A stretch of DNA of 64,000 bases, taken from the NCBI GenBank assembly GCA_963737655.1, contig CAVTTN010000002.1, forward strand, positions 3,776,001 to 3,840,000. The letters are read 5' to 3'. The notes below the pieces were generated by a model, which saw only the letters and a program-made list of their open reading frames with translations, was not told the DNA's origin and did no database searches. Shown piece after piece: positions 1 to 64,000 of this stretch. Source of the stretch: an uncultured Planctomycetota bacterium. GTDB lineage: Bacteria > Planctomycetota > Planctomycetia > Isosphaerales > Isosphaeraceae. Both the position numbers and the translations under genes were made by a program. Numbering within the stretch: the stretch's first letter is position 1; each line of letters begins with the position of its first letter.

Positions 1-3000
1 TTGGCCGAGGCCGATTCGGTGATCGCCAGGTCCGCGGCCGGGATCACCTGGGCCGAGGCCGTCGTGGCGTTGTTGTCCTCGTTGCCGTCGGAGCCGATCG
101 AGGTGACGGTGGCCGAGGTGTTCACGACGCCCGGGCCGGTGGGGGTGACGACCAGGGTGATCGTCGAGAGCCCGCCGTTGGGGAGGTTGCCGACGAGGAC
201 CGTGACCGTCTGGCCGGAGACGGTCACCGTCCCGAGGGTGGCCTTGGCCGAGGTGATCGTCACCCCGGCCGGCAGGGTCTGGACGTACTCGACTCCCGTG
301 GCGGCGGACGGCCCCCGGTTGATCACGTTGCCGGTGATCGTCAGGGGCTGGCCGAGGAGGACCGTCGGCGGCAGGGCGGCGAGCGTGACCGTCACGTCCG
401 AGGACGGCTTCACCGTCGTCGAGGCGGTGGCCGTGAGCACGTCGCCCGGCGGGTGGGCCTGGACCGAATCCACGCTGGCCGTATCGACCAGGGTGCCGGT
501 GGCCGTGGTGTTCACCGTGACCGTCACCTGGGCCTGGCCGCCCTTGGGGATCGTGCCCAGGCCGGCGATGAACGTCCCGTTGTTGATCGCCTGGCTCGCC
601 CCGCTGGGCACCGTGGCCGAGACGAACGTGGAGCCGGCCGGGATCAGGTTGGTCAGGGTCACCCCGGTGGCGGTGCTGGGCCCGGTGTTGCCGACGAGGA
701 TCGTATAGGTGACGTTCTGGCCGATCAGGACCGTGTCCGGGATGCTCGTGACGAACACCGTCAGGCTCGCGGACGGGTTGACCTGGACCGAGCTCGACGT
801 GGCGTTGTTGTTGGTCGAGACCGGGTCGGGCGTGATCGCCGTCTCGAAGGCGCTATTGGAGAGCGAGCCCGCCGAGGTCGCCACGGCGGTGATCGTGACC
901 ATCGCCGTGTTCGATCCCAGGGTCGCCGGCAGGGTCCCGAGGTTGGCCGTGACGGTCTGGCCCGACACGGAGACCGTCCCCACGCTCGACGTGTACGACT
1001 GGATCACCAGCCCGGCCGGCAGCGTATCGAAGACCTGGACCCCGGCCGAGTTGCTGGGCCCGTAATTCGTCGCCGTGATCACGTAGGTGACCGTCCCGTT
1101 GACCAGGGCCGAATTCGACTGCGGGCGGATCGTCAGGCCCACGTCGGCCGAGGCGTCGATCTGCGTCTGCACCGGGTTGGAGGCGATCGGATAGGAGGCG
1201 AACGGGTCGAGGACGTCGGAGGTCACGGTCGCCGTGTTGGTCACGGTCGTGAAGGTCGTGTTGTCGGCGGTCGCCTGGGGCCGGACGGTGATGGTGGCCG
1301 TGGCGGTGCCGTTGCTGACGATGTTCCCCAGGCTGATCTTGACCACGCCGTTGGCCACGCCCAGCAGCGTCCCCTGGCTCTGCGAGACCGACTGATAGAG
1401 CAGGCCCGCCGGCAAGGCGTCGGAGACGATCACGTTCGTGGCCGTGTTCGGGCCGGTGTTGGTCACGGTGATCTGGTACTGGAGGTCGTTGCCGACGGAG
1501 ACCTCCGTCGGGTTCGACACCAGGGTGATCCCCAGGACGGCCGCCGCCCCGATCGTCGCGCCGAAGCTCGCCGTGTTGTTGCCGGGCTTCGGGTCGCCCT
1601 GGCCCAACGCGGTGTTGAGCGAGACGGTGGCCGAATCGGTCAGGACCCCGGCGGTCTGCGGGGTCACGGTGATGGTCAGGGTCGCCACGTTGCTCCCGGC
1701 CGTGGCCGAGAGCGACGGGAACGTGGCGTTGACCGTCGATCCGTTGATGGTGAACGTCCCGCCGGGGCTGGCCACGACGGTCACGTTCTTGACGTTCGCC
1801 GGCAGGGTATCGACGATCGTGACGCCCTGGGCGTCGTCCGGCCCCAGGTTGGTGGCGGTCACCACGAAGGTGAACGGCTGGCCGACGAAGCCCGAGGGCG
1901 AGGTCTGCGGGGAGACCGCGGCGACCAGGTCGGCCGTGGCGTTGATCGTCGTGGTGGCGGGCGTGGCCGTGTTATTGGCGGGGTTCGGGTCGGCCTCGGG
2001 GTCGGCCGAGGCCATGGCGTTGACCGTCAACGAACCCTGGGCCGTGGCCTCCAGGACCACGCTGATCACGGCCGATCCGCCGGGGGCCGTGAGCGCCCCG
2101 AGGTCCGCCGTGATCGTCAGGCCGTCGGGGCTCAGGGTGTAGGTGCCCTGGCTCACGGTGATCGAGTCGAGCTTCGCGCCGGAGGGCAGGCCCTCGACGA
2201 CCATCACGTCGGCCGCGTCGCTCGGCCCGGCGTTCTTGACCGTGAGGTTGTAGGTGATCGGCTGGCCGATCAGCGCCGTCGTCGGGTAGCTCGTCCCGGG
2301 CGTGCCGAAGGTGGCGGAGATGTCGGCCGAGGAGACGGCCACGGCGGTGAGGGTCACCGTGTTATTGGCCGAGTTGAAGTCCCCCTCATTGCTCGTGACC
2401 GAGGCGACGTCCACGAGAGTGCCCGGCGACCCGGGGCGGACGAGGATCGTCAGCGTGGCCGTGGCGTTGGGCGCGAGGCCGATCCCTCCGAAGCTCGCCG
2501 TGACGATCCCTCCGCTCTGCAGGACCGTCCCCTGGCTGACCGAGGCCGACAGATACGTCACCCCGGCGGGCAGGGTGTCGGTCACGGTCACGCCCGTGGC
2601 CGGGTTGGGGCCGTGGTTGGTCACGTAGATGGTGTAGGTGAGCGTCGATCCCACCTGGACCGGGTTCGGCGAGGCGTTGGAGAGGATGCCGGTCTGGCTC
2701 TGGGTGATGTCCAGGTCGGTCGAGGCGTTGCCCGAGACGATCGCCTGGGAGAACTCGGAGGTATTGCCGGAGGAGTCCGTGGCGGTGGCCGTGATGAACT
2801 CGCCGGCGTCCACGTGGACCGGCACCGACGCCGAGATCGCCACGCCGCCCGTGTTGTCGGCCGTGACGACCTTCTCGCCGAGGAACGTCTCCCCTTCGCC
2901 GAAGCCGGTCGGGTCGGCCGTCGGGCTGGCGAAGAACTGGATCGTGTAGGTCTGGTTGGCCACCCCGAGGAGCGTCCCCTGGATCGACGTGGAGTTCGGG

Positions 3001-6000
3001 CCGGACAGGGCCGAATCCAGGGTGGGGAAGTTCTGGAGGAGGTTGGGCCCCGAGGCGTGAGGCGGCGGCGAGTTGAACGTCACGCCGTCCTCGCCGAGGT
3101 CAATCCCCAGCCCGGTATTGGAATAGAACGAATTGTTGCGGATCGAGACCGACGAGCCCGTCTTCACGCCGACCCCGCCGGTCGTGCCGATGCCCGAGGC
3201 CCCGTTGAAGGCGATCGTGTTGCCGATCGCGCCCGAGCCCGAGCCGGCCGATCCCGTGCCGATCTGGATCCCGCTGCTGCCCTCGACCGAGATCCCCCAG
3301 AGGCCGTTGCCCAGGTTCGGCTGGAGGCCGCTGAGGTCCACGCCGATGAAATTGCCCTCGACCAGGGCATTGATCGTGGCCTGCTCGGTGAACCGGATGC
3401 CGTCGGCGGTGTTGCCGGCGATCACGTTGCCGGCGGCGCGGGTGGTGCCGCCGATCAGGAGGTTGGTCCCTCCCGAGACCAGGATGCCGGAACCTCCGTT
3501 GGGGGCGGTGGCCACGTCGGACTGGGCCACGCCGATGTAGTTGCCGAGGATCGCCGTGTTGTCGGCCCCGGTCATCAGGACGATGCCCGAGCCGACGTTG
3601 CCGGAGATCACGTTGTCGAGCGTGCCGACGGCCCCGCCGAGGGTGTTGCCGGCGTCCTTCACGTCCACGCCGTCGCCGCCGTTGGGGATGGCGTTGGTGC
3701 CGTTGCCGGCCAGGCCGATGAGGTTCGCCCCCGCCAGGTTGTTGGTCCCTCCCGAGGCGAACGTGACCCCGGCCCCGGTGTTCCCGGAGATCACGTTCCT
3801 CGCGCCGATCACCGAGCCGCCGATCGTGCTGCCCGAGGAGCTGACCGTGATCCCGTCGCTGCCGTTGGGCACCCGGGACGTGGCCATCGTGTCGGTGCCG
3901 ATGAAGTTGCCCTGGATCAGCGCGTTGGTCCCGCTGGCCGAGAGCACCACGCCCGCCAGCGAGTTGCCGGAGATCACGTTCCTGGCGGCGGTGGTCGTCC
4001 CGCCGAGCGTGACGTTCGGGATGCCGATCGAGACGCCCGGGCCGGCGTTGGGCATGGCCGAGTTGGCCGAGCCGTTCAGGCCGATGATGTTGCCGACGAT
4101 CAGGTCGCCGCCGCCCGCGCTCGGGGCGTTCACGAGGAGGATTCCGGCCCCGGCATTGCCCGAGATCACGTTCCCCCCGCCGATCGTGTTGCCTCCCGAG
4201 CTATCCAGGACGACACCGCCGGAGGAGTTCGCCAGGGCCGTCGAGGCGGTGGCGTCGGTGCCGATCTTGTTGAACGCGATGAGGTTCGACGCCGATCCCG
4301 AGATCGACACGCCGAACCCGCCGTTGCCCGAGATCAGGTTGCCGAACCCCGCCGACGGCCCGCCCACCGAGTTGCCCGACGACGAGATCGCCACGCCCAC
4401 GGCCAGGGACCCCGAGCCGTTGCCCAGGGCGATCGAGCCGGTGCGGTCGGTCCCGATGTAATTGCCGGCGATCACCGTCCCCGAGCTGAAGGCGCCGTTG
4501 ATCACCGTGACGCCGCCCAGCGCGTTGCCCGAGATGATGTTCCGGGCCCCGGCCGTCGAGCCGCCCACGGTCGTGGCGAGACCGGCGGTGATCGCCACCC
4601 CGGAGGAGAGGTTCGGCAGGGCCGTGACGCCGTTGGCGTCGGTGCCGATCAGGTTGCCGGCGATCAGGTTCCCGGTGATTCCCGCCTCGCCCACGTCCAC
4701 GCCGATCTGGTTGCCGGAGAGCACGTTGCCCGTGCCGGTCGTCACCCCACCGATGGTGTTCCCGGAGGACAGGACATGCACGCCCACCCCCGTGTTGGGC
4801 AGGGCCTTGGTCCCGCTCAGGTCGATGCCGACATAATTGCCCGCGATCACGTTGCCCGTGCCGGCTCCGCTGACGTTCGACAGCAGGATGCCGTCGCTGC
4901 CGTTGCCCGAGACCACGTTCCGCGCCGACGACCGAGCCGCCGATCGTGTCGTTCGTCCCGCCGTCGATCGAGATGCCGTAGGTGCCGTTGGGGATCGCCA
5001 CCAGGCCCGTCGGGCTCGTGCCGATCAGGTTGGCGGCGAGCAGGTTCTTGCTCGCCCCGGCGCCCTGAACCAGGACGCCGACCCCGGAATTGCCGGCGAT
5101 CACGTTGCCCGAGGACCCCGAGGTCCCGCCCATCGTCACCCCGCCGGTGTTCTGGATCGAGATCCCGGTAGTGTTCGGGATCGCCGCCGAGCCCGCCGGG
5201 TTCAGGCCGACGTAGTTGCCCAGGATCGCGCTGCCGGTGGACGGGGCCGTGTTGGCGTCGACGAGGACGCCCGTGGTGTTCCCCGAGATCAGGTTCCGCG
5301 TGCCGAAGGCCGTCCCCCCGACGGTGTTGCCCGGGGCGCTGAGCTCGATGCCCACCATGTTGCCCAGGGGATTCACGCCGTCGGCGTCGATCCCGACGTA
5401 ATTGCCGACCACGACGTTGCCCGAGGTCGCCGCGCCGTAGATCCCGATCGCCACGGAGTTGCTGCCGAAGACGTCTCGCGACAGCGCCGTGGTGCCGCCG
5501 ATGGTCGTCCCGATGGTCCCGCCGACGAGCACCACGCCCGAGGTGTTGCGGAGCGAGCCCAGGCCCGTGGAGGTGATCCCCACCAGGTTGCCCGAGACCA
5601 GATCGGCCGAGCCTCCGTTGACCTCCACGCCCGTGATGTTGCCCGAGATCACGTTGCGGGTCGCCGCCGTGGCGCCTCCGACCGTCGTCCCGGCCCCGAC
5701 GACCAGCGCGCCGACCGAGTTGCCGCCGCCCACCTGGACCAACCCGGCCGCGTCCGTGCCGAGGAACACGCCGCTGAACTGGTCGCCGCCCGCGCCGGCC
5801 GTCTCCGCGATCCCGGCGCCCGAGGAGAACCCGTTGATCGCCAGCCCCTGGATCGTCACGGCCGTCGTGCCGATCGTGAATCCGTCGGCGCTCGGGATGT
5901 TGCCCCCGTTCAACAGCAGGCTGATCTTCGCGTTCGAGCCGTCGGACAGCGTGTTCTGCGACGAGCCGGGCTCGCTGTAGCCGTCGATGATGACCGACTG

Positions 6001-6261
6001 CGTGATCGTCGGCAGCGCCGTGGCGGGCGCGATCGTGTGGATGCCGCCCCCGGTGATGTTGAACCCGATCGAGTTCGCCCCGGTGCTGCCGTTGACGCCC
6101 AGGATCGCCGCGCGGAGCGAGCCGGCGCCCGAGTCGTTGGTGTTGGTCACCGAGAAATTCGCCAGCAACTGGCGTTCTTCCAGGGCTTCAAGCCTCGGCC
6201 GACGGCTCCGGGCCTGGGCGGTCCGGGCGCGGAGGGCGGACCCGGTCGGTCGATTCCTCAT
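1..6261 (-). CDS. Giant secreted adhesin-like protein: planctomycete leader, parallel beta-helix repeats, at least 7 DUF11 (Ig-like) repeats; 3' end outside window; frameshift near 4925
   Basis: ATG at 6261 after GGGAGAG; leader RRPRLEALEERQLLA; repeated 'GNxxGxxxxG...TIGGT...RNVISGN' units. Reading resumes in another frame after GGSVVG (ARNVVSGN...) and stays open to position 1, with 'TYTxxVTNxGPxxAxxVxVxDxLPAG' units near 2630, 2260, 1870, 1490, 1100, 720 and 350. Confidence 0.85.
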
Positions 6262-6642
6262 CGGTGGCTCTCCCGTGGAGCGATCTATTATGGTGGGGGG
6301 GCGCCCGGGCACCCGAAAGATCGTTGGAATCCATGCAAGGCTAAGTGACTACAACGTCCTGTATGGAAGACTTTACCAGTTCAGACGCCCCAGTCAAAAG
6401 AATCATGCCGCGAATTCCGGTCGTCCGCATGATCCGGGCGGACGTTGACGAATCGCGCGGTCGCGACGATCGCGACGGTCCAAGGACTTGCGCCGTTTCT
6501 CCCCATCCTCACGCCCACCCCCCTCGGAGGAAAACACGCGGGCGCTTTGCTCCGACTGTCTTGGGGATATCTTCACGAGAAAAGAGCGCAACCGAACCGA
6601 TGCGATCCCTTCGCGCCCGGCAGGGCGCCGGCGCGGGGACGT

Positions 6643-6682
6643 AAAACGACGACGCGGAGGCCGGTCGTCGGCCTCCGCGTCG
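6643..6682 (-). terminator. Intrinsic terminator after the DUF1552 gene
   Basis: 14-bp stem CGACGCGGAGGCCG (6650-6663) / CGGCCTCCGCGTCG (6669-6682), followed on the minus strand by TCGTTTT. Confidence 0.7.
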
Positions 6683-6717
6683 GCGATGGATTCGCGATCA
6701 AGCCCGATGGGCGGTCG

Positions 6718-8058
6718 TCAGCCCTCCAGCCCGGTCAGCCTTCCGGTGCTGTCGCCGAGCTTCTCCGCGGGCACTCCCATCCGGTCGAGCATCGACAGGA
6801 ACAGGTTATTCAGCGGGGTCTTCGAAGAGTACTTCACGTGGCGGCCGGTCGCGATCGTCCCGCCCGCCTTGCCGACGAGCAGGACGGGCAGGTCGTCGTG
6901 GTTGTGCCGGTTGCCGTCGCTCAGGCCGCTGCCGTAGACGATCATCGAGTGGTCCAGGAGGCTCCGGCCGTCGCTCTCCTTCGCCTCCTTCAGCTTGCCG
7001 ACGAAGTAGGCGAACTGTTCGAGGTGGAACTTGTTGATCGTCTTGATCTTCTCATGCTTCTTCGGGTCGTTGCCGTGGTGCGAGAGGTCGTGGTGCCCCT
7101 CGGGGACGCCGAGGAAGGGGTACGGCTTGGTCGATCCCTCGTTCGCATACATGAACGTGCCGATCCGCGTGAGGTCGGCCTGGAAGGCCAGGGCCATCAT
7201 GTCCCCCATCAACCGGATGTGCTCCCGGTAGTCGTGGGGGATGCCGGCGGGGGCCTTGTAGTCGGGCGCCACGTCCGCCTTCGCCTCGACCCGCACCAGC
7301 CTCCGCTCGATCTCGCGGACCGACGTGAGGTACTCGTCCAGCTTCTTCCGGTCGTTCGAGCCGAGGCGGGAGCCCAGCTGCTGGGCGTCGGAGGCGACGA
7401 AGTCGAGGACGCTCTTGCGGTAGCGGTCGCGACGGGCTTTGGCCTCGTCGTACCCCTGGCCTCCGGCGAACAGCCGTTCGAAGACCAGGCGAGGGTTGAC
7501 CTCCTTGGCCATCGGCTGGGACTCGGTCCGCCACGAGATGTTCGACGAATAGGCGCAGCTGTAGCCCGAGTCGCAATTGCCGGCCTGGGCGCCCCTCTCC
7601 GTGCCGAGTTCGAGCGAGGGGAACCGCGTGGACTGGCCGACCTTCTGCGCGGCCACCTGATCGACCGAGGCGCCAACCTTGATGTCGGCCCCGTCGGTCT
7701 TCTTGGGATGGGCGCCGGTGAGGAACGTGGCCAGGGCCCGGGCGTGGTCGCCGGGTCCGTCGCCCAGGGCCTCGCCGGTGTGCTGGGCCAGCCCGCTCAT
7801 CACCAGGGTGTCGGACTTGAACGCCTCCAGGCACTTGAGGATCTCGGGGAGCTCGAAGCTCGACCCCTCCTCCTTCGGCTTCCAGTCCGGCATGTGGACG
7901 CCGTTGGGCACGTAGAAGAACGCCATCCGCAAGGGAGGTGTCTTCGCGGCGTCGGCCGCTCGCGCCAGGACCGGCGACATCGCCTCCAGCCACGGCAGGG
8001 CGACCGCCGTGCCGAGCCCTCGAAGGACGGTCCGCCGAGACATCGGGCCCCTGCTCAT
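6718..8058 (-). CDS. DUF1552 family protein with twin-arginine-like N-terminus
   Basis: MSRRTVLRGLGTAVALPWLEAM, FFYVPNG, SLELG, CDSGYSCAYSSNISW, HHDLSHH and GNRHNHDDLP motifs; ATGA overlap with the upstream gene. Confidence 0.9.
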   Translation of the reverse strand: MSRGPMSRRTVLRGLGTAVALPWLEAMSPVLARAADAAKTPPLRMAFFYVPNGVHMPDWKPKEEGSSFELPEILKCLEAFKSDTLVMSGLAQHTGEALGDGPGDHARALATFLTGAHPKKTDGADIKVGASVDQVAAQKVGQSTRFPSLELGTERGAQAGNCDSGYSCAYSSNISWRTESQPMAKEVNPRLVFERLFAGGQGYDEAKARRDRYRKSVLDFVASDAQQLGSRLGSNDRKKLDEYLTSVREIERRLVRVEAKADVAPDYKAPAGIPHDYREHIRLMGDMMALAFQADLTRIGTFMYANEGSTKPYPFLGVPEGHHDLSHHGNDPKKHEKIKTINKFHLEQFAYFVGKLKEAKESDGRSLLDHSMIVYGSGLSDGNRHNHDDLPVLLVGKAGGTIATGRHVKYSSKTPLNNLFLSMLDRMGVPAEKLGDSTGRLTGLEG

Positions 8059-10379
8059 TTCGCGTCTCCCCTGGCCTTGCGCTTGAGGAACGGGTCGCTC
8101 CGGACGATCTCCAGGACCAGACGGGAGAACCGATGGCCGTCGGCGGCCGTCGCCTGGGCGATCCGGTCCACGTAGCAGGAATCGGCGTCTTCCAGCCCCC
8201 GGCCCAGGGCATACGTCAGCATCTTTTCCGACAGGCACCGCGTGAATTCCTTCGACTTCCCCCGGAGGATCTCCCGCAGACCCTTCGGGCCCGAGAACGA
8301 CTGGCCGCCGGGCAGGACGCCCGACGAGTCGATCGGCTGGCCGCCGTCCTGCTCTCGCCAGGCGCCCACGGCGTCGAAGTTCTCGAGCCCGAACCCCAGG
8401 GGGTCCATCTTCGCGTGGCAGGTCGCGCAGCTGGGGTTCGCCCGGTGCTGCTCCATCTTCTGGCGGATCGTCCCGGACAGCGGCTTGTCGTTCTCGTCCT
8501 TCGTCCTGAGCTCGGGGATCTCCGGCGGGGGCGGAGGCGGGGGCGAGCCGAGCAGTTGCTCCAGGACCCACTTGCCCCGCTTCACCGGAGAGGTCCTCGT
8601 CGCGTTCGACGTGACGGTCAGGACGCTCGCCTGGCCGACCAGTCCCCCGCGCCGGCCGTCCTTCAGCGCGACCCGGCGGAACTCGTCGCCGTTCACGCCG
8701 TCGATCCCGTAATGCCGGGCGAGGCGTTCATTGAGGAAGGTGAAGTCCGAGTCGAGGAAGTCGAGGATGCTGCGATCTTCCTTGACGATCGACTCGAAAT
8801 AGTGCTCGGTTTCGAGCCTCATCGCCTTCCGCAAGGGCTCATCGAACCCGGGGAACTGGCCGGCGTCGGGGGCGATGTTGGCGAGGTTCCGCAGCTGGAG
8901 CCACTGGCCGGCGAAGTTCTCGGTGAGGGCGTGCGCCTTCGGGTCCCGGAGCATGCGGATCACCTGGGCGTCGAGCGTCCCGGGCGAATGCAGCTCTCCT
9001 TTCCGAGCGAGGTCCAGCAGCTCGTCGTCCGGCATGCTGCTCCAGAGAAAGTACGACAGGCGGGACGCCAGCTCCTCGTCATTCACCAGGTGCGAGGCCC
9101 CCGGCGCGTCGCGGTCGAGCTCGACCCGGAACAGGAAGTGGGGCGAGACGAGCACGGCCTCCACCGCCAGCCTCAGCCCGACCTCGAACCGCTCGCCGTC
9201 GAGCTGGGCCATCTCGAAGAACCGCATCAGCCGCTCGATCTCCTCGGGCGAGACGGTCCGGCGATAGGCCCGGCCGGCGAACTTCGTCATGATCTGGCGG
9301 ATCGTGTCCTTGTCGCCCAGACCTCGGGGCCTGCGGAAGACGATCTTCAGGTGGGATTCGGGCAGGCGGCCCTTGTCCGGCTGGATCGGCCCGACGATCT
9401 CCCAGAAATTCTTGCGGACGACGAGGTTGCGGTCCTTCTTCTTCTCGTCCTTCTCGTGCTCGTCGTAGAAGTCATTCAGGAACCGGACTTCCAGCCGATG
9501 CGTGCCCTTGGACGCGTGGAATTTCGCTTCCGAGTTGGTGAAGTCCTCGGCGCGGGCCTTGACCTCGGCCTCGCCGATCGGCATCCCATCGAAGAGGAAG
9601 CCCATCTTGACCGGCTCGGGCCCGGCCTGCTCGCCATACGCCTGGACGCGAATCCGATAGTCGCCCTCGGCCGCGAACTCGTAGGAGAGGCCGGTCGTCT
9701 GGCCGGTCGTGGTCAGGAGCCGGCCGTTGCGACCCGAAGGGGTGCCATCGCCGGCGTCCTTGCCGAGGAAAAGGTTCTTCACGCGAGGCCGGGGCGGGTT
9801 ATCATCGACGATCGCCCGCGCCGCGATCTTCTCGGCCGCGTCGAGGTAGCGTTCCATCAACAGGGGCGGCAAGGTCAGCACGTCGCCGATATTGTCGAAT
9901 CCATAGCCGACGTCGTCCGAGGGGAAGTCGTCGGTGGGCTCGAAATCGATCCCCATGAGGTCGCGGATCGTGTTGCGATACTCGTTGCGATTCAGGCGGC
10001 GGAGGGTGACCCGGCCGGGGTCGTCCAGCAGGCGGCAATCGGCCTTCGAGAGGGCCGAGTCCACCCACGCCACGGCCTTGCGGACCTCGGCCTCGGCCGG
10101 CTGGGGCTGGTCCTCGGGCGGCATGGTGCCGGAATCCAGGGCCTCGCGGACCCGTTCCCAGGTCTTTCGCGACTTCAGGGCCGAGGACGCATCGGCGAAC
10201 GAGGCCAGGTCGATCTTGGCCTTCGGTTTCTCGGGCCCGTGGCACTTCACGCAGAACCGGCCGACCAGGGGCGCCACGTCGGTGCGGAACGCCGACGATT
10301 CGGGCGTCTCGTCGCCCCGGGAGGGGCCGGAGACGCCGATCGCGAGGGTCGCGACGGCCAGAATCCGTCCAATGCGCAT
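8055..10379 (-). CDS. DUF1592-type multidomain c-type cytochrome (DUF1587/1595/1592/1588/1585) with an inserted CBM60-like module
   Basis: Signal peptide MRIGRILAVATLAIG; CVKCH and CATCH heme motifs; LRRLNRNEYRNTIRDL, LASRLSYFLWSSMPDDEL, TSPVKRGKWVL, LTYALGR. Confidence 0.9.
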   Translation of the reverse strand: MRIGRILAVATLAIGVSGPSRGDETPESSAFRTDVAPLVGRFCVKCHGPEKPKAKIDLASFADASSALKSRKTWERVREALDSGTMPPEDQPQPAEAEVRKAVAWVDSALSKADCRLLDDPGRVTLRRLNRNEYRNTIRDLMGIDFEPTDDFPSDDVGYGFDNIGDVLTLPPLLMERYLDAAEKIAARAIVDDNPPRPRVKNLFLGKDAGDGTPSGRNGRLLTTTGQTTGLSYEFAAEGDYRIRVQAYGEQAGPEPVKMGFLFDGMPIGEAEVKARAEDFTNSEAKFHASKGTHRLEVRFLNDFYDEHEKDEKKKDRNLVVRKNFWEIVGPIQPDKGRLPESHLKIVFRRPRGLGDKDTIRQIMTKFAGRAYRRTVSPEEIERLMRFFEMAQLDGERFEVGLRLAVEAVLVSPHFLFRVELDRDAPGASHLVNDEELASRLSYFLWSSMPDDELLDLARKGELHSPGTLDAQVIRMLRDPKAHALTENFAGQWLQLRNLANIAPDAGQFPGFDEPLRKAMRLETEHYFESIVKEDRSILDFLDSDFTFLNERLARHYGIDGVNGDEFRRVALKDGRRGGLVGQASVLTVTSNATRTSPVKRGKWVLEQLLGSPPPPPPPEIPELRTKDENDKPLSGTIRQKMEQHRANPSCATCHAKMDPLGFGLENFDAVGAWREQDGGQPIDSSGVLPGGQSFSGPKGLREILRGKSKEFTRCLSEKMLTYALGRGLEDADSCYVDRIAQATAADGHRFSRLVLEIVRSDPFLKRKARGDAK

Positions 10380-10538
10380 GATAAGGCGGGACCCCATGAG
10401 GGGGATGGAGGCGGGTTGAGCCTCCATTATGATCGGCTCGGCGAGGAATTCAACCGAGAAGCGCGTCAACCCGACCGCGAAATCCGTCGATTTTTTCCCA
10501 GACGGCCCCATGGTTGCATCGAACCACCGAGCCAACGC

Positions 10539-10715
10539 ATGACCAACCCACCGGACACCACCCCAAAGCCCCCGAACGAGCCGCAAACCTCGTCCAGGCC
10601 ACCCCGCCCGGCCTGCCCGGCCTGCGGAGGCCCGTTGGTCGAGATCCGAATGAAGCTCCAGTGCGCCCGATGCCGGACCATCTGCGAGACCTGCTGCGAA
10701 GGCGGACGCGGGTAA
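10539..10715 (+). CDS. 58-aa Cys-rich zinc-ribbon microprotein (CPxCG type)
   Basis: ATG 10539 to TAA 10715: MTNPPDTTPKPPNEPQTSSRPPRPACPACGGPLVEIRMKLQCARCRTICETCCEGGRG; lies in an otherwise empty gap. Confidence 0.7.
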   Translation: MTNPPDTTPKPPNEPQTSSRPPRPACPACGGPLVEIRMKLQCARCRTICETCCEGGRG

Positions 10716-10730
10716 CACGGAGGAAATCCC

Positions 10731-10856
10731 GTAGGGTGCATGAAATGCACCATCGTGTCGGGTGCATGAAATGCACCAACCTGCAGGGTGCATGAAATGC
10801 ACCAACGCCCTTCGGCAAGCGTGTGGATCGAAGATGGTGCATTTCATGCACCCTAC
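10731..10856. repeat. GTAG-type REP cluster, family A: three direct copies and one inverted copy
   Basis: GTAGGGTGCATGAAATGCACC at 10731-10751, near copies at 10760-10777 and 10783-10803, inverted copy at 10836-10856; internal palindrome GGTGCA..TGCACC. Confidence 0.85.
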
Positions 10857-10914
10857 AACCGGGTGCTTACGTCTTCGTAAGCAGGCCACCCGAATTTCGA
10901 GCTTTGACAGACGA

Positions 10915-11694
10915 CTATCCGAGATTTCGGGACGCCTCAACGGCCGTCCGCAGGGCCCGGACATGCGCCGAATCCGTCCCGCAACAGCCGCCCAGATAGC
11001 GCACCCCGGCCGAGAGCCAGCCGGCGACGGCCCCGGCGAACGCTTCGGGTCCATCCCGAGGCCCCGTCGGCAGTCCCGCGCTCGGCTTGGCGATCAGGGG
11101 AACCCCGATCCCTGCTAGCCTCGCGATCCCCTCGGAAACGTCCGCCAGGCCGCGCCCGCAATTCAAACCGATCGCGTCCGCGCCGAGATCGACTAGCCGG
11201 CGAACGGCGTCCGGGAACGCCTCGGGCAAGAACGCCAGGCTAACCAGCAGGCGACCCCGCCCGGCGAGCGCCTTCGTCCCGAGCTCCGCCTCCTGGACAT
11301 CGTGGGTCTCCAGGATCAGGGCATCCACGCCCGATTCCCTCAGCAAATCGGCCTGCTCGCGATAAGAATCCGCCCCGCCCCGGGCCGAGGTCGGTCCGAT
11401 CGAGCCGAAAACCAGCCGGTTCGGCCCCGCGGCCTGCCTCGCGAGTCTTGCCCCGGCCCGGTTGATCGCCTCGAACCGGCCGCCGAGCCCTCGCGATTCC
11501 AACCACGGACGGCTGGCGCCGAAGGTATTGGTGAGGACCGCGTCCGAACCGGCCTCGAAGTCGTCCCGATGGAGCTCGAAGACCCATTCGGGCCGGTCGA
11601 GATTGAGCGCGGAGAGGTCGCCCGCCGATGGGTCGGCGCCTCGGGCGATCAATCGAGTGCCGAGAGCGGCGTCGAGGACGATCGGCCGGTCAAT
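10915..11694 (-). CDS. Homocysteine S-methyltransferase family protein (stand-alone MetH Hcy-binding-like domain); start uncertain
   Basis: IVLDAALGTRL, AGSDAVLTNTFG, GSIGP, LILET, GLNC and GGCCGT zinc-ligand motifs. No in-frame canonical start; a TTG at 11693 would be in frame if one C is missing. Confidence 0.8.
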   Translation of the reverse strand: MDRPIVLDAALGTRLIARGADPSAGDLSALNLDRPEWVFELHRDDFEAGSDAVLTNTFGASRPWLESRGLGGRFEAINRAGARLARQAAGPNRLVFGSIGPTSARGGADSYREQADLLRESGVDALILETHDVQEAELGTKALAGRGRLLVSLAFLPEAFPDAVRRLVDLGADAIGLNCGRGLADVSEGIARLAGIGVPLIAKPSAGLPTGPRDGPEAFAGAVAGWLSAGVRYLGGCCGTDSAHVRALRTAVEASRNLG

Positions 11695-12743
11695 GGTCCT
11701 GGACCTTCTTGCGATAGCGCGCTGACCCGGACGAGGAAGCGGTTTTCCTCGTCGGTCAGGCTGGCGCGGCCGTCCTGGTGGATCTTCTGGAGGATCTCGT
11801 CCATCCGCTGCTCCTCGGCCGCCACGCGGGCCTCCCGGCGACGGCGGCGGAGGTCCGACCGCCTCCTCCTCCAGCGTTTCAGGGCGCTTTCGCGGAACGG
11901 GCGGACCGTGGGCGCCCCGGCTTCGAGGCTGGTATACCCCTGCGAGAAATCGTAGCCGAAGACGCCCTCGTCGAAGAATCCGCCCTCGTCGAGCATCCGG
12001 GCCTCGATCCGAACCATCCACTCGATCAGCAGGGCCAGGCCGATCAATTCGGGGCCGCCGGGGTTCTGGATCCACAACCAGCGAACGAGGCCGATGAGCG
12101 CGAGGATGGCGGCGCAGGCCCGGGCCGTCCAGGGCCCGATCAGGCCGTCCCGGGACCGGCTGGCCATGACCGCCCGGAAGACCCGGCCGCCGTCCAGGGG
12201 CATGGCGGGGATCAGGTTCGCGACGAACAGGACCCAGTTGAGATACCCGAACCAGCCGAACCACCAGGCCGGCTTGAACGCCGCGATCGGGCCCGCCGCG
12301 GTGAACGGGGCGCCGCCGGTGGTCCCGCTGCCGAACGGGTTGAAGACCATGTGGATGCCCGACAGGCGAAGGCCGATCGCCGTGCCCAGGGCCAGGCCGA
12401 GGCTCGCGGCCATCCCGCCCAGGACGGTCAACGCCGCCTCGGGCGACCGCTCCGAGGCCGTCATCCCCGGCCCGGCCAGGTGCCCGAGGGGCCAGAGCCG
12501 GATCTCCTCCGGCTCGCCGCCCACCCGCGAGGAGATGGCGGCCTGGGCCATCAGGCGGATCGCCAGCGCGAGCATCAGCAAGGCGAGCCAGGCGGCCGCC
12601 TCGATCACCGGATGCGGCCGATCCTTGATCCAGGCCGCCTCGAAGAGCTTCCCCGCGGCGAAGATCAGCAACAGGGCGTGGGCCCGGACTCGCGTCTGGC
12701 CCCACCGGCCCAGGCTGATCGACCACGTCAGCGGATCGGTCAT
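11649..12743 (-). CDS. Site-2 protease (M50)-like membrane protein with C-terminal DUF6576-like helix; HExxH absent
   Basis: WSISLGRWGQTRVRAH, IRLWPLGHLA, NLIPAMPLDGGR, FGYDFSQGYTSLE, MDEILQKIHQDGRASLTDEENRFL. The true stop may be near 11690 if an indel near 11720 is corrected. Confidence 0.8.
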   Translation of the reverse strand: MTDPLTWSISLGRWGQTRVRAHALLLIFAAGKLFEAAWIKDRPHPVIEAAAWLALLMLALAIRLMAQAAISSRVGGEPEEIRLWPLGHLAGPGMTASERSPEAALTVLGGMAASLGLALGTAIGLRLSGIHMVFNPFGSGTTGGAPFTAAGPIAAFKPAWWFGWFGYLNWVLFVANLIPAMPLDGGRVFRAVMASRSRDGLIGPWTARACAAILALIGLVRWLWIQNPGGPELIGLALLIEWMVRIEARMLDEGGFFDEGVFGYDFSQGYTSLEAGAPTVRPFRESALKRWRRRRSDLRRRRREARVAAEEQRMDEILQKIHQDGRASLTDEENRFLVRVSALSQEGPGPLTGRSSSTPLSALD

Positions 12744-12852
12744 GGGTATCCATCCGAGGCGGGTTGCGGACGGTCCGACCATGTCCCCGCCAACCAATCC
12801 AGTGTAGCAATGCCGGGAAGCCCCTGCAACGGAGCGCGCCCGGCCCCTCCCC

Positions 12853-14145
12853 TCAGGGCCGGCTCGCCATCGGTGCCGACTCCCGGACTTTGGGGGAGGC
12901 GATCTCCGCGAGCGTCCGGTCGAAGGCGTCGTGGTGCTCGAAGAAGCCGCAATGCCGGGCCGGGGCGAGCTCTTGCAGCGAGGCCGCGGGCATCTCCTCG
13001 GCCATCTTCCGGCTGGCCTCGGGCAAGCAGGTGGCGTCCTTGTCCCCCGTGACGACCAGGCACGGCACGGGCAGGACCGGCGGGACGGCCGTCGCGTCGT
13101 ACCGGATCATCCCCAGCATCCCCCGGGCCAGGACGGCCGGCGAGGCCCTCGGCACGAACCGGGTGAGGAAGTCGAGCTGCTCGGACGTCTCGGTCCCCGC
13201 GAACGACGATTTCGCCGTGGACCGCCGGGCCGACCCATTCCAGTAGCTCAGCCAGTTCATGCCCCAGACCAGCGGCGACAGGGCAATCGTCAGGTGCATC
13301 AGGGGGACCAGGACCGGCCTTTCCAGGGCCTTGTAGAACGCCGCGTTTCGGGTCGTCGTCACCGGGTCGGTGTACGTCGTGTTCGTCAGGACGAGCGCCG
13401 AGACCTTCGAGCCCAGGGCGTCCGGGTGGGTGCGGGCATAGGTCAGCGCGATCATCCCGCCGATGCTGTGCCCCACCAGGACCGCCGGCCGTCCCCCGGC
13501 CAGGTCGATCACGGCGTCGAGGTGCCCGGCGAGCGTCTCCAGGCGATAATCGCCGTCGTCGGGCCTCTTCGACTTCCCGAGCCCGGGGAGGTCCCAGAGG
13601 ATCAGCCGATACCGATCGCCCAGGCTCTGCTTCACGTACGTCCAGGCCGTGCTGTCCAGCCCCCAGCCGTGGGTCAAGACCATCGGGACGGCTTCCGGAG
13701 GGCCGACGAACTCGACGTGGATCTCGGCGCCTCCCGGCCGCTTGAGGGTGACGAACTCCGGGCTCCGATCGGCCCGGGGCGGGACGTTCCGCCTCTTCGA
13801 ACCGGCCCCCCGAGCGGCCTCGGTCCCGCTCAGCCAGGCCGACATCAGCCGCCCGCCCAGCAGCGCCCAGACGACCAGGGCCACGGCGCCGATCAGCTCG
13901 GCCGTCTCGCGATTGGCCCCGGGGTGGAACTCGTAGCGGCGGATCACCCGCCGAGGCCGGACCTCCGGGACCTCCCGCCCCGATCCGTCGGTCGATTCGC
14001 GGACGACCTCCCCCGGCTGGACCGCCACGACGACCTGCGAATCCTCGTACCAGCTCCGGAACAGCCAGGCCGACCCCGCGAGGATCGCCACCGCCAGGAG
14101 GCCCCGGAACCACATCCCGAGGATGGACGTCGGCAAGAAATACAT
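12853..14145 (-). CDS. Alpha/beta-fold hydrolase with two N-terminal hydrophobic segments
   Basis: LTHGWG, DLPGLGKS, nucleophile elbow GHSIGG, TGDKD and C-terminal ARHCGFFE. Confidence 0.88.
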   Translation of the reverse strand: MYFLPTSILGMWFRGLLAVAILAGSAWLFRSWYEDSQVVVAVQPGEVVRESTDGSGREVPEVRPRRVIRRYEFHPGANRETAELIGAVALVVWALLGGRLMSAWLSGTEAARGAGSKRRNVPPRADRSPEFVTLKRPGGAEIHVEFVGPPEAVPMVLTHGWGLDSTAWTYVKQSLGDRYRLILWDLPGLGKSKRPDDGDYRLETLAGHLDAVIDLAGGRPAVLVGHSIGGMIALTYARTHPDALGSKVSALVLTNTTYTDPVTTTRNAAFYKALERPVLVPLMHLTIALSPLVWGMNWLSYWNGSARRSTAKSSFAGTETSEQLDFLTRFVPRASPAVLARGMLGMIRYDATAVPPVLPVPCLVVTGDKDATCLPEASRKMAEEMPAASLQELAPARHCGFFEHHDAFDRTLAEIASPKVRESAPMASRP

Positions 14146-14291
14146 CGTTGCTAACCTTTCGACTCGTGCCTCGCTCCGCGAACCCGATCGTCCCCACGTC
14201 GCAACTCGCGCGCCGATCGGTTGGGCTTGCCCGGCCCGGGGGCCTCGCTACAATCCCCCCGAGTCCCGACCGCCCGGCAGGAGGCCCGTCG

Positions 14292-14861
14292 ATGAAGACC
14301 CGCCGACGCATCGCCCTCGGCGTCCTCGTCGCGCTGGGGGCGACCGCCGCCGGACTCGCCCAGACATGGCCTCGATGGTTCGAGGTCCGCGTCCGGGCCG
14401 TCGAGCCGGGCCGGATCTATCGAGGCGCCTGGCAGAAGACCGGCCCCCTGCTCCGCCTCCTGGCGCGGGAGAAGGTCCGGACGGTCGTCACGCTGACCGC
14501 CATCAACCGCGACGATCCGAAATATGTCGAACAATCCGCGGCGCTGGCGGAGGCCGGGGTCAACTGGATCATCGTCCCCATGAGGGGCTCGACGGCCTCC
14601 CTGGATCAGATGGCCGAGGCCGCCGACCTCGTGGCCGACCCGGCCCTCCAGCCCGTTTTTTTCCATTGCGTGGGCGGCCACCACCGCTCCAACCTGGTCC
14701 AGGCCGCCTATCGCGTCCGCCACCAGGGCTGGACCGCCGATCGAGCCTGGGACGAGCTGAAATCGCTCTCGTGGACCCGCCCCTCGGCCCCGGCCGACCG
14801 TTCCGACCGCGCCCGGATCGAGGCCTTCGCCGCCAGGGTCGCCAATGGGTCGCGACGATGA
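14292..14861 (+). CDS. Protein-tyrosine/dual-specificity phosphatase-like protein with N-terminal anchor
   Basis: MKTRRRIALGVLVALG; GRIYRG; P-loop HCVGGHHRS (CX5R). Confidence 0.85.
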   Translation: MKTRRRIALGVLVALGATAAGLAQTWPRWFEVRVRAVEPGRIYRGAWQKTGPLLRLLAREKVRTVVTLTAINRDDPKYVEQSAALAEAGVNWIIVPMRGSTASLDQMAEAADLVADPALQPVFFHCVGGHHRSNLVQAAYRVRHQGWTADRAWDELKSLSWTRPSAPADRSDRARIEAFAARVANGSRR

Positions 14862-15589
14862 CCCGCCGCCTCGTCCGGCCGATCATTCGCGTCCTGTTCG
14901 TCGCGGTCCTGGCCGTGGGTGCGTTCGTCGCGGCCCGCTGGGCCTCGGGGAACGTGGGGACGGTCCAGGCCGGGCGGATCTATCGCGCCGGCCAGCCCTC
15001 GCCCTCGAAGATCGCCGGGCTCGCCCGCCGATATCGGCTCAGGACCGTGGTGAACCTCCGCGGAGAGAACGGCGATCAGCCGTGGTATCGCGGCGAACGG
15101 GCCGCCTCGCTCGACGCCGGCGCTTCCCAGGTCGATTTCCCGATGTCCTCCGACCAGTGGCTCTCCCGCGAGCAATTCGCCACCCTCATCGAGCTCCTGG
15201 ACACATCCGAATACCCGATTCTCGTCCACTGCGAGTGGGGCGCCGAGCGGACCGGGCTGGTCTCGGCCGTGGCCGAGCTGCTCCGCCCCGGCGCGTCCCT
15301 GGCCGACGCCCGGGCCCAGTTCTCCCCGTACTATCTGTTCCTGCCGATGAAGGACGGCCTGGTGATGAGGGGCCATCTCGACCGCTACGAGGGCTGGCTG
15401 GCGGCGTCGCGGACCGTGCATTCGTCCGAGGCCTTCCGACGGTGGGTGGCCCACCACTACTGGCCCGGCAGCCCGAGCCGCGAATACTGGCCCGAGGACG
15501 TCTATCCCCTGAAGGTCGTGACCAGGCCGGGAGGCCGGAGGGTCGCCCTCTGGGGCCAGTTCGCCAGAGAACGCACGATCCGCCGCTGA
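14858..15589 (+). CDS. Second tyrosine-phosphatase-like protein with N-terminal anchor
   Basis: ATGA overlap with the previous gene; GRIYRAGQP, TVVNLRG, P-loop HCEWGAERTG (CX5R). Confidence 0.85.
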   Translation: MTRRLVRPIIRVLFVAVLAVGAFVAARWASGNVGTVQAGRIYRAGQPSPSKIAGLARRYRLRTVVNLRGENGDQPWYRGERAASLDAGASQVDFPMSSDQWLSREQFATLIELLDTSEYPILVHCEWGAERTGLVSAVAELLRPGASLADARAQFSPYYLFLPMKDGLVMRGHLDRYEGWLAASRTVHSSEAFRRWVAHHYWPGSPSREYWPEDVYPLKVVTRPGGRRVALWGQFARERTIRR

Positions 15590-15644
15590 TGCCGAGGATC
15601 GGCTTTGGAGCCGCTACCGTTCGGATGAGGCGGTTGATCATTCC

Positions 15645-15696
15645 TAGGGCAGGCCTTGGCCTGCCGTCGGTCTCGGCAGGCCAAGGCCTGCCCTAC
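15645..15696. repeat. GTAG-type REP inverted doublet, family B
   Basis: TAGGGCAGGCCTTGGCCTGCCG (15645-15666) and its exact reverse complement (15674-15695), ending CTAC; lies between convergent genes. Confidence 0.8.
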
Positions 15697-15750
15697 GAGG
15701 GCGCAGAGGACCGTTCGGAAGTCTACCGCTACAGTCAAATGAAAATCGCA

Positions 15751-17235
15751 CTAATCCGCCGGGACGCAGCGGTCCTTCGCCCAGGCGCGGAGCTCGCGGA
15801 TCTTCTCGGCCATCGTCACGGCCAGGGTGCGCGTGGTGGCGATCTCGGCCAGGAGGTGCGACGTGGTGACCTCCTGGTCCTCGGCGAACGCGGCGTACAT
15901 CGCGGCGACGATCGCCGACTCGATCTCCGCCCCGCTGAAGCCGTCGGCGGCCTCCGCCAGCCGGTTCAGGTCGAACGCCTCGGGCTTCCTCTTGCGCTTC
16001 TTGAGGTGGATCCCGAAAATCCTGGCACGCGAAGGCGCATCGGGGAGGTCGACGAAGAAGATCTCATCGAATCGCCCCTTCCTCATCAGTTCCGGCGGCA
16101 GCGCCGAGATGGTGTTGGCCGTGGCCACGAGGAAGATCGGGTGCCGGTGGTCCTGCATCCAGGAGAGGAGCGTGCCGAACATCCGCTGCGACAGCCCGCC
16201 GTCGGCCGAATCCGCGCCGGCCGAGGCGAACGCCTTCTCGATCTCGTCCACCCACAGGACGACCGGGGCCATCGCCTCGGCCTGGGCCAGCGCCTGCCGC
16301 AATCGCCCCTCGCTCTCCCCCACGAATTTCTGATAGAGCACGCCCGGGTCGAGCCGGAGCAGGGGCATGTTCCAGTCGCTCGCCACGACCTTCGCGCACA
16401 GGCTCTTGCCGCATCCCTGGACGCCCAGCAGGAGCATCCCCCGAGGGGCGTCCAGCCCGTAATCGCGCGCCTTCTTGCCGAGCGCCCCCCGGCGTTTCTT
16501 GAGCCATCGCTTGAGGTTCTCCAGCCCGCCGATCTCGTCCGGGCCGAAGTCCGTGGCGATCGTCTCCAGGCAGCCCGAGGAACCCAGGAGCATCCGCTTG
16601 GCGTCCAGGATGCGCGGGAGGTCCTCTCCGTTCAAAATATGATCGTCGAGGATCGCCGAGGCGACCACCCGCCTCGCCTCCGAGCCGGTGAGGCCCCGGA
16701 GGCTCTGGATCATCTGCTCCGCCTGCCCCTTGCTGATCTCGGCGCGGACCTCCACCAGGCTCCTCGCGCGGACCTGCCGGAACGTGTCGCGGACGACCCG
16801 CTCCAGTTCCTCCGCGTCGGGCATCTTCACCGGGAACGGCACGCACGACCGCCGGACCGCGTCGGGCAGGGGAGACGCATCGACCAGGATCAACGCGAAC
16901 TCGGGCGAGCCGTCGCGGTCGCGGAGGTCTCGGACCATCCTCTGGAGGTACGGATCGCCCGCATGGGCGCCAAAGTCGTTGAACACATAAACGGCCGGCT
17001 CCTCGGCGTCCCGGACGTGGATCAGGGCCTCGTCCGGCTTGTTCGGGACCACGAACACCGAGCCGTCCGTCGCGCCATCGCCGGCCAGGCCCGTGGTGAT
17101 CGACCACCGCACGAGAGGCCAGTTCTGCTCGGCCGCCAGCGACCGGGCGATCGCCAGCGCCTTCGGCTCGTCGGCCGTCTCCATCGCGATCACGCGATTG
17201 CCCGACCGGACCAGCAATCCCAGATTATCCAGCAT
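15751..17235 (-). CDS. AAA+ ATPase, Ycf46-like
   Basis: Degenerate N-terminal AAA half; IGGLENLKRWL, Walker A GVQGCGKS, Walker B LWVDEIEK, ATAN..LPPELMRKGRFDEIFFVDLP, GFSGAEIE. Confidence 0.9.
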   Translation of the reverse strand: MLDNLGLLVRSGNRVIAMETADEPKALAIARSLAAEQNWPLVRWSITTGLAGDGATDGSVFVVPNKPDEALIHVRDAEEPAVYVFNDFGAHAGDPYLQRMVRDLRDRDGSPEFALILVDASPLPDAVRRSCVPFPVKMPDAEELERVVRDTFRQVRARSLVEVRAEISKGQAEQMIQSLRGLTGSEARRVVASAILDDHILNGEDLPRILDAKRMLLGSSGCLETIATDFGPDEIGGLENLKRWLKKRRGALGKKARDYGLDAPRGMLLLGVQGCGKSLCAKVVASDWNMPLLRLDPGVLYQKFVGESEGRLRQALAQAEAMAPVVLWVDEIEKAFASAGADSADGGLSQRMFGTLLSWMQDHRHPIFLVATANTISALPPELMRKGRFDEIFFVDLPDAPSRARIFGIHLKKRKRKPEAFDLNRLAEAADGFSGAEIESAIVAAMYAAFAEDQEVTTSHLLAEIATTRTLAVTMAEKIRELRAWAKDRCVPAD

Positions 17236-17596
17236 CGGAGCCTGCCCCCGGGTCCCGCACGACCTGGAAATCTGGGTGATATGCTCACGTCTTCGTGAAC
17301 AGGTCCCCGGCCGTGGCCAACGGCCAAAGACATGCTCACTTTTATGCAAGCATGCCGCCCAGGAAACGAACCGTCGAGGTCCAGCCCGAGACTCTAACGG
17401 CTCCGGGACGATCCCGCCAACCAATTCCCGAATCCCACGGTCAGATTGCATGCATGGATTTGCAACAGATCAGTCTGTTTTGTTCCATGGAACTTGACAA
17501 CAATTTCGGGAACTTGACTACACTTTCGTCCTCGAACATGCCTCAAACGGCCTGAAACAAGCCAAATCCTGCATGTCAACGACTCTTGCCAGCGGC

Positions 17597-17618
17597 AAAA
17601 TTCAGACATCTGAATTTT
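17597..17618. promoter_or_regulatory. Candidate operator palindrome in an AT-rich divergent intergenic region
   Basis: Perfect inverted repeat AAAATTCAGA-CA-TCTGAATTTT; TTGACA hexamers at 17494 and 17646. Confidence 0.45.
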
Positions 17619-17958
17619 TTGGAAATAACGCCGCAAAGCAAGCCCTTGACAAAAGATGTGGCGACGACTCCGAATTGTTTCGAGGAACGAAAACCTGTCC
17701 GAAATGCGCAGTGTCGGTCCATCGGCCGGAGGCCGTCGAGATCGTCGTTCCGGATGTCACTCCGGGCCCGGTCGTGACATCTTGGGCGCGCCTCGTTGCG
17801 GATTGGGCGATCGGGCGGACCGTCGGCCCCGATGATGGACGGAAAGGGTCCGGCCGAGAATCGCGGGGAGCACGCCTCGCCGGGATTGTCCCGGGGCGGT
17901 CCGCCCCGTACCTTACCTTTGCGGGGCAGTCCGTCACCCGGAGCAGATCGGAAGGCGC

Positions 17959-19461
17959 GTGATGATGGGGGCCGTCCTGGCGATGATCTTGATGGGTCCG
18001 CCGCTCGCGGCCGACGGCCCGGCGGTCTCCGTCCAGCTCGACCGCCCCGACGAACTCCTTCGGCGAGTGCTGGACTGCTTCGGCGGGACGGGGTTTTCGG
18101 GACCGGCCGAGGTCCTGGCCGCCTGGCGGAAGACCCCGGCCGGCGCGGCCGGCCTGGGCAAGCCGATGGAGGCCGGGATTGCCGCGCTCAACCCGTTCAT
18201 GGTCGCCGAGTTACGGATTCTTGACGGGACGGAGATCGCGATCGAATCCCCGGCCCCTCTGGCCTGGTGGGCCGCCGTCCCCCGCGACGACGGCAGCTTC
18301 GCCGCGACCGCGCCGGCCCTCGGCCTGACTGACGGCGCAGCCGAAACTCCGCTGAATGGAGCCGCCGTCGATCGGCTCGGCCCTCCCGGCTCGGCCCTGA
18401 TCGCCCGTCGAGGAAGAACCCTCGCCCTGGCGAACTCGCGAGCCGGACTCGGTTCGGGACTCAAGCGAGCCCAGGCACTCGCCGCGACGGACATCGATCG
18501 CCATCGTTCACCAGGGCTGCGTTTGGTCCTGAATCCCGATCGGCTCGCGGCGGCCTCGTCGATCGAGGCGAGACAGGTGGCCGAGGCCCTCCGAGGGCTG
18601 GGTTGTCGGTCCCTGGAGGCCGTGGCGACGATCGAGGGAGACCGTCTGCTCGTGAACGTCCGCTCGGCCCGGACCGGGGCGGCGCCCCCTGGCCGGATTG
18701 ATCCGTCCTGGCTCGCGGCGATCCCCGCGAATGCCTCGGCCGCGTTCGCTTTCGCGTGGGATGGTTCGCCCGGGGCCTGGAATGCCCGGTTTGCCGCCGC
18801 CGATCGGGTCGAGAAGGCGGACCCTGCGAATGCGAAGCTCGCGCCGATCCGGGTCCGGCTGAACCTCCTGGCGTCGGCCGCCGGCATCCGGCCCGAGGTC
18901 GACCTCTGGCCCAAACTCCTGGGGATTTCGGGCTTTGCGACCTCCGAGGGGTCGCGATGGACCGGCGGAGCGATGGGCTTGCACCTGATCGACGAGGCCT
19001 CGGCGGGGAGGGTCCTCGAACGCGTCCTCCCGACGATCGCCCGGGCGTTGCAGCTCTCACCAATCGGCCCCGACGGCGATTCGACGCGGCTGGGCGAGTT
19101 CGCCGGCCGCCCTCTGGTCGCATTTCGTCGCCATCGAGCGGTCTGGATCGCCTGGGGACCGGAAGCGAGGCTCGGGATGGTCAAGGCGAGCGACTTGCCG
19201 GATGGCGGGGCGATCCTCGGCGCCCTTTTGGGCGATCGGCCCGCCTCGCGGTTCCTCGTGGCCTGGCCCGGCCGGATCGTCCCGAGCGGCTTTGGCCCCC
19301 TCTGGAAAGACGCCCTCTCGGCGGCGTCGCCGATCGTCTGGCGAGGCTTCGAGGAGCCGGATCGAGCCGAGGACGACGTGGTCTGGTCGAGCCTGAAACC
19401 GGCCGTCGGCCGATTCGTTCTGGGCCTGCCACTCGATCCGCAACTCAGGACCGGGAAATAG
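17959..19461 (+). CDS. Hypothetical exported protein (500 aa)
   Basis: Long ORF with signal-peptide-like start (GAVLAMILMGPPLAA); ends 1 nt before the next gene. Confidence 0.7.
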   Translation: MMMGAVLAMILMGPPLAADGPAVSVQLDRPDELLRRVLDCFGGTGFSGPAEVLAAWRKTPAGAAGLGKPMEAGIAALNPFMVAELRILDGTEIAIESPAPLAWWAAVPRDDGSFAATAPALGLTDGAAETPLNGAAVDRLGPPGSALIARRGRTLALANSRAGLGSGLKRAQALAATDIDRHRSPGLRLVLNPDRLAAASSIEARQVAEALRGLGCRSLEAVATIEGDRLLVNVRSARTGAAPPGRIDPSWLAAIPANASAAFAFAWDGSPGAWNARFAAADRVEKADPANAKLAPIRVRLNLLASAAGIRPEVDLWPKLLGISGFATSEGSRWTGGAMGLHLIDEASAGRVLERVLPTIARALQLSPIGPDGDSTRLGEFAGRPLVAFRRHRAVWIAWGPEARLGMVKASDLPDGGAILGALLGDRPASRFLVAWPGRIVPSGFGPLWKDALSAASPIVWRGFEEPDRAEDDVVWSSLKPAVGRFVLGLPLDPQLRTGK

Positions 19462-19462
19462 G

Positions 19463-20392
19463 ATGCGTCCGCTTCGCCTGATTGATCTCCATCTGGACTG
19501 GCTCGCGCAGTACGCCCCCGAAACCTCGCTGTTCCCGGCCGGCAGCCATCGGACCGTTTCGACCCGGCTGGGTCAGGTCGAGGGCTACCTCGGGGCGACC
19601 TCCGCGGCCGTGGTCTGGGCCTCGGCCGACCCCGATCGGGGCTGGCCGGCGCTCGGCGACCTGATCGCCCGGGTCGAGGCCGAGTTCTCCGGCCGCTTGC
19701 TCACAGGCCCCACCGACCTCGCCCGATGGGCCGACGACCCCGACGGCCTGACCTGGGCCGTCCTCGGAATCGCCGGGATCGGACCGATGTTGAAGGCCGA
19801 TAACGATTTCGAGCGCCTGAATCAACTCATCGCCCGAGGGGTCCGCGTCGTTCGAACTGCCGCCCTCGGCCCGGAAACTTGCGAGGAACTGGTTAATTCA
19901 GCCGTTCTAGAGAGACTGGCGAAAGAGACCACGGTGAAGGTGGCCATCGATTTGGGAGGGCTGGATGCGGAGAGGGCCTCGAAGGCGATCGAGGAATTCG
20001 AGAAGGCGAACGATCGCCAGACGGGCCCGGTCCCGATGGTAAGTCTCACCGGGATCGATTCAGCGGCCCTCGGCGCGTCTGGGCTCGCCCGGGTCCGGGC
20101 CCTGGGCGGAATCATCGGGCTGGCGATCGGCCCGCCGTTCTTCGCCTCGAAGGACGCGATCCGCGAAGCCGTGGCCTCGATCGCGGCGCTCCCGTTTCGC
20201 GGCCAAACCGGGCCGGAAGGGATCGCCCTGGCCACGAATTTCCTCGGGATGGATCGGCCGATCCATGGCCTGGAGGACGCCGAAGACGTGGTCCGATGGG
20301 TTCGGGCCGAGTTCGACCCGCCGACCGCCCGGCTCCTCCTGGCGGGGAATGCGGAGACGTGGATTCGGTCGCTGGTCGGGGGGATGGGCTGA
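19463..20392 (+). CDS. Membrane dipeptidase (M19)/amidohydrolase-like protein, degenerate active site
   Basis: LIDLHLDW start, GVRVV, VAIDL, LGGIIGL, GIALATNFLG and LLAGNA occur in M19 order. Confidence 0.65.
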   Translation: MRPLRLIDLHLDWLAQYAPETSLFPAGSHRTVSTRLGQVEGYLGATSAAVVWASADPDRGWPALGDLIARVEAEFSGRLLTGPTDLARWADDPDGLTWAVLGIAGIGPMLKADNDFERLNQLIARGVRVVRTAALGPETCEELVNSAVLERLAKETTVKVAIDLGGLDAERASKAIEEFEKANDRQTGPVPMVSLTGIDSAALGASGLARVRALGGIIGLAIGPPFFASKDAIREAVASIAALPFRGQTGPEGIALATNFLGMDRPIHGLEDAEDVVRWVRAEFDPPTARLLLAGNAETWIRSLVGGMG

Positions 20393-20479
20393 GAATCCCT
20401 GCCGGGTCCGCGGACGGCCCCCCGCCGATTCGAGGAAGAATGGGCGAGGCGCCGTCCGCGGACCCGGCAAGGGGCGATC

Positions 20480-23400
20480 TCATCGGGCCTTGTGGTGCTT
20501 CACCTTCGACGGCTTGGGCTTCGAGCCGGCGTTGATGTGGATCGACTGCGGCGGGTTGGCCGTCGATCCGTTGGTGATAATCTGGGCGATATACGTGCTG
20601 TTGGCCTTGGAGCCGGTCGGGGCGGTCGGCGTGAAGAACTGTTCGTTCAGGACGTTGCCCGAGGCGTCGGTGATCTGGCTGCCGTTGACCGCGAGGACGT
20701 AGTGGCCGGCCTTCAGGACGCCCTTGGCATGCTTGGTGTTGTTCGAGGCGAAGTCGAGGGTCACGTACCGGGTGGCCGAGGGGCCGCCGCCCGAGACGGT
20801 GATTCCGGTGATCGCCACCGACTGCGAGCCCGATGATGTCGGCAGGGACAGCGAATAATTCGCCGCGTTGGCCAGGGCCGCGTCGAGAAGTCCGCTGCGG
20901 TCGTCCTGGATGGCGATCACGGCGGTCCCGGCCTTGGGATTGAGGGTCACGCCGGTGATCCGGGGGCTCACGGTGTCGATCACGATCGAGGGCAGCGTGG
21001 TGGCCGGGGCGCTGGTGAAGCCCGAGGCGTCCACCGACGACGCCACGATCGAATAGGTGCCGTCGAGCAGGGCCGGCGCGGTGACCTGCCACGCGCCGTT
21101 GGCGCCGATGGTGGTCTGGCCGATCACGACCGGGGCGGCCATGTCGGGCCTCTGGGCCGTGAGCGTCAGGCGATCGCCGGGGGCGCCCGTGCCGGAGAAG
21201 CTGGGGGAGCTGGTGTCGGCCTGACCGGCCGAACTCACCGACGAGGAGGCGAGTCCCCCGGTGATCGGGACGGTGCGGACCGCCACGTTCACGATCCCGG
21301 CGGCCGTGGAGGACGTCCCTGCCGCGTCCTTGATCGTCACGTTGATCGGGACGGCCCCCGAGGCGGCGAAGGTGTGGGTGCCGATCACCGAATACTGGTC
21401 CGGGGCGATCTCCGAGATGATCCCGGCGTTGATCGTGCCGTCTCCCCAGTTGACGATGGCCGCGAAGCTCCCGGCGTTGGCCAGGGGATTGGGGTCGGCG
21501 AAGCTCGCCACGTTGGTGGAGAAGGTCGTGCCGACGGTCGAGTCGAAGGGGAGGAAGACCGAGGTGATCGGCGGGTCGGCCACGGTCACGGGGATGCTGA
21601 CCGAGGCGCCCGCCCCGCCGATGTCCACGATCCCCACCGCGATGGTGAACGCGCCGGAGGCCTGGTACGCGTGGGGGGCGGAGACGAGGAAGCGGCCCTT
21701 GATGGTGGGGTCGGCCGTGATGGTGCCGATGGACTGGGCGCCGTCCCCCCAGTCGATGTGGGCGGAGTAGCTGGTGACCGGCTGGTTGGGATCGCCGTCG
21801 GTGAAGACGACGAGCGTCGGGTTGGCGGTCACGCCGATCTGGGGGGCATAGCCCAGGGTGGACTGGGCGTGGAGCGGGGCATCCTTGACGGTGGCCTGGT
21901 TCGTCACGACGGCGCTGGAGCCTCCGCCGGAGAGGATCGTGGCCACGATCGGGAAGGAGGCGACGGTCTCATAGGCGTGGGAGCCCGAAACGCTGAAGCC
22001 GCCGCCGACGGCCGCGGCCACGGTCCCGGCGGTCACCGTCCCGTCGCCCCAGTCGATCGAGGCGACGTAGTCGCCGGGCAGGGCCTGGGGGTTGCCGCTG
22101 GTGAAGAGGGCCACCGGCAGGGTCAGCGGGGTGCCTTCGGTCGGGGTCAGCGTCCCGGTCGGGACCGAGCCGGTCAGGGGGGCGTCGGGGACGCTCACGG
22201 AGCTGACGGCCAGGGCCCGGGACCCTCCGTCGTCCTGGACGCTCACCGAGATGTTGTAATCACCCTGCTTGTACAGGTGGCTGCCCCGGACGTCGAAATG
22301 GTTGCCGTCCTGGAGGACGATCCCGGCCGAGGAGGAGCCGTCGCCCCAGTCGATCGAGGCGGTGAACTCGCCCGGCTTGGGGTTGGGGTTGGCGTCGACG
22401 AAGGTGGCGACCAGGGCGTTGAACCGCACGCCGTCGGACGGGGCGGGGCTGATCGGCGTGGAGCTGGCCGTCAGCGGGGCATCGGGCACAAAGACGCTGC
22501 TGCTCACCGTTTGGGTCGATCCGCCGGAATCCTGGATCGCGACGGTGACCGTGTACGGGGTCGTCGATTCCTCGTAGATGTGGTTGCCCGTGATGCTGAA
22601 CGTGCCGTCCTTGTTCTGGGCGATCAGGCCGGAGGAGCTGGTCGCGTCGCCCCAGTCGATGGTGGCGGTGAAGTCCCCGAGCCTGGGGTGGGGGTTGCCG
22701 TCGGTGAAGTTGGCGACGATCGCGGTGAAGGGGACGCCCTCCATCGCGGTGGATTGGCCGACCCCCGAGGCGATGAACGGGGCATCGGCCACGGTGATCG
22801 AGTTCGAGGTCGAGGCCGCGGCCCCGCCGTCGTCGGTGATCGAGACCTTGATGGGGTACGAGCCGTAGACGTCGTACTCGTGGGTCCCGCCGATCACGAA
22901 CGAGCCGGCCACGCCGCCGACCCGGGGGGTCACCGTGATCTTGCCGCTGGCGAGGTCCGAGGTCGTCCCGTCGCCCCAGTCGATCACCAACTTCGTGAAG
23001 TCGGCGGCGGTGGCCACGGGGTTGCCGTCGGACAGATAGGCGATCGTCCCGGTGAACGAGGTGCCCTCGACGGCCTTCAGGGCGGCGACGCCGGTCGTCG
23101 TGGCCGAGATCGGGGCGTCGGTCACGGTGGCGGTCGTCGTGGCCACGGTGGACTGGCCGCCCACGTCGTTCACCGTGATCGTGATCGTCCAGGGCTTGGC
23201 CCCGCTCTCGTCGAAGACGTGGGTCCCCTTCACCAGGAACCCGCCGGAACCTCCCGGGACGATCGAGCCGGTCGTCGGGGTGGTGCCGTCGCCCCAGTCG
23301 ACGGTGGCGGTGAAGTCGGTCAGGGGGGCGGAGGGGTTGCCGTCGATGAACGTGGCGACGGTCCCGCTGAAGGTCTGGCCCTCGACGAGTCCGAAGGAGG

Positions 23401-26254
23401 TCCCCTGGGAACTCAGCGGGGCGTCGGCGACCGTCACGGTCAACGGGATCGCCAGGGTCGATCCGCCCACGTCGTTCACGAAGATGGTGGCCTTGTACGT
23501 GCCGAATCGGGCGTACTTGTTCGATCCGGTGACCTGGAAGCCGCCGGTGACCGTCGAGTCTCGGCTGACCAAACCGGGGGTCACGTGGCCGTCGCCCCAG
23601 TCGATCGAGGCGGAGTAGTCCGAGAGCGGGGGGTTCGGGGCGCCGTCGGTGAACTTCAGGACCACCCCATTGAAGATCTTGCCCTCGACCGGGGAGATCG
23701 TGACCGGGGCGCCCTGGCTCAGGGGCGCGTCATTCACGGTCACGGTCCCCTGCTGGGTCGCCTTGGCCCCGCCGTCATCCACGATCGTGATCGTGTAGGT
23801 GAACGTGCCTTCCTCGGGGAAAGACTTGGTCGTGTTGATGGCGTAAGTGTTTGTCCCGATGGAGGTCAGGGTGAACGGGCTGGTCGTCCCGTCGCTCCAG
23901 AGGACCGTGATCGTGTAGTCCGAGGGGGAAGTCGCCCCCGGGTCCTCGTCGAGGAACGAGGCGATCCGTCCGTTGACCTTACCGCCTTCGACCAGGGTGA
24001 AGGACTGGGCGGTCAGGTCGATGGGGGCGTCCTGGACGATCACGGTGCCGGTGCCCGTCCGGGTGGAGAAGCCGGTGTGATCGATCGTGACGGTCAGGGG
24101 ATAGGTGCCGCCCTCGGTGTAGGTATTACTGGCGGTCACGGCGAAGAGGCCGGTGGCGATCTGGGTGATCGTCCCGGCCTCCACGTTGCCGTTGCCCCAA
24201 TCGACGGTGGCCGAGAAGGCCGAGGCGGAGCTAGCGTAGGCCGGATCGACGAAGGTGGCGACCTGGATCGTATCGAGGACATCCCCTTCGTTCACGCCGG
24301 TGGGCGGGGTGGCGGTCACCTTCAACTGGTCGCTGATCGACCGCAGGGCCGCCGGGGCCTGGACCAGTCCGAAGCCGCCCTGGGGGTCGAACTGGTTGGG
24401 GGCGGCCCCGTTCAGGGGGATGGCCGAGTGGATCAGGGCATCCTTGATGTCCGCCGGGGTCGCGCCGGCGCGAGCTGCTTCATCAGGGCCACGACCGCCG
24501 CCACGTTGGGGGCCGCGGAGGACGTCCCGAAGAAGTTCGGCAGGGCGTTGCCGTCGAGTTCCTTGGTCGTCGCCGGGTCGTTGAACGGCGGTGCGATGGT
24601 CGAGAGGTCGAAGCCCGGGATGAAGAACGAGGTATCGTTGCCGTCGGGCCCCGAGACGTCCGGCTTCTGGAGGATGGTCGGGGTGTGGCGCGTCCCGTCT
24701 CCGCTGAAGATGGAGAGGGTCGGCCCGAACGAGCTGAACGTCTCGCTGGGGATCGGGTTGAACTGGCTGGACCAGGGCGAGGCCACCCACCAGGGGACCG
24801 CGCCCACCCCGATCGCCCCGCTGGCCGTGGCGTGGCCGAACGTCGAGGGGTAGAACGTCGCGGACGCCGTATCGACGGTCTTGTCGAAGGTCACGTCGTT
24901 GTGGGTGACCGAGACGATCCCGATATAACCGGGGTCGGGGCCGGAGGCGACCTTCACCACCAGCTTCAGTTGGCCGGCCGGCACGTCCACCAGCTCGATC
25001 GGCGACTGGCTCGCGATGTTATTGCTGGTTCCCGAGGCGACGATGTTGTTGCCGGAGTCCAGGACGTAGAAATCCAGGTCGGTCGTCACGCCGGTGGAGG
25101 TGTAGAACGGGTTGTCCCACTGGAGGAACATGGTCCCCGGGGCCAAGACGTTCACCGGGAGGCCGGTGACGGCCGGGCCGGTCGCGCTGGAGCTGAAGTT
25201 GTGATACGTCCCGGCGCCGATGCCCGGGATGTTGGCCTGGACCGACCGGAATGCGGCGACGTAGCCGCGATCGGCCGCGTTGCCGGCCGAGGCTCAGATA
25301 GGTCACGCCAGAGGCCTCGACCGAGTTGACGGCCTGGGCGATGATCCCGTCCTGGAACAGGGGTTCATCATAATTATAGGCGTCATCGACGATGACCTGG
25401 CTGCCGGCGGTCGCGAGCTTCTGGATGTTGTTGGCGAAGCCGACCGCCCCGCTGGCGGCGAACGGGTCGAACGCGGTGGCGAAGGCCAGGGACGCCCCGG
25501 GGGCGATGTCGTGGATCTGCTCCAGCATCGCCCGGCCTTCGTCGGTCGAGCCGGGGGAGCCGTCCTCGATCACCTGGACGTTGTTCGGCAGGTCGCCCGA
25601 CTTGACCGAGGAGGCGAGCCCTCCCCCGTACTGACTGACGCTGTCCGACAGGACGCCCACCTTCACGCCCGCGCCGGTGACCCCGTAGGTCGCCGAGGCC
25701 ACGTCGGCGAACAACGTCTTTTCCGACTGGTTGGACGCCGAGCCGACCGAGTTGGTCCCGCCGACGTAAATCGGCTCCAGTCCGACCACTTGGGGCAGCC
25801 TGGCCAGGGTCGGCAGGTCGGAGATCGGCAGCCAGCCCTCGGCGATTTCCGGGCTCTGGCTGGTGGCGCCGACGTCCATCCCAGAGAGCTGAACCTGGTT
25901 GACGAACGAGGTGAAGTCGCCCCAGCCGTTCACGTCCACGCCGACCGTATCGCCCTGGATGCGGACGTCCGGCTCGGAGGGAGAGGTGAAGGTGGCGTCG
26001 GTCCCTTCGGAAACGTATTTCTGATAGTCGAGATACACGTTGATCAGGGCCTGGCCGGCGTTGGCCAGGGGGCCGCTCTTCACGTCGCTGAGGTCGCTGG
26101 ACGTGGGGGTCCAAACCGGGGGGACGTTGCTCAGGAGGGTGCGGACTTCCAGGGGGTCGAGGCGCGGGCGAATTCGTGAGGACCGACCAGCCCCGGCGGT
26201 CAGGCCCCTCGCCCTCCCGCCACGTCGCAGGATTTCGCTGAAGCGGAGACTCAT
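20480..26254 (-). CDS. Large secreted S8/S53-like serine peptidase with 10 'DWGDG' Ig-like repeats and a C-terminal module; frameshifts near 25292 and 24466
   Basis: Leader RPRLDPLEVRTLLS; GVKVGVLSDS, TDEGRAMLEQIHDIAPGA, (S)SAGN, KPDVSGPDG, FFGTSSAAPNVAAVVALM. Three ORF-track fragments join with single-base corrections. Confidence 0.85.
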
Positions 26255-26408
26255 GGAGAAAGCTCCCGAATTGGGATCGCCTGGGGTCAATCGGTCGAAG
26301 ATTGGGGGGTGGAGGGCGGTCTCGGGGCCGGCTTCGATCGCCGGGGATCGCGGACGAGGGCCGTCCGGCCGGCGGCGGCCGGACGGCTCCTCACCGGGCT
26401 AGTCAACC

Positions 26409-29400
26409 TCATTTGCGCTTGCGATGGAAGTGCTTGCGGACGAAGAGCCGATGGCCGGCGGCGGCCACGACCTCCGCGGGCGGCACATACTGCTGAGGGG
26501 TGGAGGCGCTGGTGCCCACGACGGTGAACGCCGCCACGAAGTTCTGTCCCGACTTGTTGTACAACCCGGGGAAGGCCACGAAGTAGCGTTCGTCCAGCGG
26601 GTTTCCGGCCGCGTCGGTCACGCCGGAGGCGTTGATCGTGAAGACGTACTTGCCCTTGGTCAGGCCCTTCGCCCCGGCGCCGAAGCTCAGCGTGAGGGTC
26701 TGCTGGGTCGTCGGGCTCACGGGAGAGACGGTCAGGCCGGCGACCGGGAACGTCTGGCCGGCGGTCGTCGCCAGCGAGAAGTTGGCGGAGTTCAGCAGCC
26801 CGGACGCCAGCAGGCCCGAGAGGCCGTCGGAGAGGACCAGGGTGATCGTCGCGTGCTTCGCGTCGAGCTGGGCCGAGACGACCTTCGGCCCCTGGGTGTC
26901 CACGGTCAGCGGGCCGCGTTCGGCCGTCGGGTACAGGACGGTCAAGCCGCTGCTGGGCCGACCGGTGGGATCGGTGGCCGAGCCGTAGACCGTGTACTGG
27001 CCGTCGCCCAGGGTCGAGCTCGTCACGGTGTACACGCCCGAGGCGTTGGCCTGGCCCGTCCCCACGGCCACGGGGGTCGCGCCGCCCGCCGCCTGGGCGT
27101 AGATCGTGACCATCGACCCGGGCTCGGCCGTCCCGGTGAAGACCGGGTTGCTGGAGGCGGTCAGGCCGGTCGGGGAGATCGTGCCCGAGGCCCCGGAGCC
27201 GCTCAGCGGGAAGATCTTGTTGTCGATCACCGCCGAGCTCGCCACCGTGCTCGTGGCCGAGCCGTTCACCACCGTCACGCCGATGGGATAGGTCCCCCCC
27301 TCGGAGTAGTAGTGGCTCCCGGTCACGTCGAACCCGCCGTCGGGATCGACGGCGATCGTCCCGGCCGACGAGGTGTTGTCCCCCCACGTGATCGTGGACG
27401 AGTAGGCCGAGGCCAGCGCCCCGGGGTTGGTCGTCGTGAACCGGGCGACGACCAGTCCGGTCAACTGGGTCTTCGACATGCCCGAGACCGCCACCGGGAC
27501 GACCGTGATCGGAGCCGGGTTGACCGTGATCGTCCCGGAGGCCTGGACCTGCGATCCCCCGCTGCTGGTGATCACCACGTTGACCGGGTACTGGCCCTGC
27601 TTCAGGTAGGTGTTGGACGCCAGGACCTGGAACTGCCCGGCGGTCCCCGTCGAGATGATCTGCCCGGCCGTCTGGTTGCCGTCGCCGAAGCTCACCAGGG
27701 CCTTGTAGTCGGTCGCCTGGGAGAGCGAGTCGGGCGTGGAGAACGACGCGATGACGCCTCCGTAGGGCGTGCCCTCGGGCGGCGAGAAGCCCGAGTTGAG
27801 CGTCAGGCTGATCGGCGAATCGGGGACGCTGGCCGTCCCGGTGGCGATCGTCGAGGCCCCTCCGCTGCTGATGATCGTGGTCTTGATCGCGTAGCTGCCG
27901 ACCCGGTAGGCGTGGGTCCCCTTGACCAGGTAGCCGCCGTCCTCGTTCACCACGACCGAGCCGACGGAGACGGTGCCGTCTCCCCAGTCGATCGAGGCGG
28001 TGAAGTCGGTGGTGGGCAGGGCCCGGGGGTCGGCGTCGGAGAAGCTGGCGACGATCCCGGTGAACGGCACTCCGGCCGTCGGGTGGAAATCGTAGCCCTG
28101 GCTGGTCAACGGCGCCGGGGAGACGTCGGCCGAGGAGAGGGCCACCGTCGTGTTGCCGCCGGAGTGGTTGCCGATGGTCACCGTGATGGCGTACGAGCCG
28201 ACGTCATACGGGTGGGACCCGCTGACGATGAATCCGGGCCCGAAGCTGTTCGCGCCGATGGTCCCGCTGGTGACCGTGCCGTCGCCCCAGTCGATGGTGG
28301 CGAAGTAATTGGTGATCGGTGGCAGCCTGGGGTCGGCGTCGGTGAAGGTGGCCAGGGCCCCAGTGAACGGGACGCCCTCGACGGGCGTGACGGCCAGGCC
28401 CGTCGAGCTCAGCGGCGAATCCGCGACGACGGCCGTGGTCACGGCCGTGGCCACGTAGCCGGGCTTGATGATCGTGACGGTGACCGGATACGTGCCGCCC
28501 CCGTAGATGTGGCCCGAGCCGTCGGTCACGAAGAACCCGCCGGCCGGGTTGGGCGTGATCGTCCCCACCCCGTTGGTCCCGTCGCTGAAGTTGATCGAGG
28601 CGGAGTAGAACGAGGCGGGATGGGGGACCGGCGAGGTGTCCGTGAACTTGGCGAGATAGTAGGTGCTCGGGTTCCCGGCGTAGCTGTCCCCTTCCTTCAG
28701 GACGATCGTCGTCCCGCTCGCCGTGATCGGCAGGCCGGCGACGGTGGCCGTCGTCGTCCCGCTGGCGACCGAGCCGCCGAGCTGCGTGACCGTGACGACG
28801 ACGGGATACGTCCCGCCGATCGGATAGGTATGCTGCCCCGAGACCGTGTAGACCCCGGACGTCAGCGCAGACCACGCCGGGGGTGACGATGCCGTCCCCC
28901 CAGTTGATCGTGGCGGTGAACGACGAGGCGGGGGTTCCGGTGGTCCCCGGCTTGAACGTGGCGACCACGCCGTTGAACGGCGTCTGCTCGGTCGCGGTGA
29001 TCGCCTGGGGCTGGACCGAGAGGGTCTGGATCGTGATCTCGGCCGTGGCCACGTCCAGGTTCGGGCGGTCGGGGTTGCCGCCGAGCGTGGTGCTGTTGTC
29101 GATCCAGACCGGGTACATCACGTTCTTGGCGAAGGTCAGGCCCGAGTAGTCGCCGTACTCGTTGCCCGAGTTGGCGTCGCCGCCGGCGATCGTGGCGTTG
29201 GACGGGCCGCTGGCGACCTGGACGTTGGGCAGCCAGGTCTTGCCGCCATCGACGGAGACCGAGGCGAAGTCCTCGGAGTCGTCGCCGGGCTTGCCGTCGA
29301 GGTCGCCGGGGCCGCTGCCCGAGTCGTTCCGGGTGTCGTACCACGCCGCGCCCACGTTGCCCGAATATTCGTCGACGGCGATCCTCGGGAAGAACTTGCT

Positions 29401-30444
29401 GCGGAGGGTCGAGTCGTCGGTGATCCGGATGTCGGCCGTCCAGGTCTTGCCGTCGTCGTCGGAGTAGCGCTCGAAGATGTCGGTCTGCGGGCTGTTGACG
29501 GCCGGGGAATTGGTGTAGATCGCGTAGAGGCGGCCGTTGTGCGGCCCCCCCGAATAGTCGTAGGCCAGGCCGATCTCGGAATCGACGGTCCGGTTGGGCT
29601 GCGGGGGGATCGGCGCGAAGCCGCCGACGTTGGTGTCGGCGAACTTGACCGGGGCGTTGAAGCCGTTGGGGCCGAGGCCGTCGGGGTCCAGCGCGGTGTA
29701 GAGGACGGCCGGCCCGGCGCCCCCCGAGGGGACCTCATACGAGAACATGACCTGGCCGCTGGGGCCGATGGCCGGCTTGCCGAAGTTGCCGCCCCCCGAG
29801 CCGGCGACCAGCTCCGGGGTGCTCGCGGCGCCGACCTGGCCGAGGCCGGTGACCGCGGCGCCCACGGCGCCGATCAGCCCGCCCTTGTCCAGGTACTCGA
29901 TCCAGAGGCTGCCGGCACCGGCCGTCCCGCCGGGGCCGACGACCAGCTTGGGCTGGTCGGCCACGTTGGGGACGGTGAACAGCGGCTTGAGCGTCTTGCC
30001 GCCGTCGGTGCTGATGACGACCGGGGCCGTGGTGATCCCCGAGTCGAGGTAGGTCAAGAACATGTTGCCGAACTGGTCGAAGGCGGCGCTGACGTCGCAG
30101 CACGCCTTGGTCAGCCCGTCGGAGCCCGTGGCCACGAACTGGTGGGTGAAGGTCTTGCCGCCGTCGAACGAGACGCCGTAGAAGACGTCGGTGAGGCTGC
30201 CGTTGTCGTTGGAGAAGACGACGATGTTCTGCGGGTTGGTCGGGTTGACGGCGATGGTCGGCTCGGACTGGTTGCCCGGCTCCTGGCTGACGTTGACCGG
30301 GGCGCCGACGATCAGGCCGTTGGCCATCAGCTGGCGGCCCTCCAGCGACTCGACGGCGGCCTTCATCCGGGCCCGGCGGCCCTTCTCCACGACGGCCTTC
30401 ACCCTCCCGCCCCGACGCAGGAGACGACTCTCACGGAAGATCAT
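26409..30444 (-). CDS. Large secreted Asp-box (BNR/sialidase-like) beta-propeller protein with 6 Ig-like repeats and a C-terminal module; frameshift near 28869
   Basis: Leader KAAVESLEGRQLMA; QSEPTIAVNPTNP; Asp-boxes SFDGGKTF, STDGGKTL, SDDDGKTW, SVDGGKTW; YGDYSGL; then ATIDWGDG-type repeats. Confidence 0.85.
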
Positions 30445-31281
30445 GGAAGGACTCCCTCGTGGGATCTCGTTCTAGGAGTGCGATCGTCGGTGATAACGAC
30501 AGACCGGGGGATCGGAAGGTATGGAGAGGGCGGCCGCGATGAGGCACGCCCGGGACTCGCGATCGGACCGGGTCGGCCGCTCCCGGCCGGGCCCCGTGCC
30601 CTCGTGTCCTCTGCCCGACCGTCCTTGGCCCTCTGACCGTCGCCGAGATGCCCGGGCCGGGACGTCGCCGTCCCCCCGGGCCTTCGCCATGATGCCGCAC
30701 GACGATCAGCCCGGACCCCCCAACGGGTCGGGCCGCCTCGCGCCTCCGTCTCTCTGATTCCAACGGCTCCGGAGCGGTCCGGAACGCTCGTAGTCTTCCC
30801 GCGATGCGGACTCGTCGAGGAGGGCCGGGGCGGGCGTCGGGCCGGGGAAGGATTTCCAGGTTCGAATCATGGTAACGACTCCAACGATCCCGTCAATCCG
30901 CCTATGCCGGAATCTCATCAAAAAAATCGCAATCCAGTTCGTCTCCATGACACAACTCCGTGGCAATTGCGTGCATGCACGCAAAAAGAGTGGGTCCGGA
31001 AAATTTCAAGGAACCGGAGGCGACGCCGGCCCGGGACACGCGGGGATGTGGATTCGGGGGATGCGAGCGCGAGGGGTGGCCGAGCAGGTATTCGTTCCAT
31101 CTTACCACACGAATATTCAAGTTGCGTCGATCCCATCCCCCGAGCCGGCCGCCTCGGCTGCCGAATTGGCAGGCGGAGGGCCAGGATGTCCGGGGATGTC
31201 AGGGATCGGGGGCGGTTCGGTCGACGAATCTTGTTCTCTAAGTCGTGGAATTGCATGGACTTGCATGTACAAAATCGCTAA

Positions 31282-31298
31282 AGGCACGCAAATTGCAT
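31282..31298 (+). promoter_or_regulatory. Sigma54 (-24/-12) promoter upstream of groES
   Basis: AGGCACGCAAATTGCAT: GG-N10-GC, close to the TGGCACG-N4-TTGCW consensus, about 125 nt before the groES ATG. Confidence 0.7.
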
Positions 31299-31421
31299 AT
31301 CGCTGGGATTCGACGTCCTCGGAGACCGGCCGAGACGAGGCCGACGGGGGCGATTGTCTCTCAATGCCGTTGCGGGGCCGGCCGACCGGCCCGGCCGAGC
31401 CGCCACAGGAGCCGTGGAGCG

Positions 31422-33414
<1,993 letters not shown>

Positions 33415-33432
33415 GATTCGATCCGAGACGAT

Positions 33433-33475
33433 CGAAGCGGAGCGGGGGCCGGGATTCCGGCCCCCGTTTCGTTTC
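33433..33475 (+). terminator. Intrinsic terminator between groEL and the convergent gene, possibly bidirectional
   Basis: CGGGGGCCGG-GATT-CCGGCCCCCG (33443-33466) followed by TTTCGTTTC. Confidence 0.75.
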
Positions 33476-33484
33476 CGTCCCTCC

Positions 33485-34534
33485 TCACGGCGGCGAGAGG
33501 CCCGCGAGGACCCTCGGCGAGAAGGCCACGGCCTTCGCCCTCCTGGCCGAGAACACGAGCGTGACCGTCGCCGTCTGACCGGCCCCGAGCGCGCCCGAGC
33601 CGTCCAGGGGGAGCGTCACGAAGGGACTCCCGGCCGGCGGGCTCGTGCTGGTGGTGCCCGACGGATTCTTGAGGCGGGTTCGGGCCGGGAGCGAGTCCAG
33701 GACGAGCTCGATCGGCCCGGCAATTCCGGCATCGGAGACGTTCTTCACGGAGACCGTCTCGACGAACGCCCGGCCTTTCCGGCGAAGCTTCCCGTGGGCG
33801 ACCGAGACGAGGGTTCCGACGTTCGCGTCGATCGTCTGGGCCAGGCCCGCCGTCGTCGTGCTGGCGAGCGACCGGGGATCTCCGCTGAAGCCGGCGGCCA
33901 GGACGTGGGAACCCGGCGAGAACGTGTGAGACAGGCTCGCGTGGCCCGTCGCATCGACCGGGACGGTCCCGAGGAGCGTCTGGCCGTCGAGGAACGAGAC
34001 GCTCCCGGTCGGCGTCGGCGCCCCGGGGACGGTCGGGGCCACGACGGCGGTGATCGTGACCGGCCTGCCCACGAGTCCGGGGTTCGCCGAGGAGCTCAGC
34101 GTCACGGTCGTCTCGGAGGTCGTCAGGGCCCGCGTGGCGGTTCTCAAGTCCTCGCCGGTGGCGGAGTTGTGGACCGTGATGGTCACGAGATAGCCGTCGG
34201 CGGGCGAGTTGTCGCGATAGGAGTGCGTCCCCTCCAGCGAGAAGTTGAGGAAGTTGCTGTCCGAGATGGAGTGCGGCGGCGTGATGACCGTCCCCTCGGT
34301 CGGCGAGCTGCCGTCGCCCCAGTCGATCGTGGCCGAGAGAGGAGCAGCCGTCTCGTCGAACCCGTGGGTAATCCCGGCGAGATCGACGGTCTGCTCCTGC
34401 CCGACCGGGAGGGAAAGCGGGACCGCGAAGACGCCATAGGTCAGCAATTCGCGGGCCTCGAGCCGCTCCACGCCGGAGCGGACGATTCGGGGGCGGCGGA
34501 GGACCGATCGGGAAGGCCAGCGTACCAGGCGCAT
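33485..34534 (-). CDS. Secreted Ig-like domain protein with planctomycete leader
   Basis: Leader RSGVERLEARELLT; ATIDWGDG domain; TLSSSANP..PTGSVSFLDG Ig domain; C-terminal domain shared with 34663-36819. Confidence 0.85.
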   Translation of the reverse strand: MRLVRWPSRSVLRRPRIVRSGVERLEARELLTYGVFAVPLSLPVGQEQTVDLAGITHGFDETAAPLSATIDWGDGSSPTEGTVITPPHSISDSNFLNFSLEGTHSYRDNSPADGYLVTITVHNSATGEDLRTATRALTTSETTVTLSSSANPGLVGRPVTITAVVAPTVPGAPTPTGSVSFLDGQTLLGTVPVDATGHASLSHTFSPGSHVLAAGFSGDPRSLASTTTAGLAQTIDANVGTLVSVAHGKLRRKGRAFVETVSVKNVSDAGIAGPIELVLDSLPARTRLKNPSGTTSTSPPAGSPFVTLPLDGSGALGAGQTATVTLVFSARRAKAVAFSPRVLAGLSPP

Positions 34535-34662
34535 CGGAGGGTCTCCCTGCGGGAGGACGAGCCGGACCCGTCCCGTGGGGTCGAGTCCGGCCTGGGGGGG
34601 GAATGGACCGGAGACGGCGGAGGCGGGCCCGGGCCCGGCCTGGAGCTTCGAGGGGTCGCGGA

Positions 34663-36819
34663 TCAGGGCTGAGTGACCCCGGCGAGGACCCTCGGGGTAT
34701 ACGTGATGTTCTTCGCCTTCCTCGACGTGAACTCCAGGGTCACCGACGCGGTTTGACCGGCCCCGAACGAGCCGGCGCCCCCGAGCGGCACCGTCACATA
34801 CGGGCTTCCGGTCGGGGCGTTCTGCTGGGTCGTCCCGGAAACGTTCACCAGGCGGACCAGCGAGTTGAGGTTGTCCAGGACGAAGCTCACCGGCGCCGAG
34901 ATGGCATTGCTGGACGTGTTCTTGAGCGTGACCGTCTGGACCCAGTACTTGCCCTTCCTCTTGATCTTGCTCAGGGACACGGCCACGAGGGTCGAGACGT
35001 CGGCCTTGACCGTCTGGGTCACGGCCGTCGCGGTGGTCGAGGGCGAGGAGGCCGAATCGCCCGAATAGACCGCGGTGATCGAGTGCGAGCCGGGGGAGAG
35101 CGTCGTCGTGAGCGAGGCCACGCCCGACGAGCCGACGCCGACGGTGCCGATCACCGTCGAGCCATCCAGGAACGTGACGGTCCCCGTGGGGCCCGGGGCG
35201 GCGACCGACGCCGGGGCGACGGCCGCCGTGAGCGTGATCGGCTGGCCGGCGAGGCTGGGGTTCGTCGAGCTCGTCAGGGTCAGGGTGGTCGTCCCCTTGG
35301 TGATGCTCGCCGTGTTCACGACGGCCGTGGCCGATCCTCCGAACGAGTTGATCGTGGTCACGACCGGCTCGAACCCGGCCGAGGCATACGTGTTCGTCCC
35401 CGAGACGTTGAACCCGCCCTGCCCGTTGGCCTGGATGGTCGCGGCCGAGATGTGGCCGTCTCCCCAGTTGATCGTGGCGTAATAGTCGTTCGGAGAGGCC
35501 CCGGGATTGGCCGAGCTGAACGTGGCCACCACCCCCGAGAACGGGGCGCCGACGGTCGTCCCGATGGTCGCGACGGTCGGGTTCGTCCCGGGCGCCCCGG
35601 GGACCACGGCCGGGCCATTGGCCAGGGGGACGGGTTCGCCGTAGACGAAATCGTCGGCCGAGACGAGGTTCGTCCCGTTCTTGCCATCGACGGCCGAGCC
35701 CGAGGTGAATGTGGTCCCGTTGAACGAGAACAGGGCGTCGGTCCCGACGAAGATCGAGACCCTCGTGACGATCGGGTTGGTGAACAGCTCGCCGACGAAC
35801 TCCGGCGAGGCCGAGGCGCCCACCGGGGCGTAGATCGTCCCCAGCGGCGTGTTGCCGGCGAAATACTCGATGCCCGAGGTCCCGGCCTGCGAGACGTTCA
35901 GGAAGACGACGCCGATCCCCCGGGTCGCCGCGGCGGCCGGGGCCGACCCGGGCGCGCCGGGCGTCACGAACTGGACGCCGATCGTCGGGGTCGAGAGCGC
36001 CGGATTGTTCATCGGCGCGACCGTGTTCATCGGGCTGAACGCGGGCAGGAGCCCGGTGGCCTTGGGATCGACGATCGTGAACCCGTCATCGCTGACGGCC
36101 AGGGCCGAATCGAAGAAGACCCCCCGGGCCTGGAAGCGGTCCTGGGGGATCGCGACGGTGCTCCCCGGCGCGATCACGGTGGTCTTGCCGCCGGCCACGG
36201 AGTCCGTGCCGTCGAGGGTCACGCCGTCCCAGGTGATCGTCCGCGAGCCGCCGGCCTGAGGGGCGGCGGTCGCCCCGTTGTCCGAGCCTCCGAGCGTCGC
36301 CTTGAAGTTGGCGATCGTCGCCGCCACGTTCGCCGTCCCCACGGCCGAGAACTGCATCGGCACGCCCGGCGCCAGCGGATTGCCCGGCGAGATCGCCGCA
36401 TCGGCCACGTAGGCGGACGTCGCCGCGACCTGGTCCAGGTCGTTCTTGGCGTCGTGGACCGCGATCCCCACGGGGTAGCCGTTGTAGAAGGAGAAACGGC
36501 TATAGGTATGCGATCCCTGGACCGTGAACGTGCCCGGGGTGGTGGTGGCCACGATCGTCCCGGCCGAGGCGGCGGTGCCGTCTCCCCAGGCGATCGTGGC
36601 GGAGAGGTCGGTGGCGGCGACGGTGGGGTCGTCGTCGATCACCGTGGCCAGGTTCACCGTCTGGCTGACCCCCTCGGGGACGCTGATCGGGATCGGGGTG
36701 ACCGTGAGGGTCGCCAGCAAGGCCCGACCCTCCATCCGCTCCACGCCCGCCAGGAACCCAGGGCGCCGCCTCCTCGGCGTCCTCGCCGCGATCGGCTTGC
36801 GATTTTGAGTTCGGAACAT
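34663..36819 (-). CDS. Secreted Ig-like domain protein with planctomycete leader and central globular domain
   Basis: ATG 36819 after GGAGA; leader LAGVERMEGRALLA; two WGDG domains; TLTSSTNPS..PTGTVTFLDG; ends PRVLAGVTQP. Confidence 0.88.
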   Translation of the reverse strand: MFRTQNRKPIAARTPRRRRPGFLAGVERMEGRALLATLTVTPIPISVPEGVSQTVNLATVIDDDPTVAATDLSATIAWGDGTAASAGTIVATTTPGTFTVQGSHTYSRFSFYNGYPVGIAVHDAKNDLDQVAATSAYVADAAISPGNPLAPGVPMQFSAVGTANVAATIANFKATLGGSDNGATAAPQAGGSRTITWDGVTLDGTDSVAGGKTTVIAPGSTVAIPQDRFQARGVFFDSALAVSDDGFTIVDPKATGLLPAFSPMNTVAPMNNPALSTPTIGVQFVTPGAPGSAPAAAATRGIGVVFLNVSQAGTSGIEYFAGNTPLGTIYAPVGASASPEFVGELFTNPIVTRVSIFVGTDALFSFNGTTFTSGSAVDGKNGTNLVSADDFVYGEPVPLANGPAVVPGAPGTNPTVATIGTTVGAPFSGVVATFSSANPGASPNDYYATINWGDGHISAATIQANGQGGFNVSGTNTYASAGFEPVVTTINSFGGSATAVVNTASITKGTTTLTLTSSTNPSLAGQPITLTAAVAPASVAAPGPTGTVTFLDGSTVIGTVGVGSSGVASLTTTLSPGSHSITAVYSGDSASSPSTTATAVTQTVKADVSTLVAVSLSKIKRKGKYWVQTVTLKNTSSNAISAPVSFVLDNLNSLVRLVNVSGTTQQNAPTGSPYVTVPLGGAGSFGAGQTASVTLEFTSRKAKNITYTPRVLAGVTQP

Positions 36820-37057
36820 GTCTGTTCTCCTGGATCGAACCATCCGGCCTGGGACCGCGACGGCCCTCGTGGCCACCTCGGCGAATCGTGTCGGACCCTC
36901 CGGGCGCGACCCTTGCGCCCGTCTCGTGTACCTAGTTTGAGTCTTTCACGGATGGACCGCAAGCCCCTACCTCGCCCGCGCGACAAAATCGCCTAATCTC
37001 CCCAGATTGACACTCCCACGGGGCAGACGAGGCCCGATTTGCGAAGAATCCGGGGGC

Positions 37058-37825
37058 TCAAGGGGACGATTCGGGAGGGGCGTCGGTCGCCCGGGGCACG
37101 ATCAGCCGGGTCGGCCCGGCGGACCGGTAGCGGATGGCGGCCGGGGCCGTGATCCCTCCCGAGAGGATGATCTGGAGGGCTTCCTGGACGGTCCAGTCCA
37201 CGTCGATGACCTCGGCCTCGGGCACGAACAGGGTGAACCCGGCCGGAGGCATCATCCCGGTCACGACCCACACGCAGAGGATCGCCCGGCCGGTGTCCGA
37301 ATCGGTCAGGGACCGCGTCACCAGGGCCAGCGCCTTCGTGCCGGGATGGGGGAACTCGACCAGGACGACCCTCTTGAACGTGGGGCCGCCCCCGGGCCGG
37401 GCGAGCCCCTGGAACACGTTCCTCACGGCCTTGTAAATGATCGTGACGACCGGGAGCCGCAGCAGCACCCAGTCGAACGCCATCGAGAGCTTGGTCCTCA
37501 CGAAGTAGCCGAGAAAATAGAGGAAGACCACGGCCAGGATGATCGCGAGGAGCGGCGAGGCATACGTGTTCCACCACGGCGGCAACGGCCCCTGGGTGTA
37601 ATGCCCGGCCACCTTGCGGACCAGCTCGGCCGCCGGGTTCAGGAAGACGGACTGGAACGTGGAATAGATCCAGTAGATGATCCAGATCGTGATGACGATC
37701 GGCAGCATGAAGACCAGGCCGCCGATGATCCGGTCGCGGAAGGCGGCGAACGGGTCGGCGGGCTTGAGGGCGATCTCGGGGAGGCTGGGCGGCTTCGGCG
37801 GGGCCGGCGTTTCGAGCGGTTCCAC
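37058..37825 (-). CDS. DUF502 family membrane protein
   Basis: IIGGLVFMLPIVITIWII, LLRLPVVTIIYKAVR, FKRVVLVEFP, PPAGF, VQEALQIILSGG. Confidence 0.88.
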   Translation of the reverse strand: MEPLETPAPPKPPSLPEIALKPADPFAAFRDRIIGGLVFMLPIVITIWIIYWIYSTFQSVFLNPAAELVRKVAGHYTQGPLPPWWNTYASPLLAIILAVVFLYFLGYFVRTKLSMAFDWVLLRLPVVTIIYKAVRNVFQGLARPGGGPTFKRVVLVEFPHPGTKALALVTRSLTDSDTGRAILCVWVVTGMMPPAGFTLFVPEAEVIDVDWTVQEALQIILSGGITAPAAIRYRSAGPTRLIVPRATDAPPESSP

Positions 37826-38008
37826 GAGCGATCTCCAGCAGAGACGTGAGGGGGATCGACCAGACTAGCCTCGCCAACCGCGACCCACAACCGTTCGACT
37901 CGCCGCGCGCGCGGAATCCTCGCATCGGGGCGGCGTTCCCGATAGACTCGGGCCCTCCGATTCGCGACGATCCCGGCCGCCCCCCGACCCGAGAGAGCAG
38001 CGACGCCC

Positions 38009-39028
38009 ATGAGGAGCCAGGCGAAGACGGCCGAGATCGGCGGAGTGACCCTCCACCTCGCCTCGCCCGACCCGACCGAGGAGGGTTGGATCGGCCAGGA
38101 CGCGGTCCTCAAGCAGCTTTTGGCCTGCTGGATCGTGGTCGATCCGAGGGACCGGCCGCTCTCCCCGCGGTTGATCGGCCCTCCGGGGATCGGCAAGACC
38201 ACCCTGGCCACCGCCGCCGCCAGGCTCCGCCGCCAGCCGCTCTACATCAACCAGTGCACGGCCGACACCCGGCCCGAAGACCTGCTCGTCACGCCCGTCC
38301 TGGCCGAGTCCGGCAAGATCGCCTATCACGCCTCGCCCCTGGTCTCCGCCATGATCGCCGGGGGCGTGTGCGTCCTCGACGAGGGGAACCGGATGAACGA
38401 GAAGTCGTGGGCGAGCCTGGCCCCCCTGCTCGACCATCGCCGCTATGTCGAGAGCGTGGTCGCCGGGATCAACGTCCCCGCCCATCCCCACTTCCGCTGC
38501 TGCGTGACGATGAATGAGGACGAATCGACGTATGAGGTGCCCGATTACATCCTGTCGAGGCTCCAGCCCACGCTGACCCTGGGCTTCCCCGACCGCGACG
38601 ACGAGATGGCGATCCTGAAATATCACCTCCCGTTCGCCGAGGAAGACCTGCTGGCGCTCACGGTCGAGTTCCTCCAGCAGGCCCACGAATTGAAGCTCGA
38701 CTTCTCGCCGAGGGACGGGATCAACCTGCTCCGGTTCGCCATCAAGAGGATGGCGCAGGACCCCGACCACCCGCTCGCCCGCGACGACGCCTGGCACGAG
38801 GCGCTGATGTGCGTCCTGGGGGACGACGCCGCCGACCTCGACGAGCTCGCCCGACGGAGGCGCCGCGCCCTGGGCGGCCAGCACTCGCCGATGGGCCTGG
38901 GCGACCTGTTCTTCGACCCCGGCGACCCCATGCACCCGGACGCCGACGAAACGGGCGATGAGGACGACGAGGACGAGGACAAGGACGAGGACGAGGACGA
39001 GGACGACGGGGACGAGGACACGGACTGA
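38009..39028 (+). CDS. MoxR-type AAA+ ATPase with acidic C-terminal tail
   Basis: Walker [19 protein letters not shown], Walker [25 protein letters not shown]; tail [23 protein letters not shown]. Confidence 0.9.
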
Positions 39029-39033
39029 CGCCG

Positions 39034-40899
39034 ATGGCACGAGACCGCGAAAATCCGTCGGGGGCCGACGCCTTCCTCGCCATCGGGCCGAGGATTCGCG
39101 TCCTGCCGATCGTCCACGGCTCGGGCGATTTCGCGATCCTCGCCCGGGAGGAATTGCTCGCGCGCCCGTATGATTGCCTGGCCGTGCCGTTGCCGCCCTC
39201 GTTCCAGGAGGACGTGGAGGAGGCGATCGAGCGGCTCCCCGTGGTCTCGGCCGTCCTCCAGCCCGACGCCGACGGCGAATCCGACGGGTTCAGCTATGTT
39301 CCCATCGACCCGTGTCAGGGGGTGATCGCGGCGATCCGGACGGCGATCGGCGAACGCATCCCCCGGGCGTTCATCGACCTGGAAACGCCGCGATTCGAGG
39401 CCCGCCACGCCGTCTTCCCCGACCCGTACGCCCTGAAGAAGGCGCGGCCCGAGGTGTTCGCCGCCGCCGTCCTGCCCGCGATCCCCCCGCCCGACCCGGG
39501 CCAGCCGGCCGACCGCGTCGCGTGGATGGCCGCCAGGCTCCGCGACCTGGAAACGCGGCATCGCTCCGTCCTGTTCCTCTGCTCGCTCCTGGATTGGCCC
39601 TGGATCCGGGACGCCTACAACCGACGCGTCGAGGTCGAGGCGCCCGAGCCGTTCTTCGCGCCGTTGAAGACGTTCGACGTCGATCCGAGGACCCTCCTCT
39701 TCCTCCTGGGCGAGCTGCCGTTCCTCACCGGCCTCTATGAGCGAGGGCGCCGCGAGCTGACGCCCGACGAGAACCTGTCGGTGGACGGGGTGAAGGAGAT
39801 GATCCTCGAGGCGAGGGAACGCCTGAAGGCCGAACATCCGAGGGTCGCGACGCGGTTGACCCCGCAACTGCTTTCCGTGTTCATTCGCTACGTGCGAAAC
39901 CTGTCGTTGATGGAACGCAGGCTGACGCCCGACCTGTACTCCCTGGTCGTCGCGGCGAAGCAGACGGCCGGGGACGACTTCGCCCTGGCCGTCGCCGAGA
40001 TCGCCCGGACGTATCCGCATCCCCCGAAGCCGAGGAGTCGTCGGCCCAGGATCCGGATGGGGACCGATCGGGCGGACGTCCCCGGGTTCGGCCCGTCGGC
40101 GATGGTCTGCCGGCTCCCGGGCCAGGCCCTCCACTGGAGGACCGTGGAACTCCGGCCCAAGCCGCCCGAGCCGGAGAAGAAGCGCTGGAGGCAGCGGTGG
40201 GACCCCTACGGGATGTGCTCCTGGCCGCCCGAAGACGACCGGATCGAGAGCTTCCAGAAGCACGTCCGCGACCAGGCCCAGGCCCTGATCGGCGCGGACC
40301 TCGCGCGCTCGGAGAAGTTCACGTCGAGCGTGATGGACGGCATCGACCTCCGCGAGACCCTGCGGAACTGGCACACCGGCGACCTGTACGTGAAGGTGAT
40401 CCCGCCCGATCGCGGGTCGATCGAGGCGGTCGTCTTCCTGTTCGACTCGCCGGCCGACCCGGCGAAGTACGTGAACCGGGCGACCTGGTTCGCCGAGCAC
40501 TCGGAGGAATCCACGCTCGCCTTCTTCGCCACCGACGGCTTCGCCGACATGGTCGGGCCCGGGATCGCTCGGGCCGAATACGGAGGCGCCTCGTTCCTGT
40601 TCCCTCCCCGGGCGATCCCCGACATCTGGTCCGACCCCTCGCTCGACTTCACCACGACCCTGGAGGAGCGGTTGATCGCCGGGGCGATGCTCCACAGCCG
40701 CGATCGTCACGTCGCGGTCGTCAGCGCGAGGCCCCCGCTGGCGTCGTGGCGGAGGATCGGCCGGAGGCTCGGGCGCAAGATCATCCACCTGCCCCTGAAG
40801 CGGTTCAGCGGCCAGTTGCTCGAACGATTGAGGACGTTTCACATCCTCAACGGCAAGCAGATCCGCTCCTATGCCGCCGACTACATCCGCGATGCGTGA
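39034..40899 (+). CDS. Hypothetical 621-aa protein, probable MoxR partner
   Basis: Starts 5 nt after the ATPase stop; long ORF with GC-rich third positions; no signal peptide. Confidence 0.85.
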   Translation: MARDRENPSGADAFLAIGPRIRVLPIVHGSGDFAILAREELLARPYDCLAVPLPPSFQEDVEEAIERLPVVSAVLQPDADGESDGFSYVPIDPCQGVIAAIRTAIGERIPRAFIDLETPRFEARHAVFPDPYALKKARPEVFAAAVLPAIPPPDPGQPADRVAWMAARLRDLETRHRSVLFLCSLLDWPWIRDAYNRRVEVEAPEPFFAPLKTFDVDPRTLLFLLGELPFLTGLYERGRRELTPDENLSVDGVKEMILEARERLKAEHPRVATRLTPQLLSVFIRYVRNLSLMERRLTPDLYSLVVAAKQTAGDDFALAVAEIARTYPHPPKPRSRRPRIRMGTDRADVPGFGPSAMVCRLPGQALHWRTVELRPKPPEPEKKRWRQRWDPYGMCSWPPEDDRIESFQKHVRDQAQALIGADLARSEKFTSSVMDGIDLRETLRNWHTGDLYVKVIPPDRGSIEAVVFLFDSPADPAKYVNRATWFAEHSEESTLAFFATDGFADMVGPGIARAEYGGASFLFPPRAIPDIWSDPSLDFTTTLEERLIAGAMLHSRDRHVAVVSARPPLASWRRIGRRLGRKIIHLPLKRFSGQLLERLRTFHILNGKQIRSYAADYIRDA

Positions 40900-40932
40900 A
40901 AAATCGACGAATCGAACATTCGGAGCCCGGAA

Positions 40933-41937
40933 ATGATGCTCATTCCCGCCCTCGCGGCCGCCCTGGCGATCGCCGGCGAGGGGCCGACCGTGCTCTCCGC
41001 CCCGAAATTCGGGCTGAAGGTCGAGGTCCCTTCGGAATGGAAGGTCGTCTCGCGAGAGTCGGGGGACCGCGTGTTCGTGGCGACGATCTCGCAGGCCGAT
41101 CCCGACCGCCCCGGAGTCGTCGCCTGCGAGATCGCCGTCGGGCCCGAGAACCTGGAGGAGTATCGGACCCGGATCGACGCCTCCGCGAAACGTCCCGGAT
41201 CGCCAGGGACGCTCGTCCGCAACGAGGTCCTCAAGACGCCCGAGGGCGACCGATTGGAGACGCTCAAGGAGTTCCGCCCGTCGCCGGCTTCGCTCTGGAA
41301 GGAGCGGAGCGTGAGGACGATCAAGAATCGGCAACTGTACACGTTCATCCTGAACGCCGAGGCCGCCGCCTTCGAATCGGCCGCCCCGAAATTCGAGGCG
41401 ATGATCGCGACGGCCGCGTTCTCGCCGCCGAACACGGGGGCGAAGCTCGCCGATCGCGCGTCGAATCGGTGGGTCCAGGAGGAATTCCGATTCGCCCTGG
41501 ACCTCCCCGAAGGCTGGAGGCCGGTCCTGGCGCCCGACGAGGTGGCGTTGCTGTTCGCGAACGGGCCGCCCCAGGGGATCTGGTCGGACAACCTGCTCGT
41601 CCTGGCCAGGAAGAAGGCGGCGAGAGACCTGAACGCGATGGCCGAGGCGTTCCCGGACCTCCTCCGCCAGGCCGACCCCCAGTGCGAGGTCGTCGCCTGT
41701 CGGGTGGTCAAGGCCGGCGATCGCGACGCCCTGGAAACGATCGTCCGAACCAGGCGAGGGCCGTTTTCGATGACCATCCTGGAGCGCCGATTCTCGACGG
41801 ATCGGTTCGACTACGAGGCCAAGTTCACGGTCGAAACCAAGCGGTTCGAGGCCCTCGCGCCCGCCCTCCGCAAGAGCCTGGACAGCTTCGCCGAGACACC
41901 CGGCGAGGTGGACGCGGGGCCGGGCAAGGCGGGGTGA
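40933..41937 (+). CDS. Exported protein with two tandem PsbP/DcrB-like domains
   Basis: Signal-like MMLIPALAAALAIAG; internal duplication FGLKVEVPSEWK..FEAMIATAAF / FRFALDLPEGWR..LRKSLDSF. Confidence 0.7.
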   Translation: MMLIPALAAALAIAGEGPTVLSAPKFGLKVEVPSEWKVVSRESGDRVFVATISQADPDRPGVVACEIAVGPENLEEYRTRIDASAKRPGSPGTLVRNEVLKTPEGDRLETLKEFRPSPASLWKERSVRTIKNRQLYTFILNAEAAAFESAAPKFEAMIATAAFSPPNTGAKLADRASNRWVQEEFRFALDLPEGWRPVLAPDEVALLFANGPPQGIWSDNLLVLARKKAARDLNAMAEAFPDLLRQADPQCEVVACRVVKAGDRDALETIVRTRRGPFSMTILERRFSTDRFDYEAKFTVETKRFEALAPALRKSLDSFAETPGEVDAGPGKAG

Positions 41938-42050
41938 GGGGACCTCTTGCGGAGGTTTCATCCTGGATGGCACGGGGGCCGTCCTCGGAATCCGTGCCAC
42001 CACGAATGCTTCGAAAGTGCGCTGTCGGAAACCCCTTCGAAGCATCCATA

Positions 42051-42123
42051 CGAGTAGGTCCGACTTCAGTCGGGCCTGCAAGATCCCTTGTTTCATAGGC
42101 CCGACTGAAGTCGGACCTACTCG
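42051..42123. repeat. GTAG-type REP inverted doublet (REPIN-like), family C
   Basis: Perfect 27-bp inverted repeat CGAGTAGGTCCGACTTCAGTCGGGCCT (42051-42077) / 42097-42123 with a 19-nt spacer; each arm is itself a hairpin. Confidence 0.85.
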
Positions 42124-42287
42124 TTTCCTCATTCTCCAAGGGGTTTTCTCCGGGGAACTTCAAAAGTATCTTCCACCGAGGCGGAAAACGGCCTGCCCGC
42201 GCCGGCTGGGGCGCTGCATGATCGGGCCACCTTGCTTAGAATGATCGGACGGAGACCGAAGCGACCGCAACGGGACGACGGAGCGTC

Positions 42288-44854
42288 ATGATTCGATCCG
42301 ATCCTCTCGGCCCGCTGTCCGGGGCCGTCCGAGCCTGGTTCGAGCGAGCGTTCCCCGGAGGCCCGACCCCGGCCCAGGAGGCGGCCTGGCCGGCGATCGC
42401 CGAGGGCGGCCATTCCCTGATCGTCTCGCCCACCGGCTCGGGCAAGACGCTCGCCGGCTTCCTCGCGATCGTCGATCGTCTCCATCGCGAGCACGCCGCG
42501 GGCTCGTTGAAACCGGGCATTCGTTGCGTCTATGTGTCGCCGCTCAGGAGCCTGGGATACGACGTCGAGACGAACCTTTCGGAGCCTCTCGAAGCGATCC
42601 GGGCCGACCTCGGCCTGCCGAGATCGCCGGTCTCGGTGGGCGTCCGCACCGGCGACACCTCGGCCCACTTCCGCCGGAAGATGCGGGCCGACCCGCCTCA
42701 CCTGCTGATCACCACCCCGGAGAGCCTGGCTCTGATGCTCGCCCAATCGGCGTGGGGGGCGATGTGGAGCGGGGTCGAGCAAATCCTCGTGGACGAGATC
42801 CACGCGGTCGTGCCGACCAAGAGGGGGGCGGACCTCTCGGCGTCCCTGGAACGCCTGGCGAGCCGGGCGGCGAGCGACCCGGTCCGCGTCGGCCTCTCGG
42901 CGACGTGCCGGCCGGCCGAGGTCGCCGCGCGGTTCCTGGTCGGACCCGGTCGCGATTGCCGGATCATCGAGGCGGAGCCGCCCGTCGGTTCCGGCCCGCC
43001 GGCCATCGAGGTCGAATCGCTCCTGAGGCGCGACGAGGCGGCCCATCGCGGCCTGACCTATCGCCGACTGATCCGGCGAATCCGCGACCAGGTCGCGACC
43101 GATCGCACGACGGTGGTTTTCGCGAACACGCGAGCCCTCGCCGAGAAAATTACGCACGACCTGCGACGGACCGAGTCCTCCGTGGCGGCCCACCACTCCG
43201 CGCTCGACGCGACGAGGAGGCGGGAAGTCGAGGCCGGGCTGAAATCGGGCGATCTGCGAGCGGTCGTCACGAGCACGAGCCTGGAGCTGGGCGTGGACAT
43301 CGGCTCGGCCGATTCGGCGGTGCTGGTCGGCCTGCCGGGGAGCGTCTCGCGATGCGTGCAGAGAGTCGGCCGGTCCGGGCATCGGCCGGGGTCTCGGACC
43401 CGAGGCGTGATCCTCGCCGCGACTCCGGCGGAGCTGGCCGGCGCGGTGGTCACGGCCGCGTCGTCGAGGGCGGGCCGGGTCGAGCCGCTGAGGCCGATCC
43501 GCAGCCCTCTGGATGTGCTCTGTCAGCAGTTGATCGGCATGAGTTGCTCGGAGGAATGGTCGGCCGACGAGGCCTTCGCCCTGCTCGGCCGGTCGGCCGC
43601 GTTCGCCGACCTGAGCCGCCCGGACTTCGACGATTGCCTCGCCTTCCTCGCCGGAGAACTCGCCTCGCCGGCCGGGGCGTTCGAGCCCGAGCCGGGGGCC
43701 GAGCCGAGGTGGACGGCGCCTCGGATCTGGAAGTTGAAGGGGCGATTCGGCGTGCGCAACCGGCGGGTGATCCGCTGGCTCCTCGGCAATGTCGGCACGA
43801 TCACGACCGAGGAGACGGTGTTCGTGGTCCTCGACGGCCGGGAGATCGGCTCCCTCGAAGCCTCGTACGCGGAGCGTCTCCAGGTCGGCGATCGGTTCGT
43901 GCTCGACGGCCGGTCCCTGGAATTCCTCGGGCTCGACGGCCTCAAACTCAAGGCGAAGCCGGCCGCCGGCGAGCCCGAATTGCCGAGGTGGACGAGCGAT
44001 CGGCAATCGCTCTCGGCCGAGCTGGCCCGAGACGTGGCCGCGTTTCGGGAGGAGGCGGGCCGGCTCCTGGTCGAATCGCCCTCGGCGCTGCGATCGTGGC
44101 TGGTGGAGGGGCAATCGCTCGACCTCGAGGCCGCGGGCGTGCTCGAAGACCTGCTCTCGGCCCAGGGTTCCCTGAGCGAGATCCCGCCTCCGGGCGGGCT
44201 GCTCGTCGAGGAATGGCCTCATGAACACGGGTTGGCGTATACCTTTCACGTCCCCCTCGCCCGGTCGGCGTGCGAGGCGATGGGACGGGCGGTCTCGGCG
44301 AGACTCGGGCGGCGGAGCGGTCGCGACCTGGCGTTGACCGTCGCCGATCTCGGTTTTTCGATCCGCTTGAGCGAGGGGCGCGGATCGGCGCGGACGAGCT
44401 TCCGGCGCTGCTCTCGCCCGATCGCTTCGCGGAGGACGTTTTGGAAGGTCTGGACCGCGGTGAGTTGCCGGCCCGGCGGTTCCGCCACGTGGCGAGCACG
44501 GCGATGATGGTCCTGAAGCGGCCCGAGGGCGGGCGGACGCGGGTCGGCGGGATGCTCTGGGTCAGTCGTCGCCTGTTCCCCCTGGTCAAGGCGGCGAGCC
44601 CGGATCATCCGCTGCTCCGGGAAACGTCTCGTGAGGTCCTGGAGGATCTCCTGGACGCCCCGGCGGCCCTGGAGTGGCTGAAGTCCTCGCCCGAAATCCG
44701 GTTCCGCTCGCTCGACGGCCCATCGCCGTTCACCACGGCGTGGATCGACGCCTCCGCCCCCGAACCGATGCGGTTCGAGCCGCCCGAAGAGGCGTTGCGC
44801 CGGCTCCATGCCCGATTAATCGGCGAGCCGGGAGGCATGCTCACGTCGTCGTGA
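42288..44854 (+). CDS. lhr: Lhr-type (Lhr-Core-like) SF2 helicase; frameshift in GGGG at 44375-44378
   Basis: SPTGSGKT, YVSPLRSL, RTGDT, ITTPESL, DEIH, GLSAT, TSLELGVDIG, QRVGRSGH. Continues in the 44270-44854 frame (RRFRHVA, HPLLRET, PSPF). Confidence 0.88.
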
Positions 44855-44894
44855 GCACGCCTCCCGGGGATTCCTCGACGCGGTTGTCGAGGGC

Positions 44895-46409
44895 CTATTG
44901 ACAGGTCATGCACGCCGGGACGGCGACGGGGACCATGGTGCAGCTCGTCACGGGAACCTGGCGGGCGACTTGCCGGGCCACGCACCGGGTGTAGGTCACC
45001 GGCACCCGCTCCGCCACGCAGACCGGGACCTGACGGACGGCCGTTTCGGCGACCATCGAGCAAGTCCGCACGGGGATATTCTCGACCTTCTCCTCGCGGA
45101 CCATCGAGCAGGTGGTCACGGGCACGTTCTCGACCTTCTCCTCGCGGACCATCTGGCAGGTGCGGACCTCGTACGGCTGAATCCGCTCCTCCTGGACCAT
45201 CGAGCAGGTCGTCACCGGGATCTGTTCAACCTTCTCCTCGCGGACGATCTGGCAGGTGCGGACCTCGTACGGCTGAATCCGCTCCTCCTGGACCATCGAG
45301 CAGGTGGTCACGGGGACTTGCTCGACCTTCTCCTCCCGGACCATGGAGCACGTCCTCACCTCGTAGGGCTGGATGCGCTCTTCCTGGACCATCTGGCAGG
45401 AGACGACCGGGATGTTTTCGACCCTCTCCTCCGAGGTGTAGGAGCAGGTCTGGACCGGGATCATCCGGGTGGCCGTCTCCGTCACGTAGCGGGTTTCGGC
45501 CACCTGGCGGGTGACGGTCCGGGGCACGTAGACCCGTTCGCAGACGGTCCTCGGCGCGCACTGGACCGTGACCGGGACGCAGCCCCCGCAAGAGTCCATG
45601 GCCATCCGGGTCACGGTCGGCCCGGGGACCTGAACGGCTCGGGTTTCGTAGTAGCCGCACTCCACCGCCTCTTCCCTCATCGTCGTGACCGGCCGGCAGA
45701 CGGTGTACGGCTGGGCGACCATCGCGGTCTGGTAGACCGGTCGTCGAACCGTGTACCTCCTCTGGACGTTGCTGGTCTGGTAGACCGGCCTCATCACCGT
45801 GTACTTCCGTTCGAGCCGTTGCGTCTGGTACACCGGCTTGCAGACCGTGTACTTCCTCTCGACGTAGCTCGTCTGATACACCGGCCGGCAGACGGTGTAT
45901 TTCCGCTCCAACCGCTGGGTCGAATAGACGGGCTTGCAGACCGTGTACTTCCGTTCGACGTAGCTCGTCTGGTAAACGGGCCGGCAAACGGTGTACTTGC
46001 GTTCGTACCTCTGCGTGGAATAGACCGGCTTGCAGACGGTGTACGTCCGCGGGATGTAGGCGGTCTGGTAGACGGGCCGGCAGACCGTGTACTTCCTCTC
46101 GACGTAGCTCGTCTGATAGACGGGCTTCATCACCTGATACGACTGAGGCTGAAGGACGGTCCTCATCCGGGTCTCGTAGGCGGTGAACGGCTGATTCTCG
46201 TACACCGTCTCGTACACCGTGCGCATCGTCGTGGTGTACTGGGGCTGGAGGGCCACCGTCGTACACTGGGTCGCGACCACGGGGGCCGGTCCGCATCGAT
46301 ACGACGCCCCCCCGCAGTACGAGGCGCCGGCCGTTGCCGAGAGCCCGAGGACCAGCACGGCCCCGGCGGCGAGCGTTCTGACGATCGAAACAGTCCTGAG
46401 CCTGAGCAT
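44895..46409 (-). CDS. Exported Cys/Val/Thr-rich YTV-repeat protein (planctomycete envelope protein family)
   Basis: ATG 46409 after GAGGAGGG; signal peptide ending ATAGA; ten 16-aa YTVCxPV units, CGGC, then about nine 16-aa PVxTCxMVxEE units. Confidence 0.92.
   Translation of the reverse strand: MLRLRTVSIVRTLAAGAVLVLGLSATAGASYCGGASYRCGPAPVVATQCTTVALQPQYTTTMRTVYETVYENQPFTAYETRMRTVLQPQSYQVMKPVYQTSYVERKYTVCRPVYQTAYIPRTYTVCKPVYSTQRYERKYTVCRPVYQTSYVERKYTVCKPVYSTQRLERKYTVCRPVYQTSYVERKYTVCKPVYQTQRLERKYTVMRPVYQTSNVQRRYTVRRPVYQTAMVAQPYTVCRPVTTMREEAVECGYYETRAVQVPGPTVTRMAMDSCGGCVPVTVQCAPRTVCERVYVPRTVTRQVAETRYVTETATRMIPVQTCSYTSEERVENIPVVSCQMVQEERIQPYEVRTCSMVREEKVEQVPVTTCSMVQEERIQPYEVRTCQIVREEKVEQIPVTTCSMVQEERIQPYEVRTCQMVREEKVENVPVTTCSMVREEKVENIPVRTCSMVAETAVRQVPVCVAERVPVTYTRCVARQVARQVPVTSCTMVPVAVPACMTCQ
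45030..46150 (-). repeat. Two intragenic tandem arrays with 48-nt period and 96-nt super-period
   Basis: Near-identical DNA units, e.g. CAGACCGTGTACTTCC (about 45690-46150) and TCGACCTTCTCCTCGCGGACCATC (about 45030-45470). Confidence 0.9.
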
Positions 46410-46588
46410 CGCGTCGTCCCTCCTCGGCGGCTCGAACGTCCGTGATGCGTCCGCCCGGATGTCGATCTTCGCCGCCAAGGAGGAGGACACTTCGTCCCTG
46501 AATCGATCCCCCCGCCTCCCTGATCGTCCCAGATAACCCCGATCGTCGCTTCGATCGAATTCCCTGGACAATCAGGCGTGACGAGTCC

Positions 46589-46597
46589 AGTATAACA
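46589..46597 (-). promoter_or_regulatory. Candidate extended -10 promoter of the YTV gene
   Basis: Minus strand reads TG-T-TATACT, 180 nt upstream of the ATG, in an AT-richer patch; no clear -35. Confidence 0.4.
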
Positions 46598-46800
46598 TGG
46601 GCAATTTGCGAGGAACGGGAAATTGCAGATTTGCGCTCAACTTCCGCCCGGATCGGGCCGACGGGGCGCGGAAAACCAGATCAAGCAAAGCCCGGACCCC
46701 GACCGTCGAGGACGACCGGGCCGTCGTCTTTACCGATTGTGACGAAAGGGGATGCATCTTGCGGAATTGAGCCGGGAGGCGGTCGGCTTCGACCACCTGC

Positions 46801-47830
46801 TCAGCGGTTTTCTGGCATTTTTTTCAGGAGGCTGCGGGCCTCGACCTGGACGGCGCGCGGGCCGTCCTTCGCCAGGGCGACGATTTCGCCACGCGCCTTC
46901 TCGGCCAGGGCGGGTTTGGTGGGCGCGGAGACCTGCAAGGCCCAGAGCGTCTCCAGCTCGATGGCTTCGATGGCCGATTCGGTCTCCGACGGCGTGGGCC
47001 GCTGGATGACCTGCTTGAGATCCCTGGGGGAAAGCATCTCGCGGACGAACGGCGCCGCCTGGGGGTCTCCGCGACGGGCCAGGGCCACGGCGGCGTTGTA
47101 CTTGACGGTGCGGTCCTCGTCCTCGTCGAGCCGTTTGCGAAGCGCCCTCACGCTCTCATCGCCCGAGAAGAAGCCGAGCGCAGTACGAGGCCCGGGCGCG
47201 GACCTCGGCATCCTCGGGTTCGGCGTTGGCCTCCGCCGCCTGGGCCAGGGCGCGGACGGCCCGCTCGTCGCCGAACGACCCCCCTTCCCTCTCGGCCTGG
47301 CGAGACAGGCTCAATGCGGCATAAATCCGAACCGCCGGGGGTTGCTCCGGCCCCAGGGCCCGGCATAGCGACGCGATCGGGTCGGGCGTCTCGCCTTCGA
47401 CCGGCTTGGCCTTGAGCGTCTGGAACGAGCCGAGGGTCATCGCGAGGTACTGCGCCAGCTCGGGCTTTTCCTTCTTCGGGTGGTCGAGCTCGCGGTTCAG
47501 AAGGACGGTCAGCTCTCCGAGCAAGGCGCCGTCGCTGGCGAGCTTCGCGTCGTTGTGGATCAGGCTGGCGAGTTCATGGGCCGATCGCCACCGCCGGTTC
47601 TCGTTGTCCGACTTGATCGACCGGACGTAATCCATCACGTCCCGTCCGCCATTGGCCAGCCTCCCGAACGGAAGCTGCACCAACGCGACATACGCCACCA
47701 CGAGGACCAGGACGATCGCGGCGGGGATCACGAACAACTGGACGATGAACCGGGCCGACGGCGGCTCGACGGGCGGCAGCTCGGTCGGCAGCTCGGAGTG
47801 GATCGAGCCGTTGGGTTTCGGGTCGGTCAT
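46801..47830 (-). CDS. Membrane-anchored HEAT-repeat protein; frameshift near 47182
   Basis: LPPVEPPSARFIVQLFVIPAAIV TM segment; RWRSAHELA, VRIYAALSL, VRARASY/ALGF, VKYNAAVALARRGD. Confidence 0.82.
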
Positions 47831-47911
47831 GAAAGGGCCGGGTGGATCGGGGCGTGGGGAGAGATCGCGTCCGGTGTCAGTGTAGGAAAATCGGGGCCGC
47901 CCCGCCAAGGG

Positions 47912-49276
47912 TCAGGATCTCGCGGCCTTCGAAGCGAAGTAGGCCGGCACGCCCGCCGCCACGATCCCCAGGCCCGCCACGGACGCCCACCGTTGCCGGG
48001 AATCCGCGAGCGAGAAGCCCAGGGAGAGCGCCGTGAACACCACGAACACGGACGGGACGATCGGATACAACGGGACCCGGAACGGCCGGGGCAGTCCGGG
48101 GCGGGTCCGGCGGAGGACGAAGACCGCCGAGACCGTCATCAGGCTGCAAAGCCCCAGGGCGACCCCCGAGGCGAACACGATTTGCTCGAACGCGCCGGCC
48201 CAGAGGACCATCAGAGAACCGAGTGCCACGAAGGCCGTGGCGATCGCCGGAGATCGGCCTCGCGAGGTCTCCCGGGCGAGCCACGAAGGCAACCGACCGT
48301 CCCGGGCCATCGCCGAGGCGACCCTCGGGCCGGTCACGATCAGGGCGCTCAGCGACGCGAGCAGGACCAATCCGCAGCCCATCGTGACGATTCCGGCGGC
48401 CCTCGCCGGGAACAGCCGATCGGCCGCGATCTCGGCGATCTTCTCGACCGATTCCCGCCCCTCCGTCGCCGCGATCCGCCGGAGCTCGGCCATCGGCACG
48501 GCCAGGGCATATACCAGGTTCAAGCCGAGATAGAGCACCACGACGAGCCAGGTCCCCAGGCCGATCGCGCGGGGCAGACGTTTCTGGGGGTCTTCAATCT
48601 CCCCGGCCACATACGCCGCCGCATTCCATCCCGTATAGGAATAGGAAATGAACACAAGACTGACAAACAGCGACGAGGGCCTGGGGCGGCCGATCGGCCC
48701 CAGAGCCGGGCCGATCGCCGATGTCCGCGAGGCCGCCACGAGGCCCGCGATCACGAACGTGACCAGCATGGCGAGCGTCGAGACCGTGGCCACGCCCTGG
48801 ACGGCGGCCGTCCTCGATCGGCCCGACGCATGAGCCATCGCCAGGAGGACGACCAGGCCCGAGGCGACCAGGCGGACGGTCCCGGTCCCGAACCGGGCCG
48901 GGCCGATGACCGACAGGAAGTAATCGGCCGACGCCCACGCCGTCGCCGCGATCGGCGCGACGAATCCCATGAGCAGCGAGACCCAGCCGCCGAGGAAGCC
49001 GATCAGGGGGCCGTAGGCTTCGCCGAGGATCACGAACTCGCCGCCGGAGCGCGGCAGCGAGGCGGAAAGCTCGGCCAGGGTGAACGCCCCGCACGCGGCG
49101 ATCACCCCTCCGAGGACCCAGGCCAGCAACATCCACGAATGACTGCCCAGGTCCAGGGCGACGTATCCGGAGGTGGTCAACACTCCGCTGCCGACGGTGC
49201 TGGAGACGATCACGAACGTGGCCGTCCCCAGGGAAAAGCCGCGAGTCGCCGGAGGCTCGCCGCCCGGCCCGGTCAA
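47912..49276 (-). CDS. APC-family amino acid permease
   Basis: SSTVGSGVL, AELSASLPRSGGE, YSYTGWN, GEIEDPQKRLPRA, GPRV..AMARDG, RPFRVPLYP; many hydrophobic segments. Confidence 0.93.
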   Translation of the reverse strand: MTGPGGEPPATRGFSLGTATFVIVSSTVGSGVLTTSGYVALDLGSHSWMLLAWVLGGVIAACGAFTLAELSASLPRSGGEFVILGEAYGPLIGFLGGWVSLLMGFVAPIAATAWASADYFLSVIGPARFGTGTVRLVASGLVVLLAMAHASGRSRTAAVQGVATVSTLAMLVTFVIAGLVAASRTSAIGPALGPIGRPRPSSLFVSLVFISYSYTGWNAAAYVAGEIEDPQKRLPRAIGLGTWLVVVLYLGLNLVYALAVPMAELRRIAATEGRESVEKIAEIAADRLFPARAAGIVTMGCGLVLLASLSALIVTGPRVASAMARDGRLPSWLARETSRGRSPAIATAFVALGSLMVLWAGAFEQIVFASGVALGLCSLMTVSAVFVLRRTRPGLPRPFRVPLYPIVPSVFVVFTALSLGFSLADSRQRWASVAGLGIVAAGVPAYFASKAARS

Positions 49277-50223
49277 TCGCGAGGGGTGGTCGAGGGCAGG
49301 TCGGGCAACGGGTCCGGCATCGGCGGGGGCGGCGGAACGGCCTGCGAGGGGGGCGGGGTCGTCAGGTCGAGCGGGGGCTCGCCGCTCGGCAGGTTCATCG
49401 GCTCGGGATTCGCCGCCGGAGCGGGCTGCGCCGCCCGGGGCCGACCGAGCTTCTTGTAGGCCACCGTCGCCACGTCGCGAACTTCCTGCTTCCGGTCGTA
49501 GAGCTGCGCCTTTTCGAGCGCGAGCGCGGCCCCCGGGGCGCCGATCTCGCCCAGGGCCCAGGCCGAGGCCACCCTCACGTCCTTATCGAAGTCCTTTTCG
49601 AGCCGCTCGACCAGGGGGCGGACCGCGCGGGCGTCGCCGAGCCGACCCAGGGTCAGCGCGGCGTCCCTCCGGCTGTTGGCGTGATAGCTCTTGAGCCGCT
49701 CGGCTGCCTGGGCGACCGGATCGACCATCACGGTCTGGGGCGCCGAGGGTTCCGCGTACCGGACCGGAGGCTGATACACCACCTGGGGAGGAGGCTCGGC
49801 CACGACCACCGGCGGAGGAGGCGGCGGGGGCGAATTGAAGAAGAAGCTGAAGAACGGCAGACCGCCGCCAACCACCACCGGAGCAGGCGCCGGGACGAAG
49901 ACCTCGGGCTGGACGAACACGTTCCGCTCGATGATCCGCGGACCCCCGCCGCCGCCGATGAACGGCCCGGGGCCCCCGCCGTAGATGGACCGGGGCCCTC
50001 GGATCACGGTGTCTCGCTCGAAGGTCTGATTGCCCCTCTGGATGCGGACGTCTCGCTCGACGTAACCCGGCCCTCGCTTCGATTCGATCTTACGCTCGAT
50101 CGACCGACCGCGAGGCCCCGTGACCTTCGTATCGCGCTCGATGACCTGTCCGAGGACCGTCGAGCCGCTCAGGGCGAGGGTCGCGGCCACCAGCGCCGCC
50201 CCTCGATGCATGCCCGTCTTCAT
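49273..50223 (-). CDS. Exported HEAT-repeat protein with Pro-rich linkers
   Basis: Signal peptide (AALVAATLALSGSTVLG); RRDAALTLGRLGD, DVRVASAWALGEIG; 4-nt overlap with the permease start. Confidence 0.8.
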   Translation of the reverse strand: MKTGMHRGAALVAATLALSGSTVLGQVIERDTKVTGPRGRSIERKIESKRGPGYVERDVRIQRGNQTFERDTVIRGPRSIYGGGPGPFIGGGGGPRIIERNVFVQPEVFVPAPAPVVVGGGLPFFSFFFNSPPPPPPPVVVAEPPPQVVYQPPVRYAEPSAPQTVMVDPVAQAAERLKSYHANSRRDAALTLGRLGDARAVRPLVERLEKDFDKDVRVASAWALGEIGAPGAALALEKAQLYDRKQEVRDVATVAYKKLGRPRAAQPAPAANPEPMNLPSGEPPLDLTTPPPSQAVPPPPPMPDPLPDLPSTTPRD

Positions 50224-50481
50224 GAGGTGATTCTCCCGCGATCCGTCGCCGAGTCCCCGCGAAGGCCGGCCGACCTCGCGACGAGAGGGCGCCGACCGGC
50301 CCGGGATTGTCCGAATCCGAGCGGATTTGGGAAGGGCAATCGGGCCCGGCCCGCCGAGGGCCGCCGATCGCTCCATTTCTGAGTATCGGCCGGGTCGGAC
50401 CGGTTTCTCCGGTGGATTTCCGGGAGATTTCGTGGTGAAATGCACTCCGAGACAATTGTCCGAGGCTCGGGGATACCGATC

Positions 50482-51672
50482 ATGACGCCGGCCGTGGCGG
50501 GAAGGACGCTCCGAAATCGCCTGGCCGGAATGGGGCGCCGGCGGAAGCTCGTGGCGGCCATCCTCCTCGGTTTCCTGGCAGTGGGCGGCTGGAAGCTCTG
50601 GGATTGGTGGGCGTCATGGCCGGCTCGGCTCGTCATCCTCGACCCCTCCCAACCGCGTTGGGACGAGCCGGCGGACCGACGGACGTTCCCCGAGGATTCC
50701 TCGCCCGACGGCCGGACGCTCGTGGCCAGCGGGCCGAAGGGCCTGGTGTCTCTGGACACGCAATCGGGCCATCCGCGAGCGATCTGGCCCGTGACCCCGG
50801 GCCGCTGGGTCTTTCACGGCGAGTTCAGCCCCGACGGCCGGACCTTCCTGGCCTTGTGGATCCATCGGGGCTCGCCAACCGCCACCATCCAGGTGGATTT
50901 GATCGATACAAAGACAGGCCGCGGCCTCGCCTCCGTGCCGACGCCCTGGGGCGGTCATCTCGGCCTGGCGTTCCTGCCCGATGGCAAGACCGCTAGGGAG
51001 GCGACCACGGATGGGAAGGTGGTGGATCTCGTCGATTTCGACCTCGAGACGGGCCGGGTCCGCGCGGAACGGAGGTTGAGCACGTCCCTACCTCCGTCGC
51101 TGGGCTCGATGTCCCGGGACGGCCGGCTCGTGGCCTCGGTGGATGGTTTTCTGGGGCTTCGGACTCCCGGTCCCGGGCCGGAGGTCGTCCTTTGGGACGT
51201 GGAATCCGACCACGAGATCGCCCGGTTCGACCCCGGGCGTGCGGACGTCGCGATCACGGCCCTGAAGGTCTCTCCCGATGCGTCCCGATTGGCGATCGGC
51301 CGAGCCGACGCGTCCCTGGAGCTCTGGGACGTCGCTTCAAGAAGCCGGGTGTCCTTGATCCGAGGGCATTCGTCCGGATTCTCACCCATGAACCTCGGTT
51401 TTTCGCCCGATGGCACTCGCCTGGCCTCGATGGGGCGCTTCAACGGCCTGGCGATCTCGGGAGATCGGCTGAGGATGGAGATCGCTCGCTTCACCGGCGG
51501 ATGGGGCTATCAGAACCCCGTCGAGCTGATCGTCGTGGACGTCCCGAGCGGGAAACGGGTCGGCAAGACCAGGGACGAGGGCCGACCGGTCTTCCTCCGA
51601 GACGGCCGCGGCCTCGCGACGATCGACCGGAGCGGCTCGATCCGAATCCGGGACCTGCCCGCCCCGCGATGA
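50482..51672 (+). CDS. WD40-repeat beta-propeller protein with N-terminal TM anchor
   Basis: Repeated FSPDGRTL-type units, VVLWDV, LELWDV, IRGH; start could instead be 50530. Confidence 0.82.
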   Translation: MTPAVAGRTLRNRLAGMGRRRKLVAAILLGFLAVGGWKLWDWWASWPARLVILDPSQPRWDEPADRRTFPEDSSPDGRTLVASGPKGLVSLDTQSGHPRAIWPVTPGRWVFHGEFSPDGRTFLALWIHRGSPTATIQVDLIDTKTGRGLASVPTPWGGHLGLAFLPDGKTAREATTDGKVVDLVDFDLETGRVRAERRLSTSLPPSLGSMSRDGRLVASVDGFLGLRTPGPGPEVVLWDVESDHEIARFDPGRADVAITALKVSPDASRLAIGRADASLELWDVASRSRVSLIRGHSSGFSPMNLGFSPDGTRLASMGRFNGLAISGDRLRMEIARFTGGWGYQNPVELIVVDVPSGKRVGKTRDEGRPVFLRDGRGLATIDRSGSIRIRDLPAPR

Positions 51673-51694
51673 TGCTCCGTGAGCCACGCGTGAC

Positions 51695-53938
51695 CTACCG
51701 GCCCTTCTTCTTGCCTTTCCCTCGTTTCGGGACCGGCTTGGGCCGCTCTCGGAGGCGGTCGGCCGTTCGCTTCGGGGCGCGGCTGCGGGGCCGAGGGGCC
51801 GGCGGGGGGGCATCGGCGGGTCGGTCGAACGGGACGAGGTCGAGCTCCCGGCGGTCGATGTCCACCCTGGCCACCCGGACCTGGATCGGGTCGCCCAGGC
51901 GGTAGCGACGGCCGGAACGGCGGCCCACGAGCGTGTGGGTGCCCGATTCCAGGTAGTAGTAATCATCGTCGAGGCTGGTGATGTGCAACAGGCCCTCGAT
52001 GGGAAACTCCACGAGCTGGGCGAAGAAGCCGAAGTCTTCGACGCCGATGATGATCGCGTGGAATGCCTCGCCGATCCGGCCTTCGAGGTGGGTCAGCAGC
52101 TTGATCTTGATCAGCTCGCGCTCGGCGGCCTCGGCGCGGCGCTCGGTCCGGTTGCAGTGCTCGGCCAGGGCGGCCAGCTCATCCAGGTCGGCCTTGGGGG
52201 GCTTGCCGCCGAGGATCGAGCCCAGTTGGCGATGGACCTGCAGATCGGGATAGCGGCGGATCGGCGACGTGAAGTGGCAATAATCGTCGCTGGCCAGGGC
52301 GTAATGCCCCTCGATCTCCGGCGTGTAATTCGCCTGCTTCAGGCTTCGCAACAGGCCGTAGTGGACGGCGTGCCGTTCGGGCAACTCGGCCGTCTCGTCC
52401 AGGAGCTTCTGGAGGTCGAACCGGCTCTGCGGGTTCTCGATCGTGAAGCCCAAACTCCGGGCGAAGTCGGCGAACTCGCGGAGCTTCCTCGGCTCGGGGT
52501 CGGCGTGGCCTCGTCGGAGGAAGTTCACGTGTCTTTCGGTCAGGAACGACGCCACGGCCTCGTTCGCCGCGAGCATGAATTCCTCGATCACCTGGTGGCT
52601 CTCGTCATTCACGGCGAGATGGGCGCCGGCGACCTCGCCCGCGTCGCCCAGGTCGATCTCCACCTCCGGCATCGTCAATTCCAGGGCGCCCCTCTTGAAT
52701 CGCCTCTTGCGGAGGATTCGTGCGAGTTCGAGCATGCGATCGAGGATCGATCGGACCTCGGGCGAGACGCCTTCGACGGCCTCCTCGGGATGGGTCATGC
52801 AGTGAAAGGCCTGCTCATAGCTGAACCGCTTCGCCACCTTGATCGCCGACCGGGCGAACCGGCGATCGGTTCGGACGCCGTCGCGGTCGAACTCCATGAA
52901 GACGCTCATCGTGAAGCGGAGGTGCCCTTCCTGGAGGCTGGCCAGGCTGTTGGAGAGGACCTCGGGGAGCATGGGGATCACGCGATCGGGCAGGTAGACG
53001 CTGGTCCCTCGCTTGCGGGCGGTGCGGTCGAGGGCCGAGCCCGGCCGGACGAAGTGGCTGACGTCGGCGATATGGACGCCCAGGGTCCAGAAGCCGCGAT
53101 CGTCGCGGTCCAGGGTGATGGCGTCGTCGAAGTCGCGGGCGGTGGCCGGGTCGATCGTCACCGTGAGGACGTCTCGGAGATCCTCGCGGCCCGAGAGGTC
53201 GTTTTCGTCGAACCTGCGGGCCTCGTCGCGGGCGTCCTGCAACGTCTCGTCGTCGAAGACGTCGGGGATGTTGAAGGCGCGGATCACGGTGATGGTGTCC
53301 ACGCCGGGCTGGCCGCGTTCGCCGAGGATCTCGGTGATCACGCCTTCGCCCTCGGTCTCGGGCGAGGGGTAGCGGACCATCTCGAAGGCGACCTTATCGC
53401 CCGGCTTCGCCCCCTTGGCCCCGGGATCGCCCAGATAAATCGGGTGGTGGAACGTGGTGCCGTCCACCTTCACGTAGCCGGAGCCGAACTGCTCGAAATA
53501 GGTGCCGACGAACAGGCCCGAGGCCCGTTCGAGGACCCGGACGATCTTGCCCTCGTTGTTGAACCCGGGCGTGTGGGCCTTCTTCATGACCTTCACCGCG
53601 ACGAGGTCGCCGGTGGAGGCATCGAGGCCGGCGTCGGGCGGGATGAAAAGGTCCTTGTCCTTACCCTGCGAGTCCTTCGGCCGGACGAACCCGAAACCCT
53701 TGGACGACCGGCGAAAGGTGCCGAGGACCAGCCCCTTGGCCGATTCGGTCGGCTTCGTCAGGGTCTTGTCCTTGGCGATCTCGAGCCGACCTTCGCGGAC
53801 CATGCCTTTTACGACCGACCGGAATTCGGCGTAATCCTCGGCGTCGACCTGGAATCGGCGCGACATCGCCTTCAAGGTGAGCGGGCGATAGTCGGGCCGG
53901 GAGACGAGGCCGAGGACCTTGTCGTCATACTGGCTCAT
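51695..53938 (-). CDS. rnr: Ribonuclease R
   Basis: KGFGFV cold-shock domain, TIDPATARDFDDA, HIADVSHFV, RGTSVYLPD, HFTSPIRRYPDL, S1 domain, basic tail. Confidence 0.96.
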   Translation of the reverse strand: MSQYDDKVLGLVSRPDYRPLTLKAMSRRFQVDAEDYAEFRSVVKGMVREGRLEIAKDKTLTKPTESAKGLVLGTFRRSSKGFGFVRPKDSQGKDKDLFIPPDAGLDASTGDLVAVKVMKKAHTPGFNNEGKIVRVLERASGLFVGTYFEQFGSGYVKVDGTTFHHPIYLGDPGAKGAKPGDKVAFEMVRYPSPETEGEGVITEILGERGQPGVDTITVIRAFNIPDVFDDETLQDARDEARRFDENDLSGREDLRDVLTVTIDPATARDFDDAITLDRDDRGFWTLGVHIADVSHFVRPGSALDRTARKRGTSVYLPDRVIPMLPEVLSNSLASLQEGHLRFTMSVFMEFDRDGVRTDRRFARSAIKVAKRFSYEQAFHCMTHPEEAVEGVSPEVRSILDRMLELARILRKRRFKRGALELTMPEVEIDLGDAGEVAGAHLAVNDESHQVIEEFMLAANEAVASFLTERHVNFLRRGHADPEPRKLREFADFARSLGFTIENPQSRFDLQKLLDETAELPERHAVHYGLLRSLKQANYTPEIEGHYALASDDYCHFTSPIRRYPDLQVHRQLGSILGGKPPKADLDELAALAEHCNRTERRAEAAERELIKIKLLTHLEGRIGEAFHAIIIGVEDFGFFAQLVEFPIEGLLHITSLDDDYYYLESGTHTLVGRRSGRRYRLGDPIQVRVARVDIDRRELDLVPFDRPADAPPPAPRPRSRAPKRTADRLRERPKPVPKRGKGKKKGR

Positions 53939-54024
53939 GGCGCGGCCCCGGAGGATTGAGGACGAGTTGAGGACGGGCCGCGCCCGACTCCCGAGGGAAT
54001 TCTACCCCGCGGGCCCGCGGTCGG

Positions 54025-54996
54025 TCATTCCCTCCGCAACGGGCAGACCACGCATCGGAAACTCCCCCACATCCGCTTCACATTATCGAAGTAGAGCGGA
54101 TGAGTCCTGTAACCCATCTCGCGGAGCTTGGCGTTGGTCCGTTTCATCCGGGCCCCGGTGACGACCGTCTTCGGGTCGAGCCAGAGCAGGTTCGCGGCGA
54201 GGTGGAGCGAGGCTTCGTCCCGGGAAAGCGGGATCAACTCCGAATAGAACTTGCGGAGGGCCTTGATCGAGCTCGGCGGCAAGGCCCGAGGTTGAAACAG
54301 GGCCCGGCCGTCGGGCAGAGGGGCCAGGGCGCAGTCGAGGTGGAGCGCCTTGTGGGGCACTCGATGGGCCTCGACTCCCTGGGTCTTCAGGAGGTCGGCC
54401 AGCGCGAGGAACCCCGCCTCGTTGGTCTTGGGGCCGATGCCGACCAGGACCGTCTTGCCCTGGTCCCGCACCATCACGTCACCGCCTTCGATCGTGGCGT
54501 CTTCGCCCTCGATCGAGGTCTCGTCCGAGACCCCGGCGAGCACCGGGTCGAGCCCGACCTTCTCCATCTTCCGGTGTGGATCGGAGAGGCGGCCGACGAA
54601 CAGGGTCTTGCCGACGGCGAAACTCGGGTCGCGGGTGAACACCTGGCAGAACGCGTCCTCGATCGGCGCCGGCGGAAGGATCGTCACGCCGGACTTGACC
54701 AGCAGATCCCGGAAGGCCGCCATCTCGCGGACGACCCCCTCGGCCTCGACGGGCCCGGTCTCCGGGTGCTGGCGGAGCATATCCTCGGCGGCACATCCGA
54801 AGAGGTCCTCGAAGTCGATGTCGCGAGCGTTCGAGGCGTCGTGGACGATCGCGGCCTTGAGTGCCCCGAACTCGTCGCCGACGCGGATCGGCAGGAGCGG
54901 CCCGAGGAGGTTCGAGGCTCCGATGGCGACGTTGGAGGACCAGGCGGCAAGGCCGATCCCGGACGCGAGTCGAAGAAGCGCGGTTCTTCGGTGCAT
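54025..54996 (-). CDS. Amidinotransferase/dimethylargininase (pentein) family protein with twin-arginine-like leader
   Basis: MHRRTALLRLASGIGLAAW; EFGALK, FTRDP, IEGGDV, HLDC, GSFRCVVCPL. Confidence 0.85.
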   Translation of the reverse strand: MHRRTALLRLASGIGLAAWSSNVAIGASNLLGPLLPIRVGDEFGALKAAIVHDASNARDIDFEDLFGCAAEDMLRQHPETGPVEAEGVVREMAAFRDLLVKSGVTILPPAPIEDAFCQVFTRDPSFAVGKTLFVGRLSDPHRKMEKVGLDPVLAGVSDETSIEGEDATIEGGDVMVRDQGKTVLVGIGPKTNEAGFLALADLLKTQGVEAHRVPHKALHLDCALAPLPDGRALFQPRALPPSSIKALRKFYSELIPLSRDEASLHLAANLLWLDPKTVVTGARMKRTNAKLREMGYRTHPLYFDNVKRMWGSFRCVVCPLRRE

Positions 54997-55093
54997 AGGC
55001 TCACCCTGGGGGAACGGGGGACCATGCACCCATTCTATCCGTCCGACGGCCCCGGGGAAGCCTCGTCGCCCTCAAGGCGGTCGTCCGAACCGA

Positions 55094-56089
55094 TTATTCG
55101 AGGGTTTCGGCCGCGCTGTCGGCCGAGCGGCCCCCCTTGAACAGCTTGCGGCCGAGGTTCGGGTGGAACGGGGTCCAGCTCGTCTCGCGGCTCGGGTCGT
55201 CGCGGATCTCCCGGGTGACCAGGTGGATCTTGGCGTCGAGGTTGTCGATCAGGCTCAGCGCGACGGCCTCGGGCGTCATGGGCGGCTTGACGCTGCCGAA
55301 CTCGGCCGTCCCGTGGTGGCTGACGATCATGTGCTCCAGACGGAGCCGGAGCTCGGTCGGGAACGGCTCGCCGGTCAGGTCCGTGGTCTTGTGGAGGTAG
55401 TCGCGCAGCATGGCCACGCCCATCACGAGATGGCCGACGAGCTGGCCCTCGTCGGTGTATCCGAAGGTGCGTTCATAGCTCAGCTCGTCGATCTTGCCGA
55501 GGTCGTGGAGGAAGATCCCGGAGATCAGCAGGTCGCGATCGACGTCGGGATAGAGGTCGGCGATCCTCGTCGCCACGTTCATCATGGTGACGACGTGTTC
55601 GAGGAGTCCGGCGGGATAGGCGTGATGATTCTTGATCCCGGCGGGCGCGGAGGTGAACTTGCGGACGAACTCGCCGTCGATCAGGAAGCATTCGGCCAGG
55701 GCGCGGAGGTGGGGATTGCCCTGACCGAGGAGGACCTCGCGGAGCCGGGCCAGGAGCTTGCCCGAGTCGCGAACGCTCTGGGGCAGGAACTCGTCGGGCT
55801 CGATGGATTCGGGGTCCACGACGTCGATCGAGGCGAGGATGACCTGCAAGGCGCCCTGGAAGACCTGCACCTTGCCGCGGGCGTGGAGGTAGTCTCCCGG
55901 CTCGAACCGGCGGGCGAGGCCTTCGCTGGCGTTCCACAGGCGGGCGCCGACGGCCCCGGTCTTGTCGCGGAGGTCCAGGTGGAGGTAGAGGTTGCCCTGG
56001 CGGTTGGCGCGGAGTTGCTTGTCGGCGACGAGGAAGACCTCATCGACCGAGTCGCCGTTGGCGAGCTGGTTGATGTAGAGGCGAGGCAT
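55094..56089 (-). CDS. yhaM: 3'-5' exoribonuclease YhaM family (OB fold plus HD domain)
   Basis: YLHLDLRDKTG OB fold; PAGIKNHHAYPAGLLEH, LHDLGK, HMIVSHHG, DNLDAK. Confidence 0.9.
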   Translation of the reverse strand: MPRLYINQLANGDSVDEVFLVADKQLRANRQGNLYLHLDLRDKTGAVGARLWNASEGLARRFEPGDYLHARGKVQVFQGALQVILASIDVVDPESIEPDEFLPQSVRDSGKLLARLREVLLGQGNPHLRALAECFLIDGEFVRKFTSAPAGIKNHHAYPAGLLEHVVTMMNVATRIADLYPDVDRDLLISGIFLHDLGKIDELSYERTFGYTDEGQLVGHLVMGVAMLRDYLHKTTDLTGEPFPTELRLRLEHMIVSHHGTAEFGSVKPPMTPEAVALSLIDNLDAKIHLVTREIRDDPSRETSWTPFHPNLGRKLFKGGRSADSAAETLE

Positions 56090-56185
56090 GAGGGCGGCCT
56101 TCGGCCCGACCGAGGCGGCCGGGCCGGCGGGCCCAGCCGTCGTCCTTGCCCGGCCGACTCCGGTGGAGAGGGCCGATTGTAGGGA

Positions 56186-56219
56186 CGCCCCGCCGGTCCG
56201 GTCAAGGACCGGCGGGGCG
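56186..56219 (-). terminator. GC-rich hairpin just after the CARDB gene stop, possible terminator
   Basis: 14-bp stem CGCCCCGCCGGTCC / GGACCGGCGGGGCG; no clear U-tract. Confidence 0.45.
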
Positions 56220-56225
56220 GCAGCC

Positions 56226-57395
56226 TCAGGAGTTCGGCTTCTTCGCACCTCGGAAGGCGACGTCGTTGCCGCCGGTCGTGTACAGCGTCTGGTTCAGGTC
56301 CGTCCCGCTCAGGTAGGTGTCGAGCGGGGCCAGGGGCGCGTAGGCCGGATACGGGAACACGTTGCCCGCCGGGGCCGGGTCGCTCAGGACTCCGGCCGAA
56401 GGCAAGCCCGGCACCGCCTGCACCGTCTGGACCAGCTTCAGGGCCGAGCTCGGGCCGGGGCCGATCTCGTGGATCTCGCGGATCGTGTTCAACGGGTCGA
56501 CGATCACGCCGAGGTAATACGGGCCTCCGGCGGGGAGAGTGACCGTCGGCGAGCCGTCCACGGTCTCGGTCAGGGTGACGACGTTGGGCGGGTTGTCGAG
56601 GTTCACGTCGCCCAGGACGGTCCGCTTCGAGGGCGCCTCCGACAGCGGGGCGATGTTCGTGATCGAGTACTGGCCGACGATCGCGTCGGTCGGCCCGTAA
56701 TTCTGGTCGGTCGAGGCGACGAGGAGGACGGTCACCGGCCCTTGGGGCGAGGTATCGACGGTCCCGTAATTGGCAATCTTGATGACCGGGGCGATCGAGT
56801 CGCCGGGCTGGATCGTCGGCGGCAGCGAGATGCTGATCGCGGCCAGGTCCGGCAGGGGCGCGTTAATCTGGACCGGGACGGACGTCGAGACGTTGTTGGT
56901 GCGGTCGAGGTCGCGAACCGTGTTCGTGTCGTCGGCTCGGAAGAAGACGTAGACCGTCCCGCCGTCGCCCGGGTACTTCCGGGGCGGAGTGCTCGGCAGG
57001 GTGACGGTCCCGCTGGCCTCCACGATGCTGTTCTGGGGGACGGCCGGCACCGAGATGTCGCCGAGCTTGACCACTCCCGGGCCCCCGATCTGGCCCCGGG
57101 GCTTTCTCGACATGTACACGCCGACCTGGGTCGGCCCGGCGTCGGCCGAGCTGGTGGAACCCGGGGCGAGGTTCAGGGGCTCGATGGTCGAGCTGGCGCC
57201 CAGGTTGCGGACGTCCAGGCTGACCGCGAGCGGTCCACCATAGGCGGCGATCGGGCCGGTCTCGCCGGTCACGGTCAGGTCCGGCAGCGAACCGAGCGGG
57301 GAATAGGCGAGCAATTGGCGGCCCTCGAGGGCCTCCAGCCCGGCCCCGCCGAGGGCCGACCGTCTGAGGGGGCGACGGATCTTCTTCGGCTGCAC
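56226..57395 (-). CDS. Secreted protein with planctomycete leader and two CARDB-like domains
   Basis: GTG start after GGAGGT; GLEALEGRQLLA; PDLTV..VRNLG..DRTNN and PDLAA..IANYG..YYLGVIVDPLNTIRE. Confidence 0.85.
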   Translation of the reverse strand: MQPKKIRRPLRRSALGGAGLEALEGRQLLAYSPLGSLPDLTVTGETGPIAAYGGPLAVSLDVRNLGASSTIEPLNLAPGSTSSADAGPTQVGVYMSRKPRGQIGGPGVVKLGDISVPAVPQNSIVEASGTVTLPSTPPRKYPGDGGTVYVFFRADDTNTVRDLDRTNNVSTSVPVQINAPLPDLAAISISLPPTIQPGDSIAPVIKIANYGTVDTSPQGPVTVLLVASTDQNYGPTDAIVGQYSITNIAPLSEAPSKRTVLGDVNLDNPPNVVTLTETVDGSPTVTLPAGGPYYLGVIVDPLNTIREIHEIGPGPSSALKLVQTVQAVPGLPSAGVLSDPAPAGNVFPYPAYAPLAPLDTYLSGTDLNQTLYTTGGNDVAFRGAKKPNS

Positions 57396-57709
57396 CTCAC
57401 ACCTCCCTGCGGCCGGGGTCCCCGACCTGAACTCCCGACTCTCGAAGCGGGCGCCCCTCGCATGGGGCCCCGACGCCTACGATTCTAGATTTCGTCCCGA
57501 TCCGAACGGAAGGCACGGCCTTTTTCGAGGCGCGACGGCGATTTTGCGCCTTGGAGGACAACACGTTACGGACGATCCGGCCGGAACGGCGGTGGCGCGC
57601 CTGACGGTCCTCCCGAATCCGCCGGGGGAGCCTCTTCGGATCGCTCGCGCCGATCTGGTAGGATACGGGGCCTTGGTCCGCTCTCGATGAGATCGCAGAG
57701 GAGCCGCCC

Positions 57710-59497
57710 GTGCGCTGGTCGCAAGCCCTGATCCCCACCCAGAAAGAATCCCCGACCGACGCCGTGGCCCCCAGCCACGTCCTGCTGCTCCGAGCGGGGA
57801 TGATCCGCCAGCTCGGCGCCGGGGCCTACACCTATTTGCCCCTCGGCTTGCGCGTCCTCCACAAGGCCACGCGGATCGTCCGCGAGGAGATGAACGCCGC
57901 CGGGGCCCAGGAGCTCCTCATGCCGGCGCTCCAGCCCGTGGAGATCTGGCAGGAGTCCGGCCGTCACGGCCACATGGGCGGCATCCTCATGGAGTTCGTG
58001 CTCTCGGGGGATCGCCACGTCGTCCTCGGGCCGACTCATGAGGAAGCCGTCACCGACATCGTCCGGGACGTGATCAAATCGTACCGGCAAATGCCGATCA
58101 CGCTCTATCAAATCCAGACCAAGTTCCGAAACGAGCCCCGCCCCCGGTTCGGCATCCTGCGGACCCGCGAATTCCTGATGAAGGACGCCTATTCCTTCGG
58201 CGCCGACCTCGAACAGCTCAACGTCGCCTACGACGCCATGTACGAGGCGTATTGCCGGATCTTCGACCGCTGCGGCCTGCCGTATGTCGCCGTCGAGGCC
58301 GAGAGCGGGCCGATCGGCGGCGACAGCTCCCACGAGTTCATGGTCCCCTGCGCCACCGGCGAGGACGTGGTGGTCATCTGCCATTCCTGCGGCTACGCGG
58401 CGAACCGCGAGAAGGCCCAGGTGGGCAAGATCGACTGGCAGGGTCGCGAAACCCCGGCCGACGCCCCGCCCTATCAGAGCGTCTCCACCCCCGGTCGCAA
58501 GACGATCCAGGAGGTGTGCGACTTCCTGAAGCGGCCGGAGTCCGAGACCGCCAAATTGCTCGTCTTCCTCGCCGACGGCAAGCCCGTGGCGGTCCTCGTC
58601 CGAGGCGATCACGAAGCCAATGAAGGCAAGCTTCGGCGAGCGTTCAACGCCTCGACGGTCGAGCCGGCCGACGCGGCGATGATCGAGAAGGTCACGGGGG
58701 CGCCGATGGGCTTCCTGGGGCCGATCGGCCTGCAAATCCCCCTGTTGATCGATCAGGCCGTGGCCGCGATGCCGACGGTCGTCGTCGGCGGCAACACGGT
58801 GGACGTCCACCTCACGGGCGTGATCCCGGGTCGCGATTTCCCGCTGGCCGAAGACCACGTGGGCGACTTCCGCAACGCCGAGGCCGGCGACCCCTGCCCC
58901 AAGTGCGGGCAGACGATGAGCGTGGATCAGGGGATCGAGATCGGCCACGTCTTCAAGCTCGGGACCAAGTACTCCGCCGCGATGGGCGCGACGTTCCTCG
59001 ACGACAAGGGCATGTCCCACCCGGTCATCATGGGCTGCTACGGGATCGGCGTGAACCGCATCCTCGCGGCGGCCGTCGAGGCCGGGCACGACGAGAACGG
59101 AATCCTCTGGCCGCTCACGCTCGCCCCGTTCGAGGTCATCGTCGTGCCCCTCCAGCCCCAGAACGACGCCGTGATGCAAGTGGCCGAGACGATTTCGGCG
59201 GGCCTCGAATCGGCCGGCGTGGAGGTCCTGATCGACGACCGGGACGGCCGGCCCGGCGTCAAGTTCAAGGACGCCGACCTGATCGGCATCCCCCTGCGAA
59301 TCGTCGTCGGCGAGCGCGGCCTGAAGGAGGGGACGGTCGAGGTGAAGTGGCGAACCGACCCGGCGGCGCACAACATCTCGGCCGCGACGGCGATCGAGGC
59401 GATCCTCGCCGAGCTCGATTCGACCCGCAAGGCGCTCGATGCCAGGGCCAGCGACAGACGGACCGCCAGGGCCGTGGCCCGGGGCGCCGCCAAATGA
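57710..59497 (+). CDS. proS: Proline--tRNA ligase, bacterial type with editing insertion
   Basis: SHVLLLRAGMIRQ, LGPTHEE, QIQTKFRNEPRPRFG, REFLMKDAYSF, GIEIGHVFKLGTKYS, MGCYGIG. Confidence 0.98.
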   Translation: MRWSQALIPTQKESPTDAVAPSHVLLLRAGMIRQLGAGAYTYLPLGLRVLHKATRIVREEMNAAGAQELLMPALQPVEIWQESGRHGHMGGILMEFVLSGDRHVVLGPTHEEAVTDIVRDVIKSYRQMPITLYQIQTKFRNEPRPRFGILRTREFLMKDAYSFGADLEQLNVAYDAMYEAYCRIFDRCGLPYVAVEAESGPIGGDSSHEFMVPCATGEDVVVICHSCGYAANREKAQVGKIDWQGRETPADAPPYQSVSTPGRKTIQEVCDFLKRPESETAKLLVFLADGKPVAVLVRGDHEANEGKLRRAFNASTVEPADAAMIEKVTGAPMGFLGPIGLQIPLLIDQAVAAMPTVVVGGNTVDVHLTGVIPGRDFPLAEDHVGDFRNAEAGDPCPKCGQTMSVDQGIEIGHVFKLGTKYSAAMGATFLDDKGMSHPVIMGCYGIGVNRILAAAVEAGHDENGILWPLTLAPFEVIVVPLQPQNDAVMQVAETISAGLESAGVEVLIDDRDGRPGVKFKDADLIGIPLRIVVGERGLKEGTVEVKWRTDPAAHNISAATAIEAILAELDSTRKALDARASDRRTARAVARGAAK

Positions 59498-59767
59498 GCG
59501 ACAAACCGGCGATACCGAGGGGCCCGCTGGTCCTGCTCGGCCTGATGACCCTCGTCACGTTCCTCGGCCCTCTGGCGATCTGGTTGACGCTCCGGGGCGG
59601 TTCGCGAGCGGAATTCCCGCCCGATCGCCCCGTCGAGTGGGTGGTCCTGATCGGGACGGTGGGGGCCGCGGCCGTCTTGATGGTCGCCTGCCTCGCCGTG
59701 GGCCTGGCGAACCATCGGGCCTTCCTGCGAGGCTCGAAACGACCAGGCGGCGAGGACCGGCCCGTGA
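59494..59767 (+). CDS. Small two-TM membrane protein; as sequenced, in frame with the next gene
   Basis: ATGA overlap with proS; MSDKPAIPRGPLVLLG..FPPDRPVEW. Removing one C at 59761-59763 gives a TGA overlapping the next GTG. Confidence 0.55.
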
Positions 59768-60825
59768 TCGCCTCGGCGGCTGGCCTCTTCCTCCTCGCCT
59801 TCCTCCTGAGCGCGATCCTCTGCGCCGGGGTCCGCGCGATCGCGCCCCGGATCGGCCTGATCGACTCGCCCGGAGGTCGCAAGGCCCACAAGGCGCCCAC
59901 TCCCCTGGGCGGAGGCGTGGCGATCTGGTCGACGATGGGCCTGGTCCTGGTCGCCGGGGCCCTCATGCTGAAATTCGGCCGCGGGATGATCCCCGCCGCA
60001 CTGCGAATTCACGCCGACGGCGCCCTCCTGCGAGTCGGCGAACTCGGATGGATCTTCCTCCTCGCCACGGCCGTGATGGTCATGGGCCTGATCGACGACC
60101 GGATTCGCCTGGGCTGGAAGCCCCGGTTGCTCGTCCAGTTCGCCCTGGCGATCGCCTTCGTGGTCGTGGGCGATCGCGTGACCGTTTTCCAGCATAACCA
60201 ATGGTTGATGGGGGCGGCCACGGTCGTCTGGATCGTCGGATTGACGAATGCGTTCAACTTCCTCGACAACATGGACGGCCTCGCGGCGAGCGTCGGCCTG
60301 ATCGCGGCCCTGTTGTTCGCCGGCGCCCAGGCGGCGGTGGGAAGCCTGTTCGTCCCGGCGATTCTTGTGATCCTGGCCGGCTCGCTCGGCGGGTTCCTCG
60401 TCCATAATCGTCCCCCGGCGCGCCTGTTCATGGGAGACGCCGGCTCGAACTTCCTGGGCTTCCTCCTGGGTGTCTTGACCGTCGCCGGGACGTTCACCCG
60501 CCAGGGTTTCTCGCCGTTCGGCGTGATTGCCCCCCTGCTCGTGATGGCCGTCCCGCTGTACGATACCACGTCGGTGATCCTGATCCGCCTCCGCGAAGGC
60601 CGGAGCCCGTTTCAGGCCGACCGCCGCCACTTCTCGCATCGACTCGTCGACCGGGGCCTCTCCCCCTCGATGGCCGTGGCGACGATCGACCTGGTGACCC
60701 TCGCCGCGGGGCTCGGCGCGTTGCTCCTGAATCGTTTGACGACCCCTCTGGGCGCGAGCGTGATCCTGCTGCAGACGGCTTGCCTCGTCGGGTTGATCGC
60801 CGTCCTCGAATCCTCGGCGAAATGA
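59764..60825 (+). CDS. Glycosyltransferase family 4 (WecA/MraY-type polyprenyl-phosphate HexNAc-1-phosphate transferase)
   Basis: GLIDSPGGRKAH, PTPLGGGVAI, GLIDD, NAFNFLDNMDGLA, FMGDAGS, DRRHFSHRL. Confidence 0.92.
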   Translation: MIASAAGLFLLAFLLSAILCAGVRAIAPRIGLIDSPGGRKAHKAPTPLGGGVAIWSTMGLVLVAGALMLKFGRGMIPAALRIHADGALLRVGELGWIFLLATAVMVMGLIDDRIRLGWKPRLLVQFALAIAFVVVGDRVTVFQHNQWLMGAATVVWIVGLTNAFNFLDNMDGLAASVGLIAALLFAGAQAAVGSLFVPAILVILAGSLGGFLVHNRPPARLFMGDAGSNFLGFLLGVLTVAGTFTRQGFSPFGVIAPLLVMAVPLYDTTSVILIRLREGRSPFQADRRHFSHRLVDRGLSPSMAVATIDLVTLAAGLGALLLNRLTTPLGASVILLQTACLVGLIAVLESSAK

Positions 60826-60847
60826 TCCCTCGGGCCGGAGACCGCCA

Positions 60848-63173
60848 ATGCCCCGGCAACGACCGAGACCCGCCCCGTCGACCCAATCCAGGCCGGCCGA
60901 GCCCGAAGGGCTCCTCGGCGACGTGGCCCCGGCCGCCGCGTCGTTCGGCGAGACGGTCCGACGGCTCGCGCTCGGCCTCACCGCCGCCCTGATCGTGGCC
61001 AGGGCCTACTGGTACGGCGAGACCCGGACGGAGGAGGAGTCCGGCATCGGACTCGTCTGGGCGTTGCTCACGCTCGGGGCCGCCGTCCTGGCCGTCCTGG
61101 GAATGTGGCTCTCCGGCGGCCTGCGCTTCCGTCGGTCATGGGCCGATCTCGCCGCCCTCGTCCTGTTCGTCCTGATCGGCCTGAGCACCGGGGCGCCGAT
61201 GACCGGCGGATCGCTATCAATCGCGGCTGGGAGCTCGTGGGCGTCGGGACCCTCTATGTCTTGCTTCGCAACGTGCCGAGGGACCGCCGCGAATCGTCGG
61301 CAATCGCCGGCGCGTTGATGTGTACGGCCGTGGCCCTCTCGGCCTATGCCGTGTATCAGTCGCAAGTCGAGATGCCGAGGCTGCGCGCGTACTATCAGGC
61401 GAATCGGAACGTCGCCCTCGCGCAGGCCGGGGTGGACGCCTCGGACGCCTCGTCCGTCGCGAGGTTCGAATCGCGATTGCTCGGCTCGATCGAGCCGACG
61501 GCCACGTTCGCGCTGGCAAATTCGCTGGCGGGGTTCCTCGTCGGCCCGGCCGTGGTGGGCCTCGCCCTTGGCTTCCGGGCATTCCGTAAATCCGAGGATG
61601 GAGCACCCCGCGACTCGTCCCGATCCTCGTGGCCCTCCCGTTCCTCGTGCTGATCCTCGCCGTGCTCTTGATGACCAAGAGCCGTAGCGCCTCGCTCGGA
61701 TTGGTCGTCGCGATGGCGGTTTTCCTCGTCCGCGAGCGGGCATCTCGGCGGTTCATGCTCCGGGGCGGGGCGGTCCTGGTCCTGGGTTTGCTCGGGCTCG
61801 CGGGCGCGGCATTCCTGGCCCGTCAACTGGACTGGAAAGTAGTCAGCGAAGCGCCGAAATCGCTGACGTATCGGCTGGAATACTGGAGGGGGACGTGGGG
61901 CGTCCTGACCGAGAGCCCCCGGGCGTTCTGGAGGGGCCTGGGCCCCGGGAACTTCGCGGGGCCGTACCTGCGTCATAAGCTTCCTCAATCGAGCGAGGAG
62001 ATCGCCGACCCCCACGACCTCGTCCTTGAAGTCTGGGCGATCGCGGGGCTCCCGGCCGCCGTGGCCCTGGTCGCCGCGCTTCTCTGGGGACTTCGGGAGA
62101 CGCTCGGACGGCCGAAGCCGGTCCCGAATCAAGCCGGATATGAGGGCGATCCACCTCCACCTCGCTCGGGAACCTGGCTCGTCCTTGCCTCGGGCCTGGG
62201 CGGGTGGCTGGGCGTGGTCGTGCTCGGACGGCTCAATCCGTTCGATCAGGAAGGGATGGAACGCTGGCTCGTCCTCGGCGGGGCGTGGCTGATTTCGGCG
62301 TTTCTCGGACGGCTCGCCTGGCGGTCGCGACCCATCGGCGGAGACCTGTTCGGGCTGGGTGCCCTCGCGGTGGCCGTCAACCTGCTCGCCGCGGGCGGGA
62401 TCGCCTTCGCTCCGGTCTCGGAGATGCTCTGGGCATTGCTGGCGATCGGGATGAACCTCCGCGAGGATCGGCCGTGCGGGAGCCTCCGCGAGATCGAGGG
62501 CCGCGCCATCGCGTTCGTCCCCTCGGCGGTCCTCGCGGCGATCCTCGGGACGTTCTTCGGGACGGTCAGCCCGTTCTGGGCGGCCGATGAGCCGATCGCC
62601 CGCGCCGAGGCCCTCGTCCGGTCTCGACCGAACCGGCTTGACGTGGCCGACGACCTGTACGCCAGGGCGAACGAGCTGGACGTCCTCGCCCGCCGGGGCT
62701 GGATCGGCCGGGCGAACCTCGAGCTGATGTCCTGGAGGAGCATGGGCCGGCCCCCCGAGCTGAGATCGTGGAGCCGGATTGATTCCGCCCTGGAGACCGC
62801 CGCGAAACGCCCGAGAGACCCCAATTCGCTGCTAGTTCAGAGGCTCCGGGCCCGGTTCGCGAAAGAATTCCTGGAGGCGAGCGAATTCCCGCCCCAGGTG
62901 AAGACGATCATCCGCAAGGATCGCCTCCAGGCCTGCGCCGGGCGGCCGCGCTCTATCCGACCGACGCCTTGCTCCGGGCCGACCTGGCCGAGGCGCTCGC
63001 CGATCTCGACTACCTCGACAGGGCCGTCGTCGAGGCGAAGGCGGCCCTGGACCTCGACCGACGGACCCCTCACGAGGACCGGAAACTCCCGGCCAGGGTC
63101 CGCGAGCGGCTGGATGCCGAGCTCGAAGACGTGGTCCTCCCGAAACCCTTCGCTCGGAGCGCCGAAGTCGTAA
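60848..63173 (+). CDS. O-antigen ligase (Wzy_C)-type membrane protein with C-terminal TPR-like region; frameshifts near 61192, 61620, 62938 and probably 63126
   Basis: ATFALANSLAGFL, LMTKSRSA, SLTYRLEYW, GLGPGNF, DPHDLVLE, spread over ORF fragments that join with single-base corrections. Confidence 0.8.
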
Positions 63174-63196
63174 AGCGGACCCACCTCGACCGACGG

Positions 63197-63883
63197 TCAA
63201 CGACCGATCGGCCCTCGGAGCTTCGCCACGAGCTCCGCGAGCGGCCCGAAATCCAGGATCGCCGCCCCGATCGCCGCGACGCATCGCAGGGGTTCCCGGC
63301 GGAAGGCCTCGGGCAGACTCGGCGAGGCCACGTCGAGGCCCGCGGCATTCGGGGAGAACGCGGGCAACGCGATCGTCGAGGGGCCGACGAGGAAGCATGG
63401 GGCGCTCAGCCCCTCGGCCTTCAACGAGGGATGATGATGCCCGAACACCACGCGGCCCCGGCCGATCGGGCGGTCTCCATGGCGGATCGACCAGCCGCCC
63501 AGGTCGTGCGACTCGGCGAGAGGGGGCCGCCTCGGCGGGTCATGGTTCCCCCGAAGCTCCACGAATTCGACGGCTCGATCCGCGAGCCAGCGACGGAGGG
63601 CCCGGGCGTCTCGCGACGTTCGGACGCACGGCGAGGCGGATTCGACGAGGTCTCCGGCGACGATCAATCGGCGCAGGGGCCGTCGAGAGATCAGCGATTC
63701 GAGCTTGGCCACGGTCTCGGCGAGGGAGTGGGCGGGGAGGCAGTCCCCGCCCGAGCCTCGCGACCATTCGTAGCCCAGATGGACGTCGGCGACGACCGCG
63801 GTGGCCTCGGCCTCGAAGATGGCCGCCCCTTCCGCAGCAAAGGACCAGCCTTCGAGGGTAGGGACGGTCAGGAGGCCGGGCAT
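63197..63883 (-). CDS. Metallophosphoesterase (PdeM/MPE-like)
   Basis: ADVHLG, IVAGD, RGNHD, HGD, GHHHP and LPAFSP motifs. Confidence 0.88.
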   Translation of the reverse strand: MPGLLTVPTLEGWSFAAEGAAIFEAEATAVVADVHLGYEWSRGSGGDCLPAHSLAETVAKLESLISRRPLRRLIVAGDLVESASPCVRTSRDARALRRWLADRAVEFVELRGNHDPPRRPPLAESHDLGGWSIRHGDRPIGRGRVVFGHHHPSLKAEGLSAPCFLVGPSTIALPAFSPNAAGLDVASPSLPEAFRREPLRCVAAIGAAILDFGPLAELVAKLRGPIGR

Positions 63884-64000
63884 CGCGCGGGGACGTCTCC
63901 TTCGAGGGGCGTGGACCGGGTGACAAACCGAAGAAGACGCGAACAGATCGCCCAGACGGCCCTACCGCGCATGGAGCGGCCGGCGGCCGGGATTGTGCCC

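Follow-up and report, generated by a model that had tools for sequence, protein, structure and literature searches.

A planctomycete YTV-family protein with two mirror-ordered repeat arms that very probably pair in one long beta-ribbon

The YTV gene and its surroundings

The window analysed here, a 64,000-nt stretch of DNA from an uncultured bacterium of the Isosphaeraceae (Planctomycetota), carries a gene for a repetitive, cysteine-rich protein that we refer to as P0001 (Table 1); P, L and G numbers denote proteins, loci and genomes of our collection. As the first-pass annotation had recognised, the protein belongs to the YTV envelope family: it matches the Pfam YTV entry in five stretches, which cover the outgoing arm only. 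The return arm alone matched no Pfam family over the cut-off, and an NCBIfam search of the protein found no family. Among named records, the nearest relatives come from Isosphaeraceae, Singulisphaera and Tundrisphaera, at 50–79% identity. YTV relatives occur in 119/121 genomes of the family and in 301/301 sampled from the class Planctomycetia.

Table 1 Features of the YTV gene, its product and its neighbours. Positions refer to the window, residue numbers to the precursor.
Feature	Position	Strand	Basis
YTV-family gene P0001, 504-aa secreted precursor	44895..46409	-	Pfam PF07639, 196.6 bits (cut-off 21)
Shine-Dalgarno-like GAGGAG, 10 nt upstream of the ATG	46420..46425	-	Sequence reading
Predicted Sec signal peptide, residues 1–29	46323..46409	-	Judged by eye from a basic start, a hydrophobic core and the A-G-A ending
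N-terminal head, residues 30–53, Cys 32/39/49	46251..46322	-	Low confidence in the AlphaFold2 model
Outgoing strand, residues 54–261: N-cap, ten 16-aa units, stem	45627..46250	-	Continuous strand 25–232 of the mature model
Ten outgoing 16-aa units (0–9), residues 91–250	45660..46139	-	Repeat finding and Pfam YTV match
Turn head, residues 262–286	45552..45626	-	PGP, short hairpin 265–271/277–283 around DSCGG, QCAP
CGGC at the tip, residues 274–277	45579..45590	-	C274 is the centre of register i+j=548
Return strand, residues 287–494	44928..45551	-	Continuous strand 258–465 of the mature model
Nine returning 16-aa units (a–i), residues 315–458	45036..45467	-	One Cys per unit, each facing Tyr
C-terminal CxxC, C500 and C503	44901..44912	-	Sequence
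Lhr-like DEAD/DEAH helicase, two ORFs	42288..44507 and 44270..44854	+	
Single-membrane-span HEAT-repeat gene, two ORFs	47156..47908 and 46801..47211	-	
737-aa secreted-type protein	34663..36876	-	Planctomycete-style N-terminal motif and repeated PKD/Ig-like segments, by eye

The mature protein contains 29 cysteines in 475 residues and nine YTV units plus one YQV unit; inspection by eye revealed no membrane anchor at either end. The orthologues inspected from family f1 end similarly to its C-terminal CxxC. A scan for promoters and terminators returned nothing above chance. The neighbouring helicase is split by a frameshift into two overlapping ORFs; its pieces lie in one frame in L024, and the split is probably a read error. 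A frameshift likewise divides the HEAT-repeat gene; of 23 orthologous loci, 20 have its pieces in the same frame. In 24 of 29 family-f1 loci this gene is the immediate upstream neighbour of the YTV gene, and none of 88 loci from three other families shows it within a 1.5-kb flank, an association that we regard as a lead only. In family f3 (L172–L198), the ORFs upstream of the YTV gene include a small type IV pilin-like one (16 loci) and a Rex-like regulator (12 loci), both named by sequence reading.

This protein had been described as carrying 16-residue units, ten on the way out and nine on the way back, whose variants follow a mirrored order. Both unit positions and variants were confirmed: the TQR[YL] variant occupies outgoing units 2, 4 and 6, and the QPYE variant returning units c, e and g. 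TRF detected both arrays, with periods of 48 and 96 nt. The arms are nearly devoid of turn residues (G 0.2%, D 0, N 1.2%). They had also been described as basic and acidic; the outgoing repeats are indeed strongly basic (net +21), whereas the return repeats are mildly acidic (17 K/R and 25 D/E, net −8). When residues i and j are paired such that i+j=548, the variable triplets face each other as R-[LY]-E with E-Y-P and Y-V-E with P-V/I-[QN]. Taken alone, the protein constitutes weak evidence, because two alternating arrays may match by chance.

Arm lengths across the family

Genome loci and protein searches supplied 465 distinct YTV proteins, in which we located four anchors by separate profiles: an N-cap, the two aromatics flanking the turn, and a C-cap (in P0001, Y70 and Y254 on the outgoing strand, Y294 and P470 on the return strand). 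The profiles separating caps from repeats were trained once, on the initial anchor set. Leaving out 167 proteins with unknown residues or an anchor missing above 10 bits, 298 relatives were measured. In 237 of them the return arm equalled the outgoing arm minus eight residues exactly. The arms of these matched proteins come in 18 lengths between 104 and 362 residues (anchor to anchor), every one of them even, as the alternation of a beta-strand requires. Permuting the pairing of arms yielded 47 matches on average and 70 at most, although kinship among the relatives means that the comparison of 237 with 47 does not translate into a probability. The rule held in 100 of 134 proteins outside the training pool and in 180 of 206 at 20 bits. 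Anchor profiles re-trained at a low threshold slid onto internal repeats (40 of 332 matched), and that profile set was discarded.

More telling than the raw count are the length changes between close neighbours, among which 18 distinct ones are equal in both arms (with sizes of 6, 12, 16, 24, 28, 32, 48, 62 and 112 residues). Turn length varies independently of the arms, ranging from 26 to 86 among relatives; the anchor distance across the turn head is 40 in P0001 and mostly 54–62 elsewhere. Common arm lengths are 184 (84 proteins from at least two families), 136 (56 proteins) and 152 (29 proteins), and paralogues of unlike arm length coexist within one genome: 184 and 172 here, 184 and 296 in G118, 184 and 136 in G164. 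The shorter-armed gene here is the sole other YTV gene of its genome (L005:766-2226, minus strand; G000:C2, near 2.573 Mb). It combines Cys-poor arms of four 28-aa repeats each with a flexible turn rich in Ala, Ser and Gln, and follows the same rule (172/164).

Several further members of the collection stand apart. L097, L103, L108, L113 and L124 encode very long YTV proteins with outgoing arms of 330–440 residues, which would imply ribbons of >110 nm; in several cases the assembled sequence is cut, gapped or mismatched. The anchors did not fit P0068, P0070, P0078, P0101 and similar YTV-like proteins of ~290 aa, which belong to a further paralogue. A YTV gene with a 184/176 plan lies on a contig titled archaeal (L162), most likely mis-binned planctomycete DNA.

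The first-pass annotation had proposed that the two arrays change length in step. This stood for the majority just described, but 61 of the 298 relatives break the rule. Inspected by eye, these comprise 23 whole-unit mismatches in the sequence as deposited, five proteins off by 1–2 residues, 16 cases of a misplaced anchor, truncation or frameshift, and 17 that represent a side-loop paralogue found mostly in family f5 (probably Gemmataceae). At the loci of that family (L201–L230), a 24–52-residue side loop of the form GA[YW]V...F-x-E-G-A interrupts the return arm, always starting 81 residues from the turn; L206 carries two copies and L223 none. The loop could possibly serve as a binding or branching site. 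Both cap motifs were present at 16 of these 30 loci, where one loop-free protein gave −8, eleven gave −9 after excision of the loop, a treatment chosen after the data had been seen, and four had wrong anchors.

Among measurable loci, whole-unit mismatches affected none of the 55 in assemblies with 10 contigs or fewer, as opposed to 15 of 134 in fragmented ones, and the longest exact DNA repeat was longer in mismatched loci (median 62 versus 35 nt). Both observations fit a collapse of repeats during assembly. Some mismatches may nevertheless be genuine: one deletion is common to L067 and L086, and the same holds for P0127/P0128 and for P0185/P0192. Between close neighbours, 49 distinct length transitions were unequal, compared with the 18 equal ones, and each unequal transition involves one of the 61 exceptions.

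Register, facing residues and predicted fold

Mirror order extended to irregular arrays. In L119, where 14- and 16-residue spacings are mixed, the succession outward from the turn (16,14,16,14,16,14,16,14,16,14,16,16,14,16,16) is identical on both arms over 15 units. A constant register fitted 20/21, 16/17 and 16/16 units in L113, L119 and L142, respectively, and was broken by a slide of 14 or 16 residues. More broadly, one register accommodates almost all units of L113, L119, L142, L187, L241 and L250, where a 14 or 16 slide fails in part. Among 57 orthologues (25 pattern pairs), a QR-type outgoing unit lay opposite a PY-type return unit 38 out of 38 times; the rule is one-way, with 45 PY units lying opposite other variants, and a narrow variant definition gave an agreement of 0.77. 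From six residues of the outgoing unit, a classifier evaluated with pattern groups held out (445 units, 57 orthologues) predicted which type of return unit lies opposite, reaching an AUC of 0.99 as compared to 0.56–0.69 for units one or two positions away.

Covariation analysis gave a matching picture. Pooled mutual information between the arms of 226 matched 16-periodic proteins reached 8.3, 7.3 and 6.3 at offsets 0, −2 and +2, respectively, versus 3.3–4.9 elsewhere, and offset 0 together with either −2 or +2 occupied the top two ranks in each of four clades. A peak at these offsets is the pattern of an antiparallel beta-pair. The best anti-diagonal in every third of the arm was i+j=548, which in P0001 sets Y254 opposite Y294 with C274 at the centre. 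Of the top 200 covarying pairs, 30 cross-arm pairs fell at sums 546–550, with no more than two at any other sum. The first-pass annotation had expected a long anti-diagonal, and the peak between the arms lies on one, at 548 ± 2. Together, these family-wide data remove the doubt that the mirror order in P0001 is a chance match.

Inspection of facing positions revealed 0.3 like-charge and 5.9 opposite-charge pairs per 100, as compared to 1.5 and 4.2 when the arms were slid by 16. What holds across the family is that facing residues locally avoid having like charges. Complementarity of K/R in one arm and E in the other, put forward earlier as what holds the ribbon together, does not generalise, as a basic outgoing arm combined with an acidic return arm occurs in only 52 of the 237 matched relatives. 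Disulfides across the hairpin had likewise been suggested. Such a facing ladder was rejected: opposite Cys–Cys pairs are nearly absent (0.02 per 100 across the family), and all nine return-repeat cysteines of P0001 lie opposite Tyr. Instead, 19 of the 20 arm cysteines are on one face of the P0001 ribbon, alongside Thr, Pro, Tyr and Met, while the opposite face is rich in Val, Arg, Gln and Glu. The nearest same-face cysteines are four positions apart along the ladder, a spacing presumably too wide to be bridged by a disulfide if the strands are extended, so that cross-links between ribbons are their likely use.

With 85 equal-length relatives as input, AlphaFold2 predicted two continuous 208-residue strands (54–261 and 287–494) in register i+j=548 and a short tip hairpin, with no turns inside the arms (mean pLDDT 72.6, mid-arm 44–55, pTM 0.23). 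Prediction from the single sequence was uninformative (pLDDT 33.5). The modelled fold is consistent with the covariation, the two drawing on overlapping sequences of equal-length proteins only and hence not being independent. An extended beta-strand rises by 0.32–0.34 nm per residue. At 208–215 residues per strand, this would amount to a contour length of 67–73 nm. The earlier proposal of one long antiparallel ribbon turning at CGGC, with a length in about this range, is supported.

Structural searches returned no match at E ≤ 0.001 in Foldseek (best E 2.3e-3, TM 0.09) and none at Z ≥ 5 in VIA-align (best Z 3.0), the thin model (pTM 0.23) making a poor query for either. A sequence-profile search against the PDB gave nothing below E 0.17. 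The ESM Atlas holds no model of P0001; the nearest neighbours there are YTV clusters (0.92–0.93).

A proposed wall ribbon and its counterparts

Family membership, arm-length rule, mirror order, register and face pattern are established by this analysis, and the earlier interpretation of the protein is partly supported. We propose, with a probability of roughly 0.8, that P0001 is a secreted planctomycete wall protein that forms one two-stranded antiparallel hairpin ribbon folded at residue 274, and that such ribbons are cross-linked to each other. After export, the chain would fold back at residue 274, and the arms would zip up residue by residue (i+j=548) into a beta-ribbon of 208–215 residues per strand, with a contour of ~70 nm, or less if coiled. 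The repeat halves thus very probably pair unit against unit. If every residue has a fixed partner, a substitution, a unit variant or a change in unit length or number in one arm would be mirrored in the other, which would explain the mirror order of the repeat variants. The one-face cysteines, together with the Cys-bearing head, the tip and the CxxC tail, would cross-link neighbouring ribbons into a detergent-resistant mesh; since the cysteines seem unable to pair across the ladder, inter-ribbon disulfides are most likely. We infer pairing inside one chain, the length in nanometres and the wall location, the last by analogy with published relatives.

A hairpin need not be part of a mesh. It could instead act as a spacer or ruler that sets periplasm width or the length of a stalk or fibre, or as a subunit of surface fibres. 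That arm length is strongly conserved within lineages, even though repeats expand easily, would suit such a role, as would the fibrous SDS-insoluble material reported in an excerpted account of T. immobilis pellets (PMC8567305). Single genomes, however, carry paralogues of differing arm length, which argues against a ruler, an idea of the first-pass annotation that gained no support here, and P0001 appears by eye to lack a membrane anchor at either end. Excerpts of a study of G. obscuriglobus moreover name YTV proteins as major constituents of SDS-boiled walls (PMC5287468). We consider this alternative unlikely.

The hairpin ribbon presupposes that the two arms belong to one chain. The same register could also arise between chains, in arm-swapped dimers or an endless head-to-tail polymer, either always or upon assembly, and by our reasoning neither covariation nor matched arm lengths can tell intra-chain from inter-chain pairing. 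Moreover, a ribbon of just two strands leaves both of its edges free, and the longest of the hairpins that matched weakly in structure belong to oligomeric barrels and tail tubes. A two-copy complex prediction was uninformative on this point (score 0.02 versus a mark of 0.42). Against inter-chain pairing, the register of the model continues unbroken to the tip hairpin (265–271/277–283), and relatives carry DP-x-x-G/C-type sequences at the tip, which we take to be hairpin turns. Pairing between chains therefore strikes us as rather improbable, and we retain the single-chain hairpin.

Could each arm fold separately, into a beta-solenoid with 16 residues per coil or into successive local hairpins? 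Most of the strongest position-level covariation lies within arms, where multiples of 16 separate the partners in 42 of the 50 top pairs, and small local anti-diagonals reach up to 0.09 over few pairs. Yet within arms the signal at +32 (0.19, 0.16) exceeds that at +16 (0.12, 0.10), and 68% of the pairs join identical residues. Peaking at +32 and linking identical residues, it is therefore read as repeat homogenisation. Separate folding would leave matched lengths and mirror order without explanation, and G, D and N are nearly absent from the arms. The arm rule, constant register, AlphaFold2 model and covariation sums largely refute this option, which we hold to be very improbable. Nor is mirror order at all plausibly a by-product of DNA events such as inverted duplication or concerted evolution: both arrays are homogenised at the DNA level (66–85% unit matches), but inverted repeats between the arms amount to nine scattered pairs of 14–25 nt, with no long one, the sequences of the arms are dissimilar (best E 2.4), and covariation at offsets 0 and ±2 is a beta-sheet pattern.

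A broader version of the hairpin proposal, to which we give an even chance, would be that giant single hairpins, from 35 to >120 nm long, make up the protein wall of Planctomycetia as a mesh that is built from unlike arrays evolving in mirror order, held by one-face disulfides, and takes over much of the role of peptidoglycan. If true, this would be a bacterial wall polymer without a described structural counterpart. A register at residue level makes the architecture of a wall protein directly testable: rod length would scale with unit number, one-face cysteines would bear the cross-links, and loss of a unit from one arm would break the protein, whereas loss of the mirror unit would restore its function. 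The YTV arms are also a clean example of repeat arrays that lack homology to each other yet co-evolve in reverse order. As an architecture, the hairpin is an extreme variant of the beta-ribbon, far longer than those among the structural matches returned; P0001 itself is an ordinary family member. The YTV hairpin is probably unpublished: we found neither a YTV fold nor arm co-evolution in the literature searched, the primary proteomic papers lying outside it, so a prior description is possible.

The first-pass annotation had also seen a link to articulins and alveolins, which came down to likeness in composition. According to an excerpted description (PMC6212826), articulins and epiplastins (alveolins) and the articulin-like proteins of Caulobacter share with P0001 an abundance of V, a scarcity of G and A, acid–base dyads, VPV motifs and long predicted beta-strands, and articulins and epiplastins form a structural layer at the cell surface, as is proposed for P0001. 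By the figures excerpted there, the seven VPV motifs of P0001 (278, 365, 429, 461, 469, 485 and 493) exceed the >3 expected in the medial domain of an epiplastin, and the composition of its arms fits in V (17.5%), G (0.2%) and A (3.1%) but departs in T (13% versus 3 ± 2% in the epiplastin domain). The same excerpts describe epiplastins as having no fixed repeats and as lining the inner membrane face, whereas the P0001 arms consist of strict 16-aa units with 5% Cys, and its predicted signal peptide points to an extracytoplasmic site. No articulin or alveolin family was matched in Pfam at E ≤ 0.1 with the whole protein or at E ≤ 1 with the return arm.

The best matches by fold, albeit weak ones, are the long hairpins of the phi29 and Andhra tail collar or tube and the pore stems of aerolysin-type toxins and protective antigen, which are extended, two-stranded and antiparallel. 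The VIA-align matches to these solved hairpins cover 45–119 residues, while P0001 is predicted to have ~208 repetitive residues per strand. Solved long hairpins project from globular domains in oligomeric barrels, whereas the predicted P0001 hairpin makes up nearly the whole protein, and the comparison gives no sign of homology or common function.

The nearest counterparts remain the YTV wall proteins (PF07639) of R. baltica, G. obscuriglobus, T. immobilis and P. limnophila (Plim_0937), which share the YTV repeats and Cys-richness and carry a signal peptide, as predicted by eye for P0001; the two-arm plan of P0001 is common to most measurable YTV relatives. In the excerpted accounts, YTV proteins are top-scoring among T. 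immobilis wall proteins (PMC8567305), exclusive to Planctomycetia (PMC12673574) and, in the case of one protein, essential in P. limnophila (PMC10632474). What the planctomycete protein wall consists of and how it holds its shape is described, in the excerpted source, as an open question since the 1980s (PMC12673574). To the location, distribution, Cys content and essentiality given in these published accounts, as excerpted, the analysis of P0001 adds a predicted fold.
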